Positions 1-64,000 of a stretch of DNA of 64,000 nt are shown one piece after another. Numbering within the stretch: position 1 is the first letter of the stretch; the number at the start of each line of letters is the position of its first letter. Source of the stretch: Escherichia coli. Lineage in GTDB: Bacteria > Pseudomonadota > Gammaproteobacteria > Enterobacterales > Enterobacteriaceae. Below the pieces are notes generated by a model. That model worked only from the letters and a program-made list of their open reading frames with translations. It had not been told where the DNA came from and searched no databases. The translations under genes and the position numbers were made by a program. The stretch is from the NCBI RefSeq assembly GCF_001677475.2, contig NZ_CP015229.1, one strand, 5' to 3'.

Positions 1-200
1 TGTTTTTTGATCTCACCCGGTAAAGTCGCCTATCTTTTCAGCAACAAAACTTGATTAACATCAATTTTGGTATGACCAATGCACCATTCATGTTATTCTC
101 AATAGCGAAGAACATTTTCATTGCTGTAACCTGTTGTTAATTAAGAGCTATGTTAATAATCATTAATTAACAATTGGTTAATAAATTTAAGGGGGTCACG

Positions 201-1505
201 TTGACTACGCCATTGAAAAAAATTGTGATTGTCGGCGGCGGTGCTGGTGGGCTGGAAATGGCAACACAGCTGGGGCATAAGCTGGGACGCAAGAAAAAAG
301 CCAAAATTACGCTGGTCGATCGTAACCACAGCCACCTGTGGAAACCGCTGCTGCACGAAGTGGCGACTGGCTCGCTTGATGAAGGCGTCGATGCGTTGAG
401 CTATCTGGCACATGCGCGCAATCATGGTTTCCAGTTCCAGCTGGGTTCCGTCATTGATATTGATCGTGAAGCGAAAACAATCACTATTGCAGAACTGCGC
501 GACGAGAAAGGTGAACTGCTGGTTCCGGAACGTAAAATCGCCTATGACACCCTGGTAATGGCGCTGGGTAGCACCTCTAACGATTTCAATACGCCAGGTG
601 TCAAAGAGAACTGCATTTTCCTCGATAACCCGCACCAGGCGCGTCGCTTCCACCAGGAGATGCTGAATCTGTTCCTGAAATACTCCGCCAACCTGGGCGC
701 GAATGGCAAAGTGAACATTGCGATTGTCGGCGGCGGCGCGACGGGTGTAGAACTCTCCGCTGAATTGCACAACGCGGTCAAGCAACTGCATAGCTATGGT
801 TACAAAGGCCTGACCAACGAAGCCCTGAACGTAACGCTGGTAGAAGCGGGAGAACGTATTTTGCCTGCATTACCGCCACGTATCTCTGCTGCGGCCCACA
901 ACGAGCTAACGAAACTTGGCGTTCGCGTGCTGACGCAAACCATGGTCACCAGTGCTGATGAAGGCGGCCTGCACACTAAAGATGGCGAATATATTGAGGC
1001 TGATCTGATGGTATGGGCAGCCGGGATCAAAGCGCCAGACTTCCTGAAAGATATCGGTGGTCTTGAAACCAACCGTATCAACCAGCTGGTGGTGGAACCG
1101 ACGCTGCAAACCACCCGTGATCCAGACATTTACGCTATTGGCGACTGCGCGTCATGCCCGCGTCCGGAAGGGGGCTTTGTTCCGCCGCGAGCTCAGGCTG
1201 CACACCAGATGGCGACCTGCGCAATGAACAACATTCTGGCGCAGATGAACGGTAAGCCGCTGAAAAATTATCAGTATAAAGATCATGGTTCACTGGTATC
1301 GCTGTCGAACTTCTCCACCGTCGGTAGCCTGATGGGTAACCTGACGCGCGGCTCAATGATGATTGAAGGACGAATTGCGCGCTTTGTATATATCTCGCTA
1401 TACCGAATGCATCAGATTGCGCTGCATGGTTACTTTAAAACCGGATTAATGATGCTGGTGGGGAGTATTAACCGCGTTATCCGTCCACGTTTGAAGTTGC
1501 ATTAA
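201..1505 (+). CDS. ndh: NADH:quinone oxidoreductase II (type II NADH dehydrogenase)
   Basis: ORF 174..1505; N-terminal [12 protein letters not shown]ossmann motif; matches recalled E. coli Ndh. TTG start at 201 (MTTPLKK) is inferred. Confidence 0.9.
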
Positions 1506-1509
1506 TCGG

Positions 1510-1620
1510 CTTGTACTGGCGGATGCGGCGCAAACGCCTTATCCGCCCTGGACAAATGGTATGAGCGGTAGGCCTGATAAGACGCGTTAAGCGTCGCATC
1601 AGGCATTCCTTCAGACTCCT
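1510..1620. repeat. REP (repetitive extragenic palindromic) elements downstream of ndh
   Basis: Seen in sequence: GCCTGATAAGACGCG / GCATCAGGC and GGATGCGGCG motifs typical of E. coli REP units. Boundaries approximate. Confidence 0.5.
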
Positions 1621-1728
1621 CCGAATCCTTAAGTATTTCCAGCCATTCCCGCGCTTTTCATCTTCTGTCTGATAGCTGCTTTTCTCCTTCGCTTGCATGA
1701 TTGGCATAACTGCAAAGAAGGAGGTGTT

Positions 1729-2271
1729 CCCGTGAATAAATCAATGTTGGCGGGTATCGGGATTGGTGTCGCAGCTGCGCTGGGCGTAGCGGCAGTGGCC
1801 AGTCTGAACGTGTTTGAACGGGGCCCGCAATACGCTCAGGTTGTTTCTGCAACCCCAATCAAGGAAACGGTTAAAACACCGCGTCAGGAGTGTCGCAACG
1901 TCACAGTGACCCATCGTCGACCGGTGCAGGATGAAAATCGCATTACCGGGTCGGTGCTCGGCGCTGTTGCTGGCGGCGTGATAGGGCATCAGTTTGGTGG
2001 TGGTCGTGGTAAAGATGTCGCCACTGTTGTGGGGGCGCTGGGGGGGGGATATGCCGGTAACCAGATCCAGGGCTCTCTCCAGGAAAGCGATACTTACACG
2101 ACTACGCAACAGCGTTGTAAAACGGTGTATGACAAGTCAGAAAAAATGCTCGGTTATGATGTGACCTATAAGATTGGCGATCAGCAGGGCAAAATCCGCA
2201 TGGACCGCGATCCGGGTACGCAAATCCCACTAGATAGCAACGGGCAACTGATTTTGAATAACAAAGTATAA
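1729..2271 (+). CDS. ycfJ: Glycine-rich surface/periplasmic protein YcfJ
   Basis: ORF 1693..2271; sequence MNKSMLAGIGIGVAAALG with glycine-zipper region. GTG start at 1729 is inferred. Confidence 0.75.
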   Translation, partial: PVNKSMLAGIGIGVAAALGVAAVASLNVFERGPQYAQVVSATPIKETVKTPRQECRNVTVTHRRPVQDENRITGSVLGAVAGGVIGHQFGGGRGKDVATVVGALGGGYAGNQIQGSLQESDTYTTTQQRCKTVYDKSEKMLGYDVTYKIGDQQGKIRMDRDPGTQIPLDSNGQLILNNKV

Positions 2272-2292
2272 CAAGGCTGTACTCTGCAATTT

Positions 2293-2327
2293 AGCCCCTC
2301 ATTCGCTCAGGCTGAGGGGCTTTTTTT
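2293..2327. terminator. Bidirectional rho-independent terminator between ycfJ and comR
   Basis: Seen in sequence: hairpin AGCCCCTCA...TGAGGGGCT followed by T-run. Confidence 0.5.
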
Positions 2328-2332
2328 GCGAC

Positions 2333-2965
2333 TTATTTCACCAGTTCGGGCCATAAACGCAAAGTCGTTCCGGCAATCTGCATCAGTTTTTCCAGCGATG
2401 CACCTTCGCGTGCGCTGATCGACATCCCCTGAATAATACAATTAAGGAATTCTGCCAGATGTGTCACGTCACAGTGGGTCGGGATTTCCCCGCGCGCTTG
2501 TCGTTGACATAAAAACTGCTGCAAAGTGCGCTCTTGCATCGCATGGCGTGATTTCAACGTATTGGCGATATCTCCTGAATCCGGGGAGAGGGTGGTGCAG
2601 TTGTTGATCATGAAGCAGCCTGCCGGGGTGTCTTTGCTGGTAAAGCAGTTGGCGATGGCAGCAAAATAGTCAGCCAGCGCAGACTCCACGCTTTTCTCTT
2701 CACAAAACAGCTGTGCTTCATGCTTAGCGGCAAAACGATCGATATAGCGGTCGAGTACGGCGCGGAATAACCCCTCTTTGTTGGTAAATTCCGCGTATAG
2801 CGTGGGCGCTTTGGCTCCGGTCGCTTCGACGAGGTCCGCAAGAGAAGTCGCTTCATAACCATGCTGCCAGAACAATTTCATGGCCTTATCAAGCGCGGCA
2901 TCCCTGTCGAACACTTTTGGGCGGCCACGGCTTTTTTTTACACATTGTGTTGAGTCAGTTGCCAT
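2333..2965 (-). CDS. comR: TetR-family transcriptional repressor ComR (YcfQ)
   Basis: ORF 2333..3043; N-terminal TetR HTH (GRPKVFDRDAALDKAMKLFWQHGYEATSLADL). Start at MATDSTQ is inferred. Confidence 0.8.
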   Translation of the reverse strand: MATDSTQCVKKSRGRPKVFDRDAALDKAMKLFWQHGYEATSLADLVEATGAKAPTLYAEFTNKEGLFRAVLDRYIDRFAAKHEAQLFCEEKSVESALADYFAAIANCFTSKDTPAGCFMINNCTTLSPDSGDIANTLKSRHAMQERTLQQFLCQRQARGEIPTHCDVTHLAEFLNCIIQGMSISAREGASLEKLMQIAGTTLRLWPELVK

Positions 2966-3205
2966 GATGCCGTTGTACCTGGTGACTGTGAATGGAAGGT
3001 TATTATAAAAATAATCACCTCCGTTCACCAGTCCAGAAACCATAAAAATAATTGCTTTCTATTTAACTGAAATTTAAAGGTTTTTAAATTAATTAATGAT
3101 TGTTATAAAAAATATCTTGTATGTGATCCAGATCACATCTATCATTTAGTTATCGATCGTTAAGTAATTGCTTACGACGCCATTCATCTGCATAAGGCCA
3201 CTATT

Positions 3206-3463
3206 ATGAAAAACGTAAAAACCCTCATCGCTGCGGCGATTTTAAGCTCCATGTCATTTGCCAGCTTTGCGGCTGTCGAAGTTCAGTCAACGCCAGAAGG
3301 CCAACAAAAAGTCGGTACTATCAGTGCTAACGCGGGGACAAATCTGGGATCGCTGGAAGAGTAGCTGGCGCAAAAAGCGGATGAGATGGGCGCAAAATCT
3401 TTCCGTATTACTTCTGTAACCGGTCCGAATACCCTCCATGGAACAGCAGTAATTTATAAATAA
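3206..3463 (+). pseudogene. bhsA: bhsA (ycfR) stress/biofilm protein, interrupted by in-frame amber stop at codon 53
   Basis: Translation from ATG 3206 gives MKNVKTLIAAAILSSMSFASFAAVEVQSTPEGQQKVGTISANAGTNLGSLEE then TAG at 3362..3364. Downstream frame continues LAQKADEMGAKSFRITSVTGPNTLHGTAVIYK to TAA at 3461..3463, matching recalled 85-aa BhsA. Confidence 0.7.
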
Positions 3464-3544
3464 GCATTAACCCTCATTAATGCCTGCTACTGCTGATTTT
3501 TTCCCCGCGACATGCCGTGTCGCGGGGATTTTTTTATCCGGGCT

Positions 3545-4510
3545 TTACAGAGTTTGTGGGCTCACTTGATGACGGCGGACATCCACCGGCATCCCGGAAC
3601 GGACATCCATGACATGTTGCATCACTTCAGCGTCAGTTTGTGCTGCATCTTTAAATGATTGCATTGCGCTATTCAGCGTAATTGGCAGCAGCTGCGGATC
3701 GTCATCAATCTTCTCTGACAGCGGCTGATGTACTTCAACCAGACGCGCACCGTTTGGTTCGGCAGAGACTTTAATCGGGGTGTTGATGATATTTACTTTG
3801 GTACCTGGGGTGACCTGGCTAAAGAGTGTTTTGATATCGTCATCCCGCAGACGAATACAGCCAGAACTTACCCGCATGCCAATGCCGAAATCGGCGTTCG
3901 TACCGTGAAGCAAATAAACGCCGCCATAGGCCGCCAGGCGAATCGCATGATGGCCCATTGGGTTATCCGGTCCAGCCGGAACTACCGCAGGCAACTCAAT
4001 TCCCTGTGCCTTATACCGCGCGCGGATGTTTGCCGTTGGCGTCCAGGTTGGGTTTGCACGTTTGTCTGAAACGGTGGTCACCATTGTCGGTGTCAGCGTG
4101 TCACCACCCAACTGACCAATGCCGATGGGATACACGGTTACCGAATTTTTACCCGGCGGGTAGTAATAGAGACGCAGCTCCGCAATGTTGATCACAATGC
4201 CTTCGCGCGGCGCGTCTGGAAGTAGGGTTTGCAACGGGATCGTTAACACGCTACCCGCGCGCGGTACGTAAGGATCAACGCCGGGGTTAGCCTGTAACAG
4301 AGCGAGAAAGCCGACGTTATATTTTTTGGCGATGGCTTCCAGAGAACCACCGTCATTTTCCACCACATGAAATTTGTTTTCACCAACCAGACGACTGCCC
4401 GCTGGTGGCAGCGGCCAGGTGTTGGCTTTTGCCGGTAGCGCCAGCGCCACGGCAGCGGCGAACGTAAAAAACGTTAGCCAGCGAGAAAAACGCGTTTTGA
4501 TCATCACCAA
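3545..4510 (-). CDS. ldtC: L,D-transpeptidase LdtC (YcfS)
   Basis: ORF 321 aa with signal peptide and YkuD-type L,D-transpeptidase motifs (HGT...SSGCIRL). Confidence 0.8.
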   Translation of the reverse strand: MVMIKTRFSRWLTFFTFAAAVALALPAKANTWPLPPAGSRLVGENKFHVVENDGGSLEAIAKKYNVGFLALLQANPGVDPYVPRAGSVLTIPLQTLLPDAPREGIVINIAELRLYYYPPGKNSVTVYPIGIGQLGGDTLTPTMVTTVSDKRANPTWTPTANIRARYKAQGIELPAVVPAGPDNPMGHHAIRLAAYGGVYLLHGTNADFGIGMRVSSGCIRLRDDDIKTLFSQVTPGTKVNIINTPIKVSAEPNGARLVEVHQPLSEKIDDDPQLLPITLNSAMQSFKDAAQTDAEVMQHVMDVRSGMPVDVRRHQVSPQTL

Positions 4511-4650
4511 AAATCCATAATAAATATAAGGTTATTGTAATAAACAGATAAGCCTGAATTATGGATGGTGACAGTGTCGGATAGTGCAGGGAAGTGCAAA
4601 GAATTTGTAAATGTTGCAGATGGGGGCGCAGAAACGCCCCCGATTTACCA

Positions 4651-7600
4651 TTAAGCGATCGCGTTCTCTTCCAGTTCACGCATAAACTGGCGTACCCATT
4701 CGATACGCGTTTTCCGCTCACTCAAATCCTGAATAAATTTCAGACGCGTCGGACCATCAAGGCGGTAATGCTGCGGCTGTTTTTGCAGCAAACCAATCAA
4801 CCAGGCCGGATTAACGTGATTCTTCTCGGCAAATTCGATCACGCCGCCTTTCTCATTACCTTCCAGCTTCTTGATCCCCAGTTTCTGCGCTTGCTGGCGC
4901 AGACGGGCAATATCCAGCAGGGTACGCGCCGGATCCGGCAGCAAGCCGAAGCGATCGATAAGCTCGACTTTGATCTCTTCCAGTTCGTTTTCCGTTTTGG
5001 CGCTGGCAATACGTTTATAGAACGACAAACGCGTATTCACGTCAGGAATGAAATCATCTGGCAATAGCGACGGCATCCGCAGCTCGACTTCTGTTTGCTG
5101 GCTGGTGAGATCTTCCAGCGACGGCTCGCGTCCGGCTTTCAGCGCATCGACGGCGTTTTCCAGCAACTCCATATACAGCGAGAAACCGATGGTTTCCATT
5201 GAGCCGCTTTGTTCTTCGCCAAGCAGTTCACCCGCGCCGCGGATCTCCAGATCGTGCGTTGCCAGCGCAAAACCTGCACCGAGATCTTCCAGCGAGGCAA
5301 TCGCTTCAAGACGTTTTTGTGCATCGGTAGTCATCGCTTTTGGATGCGGCGTCAGCAGCCATGCATATGCCTGATGATGTGAACGTCCGACGCGACCGCG
5401 CAACTGGTGCAGCTGCGCCAGACCGAAGTGATCCGCGCGTTCAATGATAATGGTGTTGGCTGTCGGGATGTCGATCCCGGTTTCGATTATGGTGGTACAA
5501 ACCAGCACGTTGAAACGTTGATGATGGAAATCATTCATCACCCGTTCCAGTTCGCGCTCACGCATCTGCCCGTGACCGATGGCAATCCGTGCTTCAGGCA
5601 CCAGTTCTGCCAGCCGTTCGGCAGCTTTCTGGATGTTTTCCACATCATTGTAGAGATAATAAACCTGCCCCCCGCGCAAAATTTCACGCAGGATCGCCTC
5701 CCGGACCACCAGACTGTCATACTCACGGACGAAGGTTTTAACTGCCAGACGACGGGCGGGCGGCGTGGCGATAATCGACAGGTCACGCATTCCGCTCATA
5801 GCCATATTCAGCGTACGAGGGATCGGCGTTGCGGTAAGCGTCAGAATATCCACGTTCGCGCGCATCGCTTTAATGCGCTCTTTATGACGCACCCCGAAGC
5901 GGTGTTCTTCATCGACAATCAGCAGACCTAAATCTTTAAACTTGACGTCATTTTGCAGCAGTTTGTGCGTACCGATCAGAATATCGATTTTCCCTTCCGC
6001 CACTTCCGCAAGGATTTGCGTCTGCTCTTTGGCGCTGCGGAAACGGGAGATCATTTCGATACGTACCGGCCAGTTGGCGAAACGGTCGCGGAAGTTGTCG
6101 TAATGCTGCTGCGCGAGAAGGGTGGTAGGCACCAGCACCGCCACCTGCTTGTGGTTATCTACCGCCAGGAAAGCGGCGCGCATCGCCACTTCTGTTTTAC
6201 CAAAGCCAACATCGCCGCACACCAGACGATCCATTGCCAGCGGCTGGCTCATGTCGCTAAGCACCGCATTAATGGCCTGCGCCTGATCCGGCGTGGTTTC
6301 AAACGGGAAGCTGTCGCAGAACAACTGATACTGCTCACGATCGTGTTTAAACGCGAAGCCCTCTTTGGCGGCGCGTTGCGCGTAGATATCCAGCAATTCT
6401 GCCGCCACATCACGCACTTTTTCCGCCGCTTTCTGCCGCGCGCGTGACCACGCATCGCCGCCAAGTTTATGCAGCGGGGCATTTTCTTCCGCGCCACCTG
6501 CGTAACGGCTAATCAGATGCAGTGACGACACCGGAACATACAGTTTGGCGTCGTTGGCATAGGTGAGCATCAAGTACTCGCCAGTAATGCCGCCAGCTTC
6601 CAGCGTGGTCATTCCGGCATAGCGCCCGACGCCGTGCTCCAGATGGACCACCGGCTGACCAATATGCAGCTCCGCGAGGTTGCGGATCAGTGTATCGGGG
6701 TTGATGGTGCGGCGAGAGTCCTGACGACGGCGGGCAACGCGTTCACCGAGCAGATCGCTTTCGCAAATCAGCGCCAGGTTACGCACCGTATCGACAAAAC
6801 CATGTTCGGCAGCGCCAATCATCAGATAACGCCCACGGTCGCTGGCTTCATCAAGACGCATAATGCGTTGCGGAGCAATTTTAATTCGTGCGAGCAGTTC
6901 ACCCAGCGCTTCACGGCGACCTTCACTTTCTACCGAGAATACCACCGGACCGTCGAAAGTCTCGAGGAACTTACGCAGCGTATCCAGCGGCGCTTTTTGT
7001 TGTGCCTGAACGGCCAGGTCTGGCAGTTTCTGGAAACCTAAATTGGAATTCGCGGCTTTTGTCGGTAAATGTTCAGTTTTTAGTTGCACTCGGGGCCAGT
7101 TTTTCAGCTCTGAGAAGAGCTCGTCCACCCGCAGCCAGAGCGATTGTGGTGGCAACAGTGGGCGCATCGGATCGACGCCGCGATTCTCAAAACGCGCCAG
7201 CGTGTCAGCCTGGAAACGTTCGGCACTGTTTTCCAGATCGCCAGTATTCACCAGCAAGGTATTGGCAGGGAAATAACTGAACAGCGGCGGCAGTGGTTCG
7301 CTGAAGAACAATGGCTGCCAGTACTCGATCCCGGCAGGTAATGTGCCTTTACTCACTTGCTGGTAAATATGTTCCGGATCGCGCTTCACTTCGAAGGTAT
7401 CGCGCCACTGGCTGCGGAACAGTTCAATTGCCGCTTTATCGGTCGGAAATTCGTGTGCGGGCAGCAGATTGATCGCTTCTACTTCCTCCAGCGTGCGCTG
7501 GCTGTCGACGTCAAACACCCGCAGGCTGTCGATTTCATCATCAAAGAAATCAAGACGATAAGGCAGCTCACTCCCCATCGGGAAGAGATCCAGCAACGCG

Positions 7601-8097
7601 CCGCGCGTGGCGTATTCGCCGTGCTCCATCACCTGGTCAACATGGCGATAACCGGCGCTGTCCAGTTGGGTTCGTAATGCATCTCGTGACAGGCGCTGAC
7701 CTTTTTTCATCACCAGCGCATGGCCGTGGAGAAAACTGTGCGGGCAAACGCGCTGCATAAGCGTATTCACCGGAACAATCAGTACGCCACGCTGCATCGT
7801 CGGTAGCTGGTAAAGGGTGGAAAGGCGCGAGGAGATAATGTCCTGATGAGGCGAAAAACTGTCGTAAGGGAGGGTTTCCCAGTCCGCCAGATTCATCACC
7901 ATCTGATCGGTGAACTGGCTGATTTCATCATGCAAACGCAGAGCATTTTGCATATCTGGTGCAATGAGTACCACCGGACCGGCGTGACGTTCGGCAATTT
8001 CCGCCACCAGCGTCGCGCAGGCAGCGCCAGTTAACTCGCCCAGCAGACGCTGCTCACCCGCTTTGACGGGCAGCGTATAACGATATTGTTCAGGCAT
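4651..8097 (-). CDS. mfd: Transcription-repair coupling factor Mfd
   Basis: ORF 4651..8160; superfamily-2 helicase motifs (GDVGFGKTE, DEEH), UvrB-homology N-terminus. Start at MPEQYRYTLPV inferred from recalled Mfd. Confidence 0.9.
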   Translation of the reverse strand: MPEQYRYTLPVKAGEQRLLGELTGAACATLVAEIAERHAGPVVLIAPDMQNALRLHDEISQFTDQMVMNLADWETLPYDSFSPHQDIISSRLSTLYQLPTMQRGVLIVPVNTLMQRVCPHSFLHGHALVMKKGQRLSRDALRTQLDSAGYRHVDQVMEHGEYATRGALLDLFPMGSELPYRLDFFDDEIDSLRVFDVDSQRTLEEVEAINLLPAHEFPTDKAAIELFRSQWRDTFEVKRDPEHIYQQVSKGTLPAGIEYWQPLFFSEPLPPLFSYFPANTLLVNTGDLENSAERFQADTLARFENRGVDPMRPLLPPQSLWLRVDELFSELKNWPRVQLKTEHLPTKAANSNLGFQKLPDLAVQAQQKAPLDTLRKFLETFDGPVVFSVESEGRREALGELLARIKIAPQRIMRLDEASDRGRYLMIGAAEHGFVDTVRNLALICESDLLGERVARRRQDSRRTINPDTLIRNLAELHIGQPVVHLEHGVGRYAGMTTLEAGGITGEYLMLTYANDAKLYVPVSSLHLISRYAGGAEENAPLHKLGGDAWSRARQKAAEKVRDVAAELLDIYAQRAAKEGFAFKHDREQYQLFCDSFPFETTPDQAQAINAVLSDMSQPLAMDRLVCGDVGFGKTEVAMRAAFLAVDNHKQVAVLVPTTLLAQQHYDNFRDRFANWPVRIEMISRFRSAKEQTQILAEVAEGKIDILIGTHKLLQNDVKFKDLGLLIVDEEHRFGVRHKERIKAMRANVDILTLTATPIPRTLNMAMSGMRDLSIIATPPARRLAVKTFVREYDSLVVREAILREILRGGQVYYLYNDVENIQKAAERLAELVPEARIAIGHGQMRERELERVMNDFHHQRFNVLVCTTIIETGIDIPTANTIIIERADHFGLAQLHQLRGRVGRSHHQAYAWLLTPHPKAMTTDAQKRLEAIASLEDLGAGFALATHDLEIRGAGELLGEEQSGSMETIGFSLYMELLENAVDALKAGREPSLEDLTSQQTEVELRMPSLLPDDFIPDVNTRLSFYKRIASAKTENELEEIKVELIDRFGLLPDPARTLLDIARLRQQAQKLGIKKLEGNEKGGVIEFAEKNHVNPAWLIGLLQKQPQHYRLDGPTRLKFIQDLSERKTRIEWVRQFMRELEENAIA

Positions 8098-8224
8098 AAC
8101 GGTTGTCAGATTCTCGTTAGGATATGCCTCAACATATGGGGGCATATCTCTGATAAGCAATGCTGTTCATTATCCGTAATCGACATGGTTTAGCAAATTG
8201 AATCGCCCCGGCTGGGGCGATGGC

Positions 8225-9298
8225 TTAGCGGGAGTAACTGACGGCAGCGGGCAGTGAAGGCGGGGAGAACAACAGATCGCTGAATGCACGCTGTGAAAGT
8301 TTTCTTACCAGCAAGCCCGCAACAGTACAGATGAACAAACTGACAAAGGGATAAACCAGCAGGAGTGTCAGTTCGACTTGCGGCGACCAGCGTGCTGCGT
8401 TCATTTGCGCAAGCAGAGTTAAGCTGAATATTTCAACCAGAATGCGATGGGAGGTGTAGATAGCAATGGTGTTGGAGCCAATCACATTCAGCAGGCTGGT
8501 GGAGCGCATACCGAATCGTTGCTCGTATTGATAAAACAGCTTCATGATCACCACAATCGATACCAGCGACAACAGCAGCGAGATAGTAAACAACCAGGCA
8601 CCGACCGCCAGAACGGTCAGCAAAGAAGCCATCAGTAGATGGCGGCGCAACGGCACCTCTTTAACACAGGTCATTAATGTTGCGCCAAACCATGCACCAA
8701 GGCTGTAATAAGGCAAATTGCGGATCACACTGTTCATTCCCCACCACGGCGTGGGAACGAAATTAACCGCCACACTCATCAGTACAAACAAGGCGAATAG
8801 TGGCAGCGCCAGACGGCTAAAAATTTTACATACCACGAAATAGACAATTAACGCATACAGATACCACAAGCTGGTGCTGGCGGTGATCATCCCGTGCAGG
8901 AACTCACCGGTGGAATCGGCATAAGCGGCATTGGAGGCATTGCTTAAATCGCGCTCAGGTGCCAGCCACTGGTTCAGCACACTTAACGCCAGCCACTGCA
9001 CCACGCCCCAAAGCGCCAGCACCCAGAAGATGTTCCAGACCCGTTTATCAAGACAATTTCCCCACGGTACGCTGTCGATATAGCGGCGAATCAAATAGCC
9101 GGATATAAAGAAAAAAACCGGCATACGAAAGGGTGCAAGGTAAAGGTTGAAATAGATCCAGCATTTGCTCAGGACTTCCGATAACGGATGCTGAAAAGTG
9201 GTCATATGCGGATAAAAGGTAATGACCGAGTGATAAATCACCACCAGGCAAATACATAACCCTTTGATCTGGTTAATCCATAGCTCTTTTTGTTTCAT
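8225..9298 (-). CDS. ycfT: Inner-membrane acyltransferase-family protein YcfT
   Basis: 357-aa polytopic membrane ORF at the expected position between mfd and lolC. Confidence 0.75.
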   Translation of the reverse strand: MKQKELWINQIKGLCICLVVIYHSVITFYPHMTTFQHPLSEVLSKCWIYFNLYLAPFRMPVFFFISGYLIRRYIDSVPWGNCLDKRVWNIFWVLALWGVVQWLALSVLNQWLAPERDLSNASNAAYADSTGEFLHGMITASTSLWYLYALIVYFVVCKIFSRLALPLFALFVLMSVAVNFVPTPWWGMNSVIRNLPYYSLGAWFGATLMTCVKEVPLRRHLLMASLLTVLAVGAWLFTISLLLSLVSIVVIMKLFYQYEQRFGMRSTSLLNVIGSNTIAIYTSHRILVEIFSLTLLAQMNAARWSPQVELTLLLVYPFVSLFICTVAGLLVRKLSQRAFSDLLFSPPSLPAAVSYSR

Positions 9299-9448
9299 CA
9301 GGACAACACGCTCTTTTTTAATTTACATGCGGTTGATCCTGCGGGTTATGACCCTATGTGTAATGGGTATCTGTCTGTATTGGATGATTTTTCAGATTAA
9401 GATCAGGCGGCAAGATTGATGATAAAACATGGCACTTTAGCCGATTGA

Positions 9449-12697
<3,249 letters not shown>

Positions 12698-12725
12698 AGG
12701 CAGTACATTAAAACAAGGAGCGGCA

Positions 12726-13637
12726 ATGTATTACGGGTTTGATATTGGTGGAACAAAAATTGCGCTTGGCGTATTTGATAGCAGTCGGCAGTTGCAGTGG
12801 GAAAAGCGGGTGCCGACACCGCGTGACAGCTATGATGCTTTTTTAGATGCAGTATGCGAGCTGGTAGCCGAAGCCGATCAGCGTTTTGGTTGTAAAGGTT
12901 ATGTCGGCATCGGTATTCCGGGAATGCCGGAAACAGAAGATGGCACGCTGTATGCCGCCAATGTCCCCGCTGCCAGCGGTAAACCGCTGCGTGCCGACCT
13001 GAGCGCACGTCTTGAGCGCGATGTACGCCTTGATAACGATGCCAACTGTTTTGCCCTTTCAGAAGCCTGGGATGATGAATTTACCCAATATCCGCTGGTG
13101 ATGGGGTTAATTCTCGGCACCGGCGTTGGCGGTGGACTGGTGTTTAACGGTAAAGCGGTGACGGGTAAAAGCTATATTACCGGCGAGTTTGGTCATATGC
13201 GTCTGCCGGTCGATGCGTTAACCATGATGGGGCTTGATTTCCCATTACGCCGCTGCGGCTGTGGTCAGCATGGCTGCATTGAAAATTATCTGTCTGGTCG
13301 CGGTTTTGCGTGGCTGTATCAACACTATTATCATCAACCGTTGCAGGCTCCCGAAATTATTGCGCTTTATGATCAAGGCGATGAGCAGGCAAGGGCGCAC
13401 GTTGAGCGTTATCTGGATTTATTAGCGGTTTGTCTGGGAAATATCCTGACCATTGTTGACCCTGATTTGCTGGTCATTGGCGGTGGCTTATCGAATTTCC
13501 CGGCAATCACAACGCAACTGGCGGACAGGCTGCCTCGTCATCTCTTACCTGTAGCTCGTGTTCCGCGCATTGAACGCGCGCGCCACGGTGATGCGGGAGG
13601 AATGCGTGGTGCGGCTTTCCTACATCTAACCGATTAA
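12726..13637 (+). CDS. nagK: N-acetyl-D-glucosamine kinase NagK
   Basis: ORF 12666..13637; ROK-family motifs ([23 protein letters not shown] zinc site). Start at MYYGFD inferred. Confidence 0.85.
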
Positions 13638-13652
13638 ACAACAGAGGTTGCT

Positions 13653-14474
13653 ATGCTGTCGCGTCGGGGTCATCGGTTAAGTCGTTTTCGTAAAAATAAA
13701 CGCCGCCTGCGCGAGCGTTTGCGTCAGCGTATTTTTTTCAGAGATAAAGTGGTGCCGGAAGCAATGGAAAAACCAAGAGTACTCGTACTGACAGGGGCAG
13801 GGATTTCTGCGGAATCAGGTATTCGTACCTTTCGCGCCGCAGATGGCCTGTGGGAAGAACATCGGGTTGAAGATGTGGCAACGCCGGAAGGTTTCGATCG
13901 CGATCCTGAACTGGTGCAAGCGTTTTATAACGCCCGTCGTCGACAGCTGCAGCAGCCAGAAATTCAGCCTAACGCCGCGCATCTTGCGCTGGCTAAACTG
14001 CAAGACGCCCTCGGCGACCGCTTTTTGCTGGTGACGCAGAATATCGATAACCTGCATGAACGCGCAGGCAATACCAATGTGATTCATATGCATGGAGAAT
14101 TGCTGAAAGTACGTTGTGCGCAAAGCGGGCAGGTTCTCGACTGGACTGGTGATGTTACGCCAGAAGATAAATGTCATTGCTGCCAGTTTCCGGCTCCGCT
14201 GCGCCCGCACGTGGTGTGGTTTGGCGAAATGCCGCTTGACATGGATGAAATTTATATGGCACTGGCGATGGCGGATATTTTCATTGCCATTGGCACATCC
14301 GGGCATGTTTATCCGGCTGCCGGTTTTGTTCATGAAGCAAAATTGCATGGCGCGCACACCGTGGAACTCAATCTTGAGCCGAGCCAGGTTGGTAACGAAT
14401 TTGCCGAGAAATATTACGGCCCGGCAAGCCAGGTGGTGCCAGAGTTTGTTGAAAAGTTGCTGAAGGGATTATAA
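13653..14474 (+). CDS. cobB: NAD-dependent protein deacylase (sirtuin) CobB
   Basis: Sir2 motifs ([25 protein letters not shown], CxxC...CHCC). C-terminus ends ...EKLLKGL; the recalled KAGSIA tail sits in the +1 frame. Confidence 0.85.
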
Positions 14475-14484
14475 AGCAGGAAGC

Positions 14485-14605
14485 ATTGCCTGATGCGCTA
14501 CGCTTATCAGGCCTACAAGGGGACGCAATTAATTGAATTTGCGGGTTTTGTGGGCCGGATAAGGCGTTCGCGCCGCATCCGGCATAATACACGCGCATTT
14601 TACTG
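14485..14605. repeat. REP elements downstream of cobB
   Basis: Seen in sequence: GCCTGATGCGCTACGCTTATCAGGCCTAC and GCCGGATAAGGCGTTCGCGCCGCATCCGGCA, typical REP palindromes. Confidence 0.5.
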
Positions 14606-14611
14606 CCTCTT

Positions 14612-15400
14612 TTACCGTTTACTCGTCAATAACAACGCGGCAATAAACGTACAGACACCAATCAGCCCTGCCCAGAGTGGCGATATTCTGGTAATTGCAA
14701 AGCTATTATCGATATACAGGCATAAAGCCTGATAGCCCATATTGGCAACAGTCATCGCCACTGCAAATTTTAATGCATAAATAAAACGAGTCGTGTAGTA
14801 AAAGACCGAGGAAAATAAGATAAACGTCGCAGCCCAGGCGATAAAACCTAATGTGTTGGTACTGCCGGGGGGATCATTTTCATGCTGTTGTCCTGGATGC
14901 GGATAATACGTCAGTGGCGGCGTCGGTTGTTTTAATATCTGTACTTGTAGAACAGCCAATGCATTATTGATTCCCTGATACCATAGGCCAGCATGTAAAT
15001 AAGCCAGCGTGTGATTTTCTATCAGAAGGCCGAGATGTTTATCGTCCAGACCGCTTTCAACCTGGCCATTGGTGATCATAATTAACCGTGGTTCGCGGGT
15101 AGTAAATAGTAACAGAACACTTCCTTTTACATCACTCAATGAAGATGACGCATGCGCCAGCATCGCTTTACCATTTTGTCTGAGACTGGCTTCATTATTA
15201 ATGTCGGGTAAAACCACAATAAACGGTGCAACTCCGGTTTGTTGGCGAAAAAGCTCGGCTTTATGCGCGATCTCTTCAGCATCTGGTACAGTACCGGTAA
15301 CATCCGTAAAAAGTGTCTTCATTATTGGAATTAATGGTTTGCTGGCTGCTGTCAGAGGCAGGAGTATCAGTAAACTGAGCAGTATTATGATTTTTTTCAT
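14612..15400 (-). CDS. ycfZ: Inner-membrane protein YcfZ
   Basis: 262-aa ORF with signal/TM segments, in expected synteny. Confidence 0.7.
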
Positions 15401-15858
15401 GGGCGGGACTTCCGTTTCCTGCGAGATTTTTTGGTGGAGGGGAGAGTGATTATCAGACCGACACTACCGAAAATAATGCCTGCTATGCCAACAAAGCCCC
15501 ATTTAAAAAAATTAACCCAGGGATTGTTTATTTCGGCTTGTTCTGGATGCCCTGGCGGATAATAGACATTGACTCTGCCACCTTCGCTATCTTCATAAAA
15601 ATCACTACCGATACTCGAATTGAAAATTAGCGTGTAATCTGGCGTAGGGCGAAAGGCAACCACTGGATACCAGGAGCCATTATCACCGACGTCGTTTGAG
15701 TGATTGTTGTACCAAACGACATCAACAATGATTCCTTCTGTATGAACCGCGCTTTTGGTAAAAGTAAAATGGTAACAAAAGATAATTGCAGAAATAACGA
15801 GCAATATCAGACCGATACCGAGAAAAGCGTGGGATAACACTTTACTGTCCTGACTCAT
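15397..15858 (-). CDS. ymfA: Inner-membrane protein YmfA
   Basis: ORF 15397..15900; start at [10 protein letters not shown] inferred (153 aa). Confidence 0.7.
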
Positions 15859-15915
15859 TAGCCACATCCTTGCTAAATAAAAAACGGGCGGTAATACCAC
15901 CGCCCGTTTGCTGAA

Positions 15916-16962
15916 TTAACGTCCTGCTTTCAGCTTCTGATAATACTCTTCATAAATGCTGCTGGCTGCGCCAACGTCATTCTGCCATTCACCATTTTTA
16001 ATGGTTTCAGCATCCGGGTAGAGCGTTTTATCGTTCGCCACTTCCGGGCTTAACAGCTTACGCGCCGCAAGGTTTGGCGTTGGATAACCGATAGTTTCGG
16101 CAACCTGTTTTGCCACATCCGGGCGCAGCAGGAAGTTGATCAGTTTCAGCGCGCCTTCTTTGTTTTTGGCATTCGCCGGAATTGCCAGGCTGTCCATCCA
16201 GAAAATGCCGCCTTCTTTCGGCCACACGACGTCAATTGGTGTACCCGCCTGGCGTGCAACGAAAGCAGAACCGTTCCAGATCATGCCGAGGTTAACTTCG
16301 CCTTCCATGTACGGGTTAGCCGGGTTATCGGAGTTAAACGCTGCGACGTTTGGCATCAGTTTTTTCAGCTCGTTATATGCAGCTTCAATCTCTTTCGGAT
16401 CGGTGGTGTTACCGGAATAGCCCAGCTTACGCAGCGCCATCTGGAACACTTCACGGGCATCGTCGGTCAGCAGCAGGCTGCCTTTGTACTCAGGCTTCCA
16501 CAGATCGGCCCAGCTGGTAACGGATTTCGGATCCACCGCATCACCGTTAACGCCAATCGCCGTCGCACCCCAGATATACGGAATGGAGTAGTCGTTATTC
16601 GGGTCAAAAGGCTTGTTGAGCATGTCTGGATCGAGATTGCTGAAGTTCGTTAACTTCGACTTGTCGATCTTCTGGATCATCCCTTCTTTACGCATTTTAT
16701 CGACGTAATAGGTTGAAGGAACCACCAGGTCATAGGCACCGTCTTTGTACGTTTTCAGCTTGGCATACATGGTTTCGTTCGACTCGTAAGTCGAATAGAT
16801 AACCTTAATACCGGTTTCTTTGGTGAACTGTTCAAGCAGTCCTGGCGGCACGTACTCGGTCCAGTTGTAGAAATACAGCGTGTTGTTGTCATCGGCGTGA
16901 GCGGCGCTCATGCCCAGTGCCAGAGCACCCGCCGCGAGCAGGTGGCGTGACCATTTTTTCAT
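15916..16962 (-). CDS. potD: Spermidine/putrescine ABC transporter periplasmic binding protein PotD
   Basis: 348-aa ORF with signal peptide; solute-binding protein in the pot operon. Confidence 0.9.
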   Translation of the reverse strand: MKKWSRHLLAAGALALGMSAAHADDNNTLYFYNWTEYVPPGLLEQFTKETGIKVIYSTYESNETMYAKLKTYKDGAYDLVVPSTYYVDKMRKEGMIQKIDKSKLTNFSNLDPDMLNKPFDPNNDYSIPYIWGATAIGVNGDAVDPKSVTSWADLWKPEYKGSLLLTDDAREVFQMALRKLGYSGNTTDPKEIEAAYNELKKLMPNVAAFNSDNPANPYMEGEVNLGMIWNGSAFVARQAGTPIDVVWPKEGGIFWMDSLAIPANAKNKEGALKLINFLLRPDVAKQVAETIGYPTPNLAARKLLSPEVANDKTLYPDAETIKNGEWQNDVGAASSIYEEYYQKLKAGR

Positions 16963-17753
16963 TTAACGTCCCCTGTGTTACCTTTCGTTTTATCACGAGC
17001 AATAAGCTGGCTGGCAATAACCATCACCAGCGACAGCACCAGTAATATGGTTGCCAGCGCGTTAACTTCCGGCGATACGCCGACTTTGACCATCGAATAA
17101 ATTTTTAACGGCAGAATTTCATAACTTGGTCCGGTGACGAACGAAGAAACTACCACATCGTCCATCGACAGGGTAAAGCTTAACACCCAGCCCGCCGCTA
17201 CCGCTGGCATTGCCAGTGGCAGAATGATTTTTCGCAGAATGGTAAATTCGCTGGCACCGAGATCTTTCGCCGCTTCCAGCATTCGCACGTCAAAACCTTT
17301 CAGGCGCGAATACACTGTCACCACCACAAATGGCAGGCAGAAGGTGATATGCGAGAACAGCAGCGACCAGAAGCCAAGCTGAATACCCAGCAGCATAAAC
17401 AGCACCAGCAGCGAAATCGCCATCACGATATCTGGTGACATCATCACTACAAACAGCATTCCGCTAACGAACGGCTTACCACGAAAGCGATAACGGTACA
17501 GTGCAACTGCCGTCAGTGAACCGATAAGCGTAGCAAACGTCGCCGAAAACACCGCCATTGTTAGTGAATGCTGCGCTGCCTGTAACAGGCTGTCGTTGTT
17601 CATCAGCAGGCTATACCATTTGGTGGTAAAACCCTGCCAGTTGATGCCAAAGCGCGAGCTGTTAAAGGAGTTCACAATCAAAATAATGATTGGGATATAC
17701 AGGTACGCGTAGATAGCGGTCATAAAACCGCCGCGAAGCAGTCGACCGATCAT
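16959..17753 (-). CDS. potC: Spermidine/putrescine ABC transporter permease PotC
   Basis: 264-aa polytopic permease; start ATG overlaps the potB stop (ATGA). Confidence 0.9.
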   Translation of the reverse strand: MIGRLLRGGFMTAIYAYLYIPIIILIVNSFNSSRFGINWQGFTTKWYSLLMNNDSLLQAAQHSLTMAVFSATFATLIGSLTAVALYRYRFRGKPFVSGMLFVVMMSPDIVMAISLLVLFMLLGIQLGFWSLLFSHITFCLPFVVVTVYSRLKGFDVRMLEAAKDLGASEFTILRKIILPLAMPAVAAGWVLSFTLSMDDVVVSSFVTGPSYEILPLKIYSMVKVGVSPEVNALATILLVLSLVMVIASQLIARDKTKGNTGDVK

Positions 17754-17800
17754 TCGAGTTCCACCTTCTTATTCATAAGGCGGGACACTTTCAGGATTTT
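17750..17800 (-). other. potB: 3'-terminal remnant of potB abutting the prophage left end (attL region)
   Basis: Minus-strand frame ending ...KVSRLMNKKVELE with stop overlapping potC start. No full-length potB upstream; the integrase gene follows within ~170 bp. Boundary is inferred. Confidence 0.5.
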
Positions 17801-17919
17801 GAATTTATTCAATTTTTTCCTTTCTCCAAAATCTCTCCAAAACGTTTCCCCAAAACTAGGCCACGCATTTTACAACACTTTTTTCCTGAGATGGTGACGG
17901 ATATTCCATATGGTGTTTG

Positions 17920-19038
17920 TCAAATAACCAACTTAACCCATTCCTGACCTCGAGTATCGTTATAGCGATCGGTGGTTGCCTGGACTTTATGTCCTAGTAA
18001 TGTTTTTGTATCGATACCCTGTGCACGGTACAGCCGTTCTGATAGAGAGCGTTGTTCATGAAATGTTGGCGGAGTTTTTCCTGCTGGTGGAATTATCCCA
18101 GCCAGATCCCGTGCTTTGGCAAAGTAGTCGCTCAGGTTGTCTTTACTCATCGACTTCGGTTGTTTCTGGTGCCGACTATGGATTAGATATGGACTTAATA
18201 TTCTGTCTCGGCACCCATCAATAACTTCTTTTAACGTTATCCCAATGGCATCACAGCGTAGTGTAAGCGGTAACGCCAGACGCATTCCGGTTTTTCCTTG
18301 GGTGATATGCAAGTGTTCGTTCCACACATCTGAAAAACGCATGTGGCAAATGTCATCACGGCGCTGACCAGTAACAATCGCAAGAAGCATTGCGTTACGG
18401 ATAAAGTGTTTTTCAGGCGTTGCGTTGTAAATTTTTTGCCAGTCTTCCAGGGTGAGTCTGGCTCTGGTTACTTTAGGGATTGGTTTACGGGTAGCCTCCG
18501 GAGGATTCCATCCAGGAGGAACTTCCCCTGCATGCTGTGCTTCTTTATAAATATCAAGCCATAATCCGCGATTTACTCTCGCTGTGCTGACCATGTCTTT
18601 ATCCAGCCACTCATCCAGTATTAATGCAAAGTCTCTTACTTCCAGTTCTTTCAATGGGTGGTTTCCCAGACGGGAAACCAGGAATGCAGCCATTCGCGCT
18701 TTTTCTTTGTGGGTTGTAGCTGCAATATCTCCATTTTTCAGGCGCGCGTCCTGTATTTTCAGATATCGATCAACCCATGCCTTTAATCTGATACCCCGAC
18801 GTTTTGTTGCTGATGGACTTTCATCAATTTTGCGCATGAAATATTCAGCTTCTGCTGCAGCTATTCGCTGATTGGCTGTGGAAGCGATTTTTTCTGCCTT
18901 ACCTTTGTCTGTTCCGAGTCCGTGAAATTTTCCAGTCACAGGATTTTTATACTGGTAGTAAACTCTGCCAGTTCTGCGATCAAACTTTTCGTAAAGACCG
19001 GCTACGTCAGTGCTGTTTTTTCGTGGCCTCGGTGACAT
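17920..19038 (-). CDS. int: Phage integrase (tyrosine recombinase)
   Basis: 372-aa ORF with C-terminal tyrosine-recombinase catalytic region (R...HxxR...Y), next to the disrupted host gene. Confidence 0.85.
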   Translation of the reverse strand: MSPRPRKNSTDVAGLYEKFDRRTGRVYYQYKNPVTGKFHGLGTDKGKAEKIASTANQRIAAAEAEYFMRKIDESPSATKRRGIRLKAWVDRYLKIQDARLKNGDIAATTHKEKARMAAFLVSRLGNHPLKELEVRDFALILDEWLDKDMVSTARVNRGLWLDIYKEAQHAGEVPPGWNPPEATRKPIPKVTRARLTLEDWQKIYNATPEKHFIRNAMLLAIVTGQRRDDICHMRFSDVWNEHLHITQGKTGMRLALPLTLRCDAIGITLKEVIDGCRDRILSPYLIHSRHQKQPKSMSKDNLSDYFAKARDLAGIIPPAGKTPPTFHEQRSLSERLYRAQGIDTKTLLGHKVQATTDRYNDTRGQEWVKLVI

Positions 19039-19276
19039 GAGTTAAAATCTCCTTCAGTGCATCATCATCGCCAGTATGAATTTCCGGCGCAATTCCCGTT
19101 TCACCAGGCCCAACAAATACTGCTCGGCGATCTATCAGCCAACGCCCACGAATTTTTTGTGGTCTTGGAACGATGTATCCTAGTTTTCCGTATTTCACCA
19201 GGGTAGTGTTTGTTATTGGGAGACTGAACCGTTTTGGTTTCCACTCGTCGAGCGTTATCAGGTACTGTTCGCTCAT
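19007..19276 (-). CDS. xis: Excisionase (Xis-like)
   Basis: Small basic ORF directly upstream of and overlapping int (LITLDEWKPKRFSLP...). Start choice inferred. Confidence 0.55.
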   Translation of the reverse strand: MSEQYLITLDEWKPKRFSLPITNTTLVKYGKLGYIVPRPQKIRGRWLIDRRAVFVGPGETGIAPEIHTGDDDALKEILTHVTEATKKQH

Positions 19277-19337
19277 GGCTATCACTCCGGAACGCGCCAG
19301 TTGCAGAATATCAACGACAACTGGCGACGGTTGAACA

Positions 19338-21809
19338 TTAAAAATCAGCCTGATTCGGGATCAGTTTTTGCCAGATAGCTGAAACGTATTTTGCCTGGTG
19401 ACGAGCGTCATCAAGTGCATTATGGCGCTCACCTTCGAATGGGATAGCAGTTCTGGCATCGAAGTCTATGGTTTTCCCCAGCTCAACGATTGTGCGTACA
19501 TCGCGATCGTTGTAGTAACGCCACGGGCAGGGGATCCCCTGCCGTTCGTATGAACGGCGCAAAATCGTGTTGTCGAAGTTGGCTCCATTTCCCCAGACCT
19601 GAACAAAAAACTCACCGGAGTTTTCGGCGATAAATTCCCGCAATTGCAGTAGTGCATCATCTAACGGGATTTCATCGGTCATAATGGCAGACTGCGCTTC
19701 ACGTGATTGCTTCAGCCACCATTTAATGACGTCACGATCAATGACTCCGCCAGCAGTATCCAGATCGATGGTCTTGCTAAATTCCGGTCCCATATCACCG
19801 GTTTGCGGATCGAAAAATATTGCACCTATTGAGATAATCGGGGCATCAGGATTTTTTCCCATGGTTTCAAGGTCGATCATCAGATGAATCCCCGCTCTGC
19901 TGGTGGATGTGAGATTATGATGACTGTTCATCTTAATTAAGGGATCTGTCGCCTCGCCAGTTTTATTATCGCTGGCGTGATGCTGATTGCCGCCAGGGTT
20001 CTCCTTGTGTGGATGTTCAGCGCCTTCCATTTCCTCCGGATCATTTTCCTGAACTTCAGGCTGATTCTCTTCATCGAATATTTCCTGGTATGTTGCGTCA
20101 CCCATCACCGCGCCACAATCAGGGCAGTTGCCGCCACCGCTCTGACCGCAGGCTGTGCAGACTTTTTCCGGTTCCTGTTGCGCTACTGGCTCAGGTTGTT
20201 TCGTTTCTGGCTCGTTTTGTTGCGTATTTGGGCTGTTTTGTTCCGCTTTCTGGTCGTTCTGTTCCGTTTCTTGCTGGTTCTGGTTCACAGAATCGCGGGT
20301 TTCAATCCCCTTCACCCATTTCGGATCATTCGGATCGCTAATCCCTGCAACAAATTCACCACGTGATACTGCAAGCAGTTCATCGGCGTCATGCTGGCTG
20401 ATATTGGCTGCCTGCATAATTTTGTTTACTTCGTCAGCGGTAACTTTTACCGGCCCTGGTTGTGCGGTCGTGTCAGATGCACCAGTATTTTGTTGTGAAC
20501 CTGAGTATGTACCGTTTTTGCGGGCGAAATATTCTTCTTTCGTGATTTCAGTAGCCCCGGCAGCCAGTGCCTTATCCAGACCAGAAAGTTTGTTTGCGCG
20601 ACCGTATTTTTCGCCATCCTTGTCGGTGAAGAGGAAGTAGAATGGCCCCTCACGCTCTACAGATGGTTCGACTTCCACTTTGCATTCGGTTTTTTCGTTG
20701 TCCGGAATTGCCGTTTCCACTGCATCAGTTTCTGGTACTGGCGACGAGAGAGTATCAGTTGCGCTCTGATTTCTTCCTTCATCTTCAAACACGCCCTTTG
20801 TAGTCAGGTATTCAGTAATGTATTTGTTCAGTGCCACAGGGTCTTTGTGAATGTCGATCGGACGTTCACGAACAAGGCCAAAAATAGTCTGGCGGTCGTA
20901 GCGAAGGGCATCAGGCTGTTTGCGCATTGATGCCGAGATACGCTTCCAGTCTTCGCGGTCGTTGTCGATAACTTCATTTTTTGCCCAGCGATGGATGCTG
21001 CCATCAATGTTTCCGACATCCACATCACCAGGCCAGAGAGCGTAGGCCAGTTCGTCATCCAGTGTTTTCCATGTCTGCTTGTATTCGCGATGAGTGGCAG
21101 CAATGACCGGGCTGATTTTTCCTGTTGAATTTTCAGTGTGCTGTTGATTGGCTCTGGCGCGGGCGAGATCAACAACAGACGTGTATTTTCCGGTTTCCTT
21201 GCGTTCACCTTCGCGACGTTTTTTCCAGATGCGCATCTCTGCCTGAATTTCGGGCCATTTGGCACCAGGCTTACATTTATGCTTAACCCACCCGATGGCA
21301 TGCAGCTTAAGCTCCGGATACATGGCGTTAACTTCTGGCATTTTCATCAACGCTTCAACGATATGTCCGTCGAATGTTGCCATGTCTTCCTGCAACAATT
21401 CCTGCGCGCTAATCACCATATCAACGGTGATGTTTTCACATGTACCGAACTTAACCAGGACCGCGTTCTGTACTTCAAGGGACAGCTTGTCAAAATTGAC
21501 GTTAATAGGATCGGATTCTGGTTCGACCGGAATAAAGGAAGCGGATTCCTCATCCCAGCGGTTTTCCTGCATATATTCGGTATCCCAGGAGTCGATAGCA
21601 GGGCGGGGCATGCCGGGTTTATCTTCGCAGACAAGAAATTTATAAGCGCAGTCCTGAGCAGCAGGATATTGCTCCAGGAATTGCCAGGTAAATTTGGCAC
21701 GGGCGCGGCGTTCATCACCGGCTTCAATGGCAGTGGCTACAGCAACTGCGCCCTCTTCTTTTATTGCCTGTTCGTCCGGAATGGCGGCGCAAATAAAGAC
21801 TTTACTCAT
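19338..21809 (-). CDS. Large phage exonuclease: acidic/Q-rich linker, zinc ribbon, C-terminal DnaQ-like (DEDDh) 3'-5' exonuclease domain
   Basis: 823-aa ORF. C-terminus has LMIDLETMG...GANFDNTIL...HNALDDARH motifs; CTACGQSGGGNCPDCG zinc ribbon mid-protein. Functional name inferred. Confidence 0.6.
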   Translation of the reverse strand: MSKVFICAAIPDEQAIKEEGAVAVATAIEAGDERRARAKFTWQFLEQYPAAQDCAYKFLVCEDKPGMPRPAIDSWDTEYMQENRWDEESASFIPVEPESDPINVNFDKLSLEVQNAVLVKFGTCENITVDMVISAQELLQEDMATFDGHIVEALMKMPEVNAMYPELKLHAIGWVKHKCKPGAKWPEIQAEMRIWKKRREGERKETGKYTSVVDLARARANQQHTENSTGKISPVIAATHREYKQTWKTLDDELAYALWPGDVDVGNIDGSIHRWAKNEVIDNDREDWKRISASMRKQPDALRYDRQTIFGLVRERPIDIHKDPVALNKYITEYLTTKGVFEDEGRNQSATDTLSSPVPETDAVETAIPDNEKTECKVEVEPSVEREGPFYFLFTDKDGEKYGRANKLSGLDKALAAGATEITKEEYFARKNGTYSGSQQNTGASDTTAQPGPVKVTADEVNKIMQAANISQHDADELLAVSRGEFVAGISDPNDPKWVKGIETRDSVNQNQQETEQNDQKAEQNSPNTQQNEPETKQPEPVAQQEPEKVCTACGQSGGGNCPDCGAVMGDATYQEIFDEENQPEVQENDPEEMEGAEHPHKENPGGNQHHASDNKTGEATDPLIKMNSHHNLTSTSRAGIHLMIDLETMGKNPDAPIISIGAIFFDPQTGDMGPEFSKTIDLDTAGGVIDRDVIKWWLKQSREAQSAIMTDEIPLDDALLQLREFIAENSGEFFVQVWGNGANFDNTILRRSYERQGIPCPWRYYNDRDVRTIVELGKTIDFDARTAIPFEGERHNALDDARHQAKYVSAIWQKLIPNQADF

Positions 21810-21902
21810 TTTGTTTTAACCTCATTACAGATTTAAGGGTGAACAAATCCCTGCCATTGCTGGCATATAAAAATGAAACCGGATATTAATTACGGTGCTG
21901 TT

Positions 21903-22094
21903 TTAAAGTCCTGCCGGTATTTCGTTATTATTAGTGTGAGTAGTTTTATCTACCGGATAACAGTTACCGGGAATTTTTTGTTCTGCTGCTGCAGCCATGC
22001 ATTCTTTCATTGAACCGTATAAGCCAGTCACCAGCTCAAGAGATTCGCCGGAAACAAGATAAACTGTCAGAACGAGTGCAAATGTTGTATTCAT
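21903..22094 (-). CDS. Hypothetical small protein (63 aa) with N-terminal hydrophobic segment
   Basis: ORF only; 4-bp overlap with upstream dicB-like gene suggests translational coupling. Confidence 0.35.
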   Translation of the reverse strand: MNTTFALVLTVYLVSGESLELVTGLYGSMKECMAAAAEQKIPGNCYPVDKTTHTNNNEIPAGL

Positions 22095-22279
22095 TGTTTA
22101 TATCCTTTTTGCAGCAGGTCCAGACGAGCCAGCATTGAAGGAATGCATACTTCATTTAACAGGTCCTGCTCGAGTTTTCTCTGCTTAATGGCGTCTTCAA
22201 TAAATGTTTTGTCTCCAGTGATAACGCCAATTTCGAAACGAAGTTCAGACGTGCTGGCATTACATGATAACTTTTCCAT
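22091..22279 (-). CDS. dicB: DicB-like cell-division inhibitor
   Basis: Internal start of ORF 22091..22384 gives a 62-aa protein (MEKLSCNASTSELRFEIGVITGDKTFIEDAIKQRKLEQDLLNEVCIPSMLARLDLLQKGYKQ) closely resembling recalled Qin DicB. Confidence 0.75.
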   Translation of the reverse strand: MEKLSCNASTSELRFEIGVITGDKTFIEDAIKQRKLEQDLLNEVCIPSMLARLDLLQKGYKQ

Positions 22280-22450
22280 TATCGCGTCCTCAACAATGAA
22301 TTTTGTGATGCGGTGCCTGGTGCCTCCAGGTGACGTTAACCAGTTAACAATTAACGCAGGATACAGAGAATCCACCCATAACACTGTTTTTGGTTTTTAC
22401 TGTTCCGCGTGCGCTGAGCCGCATTCACCGCATCACAAAATTCACTTTTA

Positions 22451-22508
22451 AAAAAGGGCGGCAGAGCAGTCACGGAGTAAAACTGATACCGCCAAATGTC
22501 ACCAGAAT
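22451..22508 (-). ncRNA. dicF: DicF-like small regulatory RNA
   Basis: Minus-strand sequence ATTCTGGTGACATTTGGCGGTATCAGTTTTACTCCGTGACTGCTCTGCCGCCC + T-run matches recalled E. coli DicF except 2-3 nt; lies ~170 nt upstream of dicB as in Qin. Confidence 0.7.
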
Positions 22509-22856
22509 ATTGATAACAGAGGGCGTTGTAGCGGGGTTGTCACTTAAGCGTATGGTCAACCTGACAACCCGGTGTCCTCAACGGGGAAAGGCGTCCCTCC
22601 CACCCCCGCCATACTTACCGCCGCGCCATTTCGCGGGTCGCCACAACCGGAAGCGCACGGTCGAATTAAATTTAACGACACCGTGCAGTGAGACGAACTT
22701 CGCCGTGCGCTTTCGTGTTGTGTGCCTGCTTTTAACCACGTCAGGCGAGGTGGTTTCCGTCATTCCCCAACGACAGGAAATCTGTATAATCTGGGTATCC
22801 CCAACGATCCAAGGAAATCATATGACAGAGCAAAGAGCACAAGCAGGTGATGGTGT

Positions 22857-23303
22857 ATGGACCGGGATGATATTCTTGACAGAATTTTTTATGGCTATTT
22901 TCTTGAGCAACTGTTTTCTGTAGCGACTGGTCGTCTCGATAAACTTCTCTCAGTAGTGAGTATTATCCTCGGTTCATCTGTCATTGGCGGATTCATTCCG
23001 GAAATTTCTGGCGTTTTTATTGTTGTGATCGCAACCGTCCAAACGATTTATGGATTCGGACAAAAGTCAGGTAATACCATGAGAAAATCCGCAGAATATT
23101 TGCAGCTTTTTGATGATGCAGAAAAATATTCTGATTCGGAATTGAAAATTCAGTTAAAAACTCTGGAAAAAACAGATGATCATATTTGGTCATCACTTAA
23201 AGATATTGCGATCTTAAAAACACAGATCAAAATAGGCGTCTCCATCGAACAACAAGAGAAGTTGCCCACAAAATCCAAATTGATGCGATTTCTTTGTGGT
23301 TAG
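22857..23303 (+). CDS. Hypothetical membrane protein, transcribed opposite to the early-left operon
   Basis: 148-aa ORF with one strongly hydrophobic segment; AT-rich relative to flanks; TATAAT at ~22784 and RBS-like AGGTGA upstream. Function unknown. Confidence 0.45.
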   Translation: MDRDDILDRIFYGYFLEQLFSVATGRLDKLLSVVSIILGSSVIGGFIPEISGVFIVVIATVQTIYGFGQKSGNTMRKSAEYLQLFDDAEKYSDSELKIQLKTLEKTDDHIWSSLKDIAILKTQIKIGVSIEQQEKLPTKSKLMRFLCG

Positions 23304-23392
23304 GAATATCCAGATTGTTAAAGAGCATGCCGGAGGTTTATCCGTGTCCGGCGCACGCACTTCATCTGCGGAGAACTACTTGAGCTCATTGG

Positions 23393-23608
23393 TCAGTAGT
23401 TTTCAATCACTCGCGAAACGTTTAATGCCGCGCTTTTTGCCAGAGTGGTAATATCCTGCTCCGCTGACACCAGTTCTTTAGAGAGGCGCTCTTTGTAGTC
23501 AGCGGCCTGCTTCAGGTCATTAATGGCGCGTATCTTTCCGCACATCCATTCGTAAATTTCATCCTCGGTATAGTCTGGTGCGATGATGACGGGTTCTCGT
23601 TTCTGCAT
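23393..23608 (-). CDS. Hypothetical protein (71 aa), early-left operon
   Basis: ORF only. Confidence 0.35.
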   Translation of the reverse strand: MQKREPVIIAPDYTEDEIYEWMCGKIRAINDLKQAADYKERLSKELVSAEQDITTLAKSAALNVSRVIENY

Positions 23609-23637
23609 ACTGATTCCTCGCGGTGCCGCTTCGCTTA

Positions 23638-23766
23638 TCAGCCGTTAGATTTTGCCGAACTGGAAAGCGCCTGTTTAAACTCACTGAAGCTGAGAGCTTC
23701 TTCGCCTTCGGCAAGGTCTTCGAAGTATTCTTCGTAAGCCTTTTCCATGATTGCGTCGAAATCCAT
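23638..23766 (-). CDS. Hypothetical small acidic protein (42 aa)
   Basis: Hand translation: MDFDAIMEKAYEEYFEDLAEGEEALSFSEFKQALSSSAKSNG; tightly packed with neighbours. Confidence 0.3.
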   Translation of the reverse strand: MDFDAIMEKAYEEYFEDLAEGEEALSFSEFKQALSSSAKSNG

Positions 23767-23767
23767 A

Positions 23768-23923
23768 TCACTCACCTGAATTTCTTTCCAGCCAGCGACG
23801 AGCGCCAGTTTCGGTTTTAAACGTTTTACTTTTGGTATACGTCATCGCGGTGAATGTGCCGTCCTGGTTGGGAAACACGCCGTACACCAGAGATTCGTTG
23901 TTGCCAAGATCGATAGTATCCAT
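23768..23923 (-). CDS. Hypothetical small protein (51 aa)
   Basis: Internal start of ORF 23768..24010 (MDTIDLGNNESLVYGV...) preceded by GAGG Shine-Dalgarno; first gene of the leftward operon. Confidence 0.35.
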   Translation of the reverse strand: MDTIDLGNNESLVYGVFPNQDGTFTAMTYTKSKTFKTETGARRWLERNSGE

Positions 23924-24039
23924 GTTGACCTCATTTCCCCTTAACGCTGGGGTAGCGGAACTAAAAACCTGCTGCGCTGTTATACAAAGTGTTCCCGCCG
24001 TCATGTTCATACGCCTCGGGCTGGCTACTTAATCCCTGA

Positions 24040-24200
24040 CCACTACCGGGTAACTCTAGGTATTGCCCTGTATTGTGTGGGACGGGATGGGTTGGTATGG
24101 GAAAACTATAGGAAATGCCTAATTGCTTGTCAATAGGCTATGCCTAATGATTTGGGTGCGACCTAATAGGTGATGGTTTGTGGGAGAGGTAGTAGGAGTT
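24040..24200. promoter_or_regulatory. Putative OL/PL-type operator-promoter region
   Basis: Seen in sequence: repeated TGCCTAAT / TAGGCTATGCCTAA motifs between the repressor 3' end and the leftward operon. Confidence 0.4.
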
Positions 24201-24241
24201 AACTAACGGGAACTAGGAATTTCCCGTCGGACCATATAAGT

Positions 24242-24718
24242 TTAAGTTCCTGTCTTGGTGATGTTCTGGCTTTTCCGTTTTGATTCTTGATTTTTCAGAT
24301 AGTTAGCTACCTTCATTTCCATTGCGGCAATGTAGGCGCGAACGTCATGATCAACCCAACTAGGCTCCGTAGCATTTCCAGATAAGAGGAAAGCCACAAT
24401 TGCTCTTTTTTCATCAGAGGCGGCTTGATAAAGGCTGTTTATGTCTAAAAGTTCACTTTTTGTATCTGAAGTGGATGGGGTTGGTATGGGGTATTCGTTA
24501 AGCCCCCAATGCTCTGGACCAACCACATCAGAAAAGAAACGCCATAGTTCTGGAAGTTTGTCTTTACTTATCGAACCTTTCTTAATCCAGTCATGGATTG
24601 ATGGTGGTTGGACTTTGAAATGACGTGCGATTTCCGCCTTTGATTTGACGGCTCCTGATGCAATTTTTTTGTTAATGGCCTGCTCTATCGCTCGGCCTAA
24701 GTCTTTACCACTAAGCAT
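24242..24718 (-). CDS. Phage repressor, XRE-type HTH, no S24 peptidase domain (RacR-like size)
   Basis: 158-aa ORF; N-terminal HTH (SKAEIARHFKVQPPSIHDWIKKGSISKDKLPEL); divergent from cro-like gene; C-terminus lacks Ser/Lys peptidase motifs. Confidence 0.7.
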   Translation of the reverse strand: MLSGKDLGRAIEQAINKKIASGAVKSKAEIARHFKVQPPSIHDWIKKGSISKDKLPELWRFFSDVVGPEHWGLNEYPIPTPSTSDTKSELLDINSLYQAASDEKRAIVAFLLSGNATEPSWVDHDVRAYIAAMEMKVANYLKNQESKRKSQNITKTGT

Positions 24719-24842
24719 TGCTTAATAGTCTCCTATGCGCATCGCGTTAGGCAATACCTACTCTCGAAGCGTTAGGCATAGCCTATTGACAATCACATTA
24801 GGCTAAGCCTAATATTATTGTGTGTTTTTTGGAGTTCATTCG
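24719..24842. promoter_or_regulatory. Putative OR/PR-PRM operator region
   Basis: Seen in sequence: perfect palindrome TTAGGCTAAGCCTAA plus related half-sites GCGTTAGGCA and GTTAGGCATAGCCTATTGACA in the divergent intergenic region. Confidence 0.5.
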
Positions 24843-25166
24843 ATGAAAAAAGATAACTATTCATTCAAACGAGCTTGTGCTGTTGTCGGTGGGCAATCAG
24901 CAATGGCTAGGCTTTTAGGTGTATCTCCTCCAAGCGTAAATCAATGGATCAAAGGTGTACGTCAGTTGCCTGCTGAGAGATGTCCTGCGATTGAACGAGC
25001 AACAAAAGGTGGTGTCCTGTGTGAAGAACTTCGTCCTGATGTTGATTGGACATACTTACGACGCTCGTCATGTTATTCGCAGAATATGTCGATGAAGCAA
25101 CCAAATGACGAAAACGATCATACCCGAAGCATCAAGAGGCAAATGATTCATGAAAATCAAACATGA
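24843..25166 (+). CDS. Cro/YdaS-like HTH protein
   Basis: ORF 24822..25166; start at MKKDNYSF inferred; HTH (QSAMARLLGVSPPSVNQWIKG); divergent from repressor. Confidence 0.6.
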   Translation: MKKDNYSFKRACAVVGGQSAMARLLGVSPPSVNQWIKGVRQLPAERCPAIERATKGGVLCEELRPDVDWTYLRRSSCYSQNMSMKQPNDENDHTRSIKRQMIHENQT

Positions 25167-25575
25167 GCATATCCGCATGGCGATGAATGCCTGGGCATAC
25201 CCTGATGGTGAGAAAGTTCCTGCAGCTGAAATAGCCCGGACTTATTTCGAACTGGGAATGACGTTCCCGGAACTGTACGACGACAGCCATCCGGAAGCCC
25301 TGGCCCGTAATACCCAGAAAATTTTCCGTTGGCTGGATAAAGACACCCCTGATGCTGTTGAAAAAATGCAGGCTCTGTTACCGGCGATCGAAAAGGCGAT
25401 GCCGCCTTTGCTGGTGGCCCGTATGCGCAGCCACAGTTCTGAGTATTACCGTGAGATTGTCGAACGGAGGGATCGGTTGGTGAAAGATGTCGACGATTTT
25501 GTTGCGTCAGCGGTTGTTTTGTATGACCAGATGAATCGCGGCGGCCCGGCAGGAAATGCCGTGGTGATGCACTAA
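25150..25575 (+). CDS. YdaT-like / CII-position protein
   Basis: 141-aa ORF directly after cro-like gene; size and position match the Rac racR-ydaS-ydaT arrangement. Assignment by position and size only. Confidence 0.4.
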   Translation: MKIKHEHIRMAMNAWAYPDGEKVPAAEIARTYFELGMTFPELYDDSHPEALARNTQKIFRWLDKDTPDAVEKMQALLPAIEKAMPPLLVARMRSHSSEYYREIVERRDRLVKDVDDFVASAVVLYDQMNRGGPAGNAVVMH

Positions 25576-25582
25576 CAGCACG

Positions 25583-26566
25583 GTGTTCGGGGGTTTTATG
25601 AGCAGCAAGCTTCATGGTCTTGTCTGGGAAGGATGCGCCTTCACCGGCATGATCTTATCCCGGGTGGCAGTGATGGCCCGTCTTGCAGACTACAGCAATG
25701 ACGAGGGCGTGTCATGGCCTGCTATTGAAACTATCCGGCGTCAGATCGGTGCAAGAAGTGAATCCACAGTGAAATCGGCTATTGCAGAACTGGCGAAAGA
25801 GGGCTGGCTGACGAAGGAAGAGCGTAAGGTCGGTGGGCGTAATGTAAGCAATATCTATCGGCTTAATGTGGAAAAACTCGAAGCAGCAGCTGCGGCGGCG
25901 CGTGAGTCATATAAACCGAAAAGAAAAATTAGCCCGGCAAAAAATGACCCGTTAACAGTTGACCCGTCAAATATTGACCCCTCAACGGTTGACCCGTCAA
26001 ATTTTGATGGATCAACTGTTGATAAAAAACTGCCGATTAGGGGGACGATGATTGACCCCGATCAGTCAGTATTAAAACCTGATCCGTCAGATGAAAGATC
26101 TTCTTGTCCTGACGTTTCACTGCCGGACAAAAAACAATCATCACCAGTTGAGCGATTTCTGGAGAAACACCCGGATGCGCATACCTGGAATGTGCAGAAG
26201 CGACAGTGGGGTACCCGTGAGGATGTCGCCTGTGCGCAGTGGATTTGGGGACGGGTTGTTGCGTTGTATGAACAGGCCGCCAGTGATGATGGTGAGGTAT
26301 CACGCCCCAGAGAACCTAACTGGACGACCTGGGCGAATGATGTGCGCATGATGCGTATGCTGGATGGACGTAGTCACCGGCAGATTTGTGAAATGTTTGG
26401 GCGTGTCCAGCGGGATTCGTTCTGGGTAAAAAACATCATGAGTCCGGCAAAACTCCGGGAAAAATGGGATGAGCTGGTTATTCGTCTGGGGCGTTCGCCT
26501 GTACAGCGTTGCGTGAATCACATTTCTGAACCGGATACCGAAATTCCGCCGGGGTTCAGGGGGTAA
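25583..26566 (+). CDS. Replication initiator (lambda O-like) with internal origin iterons
   Basis: 327-aa ORF; N-terminal winged-helix-like region; central repeated peptide DPLTVDPSNIDPSTVDPSNFD encoded by DNA iterons. Confidence 0.6.
   Translation: MFGGFMSSKLHGLVWEGCAFTGMILSRVAVMARLADYSNDEGVSWPAIETIRRQIGARSESTVKSAIAELAKEGWLTKEERKVGGRNVSNIYRLNVEKLEAAAAAARESYKPKRKISPAKNDPLTVDPSNIDPSTVDPSNFDGSTVDKKLPIRGTMIDPDQSVLKPDPSDERSSCPDVSLPDKKQSSPVERFLEKHPDAHTWNVQKRQWGTREDVACAQWIWGRVVALYEQAASDDGEVSRPREPNWTTWANDVRMMRMLDGRSHRQICEMFGRVQRDSFWVKNIMSPAKLREKWDELVIRLGRSPVQRCVNHISEPDTEIPPGFRG
25944..26018. repeat. Replication-origin iterons (about 5 direct repeats of TTGACCCGTCAA-like units, ~15 bp period)
   Basis: Seen in sequence: ATGACCCGTTAA, TTGACCCGTCAA, TTGACCCCTCAA, TTGACCCGTCAA, TTGATGGATCAA inside the O-like gene. 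Confidence 0.55.
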
Positions 26567-26608
26567 GTGCTGATTTGAGGTCATGAAGTTATTTTCTCAG
26601 GAGAGTTT

Positions 26609-27010
26609 ATGGGGGCTATTTATACCGAAGAACAGCGGGAAAGGTTACAGCGTCACATCGTTGACCTTGTACGTAAAAACGGGCGTATGACAATGCCACA
26701 ACTGGCATCGGCAACATATGCTTCACATGATTCCATTCGCCGGTACCTGAAGATGCTGGTGAGCCAGGGCGAAGTGTATGTTGTCAGCGGAAAAGGGGTA
26801 TTCCTTTCAGAGAGAGTTTACCGTGAATGGCTGGCAAGTTCGGCAAAAAAATCAAGGGTTATCCGCAAACCAGCACAAAAACAGGGTAAGGCCGGAGTAC
26901 AACCCTACGACCGGCACCAGAACGTAATTTGCCGGGAATGTCGTAACAGCGAATCAATGCAGCGGGTACTGGCTTTTTACAGGGGTGGATTTCAGGAGCT
27001 CGTATCGTGA
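26609..27010 (+). CDS. Hypothetical replication-region protein (133 aa)
   Basis: ORF only; occupies the position of a P/helicase-loader gene but is too small and lacks ATPase motifs. Confidence 0.35.
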   Translation: MGAIYTEEQRERLQRHIVDLVRKNGRMTMPQLASATYASHDSIRRYLKMLVSQGEVYVVSGKGVFLSERVYREWLASSAKKSRVIRKPAQKQGKAGVQPYDRHQNVICRECRNSESMQRVLAFYRGGFQELVS

Positions 27011-27315
27011 AAAAGTGGGTGCGTGCCGAGATACTGATTCTACGGCAGTGTGCGGGAACAATGACGGTGGAATGCATCGGGATGCTTATTGGTCGTAGTG
27101 AGGCTGCGGTCAGAACGAAAGCGCGGGAACTGGGTATTAGTATGATGTTACGGGGTGATTATCACCAGTCAGCAAAATATCCGCAGAGTGATATTGAGCT
27201 GGCGCGACAGCTGCATCAACGTGGCGTGTCCAGGAGAGAAATCGCCAGAAAATTTGGAATGCCGCTGCGCACAGTGAATAACTACGTTTATTTCGACAGG
27301 AGGGTGTCTGCGTGA
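27007..27315 (+). CDS. Hypothetical HTH protein (102 aa)
   Basis: Possible HTH (GVSRREIARKFGMPLRTVNNY). Confidence 0.35.
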   Translation: MKKWVRAEILILRQCAGTMTVECIGMLIGRSEAAVRTKARELGISMMLRGDYHQSAKYPQSDIELARQLHQRGVSRREIARKFGMPLRTVNNYVYFDRRVSA

Positions 27316-27557
27316 AAATCCTGTATCAGGATTACGGCCCGGTGGGACAGGTGGTTATCAGCAGTACTGTAATGGAGTTCCGGAAGCATAACCGTGTGGT
27401 GGATGCAGTGCTGTTAGCCTGTCCGGGGATATCGGCGAGCCGTGCAGGTGTGTTTTTTATGAAGACGAAGTTATATGGCAGTACAGCGTGGATAAAGAAG
27501 GCGTACCGGGTAGCGTTGCAGGAGGTAAACAGTGAGCGAATCGGCAACCATTCTTGA
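27312..27557 (+). CDS. Hypothetical protein (81 aa)
   Basis: ORF only, overlapping neighbours. Confidence 0.3.
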   Translation: MKILYQDYGPVGQVVISSTVMEFRKHNRVVDAVLLACPGISASRAGVFFMKTKLYGSTAWIKKAYRVALQEVNSERIGNHS

Positions 27558-28020
27558 TATGTCCTGTGGCAGTCGTATGTTCTGGTTCGATAAGAATGAC
27601 GACCGGGCGATATTTAGCGATATCAGAAAAGAAGAGCACACATTATGTGATGGACGACGCCTGATAATTAGCCCTGACCTGATAGCAGATTTTCGTGCAT
27701 TACCATTTGCAGACGCATCGTTTCCGGTTGTTGTATTCGACCCTCCGCATCTTGAGCGTGTTGGTGATAACGCCTGGATGGGAAAGAAATATGGACGGCT
27801 GAATAAAGATACCTGGCGTGATGATTTGCGGCAGGGATTTAAAGAAGCCTTTCGTGTGTTGTGGCCACACGGTGTTCTGATTTTTAAATGGAATGAAACG
27901 CAAATACCTGTCCGCCAGATATTGGCACTAACCGACGCGAAACCAATCATCAGCCAGCGCACCGGTAAGAACGATAAAACACATTGGATTATTTTTGTGA
28001 AGGAAGCGACCAGTGGGTAA
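27532..28020 (+). CDS. Phage N6-adenine DNA methyltransferase (small Dam-like)
   Basis: 162-aa ORF with DPPH motif (VVFDPPHLERVG), characteristic of N6-adenine/N4-cytosine methyltransferases; nin-region position typical of lambdoid phages. Confidence 0.55.
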   Translation: MSESATILDMSCGSRMFWFDKNDDRAIFSDIRKEEHTLCDGRRLIISPDLIADFRALPFADASFPVVVFDPPHLERVGDNAWMGKKYGRLNKDTWRDDLRQGFKEAFRVLWPHGVLIFKWNETQIPVRQILALTDAKPIISQRTGKNDKTHWIIFVKEATSG

Positions 28021-28267
28021 ATCAAAATGCCAGGTTTATGGCAACAAGATAGAACCGTGTACGGCACTGGCAAACTCCCTTGAGCATGATGCTGAATACA
28101 CGACGCGAAAAGGTCTGCTGATATACGAAATCTGGAATGAGAGTTTAACTCGCGGCCCTGATTTGGTGATGTTGCGATCCGGTGAATTTTCTAAATCACC
28201 AGTTCGGGTTTCATTTTTCCCGTTCTGCGGTGAAAGTCTGAAAACGTGGGAGAACAGAAATGAATGA
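28013..28267 (+). CDS. Hypothetical nin-region protein (84 aa)
   Basis: ORF only. Confidence 0.3.
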   Translation: MGKSKCQVYGNKIEPCTALANSLEHDAEYTTRKGLLIYEIWNESLTRGPDLVMLRSGEFSKSPVRVSFFPFCGESLKTWENRNE

Positions 28268-28571
28268 AATTAGAGAAATACCAGTAGAACGTGATGAATA
28301 TGGCTGCTGGACACATCCAGAATATGAAAAATTCTGTGACGGTCGGGAATATATTTCAACGGAAGAGTTTAACGCCTGGATGAAGGAAAATAATCTTCAG
28401 TGGACTATTTGCAGCATGGATGAAGATTATTTAAATCCGGTTGCAGATGACCCCGATATTTCCGCCTGGGAACCGGAACGACCAGAGGGCGAAGGCTGGT
28501 TTATTAGCTCCATTCATGATACTGAAGATGGTCCGGTTTGTGTCTGGTTGCGAAACAAGGTGATGGCATAG
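28260..28571 (+). CDS. Hypothetical nin-region protein (103 aa)
   Basis: ORF only. Confidence 0.3.
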   Translation: MNEIREIPVERDEYGCWTHPEYEKFCDGREYISTEEFNAWMKENNLQWTICSMDEDYLNPVADDPDISAWEPERPEGEGWFISSIHDTEDGPVCVWLRNKVMA

Positions 28572-28874
28572 ATGAGAATAGAAAAAGCGAAAGCACAGCT
28601 CAGGATAATGCTTGCTGGTCCGGCTGCGAGTTATATGACACATTCACCAGCCATAAAGAAGGTTCTTGATGAACTGGAAGCCAAAGACAAGCGCATTGCA
28701 GAACTGGAGGCGAGGGAAATCCAGTTACCTGCTGGCTTCGACCTTCGATATGGACACCCGATAAATGCTGATGAGCGACATGTGATGATACCTAAAGAAA
28801 ATGGCAACTGGATTTATCGGACTGACTTAGAGCACGTACTACGTGTTGCAGGGATTCGAATTAAAGGAGACTAA
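28572..28874 (+). CDS. Hypothetical nin-region protein (100 aa)
   Basis: ORF only. Confidence 0.3.
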   Translation: MRIEKAKAQLRIMLAGPAASYMTHSPAIKKVLDELEAKDKRIAELEAREIQLPAGFDLRYGHPINADERHVMIPKENGNWIYRTDLEHVLRVAGIRIKGD

Positions 28875-29232
28875 CGTGGAAATAAAACCAGAAGATGAGT
28901 TAAGTAATATTGTTTTATTTCCGGTAAAAGAGGATGACCCACGTAATCAGGTTAATTTTCTTTATGAGCCATCGGAAAGACCATATTGTCATCACGCCTC
29001 TGTCCGGGTTGACGAAAAAGAGCGTCAGGTCCGCTGTAAAATCTGCGGTGCAGTTGTGGAGCTATTTGACTGGATGCTCTCTGTGGCGAAAAGAGAAACC
29101 AGACTGGCAGATGATGTAAGGATCTTGCGCCAGGAGGAACGGGAAAGGCGGAGAAATATAGAAAAGCTAATTCAGATTGAGCGTAACGTGAAAGCGCGGA
29201 TACGCAGGGTGACAAAATCCAGAACTGAATAA
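28843..29232 (+). CDS. Hypothetical nin-region protein with CxxC zinc-ribbon motif
   Basis: ORF; CKICGAVVE motif; basic C-terminus. True start possibly GTG near 28877. Confidence 0.3.
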   Translation: MLQGFELKETNVEIKPEDELSNIVLFPVKEDDPRNQVNFLYEPSERPYCHHASVRVDEKERQVRCKICGAVVELFDWMLSVAKRETRLADDVRILRQEERERRRNIEKLIQIERNVKARIRRVTKSRTE

Positions 29233-29280
29233 TTAAATTTAGCTCTGTTAAAAATTTAATCCTTAACCGGAGGTATATCA

Positions 29281-29493
29281 ATGTCAAACGCACAGAAAGT
29301 TATTAACGCTGAAAAATATAACGAGTGGGTGAAAAAGTTCTCAGAGCAGATTTTTAAAATTACTGGCGACGAGAATGCGGCAAAAAATGAATTAGAGCCG
29401 TGGACACCTGAAGGTGTCGACCCAAATTATTGCTGGTGGGATGTTGATCCAGTTGATGCTGCAAATGAAGCTATGAGTTATCACAACGATTAA
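29281..29493 (+). CDS. Hypothetical protein (70 aa)
   Basis: ORF only. Confidence 0.3.
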   Translation: MSNAQKVINAEKYNEWVKKFSEQIFKITGDENAAKNELEPWTPEGVDPNYCWWDVDPVDAANEAMSYHND

Positions 29494-29528
29494 TGTCAGG
29501 AGGCCGCCCGAAAGGGCGGTAATGAAAA

Positions 29529-30362
29529 GTGACTGAATTAACCAAAGAGCAATTAATCGAAGAAGCCAAATTAAAAATAGCGATTGCGAAATGCTACCCC
29601 AGTTCAGGGATGGCACGGGTAGAGGGCGAGTTATTCAAAATTGCACTGGCATCGCTGGAAGCAGAACCAATAGGTGCTTTCCACATTGTAGAACAGCAAG
29701 TTGACGGAACAAGTTACTATATCAAGGATGGGGAATGGCCTATTGATACTGGGATTATTGAAGTCTACGCCGCCTCACCGATGACGGTAGTGCTGAACGA
29801 TGTATCTGGACCTCTTGCTCTTGCTTACAAAGAGCTTACACCTGCGATTATGCGCAACCATATCGCTGTATTCGAACGATACGGAATAACCCCAAACGAT
29901 AGCATTACTACAATTCATGCGCTTCGAATTGCGCTGGATGGCATAGAGCGGAGCGACGCCATGCTTCATGGACGTCAGCCATGCCATCAAATTACCGCCT
30001 CAATGGCAAAAGCTATTGCGCTTAAACTTGGTGCCGAACTGAATAACGAAGAAGCAGAGATTTTCGCGGATGGGTATAACACCGCCATGCTTCATGCCGA
30101 AAACTTTCGGGAAAATAAGAATTCGTCAACCAATAATTTTCGGATAACCTCGGAAACGTCAACCAACTCTCCGGCAATCCCTGATGAGGTGTTGTCCGCA
30201 ATCCTGAAGGTCGCCAGGCTTCGTGCAGATTTCGATGCTTCTGAAGGTGACAGGCGAGGTATCGGTGGTTGTCTGGATGAGGCCGAGCAAGAACTTATCG
30301 TTACCATTAACAAATACGCCAGTCAGATCGCAGTAGAAGCGATACAGGGGGCGCACCAATGA
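29529..30362 (+). CDS. Hypothetical nin-region protein (277 aa)
   Basis: ORF only. Confidence 0.35.
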   Translation: MTELTKEQLIEEAKLKIAIAKCYPSSGMARVEGELFKIALASLEAEPIGAFHIVEQQVDGTSYYIKDGEWPIDTGIIEVYAASPMTVVLNDVSGPLALAYKELTPAIMRNHIAVFERYGITPNDSITTIHALRIALDGIERSDAMLHGRQPCHQITASMAKAIALKLGAELNNEEAEIFADGYNTAMLHAENFRENKNSSTNNFRITSETSTNSPAIPDEVLSAILKVARLRADFDASEGDRRGIGGCLDEAEQELIVTINKYASQIAVEAIQGAHQ

Positions 30363-30470
30363 GCCGGCCCGATGCATTTGCAGGCGTTGCTATAGCTATT
30401 GCTTTTCCAGTATATGTTATTTGTCGGTGGGGGTAAAAACGTTCGCCGGAATTCACACCAAGGGAGGGAA

Positions 30471-30575
30471 TATGTCGGATGATATTTCACTGGTAATGGA
30501 AGGCGCTCTGGCTGTTATTGCTGTTGTGGGTGTTTACTGCCTGGTTGTGTTTTTGATGGATCGCCTGGGGAACTG
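30471..30575 (+). CDS. Putative small hydrophobic peptide (34 aa)
   Basis: Hand translation: MSDDISLVMEGALAVIAVVGVYCLVVFLMDRLGN, single TM-like peptide; not in ORF track (<60 aa). Confidence 0.3.
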
Positions 30576-30763
30576 AATTCATTCCGTATGGGAATTCCCA
30601 TATCGGGCAAAAACGGTTTGCTGTAAAGCGAGAGTTAAGTAGAATTGCTGCGGGTGCTTGAGGCTATCTGCCTCGGGCATGCCGCCGTAAGGCAGACAGA
30701 GAAAAGCCCCAGTTAACATTACGCGTCCTGCAAGACGCTTAACATTAATCTGAGGCCATATCT

Positions 30764-30976
30764 ATGACTTGCACACGTAGGTTAGCCTCTTACGTGCCGA
30801 AAGGCAAGGAGAAGCAGGCTATGAAGCAGCAAAAGGCGATGTTAATCGCCCTGATCGTCATCTGTTTAACCGTTATAGTGACGGCACTGGTAACGAGGAA
30901 AGACCTCTGCGAGGTACGAATCCGAACCGGCCAGACGGAGGTCGCTGTCTTCACAGCTTACGAACCTGAGGAGTAA
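30764..30976 (+). CDS. mok: Mok-like in-frame N-terminal extension reading frame of the hok toxin gene
   Basis: 70-aa ORF MTCTRRLASYVPKGKEKQAMKQQK... containing the hok frame, as recalled for chromosomal mokC/hokC. Confidence 0.5.
   Translation: MTCTRRLASYVPKGKEKQAMKQQKAMLIALIVICLTVIVTALVTRKDLCEVRIRTGQTEVAVFTAYEPEE
30821..30976 (+). CDS. hok: Hok/Gef-family type I toxin
   Basis: MKQQKAMLIALIVICLTVIVTALVTRKDLCEVRIRTGQTEVAVFTAYEPEE, near-identical in pattern to recalled Gef/HokC. Confidence 0.8.
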   Translation: MKQQKAMLIALIVICLTVIVTALVTRKDLCEVRIRTGQTEVAVFTAYEPEE

Positions 30977-31044
30977 GAGACCTGGCGGGGGAGAAATCCC
31001 TCGCCACCTCTGATGTGTCAGGCTTCCTCAACGCACCCGCACTT

Positions 31045-31073
31045 AACCCGCTTCGGCGGGTTTTGTTTTTTCT
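31045..31073 (+). terminator. Rho-independent terminator downstream of hok
   Basis: Seen in sequence: hairpin CCCGCTTCGGCGGG followed by T-run. Confidence 0.45.
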
Positions 31074-31140
31074 GTGCATTCTGGTTTACAATTCGCACGC
31101 CAGCCTGAACAACTGGCACCTGCTGCGCCAGCAGAGACAA

Positions 31141-31422
31141 CCGATGGCGCACGATACCAAATTACACAATTCTGATGATTCTGCCGTTTTTGCCAGCAGG
31201 CACGGGCTGCGTTCTCACGCATTCAAATATGACTGGTATCAGCACGATCCCTGCACTGAAGAACAGGCCGAATGGCTGATTCATAACTACCGCAGACGTG
31301 GGTATGAGTTTAAGAAAGCCCTCAGTCTCGATTATCGTCACTGGATAATCTACGTCAGACTCCCTTATTCCGAACGCCCGCCGCGTCCATCCCGCACATT
31401 CCAGCAACGGATCTGGAGGTAA
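31141..31422 (+). CDS. Hypothetical protein (about 92 aa from internal Met of ORF 31015..31422)
   Basis: ORF only; start uncertain. Confidence 0.3.
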   Translation, partial: PMAHDTKLHNSDDSAVFASRHGLRSHAFKYDWYQHDPCTEEQAEWLIHNYRRRGYEFKKALSLDYRHWIIYVRLPYSERPPRPSRTFQQRIWR

Positions 31423-31423
31423 C

Positions 31424-32473
31424 GTGCGGGTATTACTTCGACCTGTTCCGGTGCCGGAACTCGGGCTGGTGGTCCTTAAGCCGGGCCGTGAATCCATGCA
31501 GGTATTTCATAACCCTCGAGTGCTGGTGGAGCCGGAACCGAAAAGCATGCGCGGTCTGCCGTCCGGAGTTGTTCCTGCCGTTCGCCAGCCGCTGGCGGAA
31601 GATAAATCATTGCTGCCATTTTTCAGCGACGAACGGGTGATTCGTGCTGCCGGCGGCGCTGGTGCACTGTCTGACTGGCTCCTGCGTCATGTTAAATCCT
31701 GCCAGTGGCCTCATGGTGACTACCATCACAGTGAAACCGTCATACATCGTTACGGTACCGACGCGATGGTGTTGTGCTGGCACTGCGACAACCAGCTGCG
31801 TGACCAGACCTCAGAATCACTTGAGCAACTTGCTCAACAAAACCTGACAGCATGGATGATTGACGTCATCCGTCACGCAATAAGCGGTGCGCAGGAGCGG
31901 GAATTATCGCTGGCTGAATTATCCTGGTGGGCTGTCTGCAATCAGGTGGCGGACGCACTACCGGAGGTAGTATTACGTCGTTCTCTGGGGTTACGTGCGG
32001 AAAAAATTCGCTCGGTGTACCGCGAAAGCGACATCATACCGGGAGAGCAGACAGCCACCAGCATACTGAAGCAGCGCACAAAAAATATTGTGCTATCGCC
32101 TCACGTCCACCAGCAACAGAACTCACCGCAGGAAAAGGCGGTTGTCAGCATTGCTGTTGATCCGGAGTCTCCGGAATCTTTCATGAAGCGACCTAAACGT
32201 CGCCGTTGGGTAAATGAGAAATACACTCGCTGGGTAAAGACACAGCCGTGTGCGTGTTGTGGTCAACCAGCCGACGATCCCCATCACCTGATTGGTCATG
32301 GTCAGGGCGGAATGGGAACAAAATCCCACGATATTTTCACGCTACCGCTGTATCGGGAGCATCACAACGAGCTTCATGCGGATCCGCTGGCGTTCGAAGA
32401 AAAGCATGGTTCCCAGATTGATTTAATTTTTCGTTTTCTTGATCGCGCCTTTGCAACCGGCGTGCTCGGGTAA
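31424..32473 (+). CDS. DUF968-like phage protein with C-terminal Cys/His cluster
   Basis: 349-aa ORF; C-terminal CACCGQPADDPHHLIGHGQGGMGTKSHD...REHHNELH resembles the DUF968 family found upstream of rusA/Q. Family assignment from memory. Confidence 0.45.
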   Translation: MRVLLRPVPVPELGLVVLKPGRESMQVFHNPRVLVEPEPKSMRGLPSGVVPAVRQPLAEDKSLLPFFSDERVIRAAGGAGALSDWLLRHVKSCQWPHGDYHHSETVIHRYGTDAMVLCWHCDNQLRDQTSESLEQLAQQNLTAWMIDVIRHAISGAQERELSLAELSWWAVCNQVADALPEVVLRRSLGLRAEKIRSVYRESDIIPGEQTATSILKQRTKNIVLSPHVHQQQNSPQEKAVVSIAVDPESPESFMKRPKRRRWVNEKYTRWVKTQPCACCGQPADDPHHLIGHGQGGMGTKSHDIFTLPLYREHHNELHADPLAFEEKHGSQIDLIFRFLDRAFATGVLG

Positions 32474-32485
32474 AAGAGGTTACTG

Positions 32486-32845
32486 ATGCGTATAGAATTT
32501 GTTTTGCCTTACCCGCCGACGGTGAACACCTACTGGCGACGCCGTGGCAGCACGTATTTTATATCGGAAGCCGGTAAGCGTTATCGCCGTGATGTGGCAC
32601 TTATTGTTCGCCAGCAGCGGCTGAAATTAAATCTGTCCGGAAGGCTGGCGATAAAGGTTATCACAGAGCCGCCGGATAAGCGCCGTCGTGATCTGGACAA
32701 TATCCTGAAAGCACCGCTGGATGCGCTGACGCATGCGGGGCTTCTCATAGACGACGAGCAGTTTGATGAAATCAATATTGTGCGCGGTCTGCCTGTTCCT
32801 GGTGGGCGGCTGGGGATAAAAATCACAGAGCTGGAGTGCGCATGA
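32486..32845 (+). CDS. rusA: Holliday-junction resolvase RusA
   Basis: 119-aa ORF aligning by eye with E. coli RusA (PYPPTVNTYWRRRG, RRRDLDN, GRL...ITE). Confidence 0.8.
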   Translation: MRIEFVLPYPPTVNTYWRRRGSTYFISEAGKRYRRDVALIVRQQRLKLNLSGRLAIKVITEPPDKRRRDLDNILKAPLDALTHAGLLIDDEQFDEINIVRGLPVPGGRLGIKITELECA

Positions 32846-41367: not shown

Positions 41368-43487
41368 ATCAGGTGAACGAGAGCCATAGCCGCGCATCCG
41401 ATATCTGGCGCGAAGTGGCCTCGCTGTTTCGCCCACCTGGCCGGTTACCAGTAGCGGAAGCCATCAGGCGTTATATGCGGGTACCACGGGGAGCCAACAC
41501 TTCCGGTCCGTGGGAGTCATCACTGACGCCCTATATGATTGACCCCATTAATACATTATCAGCCCGTGAATATGACGCGGTGGTGTTTGTAGGACCGGCG
41601 CGGACCGGGAAAACCGAAGGGCTGATTGATGGCTGGATTGTGTACGGCATCATCTGTGATCCGGCGGATATGCTGGTGGTGCAGATGACCGAGACCAAGG
41701 CGCGGGAACACTCCAGAACGCGTCTTTCCAGAACGTTTCGTCACAGCCCGGAGGTCAGTAAGCGTCTCAGTCCTTCCCGTAATGACAACAACGTCCACGA
41801 TAAAATGTTTCTTGACGGCTCCTTCCTGAAGATTGGCTGGCCGTCGATCACCGTATTTTCCTCCTCGGATTACCGTCGTGTGGCGCTGACGGATTATGAC
41901 CGTTTCCCTGAAAACGTGGACGGGGAAGGGGATGCCTTCACCCTGGCATCAAAGCGTACCACCACCTTTATGTCTTCCGGGATGACCCTGGTCGAGAGTT
42001 CACCCGGGCGGGATATCACTGACACCAAATGGCGATGTGGCGGCACACATGAGGCACCCCCAACAACGGGGATCCTGTCCCTGTATAACCGGGGAGACCG
42101 CCGTCGGTGGTACTGGCCGTGTCCGCACTGTGGGGAATATTTTCAGCCGGTGATGGATAACATGACCGGTTACCGGAATAACCCTGATTTTGTGGCTGCC
42201 GGGCAGGCGGCCCGCCTGATGTGTCCGCACTGCTGCGGCCTGATTGCTCCGGAACAGAAACGTGAACTGAATAACCAGGGGATCTGGCTTCGTGAAGGTG
42301 AACGGGCGGCGGCGGACGGCAGTATCACCGGAACGCCACGAAATTCCCGGATTGCGTCATTCTGGATGGAGGGGCCGGCTGCGGCGTTTCAGACCTGGGA
42401 ACAACTGATTTTTAAACTGCTGGCGGCAGAAGAAGAGTATGAGCGAACCGGCAGTGAAGAGACCCTGAAAGCGGTGGTGAACACCGATATCGGACGACCC
42501 TATCTGCCCCGTTCAGCCACGGAACAGCGTAAAAGTGAACTGCTTGAACAGCGTGCCGAGCCGTTTCCCCGGCGATCTGTGCCGGATGGTGTGCGTTTTA
42601 TTGAGGCAACGGTTGACGTACAGGGCGGTAAAAATCGCCGTTTTGTTGTGCAGATCACCGGATACGGAGAGCAGGGGGAACGCTGGATTGTTGATCGCTA
42701 CAACATCCGGCATTCACTGCGCTGCAGTCCCAACGGTGAAAGTCTGCCGGTTGATCCGGCGGCATATCCGGAGGACTGGGATTTGTTGCTGACGGATGTG
42801 CTCCATAAAACATGGCCGCTGGCTTCTGATCCGGATGTGCGCATGCGTCTGATGGCCATGGCGGTGGATACGGGAGGGGAAGCCGGGGTGACAGATAACG
42901 CCTATCGTTTCTGGCGTCGTTGCCGGAGTGACGGACTGGGCAACAGGGTGTTTCTGTTCAAGGGGGATGGTCTTCGCCGTGACAGGCTGATTAACCGTAC
43001 CTTCCCGGATAATACCGGCAGAAGTGCCCGCCGTGCCAGAGCCAGTGGCGATGTCGCGCTGTGGCTGGTTCAGACGGATGCGTTTAAGGACCGTGTAAAT
43101 AATGCCCTGTGGCGTGACACACCGGGGCCGAACTATATCCACTTTCCCGACTGGCTGGGGCGGTGGTTTTACGATGAGCTGACCTATGAAGAGCGCGGCA
43201 GTGACGGAAAATGGCGAAAACCGGGCAGGGGCGCTAACGAGGCGTTTGACCTGCTGGTTTATGCGGATGCGCTTGCCGTTCTGCATGGTTACGAAAAGAT
43301 CCGCTGGCCCTCCGCACCGGACTGGGCACAGCGGGAAACGTGGCTCGTCTTCCCGCAGGAGCGTTCTGGTGAAACGGCATCCCCGGAACTGACGGCCGGG
43401 GCAGTAAAACGCCGTCGCCGGAAGAAAAAACTGCGGACGGAGCGTGCGGAAGATAATCCATGGATAACATCAGGAGGCTGGTTGTGA
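41364..43487 (+). CDS. Terminase large subunit (GpA-like)
   Basis: 707-aa ORF with Walker A (VFVGPARTGKTEG). Confidence 0.85.
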   Translation: MNQVNESHSRASDIWREVASLFRPPGRLPVAEAIRRYMRVPRGANTSGPWESSLTPYMIDPINTLSAREYDAVVFVGPARTGKTEGLIDGWIVYGIICDPADMLVVQMTETKAREHSRTRLSRTFRHSPEVSKRLSPSRNDNNVHDKMFLDGSFLKIGWPSITVFSSSDYRRVALTDYDRFPENVDGEGDAFTLASKRTTTFMSSGMTLVESSPGRDITDTKWRCGGTHEAPPTTGILSLYNRGDRRRWYWPCPHCGEYFQPVMDNMTGYRNNPDFVAAGQAARLMCPHCCGLIAPEQKRELNNQGIWLREGERAAADGSITGTPRNSRIASFWMEGPAAAFQTWEQLIFKLLAAEEEYERTGSEETLKAVVNTDIGRPYLPRSATEQRKSELLEQRAEPFPRRSVPDGVRFIEATVDVQGGKNRRFVVQITGYGEQGERWIVDRYNIRHSLRCSPNGESLPVDPAAYPEDWDLLLTDVLHKTWPLASDPDVRMRLMAMAVDTGGEAGVTDNAYRFWRRCRSDGLGNRVFLFKGDGLRRDRLINRTFPDNTGRSARRARASGDVALWLVQTDAFKDRVNNALWRDTPGPNYIHFPDWLGRWFYDELTYEERGSDGKWRKPGRGANEAFDLLVYADALAVLHGYEKIRWPSAPDWAQRETWLVFPQERSGETASPELTAGAVKRRRRKKKLRTERAEDNPWITSGGWL

Positions 43488-43696
43488 GCACAGAAGAAGC
43501 CAGAGAGATGATACAGCGGTACCGTGAAGCGGAAATGGCCGTACTGGAGGGGAAGTCTGTCACCTTCAACGGACAGCAACTGACGCTGGAAAGCCTTTCT
43601 CAGATCCGCGCCGGACGTCAGGAGTGGGAACGCAGGCTTGCCGCGATGGTGAGCCGCAGGCGGGGAAAACCGGGATTTAAACTGGCGAGGTTTTAA
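43460..43696 (+). CDS. Head-tail joining protein (gpW-like)
   Basis: 78-aa ORF between terminase and portal. Assigned by position and size. Confidence 0.5.
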   Translation: MDNIRRLVVSTEEAREMIQRYREAEMAVLEGKSVTFNGQQLTLESLSQIRAGRQEWERRLAAMVSRRRGKPGFKLARF

Positions 43697-45198
43697 TGGC
43701 AATTATTGATGATGTGATAGGCGTGTTCTCTCCAGGCTGGAAAGCGGCCAGACTGCGTTCAAGGGCGTTAATCATGGCCTATGAGGCGGTGAAACCGACC
43801 CGGACACATAAAGCCCGGCGTGAAAATCGATCTGCTGATCAACTCAGTAAATATGGCGCGGTTTCCCTGCGGGAGCAGGCCCGTTTTCTGGATATCAATC
43901 ATGACCTGGTGATTGGTGTGTTTGACAAGCTTGAAGAGCGGGTGATTGGTGCCAGAGGAATTACTGTGGAGCCTCAGCCATTACGAAAAAACGGGGAAAT
44001 GGCGGCAGAGCTGGCTGCGGATATCCGCCGGTTGTGGGCTGAATGGTCCGTGAGTCCGGATGTGACAGGGCAGTATACCCGTCCCGTGCTTGAGCGTTTA
44101 CTGCTGCGGACCTGGCTGCGGGATGGTGAAGTGTTTGCGCAGATGGTCAGCGGTGCGGGAAACGGTCTGGAACGGACGGCGGGAGTGCCATTCTGGCTTG
44201 AAGCGATGGAGCCGGATTTTGTTCCCATGCGCAGTGATGAATCCGCCGGGCTGAATCAGGGGGTTTTTCTTGATGAGTGGGGCAGGCCGAAAAAATATCT
44301 GGTTTATAAAAATTATCCGGTCAGCGGCCGGCAGAGTGATACGAAAGAAATCGCCGCCGGAAAAATGATCCACCTGAAGTTCACTCGTCGTCTGCATCAG
44401 ACGCGAGGCTCATCCATGTTATCGGGGGTGCTGATGCGGATCAGTGCCCTTAAGGAGTATGAGGATGCGGAACTGACAGCGGCGCGTATTGCTGCGGCGC
44501 TGGGACTGTATATCCGTAAAGGTGACGGACAGGACTATGAAGATCCGGGGATCAAAGAAACCGAGCGGGAAGTCCATATCACCCCGGGGATTATTTATGA
44601 CGATTTGCGCAAGGGCGAGGATATCGGCATGGTCAAATCCGATCGTCCCAATCCCAACCTTGAAACTTTCCGCAACGGCCAGTTGCGTGCAGTGGCAGCT
44701 GGCAGTCGTCTGAGTTTTTCCAGTGCGGCGCGTAACTATAACGGCACCTACAGCGCCCAGCGGCAGGAGCTGGTCGAGTCCACGGATGGTTACCTGATCC
44801 TGCAGGACTGTTTTATTGGCGCGGTAACCCGCCCGGTGTACCGGACATGGCTGAATATGGTGGTTGCGGCAGGTCTGCTGAAAATTCCGGCGGATGTGGA
44901 GATGAAGACGCTATATAACGCGACGTATTCCGGTCCGGTGATGCCGTGGATCGACCCGGTTAAGGAGGCTGAAGCCTGGCGGATACAGATCCGGGGGGGT
45001 GCCGCGACGGAATCCGACTGGATCCGCGCAGGCGGGCGCAACCCGGATGAGGTCAAACGTCGCCGTAAGGCTGAAACTGAGGAAAACCGCAGGCTGGGGC
45101 TGGTCTTTGATACTGACCCCGCTAACGACAAAGGAGGCAACAGTGCCGGAACTGAACAACAGCGTCAGCAGGCCACCGACAGCCAGCATGAAGAATAA
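43696..45198 (+). CDS. Portal protein (lambda B-like)
   Basis: 500-aa ORF in portal position with lambda-family portal-like sequence. Confidence 0.8.
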   Translation: MAIIDDVIGVFSPGWKAARLRSRALIMAYEAVKPTRTHKARRENRSADQLSKYGAVSLREQARFLDINHDLVIGVFDKLEERVIGARGITVEPQPLRKNGEMAAELAADIRRLWAEWSVSPDVTGQYTRPVLERLLLRTWLRDGEVFAQMVSGAGNGLERTAGVPFWLEAMEPDFVPMRSDESAGLNQGVFLDEWGRPKKYLVYKNYPVSGRQSDTKEIAAGKMIHLKFTRRLHQTRGSSMLSGVLMRISALKEYEDAELTAARIAAALGLYIRKGDGQDYEDPGIKETEREVHITPGIIYDDLRKGEDIGMVKSDRPNPNLETFRNGQLRAVAAGSRLSFSSAARNYNGTYSAQRQELVESTDGYLILQDCFIGAVTRPVYRTWLNMVVAAGLLKIPADVEMKTLYNATYSGPVMPWIDPVKEAEAWRIQIRGGAATESDWIRAGGRNPDEVKRRRKAETEENRRLGLVFDTDPANDKGGNSAGTEQQRQQATDSQHEE

Positions 45199-47167
45199 AT
45201 CCTGGTTCAGGATGCAGGCGGGTGGTCAGGGTGAGGCGGATATTTATATTTATGATGAGATTGGTTTCTGGGGCGTCACCGCGAAGCAGTTTGTCAGCGA
45301 TATGAATGCCCTGGGTGATATCACCCACATTAATCTCCACATCAACTCACCGGGTGGCGATGTCTTTGAAGGCATCGCCATTTTTAATGCCCTGAAAAAT
45401 CACGGTGCGGCCATTACCGTGTATGTGGATGGCGTTGCCGCCTCGATGGCATCCCTGATTGCGATGGCCGGTGACACGGTCATTATGCCGGAAAATGCCT
45501 TCATGATGATCCATAAACCCTGGGGGATCAGCGGTGGTGATGCGGAGAAAATGCGCACTTATGCCGAACGTCTGGACAAACTTGAGTCGGTTATGGTGCC
45601 GGTATATGCGCAGAAAACCGGAAAAACCACCGATGAAATTTCCGCCATGCTGGCGGATGAGACCTGGATGTCCGGTGCCGAGTGTCTGGCACACGGATTT
45701 GCTGACCAGGTGACGCCAGCCGTTAAGGCAATGGCATGTATTCAGTCAAAACGTACAGAGGAATTTAAAAAGATGCCGGAATCCATCCGAAATATGATCA
45801 CGCAGCCACACAACAGTGCCCCGCGTGATACCACAGTGACAATCCCTGCACCGGCGGTAACAGAACCATCACCGGTACCGGCAGTGTCTGATGAGGCGAC
45901 CATTCGCGCCCGCGTTATGGCTGAGCAGAAAGCCCGCATGTCAGGCATTAACGATCTGTTTGCCATGTTTGGCGGGCGCTATCAGGCGCTTCAGGCGCAG
46001 TGTGTGGCCGATCCTGACTGTTCGCTGGAAATGGCCCGCGAGCGCCTTCTGAATGAAATGGGCAAGGAGTCCTCGCCGACCAACAAAAACACACCGGCCC
46101 ATATTTATGCCGGAAACGGCAATTTTGTGGGAGACGGGATCCGCCAGGCGATGCTGGCCCGTGCCGGATTTGAAAATGTCGAGAAGGATAATGTCTATAA
46201 CGGGATGACCCTGCGTGAATGGGCTCGCATGTCACTGACCGAGCGTGGTATTGGGGTGGCCAGTTATAACCCCATGCAGATGGTCGGGCTGGCGCTGACG
46301 CACAGCACCTCTGATTTTGGCAATATTCTGCTGGATGTGTCGAACAAGGGGCTGATCCAGGGCTGGGAGGAATCAGAAGAAACCTTCCAGAAGTGGACCC
46401 GTAAGGGACGCCTGTCAGACTTCAAAACAGCGTATCGCGTGGGGATGGGCGGTTTTGGTTCTCTGCGTCAGGTTCGTGAAGGGGCGGAGTATAAATACAT
46501 CACCACCTCAGATCGCAAGGAGACCATTGCTCTGGCCACTTACGGGGAGATTTTCTCCATCACCCGCCAGGCCATTATCAATGATGACCTGAATATGCTG
46601 GTTGACGTGCCGATGAAGATGGGGCGTGCGGCGAAGGCAACGATTGGTGACCTGGTCTACAAGGTGTTGACGGATAACCCGAAACTGTCAGACGGTAAGG
46701 CGCTGTTCCATGCCGATCACAAAAATATTGCCACCGGCGGGATCTCCGTTTCCGGACTGGATGCGGCCCGTCAGATGATGCGCCTGCAGAAAGAAGGCGA
46801 TCGCGCCCTGAATATCCGTCCGTCCTTTATGCTGGTACCGGTGGCACTGGAGACGGTGGCGAACCAGACCATCAAATCGGCCAGTGTGAAAGGGGCGGAT
46901 GCAAACGCCGGTGTCATTAACCCTATCCAGAACTTTGCTGAGGTGATTGCGGAAGCGCGTCTTGATGCGGCAGATCCGAAAACCTGGTATCTGGCGGCGG
47001 CACAGGGCACCGACACCATTGAAGTGGCCTGGCTGGATGGTGTGGACACGCCATACATTGATCAGCAGGAAGGTTTCACCACTGACGGTATTGCCACAAA
47101 AATCCGTATTGATGCCGGTGTGGCACCACTTGACTGGCGCGGACTGGTGCGTTCGTCGGTGGCCTGA
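45188..47167 (+). CDS. Fused prohead protease (ClpP/S49-like) and major capsid protein
   Basis: ORF 44999..47167; start at MKNKSW inferred. N-terminal ClpP-like motifs (INSPGGDVFEGIAIFNAL, ASMASLIAMAGD); C-terminal ~400 aa capsid-like. Confidence 0.75.
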   Translation: MKNKSWFRMQAGGQGEADIYIYDEIGFWGVTAKQFVSDMNALGDITHINLHINSPGGDVFEGIAIFNALKNHGAAITVYVDGVAASMASLIAMAGDTVIMPENAFMMIHKPWGISGGDAEKMRTYAERLDKLESVMVPVYAQKTGKTTDEISAMLADETWMSGAECLAHGFADQVTPAVKAMACIQSKRTEEFKKMPESIRNMITQPHNSAPRDTTVTIPAPAVTEPSPVPAVSDEATIRARVMAEQKARMSGINDLFAMFGGRYQALQAQCVADPDCSLEMARERLLNEMGKESSPTNKNTPAHIYAGNGNFVGDGIRQAMLARAGFENVEKDNVYNGMTLREWARMSLTERGIGVASYNPMQMVGLALTHSTSDFGNILLDVSNKGLIQGWEESEETFQKWTRKGRLSDFKTAYRVGMGGFGSLRQVREGAEYKYITTSDRKETIALATYGEIFSITRQAIINDDLNMLVDVPMKMGRAAKATIGDLVYKVLTDNPKLSDGKALFHADHKNIATGGISVSGLDAARQMMRLQKEGDRALNIRPSFMLVPVALETVANQTIKSASVKGADANAGVINPIQNFAEVIAEARLDAADPKTWYLAAAQGTDTIEVAWLDGVDTPYIDQQEGFTTDGIATKIRIDAGVAPLDWRGLVRSSVA

Positions 47168-47253
47168 TAACCGCGTTATCACAATCACTGCCCGAAAGGG
47201 CTTTTTTTATGCCTGAAAACAGCCCCCCGGGGGCTGTCCGGAGAGACAGCATT

Positions 47254-47580
47254 ATGGCTAAAAATTTTGTACAGGACGGCACCACCATTGAGCTGGTGAA
47301 TGCCGGGGATCAGACCATTCTGAGCGGTGCCGCTGTGGTGGTTGGCAGCATGGTGGCAGTGACCATTACCGATATTCCTGCCGGGGAGACCGGTGACGGG
47401 TTCGCCGAAGGCGTGTTCCTGCTGCCCAAACAGTCTGCCGACGATATTCAGGCCGGTGTGGCGGTTTATCTGAAGGACGGGACTGTGCAGCCTGCCGCAG
47501 ACGGTGCAGTGGCGGCGGGAATGGCATGGGAGCATGCGCCGTCAGGCACCACCACGGTGGCGGTTAAAATCAATGCCTGA
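47254..47580 (+). CDS. DUF2190-like head protein
   Basis: ORF 47209..47580; start at MAKNF inferred; Gly/Ala/Val-rich small protein after the capsid gene. Confidence 0.4.
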   Translation: MAKNFVQDGTTIELVNAGDQTILSGAAVVVGSMVAVTITDIPAGETGDGFAEGVFLLPKQSADDIQAGVAVYLKDGTVQPAADGAVAAGMAWEHAPSGTTTVAVKINA

Positions 47581-47854
47581 TCTGTTTGCGCGAATGTGCA
47601 GCCGGATGGACCTGGCGACCGTACGCATGATGGGGAAAACGGCGGAGATTAACGGCGTAGTGTATGACGTGATACCGGAGTATGAGTCTGCGGATATGGG
47701 GGCGCTTTCCGGCAGTCAGTTGTCACTGGTGGTGTTTTCAGCGCAGTACCGGCCGGCCCGCGATGATGTGGTTGTGTTTGACGGTCGCTCACTGGTGGTG
47801 ACCCGTTATGACACGTACAACGGTAATCCCCGGATTTTTGTCGAACAGGAATAA
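47573..47854 (+). CDS. Head-tail connector protein (FII-like)
   Basis: ORF 47504..47854; start at MPDLFARM inferred; position upstream of Z. Confidence 0.5.
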   Translation: MPDLFARMCSRMDLATVRMMGKTAEINGVVYDVIPEYESADMGALSGSQLSLVVFSAQYRPARDDVVVFDGRSLVVTRYDTYNGNPRIFVEQE

Positions 47855-47856
47855 GT

Positions 47857-48480
47857 ATGGCGATAAAAGGTCTGGCGCAGGCCATGAAAAATCTGGATGC
47901 GATTAACCGCCGTGCCGTTCCCCGGGCTGCCGCCACGACGCTTAATCGTGTGGCGGAGTCCATCATCGCGAAAACGGCCTCTTCGGTTGCCCGGGAGCTG
48001 GCGGTCCCACGCCGTCTCATCCGTGAGCGTATCCGCCTGCAACGGGCCAGCGCAGACAGGGTTTATGCGAAGGTCATCATCAACACCGGTAATCTGCCCG
48101 TCATAAAACTGGGGACGGCCAGCGTGCGGCTTTCCCGCAGAAAGCGGCGAAAGAAAGGTGAGCGTTCGGTCACGAAAGGCGGTGGCAGTGTGCTGATTGT
48201 CGGGAAACGGCGGATCCCGAATGCTTTTATTACCCGGCTGGAAAATGGCCGGTGGCATGTGATGCAGCGTATGCCGTGGGCATCATCGTCCACCGGCGCG
48301 GACAGCAAAGGGAGGCCGAAACGCCACCGTCTGCCGATCGAAGTGGTGAAAATACCGACGGCCAGACCGCTGGCGGAAACCTTTGAGCGCGAACGTGACC
48401 GGATGTACCGGGAGAAATTACCGGAACAGATGATGAAAGCCATGACGCATCAGTTACGCCTGGTGCTGAAAAGAAAATGA
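47857..48480 (+). CDS. Z: Minor tail protein Z
   Basis: 207-aa ORF strongly resembling recalled lambda Z (MAIKGL..., DLPVIKLG, KGGGSVL, NGRWHVMQR). Confidence 0.85.
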   Translation: MAIKGLAQAMKNLDAINRRAVPRAAATTLNRVAESIIAKTASSVARELAVPRRLIRERIRLQRASADRVYAKVIINTGNLPVIKLGTASVRLSRRKRRKKGERSVTKGGGSVLIVGKRRIPNAFITRLENGRWHVMQRMPWASSSTGADSKGRPKRHRLPIEVVKIPTARPLAETFERERDRMYREKLPEQMMKAMTHQLRLVLKRK

Positions 48481-48492
48481 CAGGGAGGGTGT

Positions 48493-48891
48493 ATGAAACA
48501 CCGTGAAATACGGGCGGCAGTTCTGTCTGCCCTGAAAGAAAATATTTCTGAGCGGGTGAGCTGGTTTGACGGCCGCCCGGTTTTTATTGATGAACAGGAA
48601 CTACCTGCTGTTGCTGTTTACCTGACTGATGCGTCTGCTGCTGACGAGTTCGTTGATGAGGGGACCTGGGAGGCGACACTGCATATTGAAGTTTTTCTCA
48701 GGGCAAAAGAACCGGACTCGGCACTGGATATGTGGATGGAAGAGAAAATCCTTCCTGCGCTGGAGGCGGTTCCCGGCCTCAGTGCGTTACTGCTGAAGAT
48801 GAATCTTCAGGGGTATGACTACCGCCGGGATGATGAGTTTATGATGTGGGGATCGGCAGATCTCCTGTGGAAAATTACCTACGAGATGTGA
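48493..48891 (+). CDS. U: Tail terminator protein U
   Basis: 132-aa ORF resembling lambda U ([28 protein letters not shown]...ITYEM). Confidence 0.85.
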
Positions 48892-48898
48892 GGACGAT

Positions 48899-49648
48899 AT
48901 GGCAATACCAAATCCTCTTGAGCCGGTGAAAGGTTCCGGCACCACACTATGGGTGTACACCGGCACTGGTGATGCTTATGCCAACCCGTTGTCAGACGAT
49001 GAGTGGACGCGCCTGGCAAAAATAAAGGATCTGACCCCCGGCGAGATGACGGCAGAATCCTACGATGATAACTATCTGGATGATGAGGATGCTGACTGGG
49101 TATCCACCGGGCAGGGGCAGAAATCTGCCGGTGACACCAGTTTTACGCTGGCCTGGAAGCCGGGCGAGAAAGGGCAGCGCGATTTGATCGCCTGGTTTGA
49201 CAGCAGTGAGACCCGGGCCTACAAAATCCGTTTCCCGAACGGCACGGTGGATGTGTTCCGTGGCTGGGTGAGCGCCATTGGTAAAGCGGTGACCGCCAGA
49301 GAGGTGATCACCCGTACCGTTAAGATCACCAATATCGGCCGTCCGTCGCTGGCGGAAGATCAGGGGGACATCACACCGGTCACCGGTATTACCGTGACGC
49401 CACCAACGGGCAATGTGGCAAAAGGTCAGAATATCACCCTGACCGTGGCTGTTCAGCCGGAAGGGGCGACGGATAAAACCTTCCGCGCCACGTCGGCGAA
49501 TCAGAATTTTGCGACCATTACTGTGAAAGGGAACACGATCACGGTGAAAGGTATTGCGGCAGGTAAAGCGCAGATCCCTGTTGTCACCGGCAATGGTGAG
49601 TTTGCGGCGGTGGCGGAGATCACCGTCACGGATGGCGCTTCAGGCTGA
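48899..49648 (+). CDS. V: Major tail protein V with C-terminal Ig-like domain
   Basis: 249-aa ORF resembling lambda V; C-terminal Big_2-like repeat. Confidence 0.85.
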
Positions 49649-49663
49649 GAGGGGAGATAAAGC

Positions 49664-50095
49664 ATGTTTCTGAAAACAGAACAATTTGAATATAACGGTG
49701 TGTCTGTCACGCTTTCTGAGCTGTCTGCGCTGCAGCGTATTGAGCATCTTGCCCTCCTGAAACGGCGGGCAGAAGAGGCTGAAGTCAGCGGCAACCTGCA
49801 GGTGAGCGTGGAAGACCTTGTCAGAACCGGGGCGTTTCTGGTGGCGATGTCCCTGTGGCATAACCATCCACAGAAAACGCAGTCACCGTCAATGAATGAG
49901 GCCGTGATGAAGATAGAGCAGGAAGTGCTCACCACCTGGCCTGCCGATGCCGTTGCCCGGGCGGAAGAAGTGGTGTTGTGCCTGTCCGGGATGAGTGAGC
50001 CTGTTCATGTGGATACGGATATCACCGAAGTGGCGAAAAATAATGCGCTTACTGATGATGATTTTTCTGCGGGAAAGTCTTCGACGGCGAGCTGA
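49664..50095 (+). CDS. G: Tail assembly chaperone G
   Basis: 143-aa ORF resembling lambda G (MFLKTE.FE.NGV.VTLSELSALQRIEHLAL). Confidence 0.85.
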   Translation: MFLKTEQFEYNGVSVTLSELSALQRIEHLALLKRRAEEAEVSGNLQVSVEDLVRTGAFLVAMSLWHNHPQKTQSPSMNEAVMKIEQEVLTTWPADAVARAEEVVLCLSGMSEPVHVDTDITEVAKNNALTDDDFSAGKSSTAS

Positions 50096-50526
50096 ATTTT
50101 GCCCTCAGACTGGCGCGTGAGATGGGGAGGCCTGACTGGCGCACCATGCTTGCCGGGATGACATCCACCGAATATGCCGACTGGCACCGTTTTTACCGCA
50201 CGCATTATTTTCACGATACCCAGCTGGATATGCATTTTTCCGGGCTGACGTACACCGTACTCAGCCTGTTTTTTTGCGATCCGGATATGCATCCGGCGGA
50301 TTTCAGTCTGCTTGCACCCCGACGTGATGATGAGCAGACGGAGATGCCGGATGAGGACGATATGCTGATGCGGAAAGCGGCAGGACTTTCTGGTGGTGTC
50401 CGCTTTGGGGCTGACGGGAAGGAAATCGTTACGGTCAGTGATGACATGCGGAGCAGTACAGAGGATGAAGCCATGCTGATGATGGTGTCTGAGGGAATTC
50501 CAGGAGGTGTACGCTATGGCGGGTAA
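49664..50526 (+). CDS. T: Tail assembly chaperone G-T fusion via -1 programmed frameshift
   Basis: ORF 50122..50526 is in the -1 frame relative to G; slippery heptamer G GGA AAG at 50071-50077 sits in the lambda-type zero-frame register. Confidence 0.6.
50071..50077 (+). promoter_or_regulatory. -1 programmed ribosomal frameshift slippery site (GGGAAAG) for G-T
   Basis: Seen in sequence; canonical lambda G-T slippery heptamer near the 3' end of G. Confidence 0.6.
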
Positions 50527-52615
50527 TTTTGCCGATCTGACAGCTGTTCTTACACTGGATTCAACCCGTTTTTCTGAAGAGGCTGCACGGGTAAAGAAAG
50601 AACTGGGTGAAACCAGTGACCTTGCGGATTTGATGGCCGGGCGTGTCAGCCAGTCTTTTAAGAAACAGGCCACTGCCGTTGAACAGGGGCTGAGCCGTCA
50701 GGCGCTGGCTGCACAAAAAGCCGGGATTTCCGTCGGGCAGTATAAAGCGGCCATGCGTACCCTGCCTGCACAGTTTACGGATATCGCCACGCAGCTTGCC
50801 GGTGGTCAGAATCCCTGGCTGATCCTGCTGCAACAGGGCGGTCAGGTGAAGGACGCCTTCGGCGGGATGATCCCCATGTTCAGGGGGCTTGCCGGTGCGA
50901 TCACCCTGCCGATGGTCGGGGTCACCTCGCTGGCGGTGGCGACAGGTGCGCTGGCGTATGCCTGGTACCAGGGGGATTCCACGCTTTCAGCGTTTAATAA
51001 AACCCTGGTTCTTTCCGGTAATCAGTCCGGACTGACTGCCGATCGCATGCTGACGCTCTCCAGAGCCGGACAGGCAGCAGGGCTGACGTTTAACCAGGCG
51101 AGTGAGTCACTGGCAGCCCTGGTGAATGCCGGTGTGCGTGGTGGTGAACAGTTTGATGCCATCAACCAGAGTGTGGCGCGTTTTGCTTCTGCATCCGGTG
51201 TGGAAGTGGACAAGGTTGCAGAGGCTTTTGGAAAGCTGACCACCGACCCGACGTCGGGACTGATGGCTATGGCGCGCCAGTTCCGTAACGTGACGGCAGA
51301 GCAGATTGCGTATGTTGCGCAGCTGCAGCGTTCGGGGGATGAGGCAGGGGCCTTACAGGCGGCGAACGATATCGCCACAAAAGGCTTTGATGAGCAGACC
51401 CGTCGCCTGAAAGAAAACATGGGGACGCTGGAAACCTGGGCGGATAAAACCGGGAAGGCATTCAAATTGATGTGGGATGCCATCCTGGATATCGGTCGTC
51501 CTGAATCCTCAGCGGATATGCTCGCCAGTGCGCAGAAGGCATTTGATGAGGCGGATAAAAAATGGCAGTGGTACCAGAGCCGGAGTCAGCGTCGGGGAAA
51601 GACCTCCTCTTTCCGTGCCAACCTTCAGGGTGCATGGGATGACCGTGAAAATGCCCGTCTGGGGCTGGCGGCAGCCACGCTGCAGTCGGATATGGAAAAA
51701 GCCGGTGAACTGGCGGCAAGGGACCGGGCTGAGCGTGAGGCGTCACAGCTGAAGTATACCGGAGAGGCGCAGAAGGCGTATGAGCGCCTGCTGACGCCAC
51801 TGGAGAAATATACTGACCGGCAGGAAGAGCTGAATAAGGCCCTGAAAGACGGGAAAATCCTGCAGGCGGATTACAACACGCTGATGGCGGCGGCGAAAAA
51901 GGATTATGAATCGACGCTGAAAAAACCGAAGTCGTCAGGTGTCAAAGTGTCAGCCGGGGAGCGTCAGGAAGACCGGGCGCATGCAGCCATGCTGGCGCTT
52001 GAAACTGAGCTCAGGACGCTGGAGAAGCATGCCGGTGCGAATGAGAAAATCAGCCAGCAGCGCCGGGATTTGTGGAAGGCGGAGAGTCAGTTCGCGGTAC
52101 TGGAGGAGGCGGCGCAACGTCGCCGGCTGTCTGCACAGGAGAAATCCCTGCTGGCGCATAAAGACGAGACGCTGGAGTACAAACGCCAGCTGGCTGACCT
52201 GGGCGACAAGGTTGAACATCAGAAACGGCTGAATGAGCTGGCACAGCAGGCGGCGCGGTTTGAACAGCAGCAGAGCGCGAAGCAGGCCGCCATCAGCGCA
52301 AAAGCCCGCGGCCTCACCGACCGTCAGGCGCAGCGGGAGTCGGAAGAGCAGCGCCTTCGTGACGTGTACGGTGATAATCCGGATGCGCTGGCGAAGGCCA
52401 CATCTGCACTGAAGAACACCTGGTCTGCGGAGGAGCAGCTTCGTGGAAGCTGGATGGCCGGGCTGAAATCCGGCTGGGGTGAGTGGGCGGAAAGTGCCAT
52501 GGACAGTTTTTCGCAGGTTAAAAGCGCGGCCACGCAGACCGTTGACGGTATTGCACAGAATATGGCGGCGATGCTGACCGGCAGTGAACAGAACTGGCGC
52601 AGCTTCACCCTATGA
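50516..52615 (+). pseudogene. H: Tape-measure protein H, N-terminal ~700 codons (interrupted by IS21-family element)
   Basis: ORF 50507..52615 ends FTL* exactly at the IS left terminus; the H frame resumes after the IS. Confidence 0.8.
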
Positions 52616-52703
52616 GACGACAATAACTCAGTCCGCCTGGCGCCGATTATTCTGGCCGGTTTTGTAACCTGAGTGTCATTTACATGATCCAACAGGAAAT
52701 GGC

Positions 52704-62778: not shown

Positions 62779-64000
62779 ATGGCAGTAAAGATTTCAGGTG
62801 TCCTGAAGGACGGAGCGGGTGAGCCTGTCGTAAACTGTGCGATTGAATTGCGTGCCAGAAGAACCAGTCCGACAGTTGTGGTTAATATTGTGGCAACCTG
62901 TCTTACGGGAAGTGATGGCGGGTATACTATTAATGCTGAGCCGGGATTTTATGATGTATTTTTGTCCCGCTCAGGGCATCCTCCTGTAAAGGCGGGGGAA
63001 ATTTATGTTGCACCGACAGATGAGCCGGATACGCTGAATGCTTTTCTGGATGCACCAAAGGAGGGTGATTTACGCCCTGAGGTAATGAAGCGTTTTGAGG
63101 AAATGATAAATACCGTTTTTCGCTTGTCTGAGCAGGTGGTCAGTGACAGGGAGAGAGCAGAAACAGCTGCTGATGATGCAATCAATGCAGCAACATCTGC
63201 GGCGGTTAGTAAGGATGAGGCAGAAGAGCTAAAAAATCAGACACAGCAGAGCGCCGAAGCTGCAGCCGGAAACGCACAGCAGACGGCACAGGATGTGACG
63301 ACAACCGCAACGGCCCGTGATGATGCGGAACGTTTTGCGGGTGAGGCAGAAAACAGCGCACAGTCATCAGGCACAGCGCGGGACGAATCAGTCGATGCCG
63401 CCGAACGCGCCCGCCTTTATCATAATGCCGCATCATCAGCAGCGACCAGTTCAGAACTGTCGGCAAATGCGGCGCTGGGGCACAAAAACAGTGCCGCCGA
63501 ATACGCCCGACAGGCTAAAGCCAGCCAGGATGCAGGTGCAGACAATGCGCAGGAAGCGAAACAGTACAGGGATGAGGCGCAGCAGATAGTTGATGACCTG
63601 AATGCAACAAATGCCTCCACGACAGAAAAAGGTCTGGTGCAACTCTGTAGTGATACGGACAACGACAGCGAGGAACTGGCTGCCACGCCAAAGGCTGTCA
63701 AAACCGTCATGGACGAGACGAAAACAAAAGCGCCACTGGACAGCCCGGCCTTCACCGGCACCCCAACCACCCCAACCCCACCGGATGATGCCGCCGGTCT
63801 GGAAGCAGCGAACGCAGCGTTTGTGCGCAAACTGCTTGCTGCGCTGGTTGGCTCATCACCGGAAGTTCTGGACACCCTGAACGAGCTGGCAGCGGCGCTG
63901 GGTAATGACCCGAACTTTGCGGCCTCAATGATGAATGCGCTGGCAGGCAAACAACCGCTTAATGACGTCTTAACGGCAATCAGCGCACTGACGCAACGGG
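62779..64000 (+). CDS. stf: Side tail fiber protein Stf (5' partial; continues beyond window)
   Basis: N-terminus MAVKISGVLKDGAGEPVVNCAIELRARR... and later KGLVQLCSDTDNDSEELAATPKAVKTVMDETKTKAPLDSPAFTGTPT resemble recalled lambda Stf. Confidence 0.75.
   Translation, partial: MAVKISGVLKDGAGEPVVNCAIELRARRTSPTVVVNIVATCLTGSDGGYTINAEPGFYDVFLSRSGHPPVKAGEIYVAPTDEPDTLNAFLDAPKEGDLRPEVMKRFEEMINTVFRLSEQVVSDRERAETAADDAINAATSAAVSKDEAEELKNQTQQSAEAAAGNAQQTAQDVTTTATARDDAERFAGEAENSAQSSGTARDESVDAAERARLYHNAASSAATSSELSANAALGHKNSAAEYARQAKASQDAGADNAQEAKQYRDEAQQIVDDLNATNASTTEKGLVQLCSDTDNDSEELAATPKAVKTVMDETKTKAPLDSPAFTGTPTTPTPPDDAAGLEAANAAFVRKLLAALVGSSPEVLDTLNELAAALGNDPNFAASMMNALAGKQPLNDVLTAISALTQR

What the first reader, a model, noticed from the sequence alone, without database searches (positions are those of the whole stretch)
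30600..31075. hok/mok type I toxin-antitoxin locus inside the prophage
A Hok/Gef-family toxin with an in-frame Mok-like upstream extension and a downstream terminator lies in the nin region. The ~150-bp leader (30600-30760) is structured and should encode the antisense Sok-like RNA on the opposite strand, though I cannot place its promoter by eye. Such loci can stabilise the prophage or act in abortive infection.
Basis: partly seen in the sequence, partly recalled or inferred. Interest (0 to 1): 0.5.

Follow-up and report, generated by a model that had tools for sequence, protein, structure and literature searches.

The report
Intact hokD-type hok/mok/sok toxin-antitoxin cassette

Summary
Window 30618-31071 holds a complete hok/mok/sok type I toxin-antitoxin cassette.

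- **Toxin:** it has the same RefSeq protein accession as E. coli K-12 HokD. Its mRNA leader matches Rfam RF01794 at 110.6 bits against a threshold of 59.
- **R1-type elements present:** hok promoter, tac, 5' metastable hairpin, ucb/anti-SD, mok in frame with hok, the hok SD/anti-SD hairpin, 3' protective hairpin, fbi and terminator.
- **Fold:** the full-length mRNA pairs its 5' end (30652-30663) with fbi (31026-31038), z = -7.3.
- **Sok:** I place it on the minus strand. The -35 is TTGCCT (30807-30802) and the -10 is TAACCT (30784-30779). The start is about 30772 and the end about 30700. This matches the sokW annotation of phage 933W and sokC of K-12.

Relatives occur in 4740 of 5426 complete E. 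coli genomes. The closest tested relative, hokW-sokW, is a proven toxin-antitoxin pair. K-12 hokD is a truncated version that lacks the leader, the mok start and sok.

This is already known and of low interest. One side observation: the target loop that Sok recognises (30767-30771) is about eleven times more variable than synonymous hok sites across related prophage cassettes.

The parts
30618..30645 (+). hok (mok-hok) promoter: -35 TTGCTG (30618-30623), 16-nt spacer, -10 TAGAAT (30640-30645)
   Evidence: Read from the sequence. The -10 lies 7 nt before the conserved mRNA 5' end. It is conserved as TAGAAT, TATAAT, TACAAT or TAGGAT in hokW, hokC and plasmid relatives. Diversity at the -10 is 0.00-0.17 against about 0.55 in the flanks. 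The consensus scan missed it because the -35 matches only 3 of 6. The assignment rests on position and homology, not on a measurement.
30652..31071 (+). Full-length mok-hok mRNA, about 420 nt, from the conserved 5' GGGUGCUUGAGG to the terminator U tract
   Evidence: The 5' end is set by alignment with R1-type hok. The numbering G4, C5, T6, A70, G71, C72 used in PMC9841398 fits that sequence. The fold has dG = -177 kcal/mol and z = -7.3, with 0 of 100 shuffles as stable. The conserved cassette across 134 unique prophage loci spans 30636-31064.
30652..30663 (+). tac (translational activator element), GGGTGCTTGAGG
   Evidence: It pairs with fbi in the full-length minimum-energy fold. It pairs with ucb in the RNAalifold consensus of 12 cross-clade leaders, including a U-A to C-G compensation in hokB. 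It is identical in 180 of 183 prophage copies.
30670..30683 (+). Partner of tac in the nascent-transcript (metastable) 5' hairpin, GCCTCGGGCATGCC
   Evidence: Folds of the first 49, 109 and 179 nt pair 30652-30664 with 30670-30683. This is the same behaviour as the metastable hairpin described for R1 (PMC9841398).
30704..30712 (+). ucb / mok anti-SD (AAGCCCCAG)
   Evidence: In the full-length fold, GCCCCAG (30706-30712) pairs with CUGAGGC (30750-30756) and so covers the mok SD. In the conserved alternative fold, AAGCCCC (30704-30710) pairs with tac (Rfam alignment).
30700..30772 (-). Sok antisense RNA, about 71-73 nt: free 5' tail (30772-30759), long imperfect hairpin (30758-30705), U tract
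   Evidence: The sokW annotation of 933W maps here through alignment A1. It overlaps mok by 9 nt, as sokC overlaps mokC. The fold has dG = -29.8 and z = -4.9, with 0 of 200 shuffles as stable. Expression was not tested.
30779..30807 (-). Sok promoter: -35 TTGCCT (30807-30802), 17-nt spacer, -10 TAACCT (30784-30779); start about G30772
   Evidence: Read from the minus strand. The same hexamers appear in the 933W row of the alignment. A -10 mutation in sokW abolished antitoxin activity (PMC8621323). R1 has TTGCGC and TATCCT at the same place. The -10 is almost invariant across loci, pi at most 0.03 except for one G/A site. The match to consensus is weak (7 of 12) and the scan missed it.
30752..30790 (+). 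sokT target hairpin: mok SD GAGG (30752-30755) at the base helix GAGGC/GCCUC, mok AUG in the stem, loop CUUGCAC (30768-30774)
   Evidence: This is the third hairpin of the Rfam model. The base helix is conserved in 11 of 12 cross-clade leaders. The loop is the diversity hot spot.
30764..30976 (+). mok reading frame, 70 codons, in frame with hok and sharing its stop
   Evidence: ORF list. The arrangement matches mokC/hokC of K-12 and mokW/hokW of 933W.
30786..30811 (+). hok SD (AAGGAG, 30806-30811) sequestered by CCTCTT (30786-30791) across a small GCCGAAAGGC hairpin
   Evidence: These are paired in the full-length fold. The motif GCCTCTTAC...CAAGGAGAA is conserved from R1 to hokB.
30821..30976 (+). 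hok toxin gene, 51 aa, MKQQKAMLIALIVICLTVIVTALVTRKDLCEVRIRTGQTEVAVFTAYEPEE
   Evidence: It matches Pfam HOK_GEF at E = 3.5e-23. RefSeq names it hokD (WP_000813254.1), the same accession as K-12 HokD. It is the commonest Hok sequence in the viral-contig sample: 49 of the 87 unique motif-retrieved cassettes that met the flank requirement.
30984..31005 (+). 3'-UTR hairpin GGCGGGGGAGAAATCCCTCGCC, the expected protective 3' end of the processed (truncated) mRNA
   Evidence: It is present in all folds. It is positionally equivalent to the last stem-loop of Tr-hok in R1 (PMC9841398; alignment). Processing itself was not tested.
31026..31038 (+). fbi (fold-back inhibitory element), CCTCAACGCACCC
   Evidence: It pairs 12 bp with tac: 30652-30657 with 31038-31033, and 30658-30663 with 31031-31026. 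The duplex is -21.5 kcal/mol and 0 of 300 shuffled 3' UTRs reach it. The site sits at the same distance (stop +47 to +56) in hokW, hokB and plasmid relatives, with compensating changes.
31045..31071 (+). Intrinsic terminator of the hok mRNA
   Evidence: Terminator scan: 7-bp stem with 5 G-C pairs, 4-nt loop, T run. K-12 hokD has the same terminator; 933W has a different 3' end.

Best explanation
Window 30618-31071 is an intact hok/mok/sok type I toxin-antitoxin cassette of the prophage-borne HokD/HokW subfamily. It is carried as a self-contained moron in the nin region of a Rac/Qin-like lambdoid prophage.

The mechanism below is inferred by homology with plasmid R1 hok/sok. Each sequence element is shown here; each activity is not.

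1. A weak constitutive promoter makes a stable mok-hok mRNA of about 420 nt.
2. While the transcript is nascent, its 5' end (tac) is held in a local hairpin.
3. In the finished transcript tac pairs with fbi near the 3' end. The mok ribosome-binding site stays covered by ucb, so the RNA can neither be translated nor bound by Sok.
4. Slow 3' trimming removes fbi. tac then switches to ucb, which frees the mok ribosome-binding site and the target hairpin.
5. The short-lived Sok RNA is transcribed from the opposite strand, starting 9 nt inside mok. It pairs with this region, blocks mok translation and so blocks the coupled hok translation. The duplex is destroyed by RNase III.
6. When Sok supply stops, the processed mRNA is translated and the 51-aa Hok peptide depolarises the inner membrane.

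Biological role is the least certain part. The cassette is co-oriented with the early rightward operon and Sok is transcribed head-on against it. I therefore think the most likely trigger is prophage induction or loss. The payoff would be selfish maintenance together with help in lysis and release, as shown for hokW-sokW.
For: **Identity**
- Rfam RF01794 matches at 110.6 bits against a threshold of 59.
- Pfam HOK_GEF matches at E = 3.5e-23.
- RefSeq names the CDS hokD, with the same protein accession as K-12 HokD.
- The DNA is about 91% identical to the annotated mokW/hokW/sokW locus of 933W.

**Elements**
- tac pairs with fbi in the minimum-energy fold of the full-length RNA, z = -7.3.
- The tac-fbi duplex is -21.5 kcal/mol and 0 of 300 shuffles reach it. 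Equivalent sites with compensating changes occur in hokB and in the Klebsiella and Atlantibacter plasmid loci.
- The R1-type control folds the same way.
- The nascent transcript forms the metastable 5' hairpin.
- An independent RNAalifold consensus of 12 cross-clade leaders gives the tac/ucb stem, the long hairpin (4 pairs with changes on both sides) and the GAGGC/GCCUC helix.

**Sok**
- Its position, promoter hexamers and 9-nt overlap with mok match sokW and sokC.
- It folds with z = -4.9.

**Intactness**
- The mok and hok frames are open.
- tac and fbi carry the consensus sequences found in 148 of 183 prophage copies, apart from one flanking base.

**Function of relatives**
- HokW is toxic and sokW neutralises it. 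A sokW -10 mutation is toxic. Mitomycin C removes sokW RNA and induces HokW in a RecA-dependent way, and deleting the locus halves phage release (PMC8621323).
- HokD peptide is toxic when expressed (preprint 10.1101/2025.08.07.668861).

**Context**
- All neighbouring genes, from the O-like gene to the Q-like gene, are on the + strand.
Against: - Nothing here measures transcription, processing, toxicity or neutralisation.
- Both promoters match consensus weakly and the consensus scan missed them.
- For the 3'-truncated RNA, ViennaRNA prefers the 5' metastable hairpin over tac/ucb by 6-7 kcal/mol. The experimentally established R1 control shows the same preference by 1.5-5 kcal/mol, so this test is inconclusive rather than negative.
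[quoted passage not shown] This is reported second-hand in preprint 10.1101/2025.08.07.668861, citing Pedersen and Gerdes 1999. An intact sequence therefore does not guarantee killing.
- The toxin carries Tyr47 (codon TAC followed by G). According to the same preprint it may need TadA editing to Cys for full toxicity.
- hokW lies at the far right end of 933W, not in the nin region. The induction data may not transfer to this position.
Confidence: 0.9

Rival explanations
1. The cassette looks intact but is an inactive relic. It is transcribed poorly or locked in the closed fold, like the chromosomal hokA, hokB and hokC loci that failed to kill. It persists only by hitch-hiking in the prophage.
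For: - Both promoters are weak matches.
- The metastable 5' hairpin is 13 bp here, and the open tac/ucb fold is 6-7 kcal/mol less favourable in silico, more than in the R1 control.
- Chromosomal hok loci were reported inactive in killing assays (preprint 10.1101/2025.08.07.668861).
- Obvious relics of the same cassette are common. K-12 hokD lacks everything 5' of 30807. L214 has a frameshifted hok and no fbi. O104:H4 Stx phages keep only 36% of the cassette, in two pieces.
Against: - Every element is present and at the clade consensus.
- Diversity is low across the hok codons (mean pi 0.03 at 1st/2nd positions, 0.05 at 3rd) and across tac, the SD boxes and the Sok hairpin. This argues for purifying selection on the whole cassette in 134 unique loci.
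- The 91% identical hokW-sokW locus, which has the same Sok promoter hexamers, works (PMC8621323).
Confidence: 0.12
2. The cassette is active, and its selected role is abortive infection, that is exclusion of superinfecting lytic phages. Host transcription shut-off stops Sok synthesis and Hok kills the cell before the invader matures.
For: - R1 hok/sok on a high-copy plasmid cut T4 plating by 42% and reduced plaque size (cited in PMC8621323).
- hok genes are four-fold enriched in prophages, which often carry defence genes (preprint 10.1101/2025.08.07.668861).
Against: - The same preprint found no enrichment of hok next to defence systems.
- The R1 effect was modest and depended on high copy number.
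- For the closest relative, the measured effect favours the resident phage's own release (PMC8621323).
- Nothing in this window bears on the question.
Confidence: 0.2
3. The cassette is active and serves mainly as an addiction module. Cells that lose the prophage, or recombinants that delete this segment, are killed by the stable hok mRNA left behind.
For: - This is the canonical role of the family on plasmids (PMC9841398, PMC10899753).
- The cassette behaves as an autonomous unit. Its boundaries coincide with the transcription unit, and its flanks are unrelated between loci.
Against: - Chromosomal hok loci did not show post-segregational killing in the classic tests (preprint 10.1101/2025.08.07.668861).
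- Prophage loss is rare compared with plasmid loss.
- This role does not exclude the lysis-helper role.
Confidence: 0.35

Closest known systems
hokW-sokW (with mokW) of Stx2 phage 933W / Sakai prophage Sp5
   Same: - About 91% DNA identity over the cassette.
- Identical tac, ucb, Sok hairpin (one loop base differs), Sok promoter hexamers, SD boxes and fbi.
- Same 70-codon mok in frame with a 51-codon hok, and the same 9-nt Sok/mok overlap.
- Experimentally a working type I toxin-antitoxin pair (PMC8621323).
   Different: - The toxin C-terminus differs...VFTAYEPEE here against ...VFVDYESEK.
- mok codons 2-5 and the Sok 5' tail differ: ATGACTTGCACACG against ATGCTGAACACATG. Cross-neutralisation is therefore not assured.
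- 933W lacks this terminator.
- hokW lies near the right end of the phage genome, not in the nin region.
hokD (relF) of the Qin prophage, E. coli K-12
   Same: - Same protein accession.
- 98% identical DNA from 30807 through the coding region, fbi and terminator.
- Same downstream neighbours, namely the DUF968 ydfU-type gene and then the antiterminator.
   Different: In K-12 the relBE operon replaces everything 5' of window position 30807. The hok promoter, tac, ucb, the mok start, the Sok RNA and most of the Sok promoter are all missing. The window holds the complete form, of which K-12 hokD is a truncated copy.
hok/sok of plasmid R1 (archetype)
   Same: - Same order and spacing of promoter, tac, metastable partner, ucb, Sok terminator hairpin, mok SD and AUG, Sok promoter, hok SD hairpin, hok, 3' hairpin, fbi and terminator.
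- Same tac-fbi closure in the full-length fold.
- Same leader consensus fold.
   Different: - It is a different Hok clade. Takada et al. give 44% identity between Hok and HokW (PMC8621323).
- tac is GGCGCUU with fbi GAAGCGCC, against GGGUGCUU with GCACCC here.
- It is plasmid-borne, with a demonstrated post-segregational killing role.
hokC (gef)/mokC/sokC of E. coli K-12
   Same: - Identical tac and ucb.
- Same mok/hok/sok layout, with sokC annotated 9 nt into mokC.
- The mok start segment of hokC (ATGCTGAACACATGTAG) is the same as that of hokW.
   Different: - IS186 sits just downstream of hokC in K-12 and removes fbi. The tac complement there is not significant.
- The Sok hairpin is shorter.
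- It lies in the core chromosome, not in a prophage.

Membership tests
[quoted passage not shown] | Small Hok/Gef-family membrane toxin (about 50 aa, one transmembrane helix, conserved Cys) | tested here: met
   Pfam PF01848 matches at E = 3.5e-23 over residues 25-66 of Mok. PHROG 251 matches at E = 7.7e-33. The RefSeq name is hokD. NCBIfam NF007279 scored 47.6 bits, below its curated cut-off of 73, with the 70-aa Mok query.
[quoted passage not shown] | Overlapping mok reading frame that starts upstream of hok, with the hok SD occluded so that hok translation depends on mok | tested here: met
   The ORF at 30764-30976 contains hok (30821-30976) in frame. CCUCUU pairs with AAGGAG in the fold. 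Translational coupling itself was not tested.
[quoted passage not shown] | Conserved hok mRNA leader fold (tac/ucb stem, long hairpin, Sok-terminator hairpin, sokT hairpin) | tested here: met
   Rfam RF01794 matches the full model (positions 1-157) at 110.6 bits against 59. RNAalifold on 12 cross-clade leaders recovers tac/ucb with one compensated pair and a long hairpin with 3 compensated pairs.
[quoted passage not shown] | Long-range 5'-3' closure (tac-fbi) of the full-length mRNA | tested here: met
   The minimum-energy fold pairs 30652-30663 with 31026-31038. The duplex is -21.5 kcal/mol and 0 of 300 shuffles reach it. The R1 control folds alike.
[quoted passage not shown] | Metastable 5' hairpin in the nascent transcript | tested here: met
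   Folds of 49-179-nt 5' fragments pair tac with 30670-30683.
[quoted passage not shown] | Refolding to the open tac/ucb form after 3' truncation | tested here: inconclusive
   The pairing is possible and conserved. The energy model places it 6-7 kcal/mol above the minimum-energy fold. It also fails to predict the open form for the R1 control, by 1.5-5 kcal/mol.
[quoted passage not shown] | Cis-encoded antisense Sok RNA with its own promoter inside the mok/hok SD region, a free 5' tail complementary to the mok start, and a terminator hairpin | tested here: met
   Sok is placed at 30772..30700 on the minus strand by transfer of the sokW annotation and by analogy with sokC. The promoter is TTGCCT, 17-nt spacer, TAACCT. 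The fold has z = -4.9. This is met at sequence level only.
[quoted passage not shown] | Sok is expressed and unstable, and it neutralises Hok; the duplex is cleaved by RNase III | not testable with these tools
   This is shown only for relatives: hokW-sokW (PMC8621323) and R1 (PMC9841398).
[quoted passage not shown] | Slow 3' exonucleolytic processing to a translatable truncated mRNA | not testable with these tools
   The protective hairpin at 30984-31005 is present. Processing needs a rifampicin-chase northern blot.
HokD (RelF) orthologue group | Protein identical or nearly identical to K-12 HokD | tested here: met
   WP_000813254.1 is the accession both in the 100%-identical RefSeq locus and in K-12.
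HokD (RelF) orthologue group | K-12 gene arrangement relB-relE-hokD, without mok or sok | tested here: not met
   There is no relBE here. A full leader, mok and sok are present, and K-12 homology starts only at 30807. This is the complete version of the locus, not the K-12 arrangement.

The most novel reading that the evidence does not exclude
The few bases that Sok uses to find its target are a fast-evolving specificity determinant. These are the sokT loop and its flanks at 30757-30777, which also form the Sok 5' tail and mok codons 2-4. On this reading, prophage hok/sok cassettes that are otherwise about 95% identical fall into many mutually orthogonal 'incompatibility' alleles. Each prophage's killer would then answer only to its own antidote, even in strains carrying up to ten copies.

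In 134 unique cassettes the loop has pi = 0.55. That compares with 0.05 at hok third-codon positions and 0.05 in the adjacent Sok hairpin, and there are 19 distinct alleles of the 15-nt segment.

The evidence neither excludes nor establishes this. Among independent co-resident pairs, 11 of 12 differ, but random pairs differ 90% of the time. Relaxed constraint on a segment that always stays self-complementary between the two strands is the dull alternative.
Probability: 0.3. Interest if true: 0.4.

Novelty: already known. Interest (0 to 1): 0.12.

Why it matters
It matters little for discovery. The family, its mechanism, its enrichment in prophages and even this exact sequence are already in public databases and papers.

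It has some practical value.

- RefSeq annotates only the hokD CDS at this locus. The mok frame and the Sok RNA are unannotated.
- The Rfam 'sok' model reports the sense strand, so automated pipelines will put the antitoxin on the wrong strand.
- The window gives a clean, complete reference for the truncated K-12 hokD.

If the side observation on the hypervariable recognition loop holds, it would explain how many near-identical killer cassettes coexist in one genome without cross-protection.

Tried and rejected
1. **Consensus promoter scan.** It found neither the hok nor the Sok promoter, because both fall below its 4-of-6 rule. I placed them by homology instead.
2. **Truncated-mRNA fold.** The minimum-energy fold of the 3'-truncated RNA did not give the expected tac/ucb form. 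The R1 positive control also failed, so I count the test as uninformative.
3. **NCBIfam.** The Hok models scored below their curated cut-offs with the 70-aa query. Pfam and PHROGs were decisive instead.
4. **Insulation test for the hypervariable loop.** The raw count was 7 same and 11 different co-resident pairs. Six of the 'same' pairs were 100% identical over 2.4 kb, so they are redundant contigs. That leaves 1 same and 11 different, against a 10% background of identical pairs. The test has no power.
5. **YUNR U-turn motif in the target loop.** It is present in this allele (CUUG) but absent from the commonest allele, so it is not diagnostic.
6. **Sub-threshold Rfam isrK hit on the hok 3' UTR.** It scored 26.7 bits against a threshold of 50 at 30985-31066. 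The match is mostly two hairpins and a U tail, and no Gifsy-type relative turned up in the phage search. I dropped it.
7. **Overlap of tRNAs with an annotated TerB CDS.** This was a coordinate-transfer error. The window and the RefSeq locus differ by indels outside the cassette. There is no overlap.
8. **Whole-window coordinate transfer from NZ_CP013662.1.** It is valid only around the cassette. The 511-nt query is 100% identical, but the flanks have different offsets.
Full report
**1. What is in the sequence**

The stretch 30600-31075 contains a 70-codon ORF at 30764-30976 on the + strand. Its last 51 codons, from the ATG at 30821, read MKQQKAMLIALIVICLTVIVTALVTRKDLCEVRIRTGQTEVAVFTAYEPEE.

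- The ORF matches Pfam HOK_GEF at E = 3.5e-23.
- It matches PHROG 251 'MokW-like host killing' at E = 7.7e-33.
- A terminator follows: a stem at 31045-31062 and then a T run.
- A whole-window Rfam scan gives one strong hit here. RF01794 'sok' covers 30652-30826 on the + strand at 110.6 bits against a gathering score of 59, and spans the full model.

One point of hygiene concerns the Rfam model. It ends in the hok SD and AUG and matches the + strand. On the minus strand it scores only 15 bits. It models the hok mRNA leader, not the antisense RNA itself.

**2. Where it comes from and how common it is**

- The 511 bases 30580-31090 are 100% identical to the E. coli 08-00022 chromosome, where RefSeq annotates only a hokD CDS.
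- The protein accession, WP_000813254.1, is the same as that of K-12 HokD.
- Relatives of the cassette occur in 4740 of 5426 complete E. coli genomes, with a median of 2 and up to 10 places per genome.
- They also occur in 110 phage records, including 933W, VT2-Sakai and many Stx phages, and in P1-like and other plasmids.
- The surrounding genes confirm the nin-region setting. An O-like initiator lies at 25583-26566. After the cassette come DUF968/HNH (31424-32473), RusA (32486-32845) and a Q-like antiterminator (32836-33531), all on the + strand.

**3. Anatomy**

I aligned the locus with 933W hokW, K-12 hokC and hokB, an R1-type plasmid hok, and plasmid loci from Salmonella, Klebsiella and Atlantibacter. 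All classical elements appear in the same order. The sequence at each coordinate was verified.

| Element | Coordinates | Sequence |
|---|---|---|
| hok promoter -35 | 30618-30623 | TTGCTG |
| hok promoter -10 | 30640-30645 | TAGAAT |
| mRNA 5' end / tac | 30652-30663 | GGGTGCTTGAGG |
| tac's local (metastable) partner | 30670-30683 | GCCTCGGGCATGCC |
| ucb / anti-SD | 30704-30712 | AAGCCCCAG |
| mok SD | 30752-30755 | GAGG |
| mok ATG | 30764 | ATG |
| hok anti-SD | 30786-30791 | CCTCTT |
| hok SD | 30806-30811 | AAGGAG |
| hok ATG | 30821 | ATG |
| stop | 30974-30976 | TAA |
| 3' hairpin | 30984-31005 | GGCGGGGGAGAAATCCCTCGCC |
| fbi | 31026-31038 | CCTCAACGCACCC |
| terminator | 31045-31071 | AACCCGCTTCGGCGGGTTTTGTTTTTT |

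The R1-type sequence fits the numbering used by Le Rhun et al. (G4, C5, T6, A70, G71, C72; PMC9841398). This anchors the +1 assignment to within a base.

**4. Fold tests**

- **Full-length RNA (30652-31070).** It folds at -177 kcal/mol with z = -7.3. Positions 30652-30663 pair with 31038-31026.
- **tac-fbi duplex.** Taken alone it is -21.5 kcal/mol, and 0 of 300 shuffled 3' UTRs reach it.
- **Relatives.** Equivalent sites lie 47-56 nt after the stop codon in hokW, PPompW, a plasmid hokD, hokB and the Klebsiella and Atlantibacter loci. Compensating differences are seen, for example GGGUGC/GCACCC against GGCGC/GCGCC, and U7 to C7 with A to G in hokB.
- **Negative case.** K-12 hokC, where IS186 sits just downstream, has lost the site.
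- **Nascent fragments.** 5' fragments of 49-179 nt fold tac into the local hairpin, which is the metastable structure.
- **Cross-clade consensus.** RNAalifold on 12 cross-clade leaders, run without any imposed structure, returns three features:
  - the tac/ucb stem, 7 pairs with one compensated;
  - the long hairpin, 3 pairs with changes on both sides;
  - the GAGGC/GCCUC helix that holds the mok SD.
- **Failed expectation.** After removing fbi in silico, the minimum-energy fold keeps the metastable hairpin. The tac/ucb form is 6-7 kcal/mol higher. The experimentally established R1 RNA behaves the same way in this model, by 1.5-5 kcal/mol. I treat this test as inconclusive.

**5. The antisense gene**

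The 933W record annotates sokW on the opposite strand, starting 9 nt inside mokW. K-12 annotates sokC 9 nt inside mokC. Transferred through alignment A1, Sok here runs from about G30772 to about 30700 on the minus strand.

- **Promoter.** Upstream on that strand lie TTGCCT (30807-30802), a 17-nt spacer and TAACCT (30784-30779).
  - The 933W row of the alignment has the same hexamers.
  - R1 has TTGCGC and TATCCT at the same position.
  - Takada et al. showed that mutating the sokW -10 makes the locus toxic and that sokW in trans rescues it (PMC8621323).
- **Fold.** The predicted RNA has a free 5' tail of about 14 nt, a long imperfect hairpin and a U tract (-29.8 kcal/mol, z = -4.9).

Neither is met.

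**6. Relation to known loci**

- **K-12 hokD.** It shares 98% identity with the window, but only from 30807 onward. relBE replaces the promoter, leader, mok start and sok. The window therefore shows the complete locus from which the K-12 gene is a truncated copy.
- **hokW-sokW.** It is about 91% identical. It differs in the toxin C-terminus, in mok codons 2-5 and the Sok tail, and in the 3' end. It also lies at the right end of 933W rather than in the nin region.
- **Degraded versions.** L214 has a frameshifted hok and no fbi. O104:H4 Stx phages retain only 36% of the cassette.
- **Literature.** A 2026 preprint catalogues thousands of Hok homologues. It reports four-fold enrichment in prophages and confirms HokD toxicity (10.1101/2025.08.07.668861).

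**7. Cassette boundaries and a diversity hot spot**

I collected 134 unique prophage cassettes from viral contigs in two ways. One was by protein similarity. The other was by the exact motif GCCTCTTAC-N9-14-CAAGGAGAA, so zero diversity inside that motif is by construction.

- **Boundaries.** Per-site diversity is about 0.55 outside 30636-31064 and mostly below 0.1 inside. The conserved unit therefore equals the transcription unit plus the -10, as expected for a mobile moron.
- **Hot spot.** Inside the cassette one segment stands out, at 30757-30777, on both sides of the invariant mok ATG.
  - The loop of the target hairpin (30767-30771) has mean pi = 0.55.
  - hok third-codon positions have 0.05, and the Sok hairpin has 0.05.
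  - There are 19 alleles of the 15-nt segment, and the window's own allele is rare (3 of 134).
- **What the segment is.** It is the Sok 5' tail and its target loop, the part that starts antisense recognition in R1. That role is established knowledge of the family, not something tested here.
- **Test of allele avoidance.** I asked whether co-resident copies avoid sharing alleles. After removing redundant contigs, 11 of 12 pairs differ, but random pairs differ 90% of the time. The test cannot discriminate.

I report this as an unexplained side observation. It is compatible with diversifying selection for orthogonality. It is equally compatible with relaxed constraint on a segment whose two strands stay complementary whatever mutates.

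**8. Mechanism and role**

- **Shown here.** All sequence elements are present and intact. The closed fold, the nascent hairpin and the conserved open-fold pairing are predicted. The Sok gene has a promoter and a terminator.
- **Inferred by homology.** These steps follow R1 and hokW-sokW: constitutive transcription, inertness of the full-length RNA, 3' trimming, refolding, Sok binding, RNase III cleavage, mok-coupled hok translation and membrane depolarisation (PMC9841398, PMC8621323).
- **My own inference.** The cassette is co-oriented with the early rightward operon and Sok is transcribed against it. Induction should therefore both raise sense transcripts and interfere with Sok. This would fit the RecA-dependent loss of sokW RNA seen by Takada et al.
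- **Role.** The three candidates (addiction, helper of lysis and release, or abortive infection) cannot be separated with these tools.

**9. Verdict**

The finding is correct and well described, but it is a textbook element that is already annotated and already studied. Novelty: already known. Interest: low.

Noticed in passing
window 30757-30777 (both strands): The Sok 5' tail, the sokT loop and mok codons 2-4 form a diversity hot spot inside an otherwise about 95% conserved cassette. Pi is 0.55 in the loop against 0.05 at hok third-codon positions, with 19 alleles among 134 unique prophage cassettes. The co-resident test had no power.
   Followed up: partly
window 30587-30602: A perfect 16-bp palindrome, TATGGGAATTCCCATA, lies 65 nt upstream of the hok mRNA start. 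It is unique in the window (0.03 expected by chance). It sits at the same distance from mok in 54 of 215 fetched loci, and downstream of hok in L163. Its function is unknown; it could be a protein site or a recombination junction next to the cassette.
   Followed up: partly
window 30472-30576 (+): A 34-aa strongly hydrophobic ORF (MSDDISLVMEGALAVIAVVGVYCLVVFLMDRLGN) lies just upstream of the cassette. RefSeq annotates it as hypothetical, and it has no NCBIfam or PHROG match.
   Followed up: partly
window 30652-30826 (+): Rfam RF01794, named 'sok antitoxin', is built in the hok-mRNA sense orientation and includes the hok SD and AUG. Its hits mark the toxin leader strand, not the antitoxin strand. 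RefSeq annotates neither mok nor Sok at this locus.
   Followed up: yes
window 30959-30962 (+): The Hok Tyr47 codon UAC is followed by G, giving UACG, the TadA A-to-I editing motif. A 2026 preprint states that hokD mRNA is edited at this position to give Cys (10.1101/2025.08.07.668861). That would add a further layer of control on toxicity.
   Followed up: no
window 30985-31066 (+): There is a sub-threshold Rfam hit to isrK, a Salmonella Gifsy-1 sRNA, on the hok 3' UTR: 26.7 bits against a gathering score of 50, E = 0.0003 in a 171-nt search. The match is mostly two hairpins plus a U tail. No supporting homologue was found in the phage collection.
   Followed up: partly
window 22456-22507 (-), 34822-34897 (+), 34999-35075 (+), 35877-36052 (+): Other RNA genes of the prophage: DicF (77 bits); tRNA-Met(CAU) and tRNA-Arg(UCU), both downstream of the Q-like gene; and STnc100 (93.7 bits).
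   Followed up: no
phage record PP818812.1 (Actinobacillus phage vB_Apl-pPE4), 13219-13644: A phage labelled as infecting Actinobacillus pleuropneumoniae carries a cassette 96% identical to this E. coli one. The host label or the origin of that sequence looks doubtful.
   Followed up: no
L214 (NZ_CP043295.1); phage records HE664024, KU298437 and others; L003 (K-12): These are degraded copies of the same cassette. One has a frameshifted 41-aa hok and no fbi. O104:H4-type Stx2 phages keep only 36% of the cassette, in two pieces. K-12 hokD is cut at window position 30807 by relBE.
   Followed up: partly
window about 24000-36000 compared with L002: The cassette is 100% identical to E. coli 08-00022, but coordinate offsets to that genome change on both sides, by about 560 bp upstream and about 690 bp downstream. 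The window's prophage therefore differs from that record by indels outside the cassette.
   Followed up: no

Follow-up and report, generated by a model that had tools for sequence, protein, structure and literature searches.

Phages with a Gifsy-2-type head are marked by proteolytic maturation to a coat protein of ~35-40 kDa and by a T=7 shell with decoration trimers. The tripartite capsid gene of Gifsy-2 was reportedly described as a fusion by Effantin et al. in 2010 (Virology 402:355). The arrangement is on record for Gifsy-2 (reportedly 2010), for the Pseudomonas MD8-like phages (2021) and in an NCBI naming model of its own. Description of the Gifsy-2 fusion in the literature is cited in two later papers (PMC12315714; PMC8538268), and the same three-domain single gene occurs as gp5 in Pseudomonas phage MD8 and in its relatives (PMC8508860).

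This report describes a gene of this type in a window of 64,000 nt of Escherichia coli DNA (contig NZ_CP015229.1), the window being the whole stretch that was analysed and the coordinates counting from its first letter. The locus is very likely a capsid gene, carried by a lambdoid E. coli prophage whose head is of the Gifsy-2 type. Since the head module is Gifsy-2-type, the fusion has been published for Gifsy-2 itself and the family has its own model (NF045540), the fusion arrangement is already known and ordinary: it constitutes a curated, named family and occurs in a large share of E. coli genomes, the head region being matched in 2067 of 5426 complete genomes (~38%). A candidate second translation start inside the fusion gene is proposed below.

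Domain organization of the fusion gene

A prohead protease and a major capsid protein had been assigned to one ORF (45188-47167) by the first-pass annotation, and the intact frame, Pfam, NF045540 and the structure models agree on this assignment. The stop-to-stop frame 44999-47167 (+) is uninterrupted, and the reading from ATG 45188 to the TGA at 47165-47167 yields 659 aa. The single chain, encoded by an intact prophage gene, combines a head-maturation protease, a scaffold-like segment and the major capsid protein. Its features are listed here, with residues numbered according to the 659-aa form throughout.

45131..45137, +, Shine-Dalgarno sequence AAGGAGG of the probable true start (read directly from the sequence)
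45143..47167, +, full-length tripartite gene (protease, linker/scaffold, capsid protein), probable GTG start, 674 aa
45233..45727, +, ClpP-type (S14) prohead protease domain, aa 16-180 (Pfam CLP_protease, NF045542, alignment to solved ClpP structures, Foldseek)
45443-45445, 45512-45514 and 45704-45706, +, catalytic codons Ser86, His109 and Asp173 (homologue alignment)
45728..45892, +, variable linker rich in Pro, Ala and Thr, aa 181-235 (gap-rich, poorly conserved alignment)
45893..46069, +, conserved helical segment, scaffold-like and comparable to a delta domain, aa 236-294 (model and homologue conservation)
46070..46123, +, probable maturation-cleavage zone, aa 295-312 (placed by a pLDDT dip)
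46124..47164, +, HK97-fold major capsid protein domain, aa 313-659, start approximate (Pfam Phage_capsid_4, AlphaFold, Foldseek)

The fusion protein is matched end to end by PHROG 133 and by NF045540 (994.1 bits against a curated cut-off of 475), with model positions 2-651 of 652 aligned to residues 17-657. Pfam recognizes CLP_protease at aa 30-176 (E 1.6e-36) and Phage_capsid_4 at aa 369-656 (E 6.4e-56), and the full-length structure model (pLDDT 89.9) breaks into domains where expected. A near-identical RefSeq record, NZ_CP013662.1, carries the gene at the same coordinates under the product name 'ClpP-like prohead protease/major capsid protein fusion protein'. Among the 150 best cluster representatives at 50% identity, over 100 align across the whole query, and 82 phage records match along at least 80% of the protein.

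The stop of the ORF stands as first annotated; its start, called at ATG 45188 (659 aa) by both PGAP and the first-pass annotation, is probably to be moved 15 codons upstream, to GTG 45143. This GTG is preferred on account of its Shine-Dalgarno (SD) strength, the homologue N-termini and the Gifsy-2 alignment. The AAGGAGG lies 5 nt from the GTG, and the anti-SD duplex energy is -11.6 kcal/mol for GTG 45143 versus -2.5 for ATG 45188; several homologues have no Met at the position equivalent to 45188 and begin with MPE or MPK instead, and the Gifsy-2 N-terminus, MPEV, lines up with the GTG start. RefSeq start calls for this protein cluster include both forms, so that public records are split between 659 and 674 aa, with the comparative evidence on the side of the longer one.

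The protease had been termed 'ClpP/S49-like', of which the ClpP (S14) part holds, whereas SppA/S49 models scored far under their cut-offs. Ser86 and His109 are invariant among 100 homologues and Asp173 is present in 76% of them; NF045542 is matched at 220.9 bits (cut-off 120), and Foldseek aligned the N-terminal domain with solved ClpP structures at TM 0.75-0.84, normalised to ClpP length. For the model of the cellular ATP-dependent ClpP, TIGR00493, the fusion protein reached 64.1 bits against a cut-off of 308.6, and the remaining ClpP equivalog and subfamily models were likewise far under cut-off. Because these equivalog cut-offs are not reached, the product name 'Clp protease ClpP' is misleading; many records label the coat-protein gene with this name only, and the capsid gene is thereby invisible to prophage mining.

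Within the linker, disorder is predicted for aa 208-232 (pLDDT < 50). The three helices predicted at aa 236-294 (pLDDT 94-97) may act in scaffolding, judging by their likeness to delta domains, and linker and helices together span ~125 aa. Where the helical segment gives way to the capsid N-arm (aa 295-312), the pLDDT falls to 55-71, and the model suggests that maturation cleavage probably takes place there. The two-domain layout of the first-pass annotation is kept with smaller domains, the protease comprising ~180 aa rather than ~250 and the capsid domain ~350 rather than ~400.

Foldseek with the full-length model returned ClpP chains only, and aa 300-659 were therefore remodelled alone to test the capsid half. 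This model (pLDDT 92.8) gave 387 PDB matches at E<=0.001, and the 50 listed among them are HK97-fold capsid or encapsulin shells, including those of HK97, Mu and D3; at the sequence level, the capsid domain has no close relative in the PDB but weak matches to solved Mu-type capsid proteins, the best being the Mu coat protein (E 2.4e-5). The capsid-like nature assigned earlier to the C-terminal half is thereby upheld. A C-terminal half that is scaffold only, with the capsid gene elsewhere, has a negligible probability: no point in its support was found, Phage_capsid_4 (E 6e-56) and the HK97-fold model with its 387 PDB matches at E<=0.001 contradict it, and the head module has neither a lambda E-like nor another capsid gene, none lying between the portal gene (43696-45198) and the cement gene (47254-47580). 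It is just as hard to regard the fusion as artefactual or as the mark of a decayed pseudogene, with a sequencing error or a mutation in a defective prophage having run two genes together. This prophage is indeed damaged elsewhere (an IS21-family insertion in H), and one relative (L174) represents the converse, a gene split by a 1-nt frameshift; against this, the single frame is kept in Gifsy-2, mEp460, Ayreon, Stx2-converting phages and Pseudomonas phages, as well as in over 100 diverged cluster representatives (35-60% identical), and the curated model is matched over its full length.

Head module and junction with the tail genes

The genes and signals flanking the fusion gene are the following.

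43696..45198, +, portal gene (PHROG 21; 64% identical to the Gifsy-2 portal)
47190..47208, +, terminator-like hairpin GCCC-GAAA-GGGC followed by T7 (read directly, just 3' of the stop codon)
47254..47580, +, head cement/decoration protein gene (Pfam Phage_cement_2, PHROG 122; 50% identical to Gifsy-2 STM1034)
47573..47854, +, head-tail connector gene, at the end of the Gifsy-2-type head module (Pfam family 'Gifsy-2')

The 3' end of the portal gene overlaps the start of the fusion gene. The hairpin is under the 5-pair threshold of the hairpin scan, and a terminator is annotated in the equivalent position of phage Ayreon. A cement gene follows the fusion gene in seven of eight distant loci inspected, the contig of the eighth ending before it.

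All genes of the packaging and head region (TerS, TerL, W-like gene, portal, fusion, cement and connector) are Gifsy-2-like, with 36-67% identity. TerL is 24% identical to lambda gpA, and the match to gpB stands at 21%; TerS had no BLAST match to lambda Nu1, and BLASTP and TBLASTN detected no match in the window to lambda C, Nu3, D, E, Nu1, W, FI or FII. The tail genes from gpZ onward, and only these, are lambda-like (54-99%). The mosaic envisaged by the first-pass annotation is therefore retained for its lambda-like tail (from gpZ on) and non-lambda head, and not for a lambda-like terminase. Because packaging and head genes are Gifsy-2-like and tail genes lambda-like, the mosaic joint is placed at ~47855, at the connector/Z boundary, and not around the capsid gene.

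The tape-measure gene (H) of this prophage copy is interrupted by an IS21-family insertion. Given this insertion, the fusion gene may never serve the assembly of infectious particles here.

A candidate nested start at Met196

Inside the fusion gene, just after the protease domain, an in-frame ATG preceded by an SD-like motif marks a candidate second start.

45758..45762, +, internal SD-like GAGGA, 10 nt upstream of the Met196 codon (sequence and conservation in relatives)
45773..47167, +, candidate nested product Met196-Ala659, 464 aa (in-frame ATG 45773)

The candidate product would contain the linker, the scaffold-like helices and the capsid protein, without the protease. Of 42 relatives, 41 have a Met196-type ATG preceded by an AGGA or GGAGA core, and in the non-redundant set every relative with such an ATG (41/41) has a (G/C/A)AGGA or GGAGA core. 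This conserved ATG, together with the frozen AGGA upstream of it, suggests that scaffold and capsid protein are also made as a nested product. At codon 191 the third position is G in all 40 of 40 sequences, the sole 100%-G column among 33 comparable E/K/Q columns, and codon 188 ends in A in 39 of 39; in synonymous-site constancy these two codons are the extremes of the 33 columns. Third positions upstream of Met196 are thus frozen while neighbouring codons vary.

A similar signal appears in distant homologues whose linkers are unalignable, all eight of which carry an in-frame ATG there whose SD pairing is among the three best of the gene. Among 47 non-redundant genes, a linker ATG is in the top three by SD rank in 43 (31% expected), and where a Met196-type ATG is missing it ranks first in 8 of 16 genes against 8.6% expected (simulated p ~1.5e-5), the signal reaching relatives down to ~35% identity. 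Of the 100 most diverged homologues, just 7% have Met in the Met196 column itself, and nowhere between the protease and capsid domains is there a single alignment column in which Met is conserved family-wide. As read from these alignments, the internal-start signal is positional, not columnar.

Several observations bear on how such motifs should be read. The internal SD is moderate (-6.0 kcal/mol at 10-nt spacing) and weaker than that of the upstream start (-11.6). The conserved Met122, inside the protease domain, has an equally SD-like upstream string built from Gly codons, and Met161, also within the protease, is preceded by an SD-like string too, the strings at both sites being composed of Gly or Glu codons. 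SD-likeness alone is consequently not diagnostic, and reliance is placed on the freezing of synonymous sites and on the rank statistics in unalignable linkers. Because of shared ancestry, the relatives of the Met196 clade do not count as independent observations.

Two apparent stand-alone scaffold-capsid genes, seeming to start at the Met196-equivalent 'MP', were considered, neither of which proves a separate gene. In P0212 the contig begins 35 nt upstream; in P0162 (L174), from a degraded prophage in a draft genome, the fused gene is split by a 1-nt frameshift.

On balance, translation probably also initiates at ATG 45773, directed by the embedded AGGA ribosome-binding site. If instead a single polyprotein were the only product, every subunit would be made with its own protease and scaffold, to be removed after assembly, and the internal ATG and AGGA would be incidental. 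The strongest ribosome-binding site is that of the 5' end (-11.6 kcal/mol), Met122 exemplifies SD-like strings arising from codon content alone, and papers on the family (PMC8538268; PMC8508860) speak of one gene product. This account is nevertheless rather unlikely, given the synonymous third positions frozen upstream of Met196 amid variable neighbours and the unrelated, unalignable linkers of distant homologues that independently carry an ATG with a top-ranking SD; a disordered Pro/Ala-rich linker, moreover, has no evident need at the protein level for an E/K/G-rich run plus a Met. Constraint at the nucleotide level shows the RNA or DNA sequence to be important without giving the reason, and the motif is placed exactly where the protease fold ends, so that it might be read as a translational pause or another RNA-level signal (allowing, for example, the protease to fold before the linker emerges) rather than as an initiation site. 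A pause requires no start codon, whereas an in-frame ATG always follows the motif at SD-like spacing, in alignable and non-alignable linkers alike, which makes this explanation improbable.

Under the preferred reading, initiation at both sites, two nested products would be made. The full-length chain would bring the protease into the shell, and the 464-aa scaffold-capsid chain would resemble HK97 gp5 with its delta domain. Translation would then fix the ratio of protease to coat protein, as in lambda C/Nu3, in a design extended to the coat protein. From the Gifsy-2, HK97 and lambda pathways, the chains would be expected to co-assemble on the portal into a procapsid with the protease and scaffold parts inward; the protease would remove everything N-terminal of ~residue 300 and digest itself, leaving a capsid protein of ~350 aa. 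The shell would expand upon DNA packaging, and trimers of the downstream cement protein would stabilise it in place of HK97-type crosslinks.

The nested CDS at 45773 is not in the PGAP annotation, and a full-text literature search, whose coverage excluded the primary Gifsy-2 paper, returned no earlier mention of an internal start in Gifsy-2-type fusion genes. That the nested start is both real and previously undescribed, with the Gifsy-2 literature included, is doubtful. If true, it would answer how a shell of ~415 coat subunits escapes ~415 proteases, a point left open by the polyprotein view; confirmation would be a reason for phage annotation pipelines to call the nested CDS separately, as for lambda Nu3.

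Comparison with known phage head systems

[quoted passage not shown] Domain order (protease, central segment, capsid protein) and gene order (TerS, TerL, W-like gene, portal, fusion, cement protein, connector) are the same. The two differ in linker sequence, in the IS-disrupted tape-measure gene of the present locus, and in the tail, which here is nearer to lambda than to Gifsy-2 (Z 54% vs 28%, V 75% vs 54%). Members of NF045540 include phages CP-1639, VT1-Sakai, Stx2-converting phages and mEp460, from which this gene shows no difference of substance; DNA identity to CP-1639 and several Stx-converting phages is 95-98%. The product of Pseudomonas phage vB_Pae_CF24b is 57.6% identical. In the Pseudomonas group (MD8 and its relatives, vB_Pae_CF24b) a Met196-type ATG preceded by AGGAG occurs too; the host genus differs, and the flanking tail genes are unrelated to those of lambda.

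In HK97, too, a phage protease removes an N-terminal helical assembly segment from the HK97-fold coat protein, and a helical segment is predicted here; the layout of HK97 gp5, delta domain plus capsid protein, is that of the proposed 464-aa nested product. In HK97 the protease, gp4, is separate and S78-type, whereas here it is ClpP-fold and covalently joined in the same frame, and no separate S78-type prohead protease gene was found upstream of a delta-domain coat gene. The presence of a cement protein gene suggests that this shell would not undergo chain-mail crosslinking.

The contrast with lambda C, Nu3 and E drawn by the first-pass annotation is confirmed: in lambda the protease and the major capsid protein do not lie in one ORF, whereas here the coat protein shares the frame of the protease, with no BLAST-level similarity to C, Nu3 or E. 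The cement gene precedes the coat gene in lambda and follows it here. Both systems have clan-related serine proteases (S49 in lambda, S14 here) upstream of scaffold functions, and both encode nearby a small accessory protein that stabilises the shell (D in lambda) or is predicted to do so (the Phage_cement_2 gene product here). If the internal start is real, the fusion gene would also use the same nested in-frame device as lambda C/Nu3.

Reading frame and start of the fusion gene

The prophage carries one long open reading frame (44999-47167, + strand, from the ORF listing of the window) which encodes 659 aa with no internal stop when translated from the ATG at 45188, the form to which residue numbers refer here. 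With a length of about 2 kb and strong full-length database matches, it is no chance feature. Over the 6 kb around the gene, identity to E. coli 08-00022 (NZ_CP013662.1) is 100%; in that strain PGAP annotates, at the same coordinates, a 'ClpP-like prohead protease/major capsid protein fusion protein' (WP_149003157.1); overall the window belongs to a close relative of that strain and not to the strain itself. The neighborhood is organized as follows.

Gene order of the packaging and head module and other features of the prophage
34822-34897, tRNA-Met
34999-35075, tRNA-Arg
40891-41367, TerS (DUF1441)
41364-43487, TerL
43484-43696, small W-like adaptor
43696-45198, portal
45143/45188-47167, + strand, fusion gene
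47254-47580, cement protein (Phage_cement_2)
47573-47854, connector (Pfam 'Gifsy-2')
from 47857, gpZ, U, V, G, T, H and following
52704-54203, IstA-like ORF
54200-54955, IstB

The first-pass annotation had placed the ORF at 45188-47167; the single intact frame stands, and the start codon is probably another one. The ATG at 45188 lacks a Shine-Dalgarno (SD) sequence (duplex energy -2.5 kcal/mol); 15 codons further 5', an in-frame GTG at 45143 follows an AAGGAGG motif at a distance of 5 nt (-11.6 kcal/mol). Close homologues (P0005, P0008 and P0011, for example) read ...RLKNNSWF, without Met at the position of 45188, and begin with MPELND, more distant homologues begin with MPK, and the annotated N-terminus of the Salmonella phage Gifsy-2 product, MPEV, aligns with the GTG start. 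Public NCBI records for this protein cluster contain both 659-aa and 674-aa start calls, PGAP having chosen the shorter here. Owing to the strength of the SD and to the homologues devoid of the downstream Met, the longer form is favored, and GTG 45143 (674 aa) is the probable true start.

Directly 3' of the stop codon, a small GC hairpin, its loop GAAA, and a run of seven T (47190-47208) occupy a position equivalent to that of an annotated terminator in phage Ayreon, and may attenuate transcription 3' of the coat gene.

Domain organization of the protein

The NCBIfam fusion-protein model NF045540 (scaf_prot_MCP1) matches residues 17-657 (994 bits, with the cut-off at 475) and PHROG 133 matches the protein end to end. 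In the AlphaFold2 model of the whole protein (mean pLDDT 89.9) a ClpP-like alpha/beta domain extends to about residue 180, aa 208-232 are disordered, aa 236-294 form three confident helices, confidence dips at about 291-310 between these helices and the C-terminal domain, and a large alpha/beta domain runs from aa 313 to the C-terminus.

The N-terminal domain is matched by Pfam CLP_protease (aa 30-176, E 1.6e-36) and by the domain model NF045542, 'head maturation protease, ClpP-related' (221 bits against a cut-off of 120). In the NCBIfam profile search of the fusion protein every cellular ClpP model scored far under its cut-off and S49/SppA models gave marginal scores only; the protease family of the earlier description, ClpP/S49-like, is corrected to ClpP-type (S14), not S49. 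Searched with Foldseek, the whole-protein model hit ClpP chains, at a TM of 0.75-0.84 when normalised to ClpP length. When aligned to solved ClpP structures, the sequence has its catalytic residues at Ser86 (GVAASMA), His109 (MIHKPWG) and Asp173 (GFADQV); none of 100 homologues of 34-78% identity departs from the first two, and 76% retain Asp173. The domain looks catalytically competent.

The capsid half matches Pfam Phage_capsid_4 (aa 369-656, E 6.4e-56) and, less strongly, Mu gpT. By sequence alone, Mu-type coat proteins, at weak E-values, are its only relatives of solved structure. Modelled alone, aa 300-659 (pLDDT 92.8, pTM 0.87) gave 387 PDB matches at E<=0.001 in Foldseek, the best being HK97-fold shells: HK97, Mu, D3, SaPI1, mycobacteriophages and encapsulins. 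The alternative that the C-terminal half is only a scaffold, with the capsid gene elsewhere, is excluded by these matches and by profile and lambda-protein searches, which found no second coat gene between the portal and the tail genes. Pfam, NF045540 and the models thus agree with the initial reading of protease and major capsid protein, in that order and in frame, in a single ORF; its domain sizes need correction. The gene is intact and tripartite, encoding a ClpP-fold domain, then a flexible linker, then a helical segment, and last the HK97-fold coat domain; the cement gene follows it.

A candidate internal start in the linker

Only one element might be new, a candidate for a nested start at Met196 that none of the inspected records annotates. 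In protein alignments many distant homologues have a Met in the Pro/Ala-rich linker with E/K/G-rich residues 3-5 positions upstream, which is what an in-frame SD and ATG would encode; enterobacterial and Pseudomonas members form a clade with EEFxxMP as its conserved motif. The DNA of 42 non-redundant genes (<92% aa identity) was compared, the Met196 clade being a single lineage. ATG occupies the Met196 column in 41 of them, preceded exactly 10 nt upstream by (G/C/A)AGGA in 38 of these 41 and, in the other three, by an AGGA or GGAGA core shifted by 1-2 nt. Codon 191 is GAG, CAG or AAG, its third base being G in 40/40, and is the sole column with 100% G among 33 conserved E/K/Q columns (other Glu columns: 19-63% GAG); codon 188 ends in A in 39/39 and is the only column with 0% G. 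That two synonymous sites just before an invariant in-frame ATG are frozen is a sign of selection at the nucleotide level. These sites and the ATG lie at 45751-45775 in the window and at equivalent sites in the related loci L003, L004 and L007-L172.

All eight distant homologues compared have an unalignable linker with an in-frame ATG and a canonical SD at 6-9 nt (for example GAAGGAGGgcgttATG and AAAGGAGGctatcATG), this ATG ranking 1-3 among 22-29 internal ATGs. When the best linker-zone ATG was ranked in 47 genes of <80% identity, it fell in the top three in 43 (expected 31%). In the 16 genes without a Met196-type ATG it came first in eight (expected 8.6%; simulated p 1.5e-5) and in the top two in 12 (expected 17%), a count reached in 0 of 200,000 simulations. 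The duplex energy of the internal site in the window (-6.0 kcal/mol) is comparable to those of the portal (-7.1) and cement (-6.6) genes. As a caution, an SD-like string built from Gly codons stands upstream of Met122 too. Two short homologues starting at the same 'MP' were set aside, one being a contig-edge call and the other a frameshifted copy, and give no independent support. In the frameshifted copy, at locus L174 (1857-3832, GCA_000755365.1), the fused gene is split by a shift of 1 nt close to where the protease domain ends, and is called as two proteins, ClpP of 201 aa and a product of 443 aa starting at the proposed 'MP'.

The predicted Met196-Ala659 product (464 aa) would begin with about 110 aa of disordered linker and helices, and the coat domain would make up the rest, the same layout as HK97 gp5. 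By analogy with the HK97, lambda and Gifsy-2 pathways, fusion chains would co-assemble on the portal with their N-terminal parts inside, the protease would cut the N-terminal ~300 residues off all chains (at a guess within aa 295-312) and digest itself, and the shell would expand upon packaging and bind cement trimers. On balance, two nested translation products would seem the likelier means of setting the protease dose, albeit by a modest degree.

Mosaic joint, prophage state and known relatives

Lambda tail proteins match the window at 54-99% identity (Z 54, U 55, V 75, G 66, T 74-75, M 91, L 99, K 96), and lambda Nu1, W, C, Nu3, D, E, FI and FII have no match in it. TerL and portal are just 24% and 21% identical to those of lambda. 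Against Gifsy-2 (NC_010393.1) identities are 36% for TerS, 67% for TerL, 53% for the W-like adaptor, 64% for portal, 61% for the fusion, 50% for cement and 36% for the connector, and the tail proteins are farther from Gifsy-2 than from lambda. On these comparisons the mosaic proposed initially is real and its tail lambda-like, its joint being relocated to ~47855; the terminase, first called lambda-like, belongs with the whole packaging and head module, which is of Gifsy-2 type.

The prophage lies between potC and potB with its integrase adjoining potC (~17920-19038 and flanks), as in the related strain, which also has an IS1 ~2.3 kb upstream that the window lacks. A 2.4-kb IS21-family element (52611-55020), flanked by a 6-bp duplication, sits inside the lambda-H-like tape-measure gene: the H match stops at 52609 and restarts at 54975, and NZ_CP013662.1, otherwise near-identical, has an uninterrupted copy of the gene. 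This copy is probably tail-defective. At ~58265-61369 lambda J matches over aa 1-854 and then shifts to a weaker match (50% identity), and the corresponding gpJ gene of the related record is an annotated pseudogene without its C-terminus; damage to the tail-tip gene, or recombination in it, is possible. About 1.06 kb between the lysozyme and Rz-like lysis genes (38981-40036) is missing from NZ_CP013662.1. Region 32815-35088 also differs from the related strain, and the two tRNA genes lie in the late-regulatory region, where Stx-type lambdoid phages often carry tRNAs; among ORFs of at least 120 aa, none of Stx A length follows them.

DNA-level matches to the fusion occur in 28 phage records, including CP-1639, VT1-Sakai, many Stx2-converting phages and mEp460. 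In VT1-Sakai (AP000400.1, a Stx1 phage) the orthologous gene matches as two pieces with an IS629 insertion between them, so its coat gene is disrupted. At least 80% of the protein is covered in 82 phage records, the best 150 representatives of 50%-identity clusters are mostly full-length fusions (36-60% identity), and, of 5426 complete E. coli genomes, 2067 match the head region. Portal, fusion and cement genes stand in this order in isolated phages and in seven of eight distant metagenomic or genomic loci, the eighth contig ending before the downstream gene. The fusion is therefore not new, and the first-pass annotation correctly read a known, curated family: the Gifsy-2 capsid gene product aligns from end to end (60% identity, 76% positives), its fusion is described by Effantin et al. 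as cited in PMC12315714 and PMC8538268, and a three-domain gene of the same kind is described for Pseudomonas MD8-like phages (PMC8508860).
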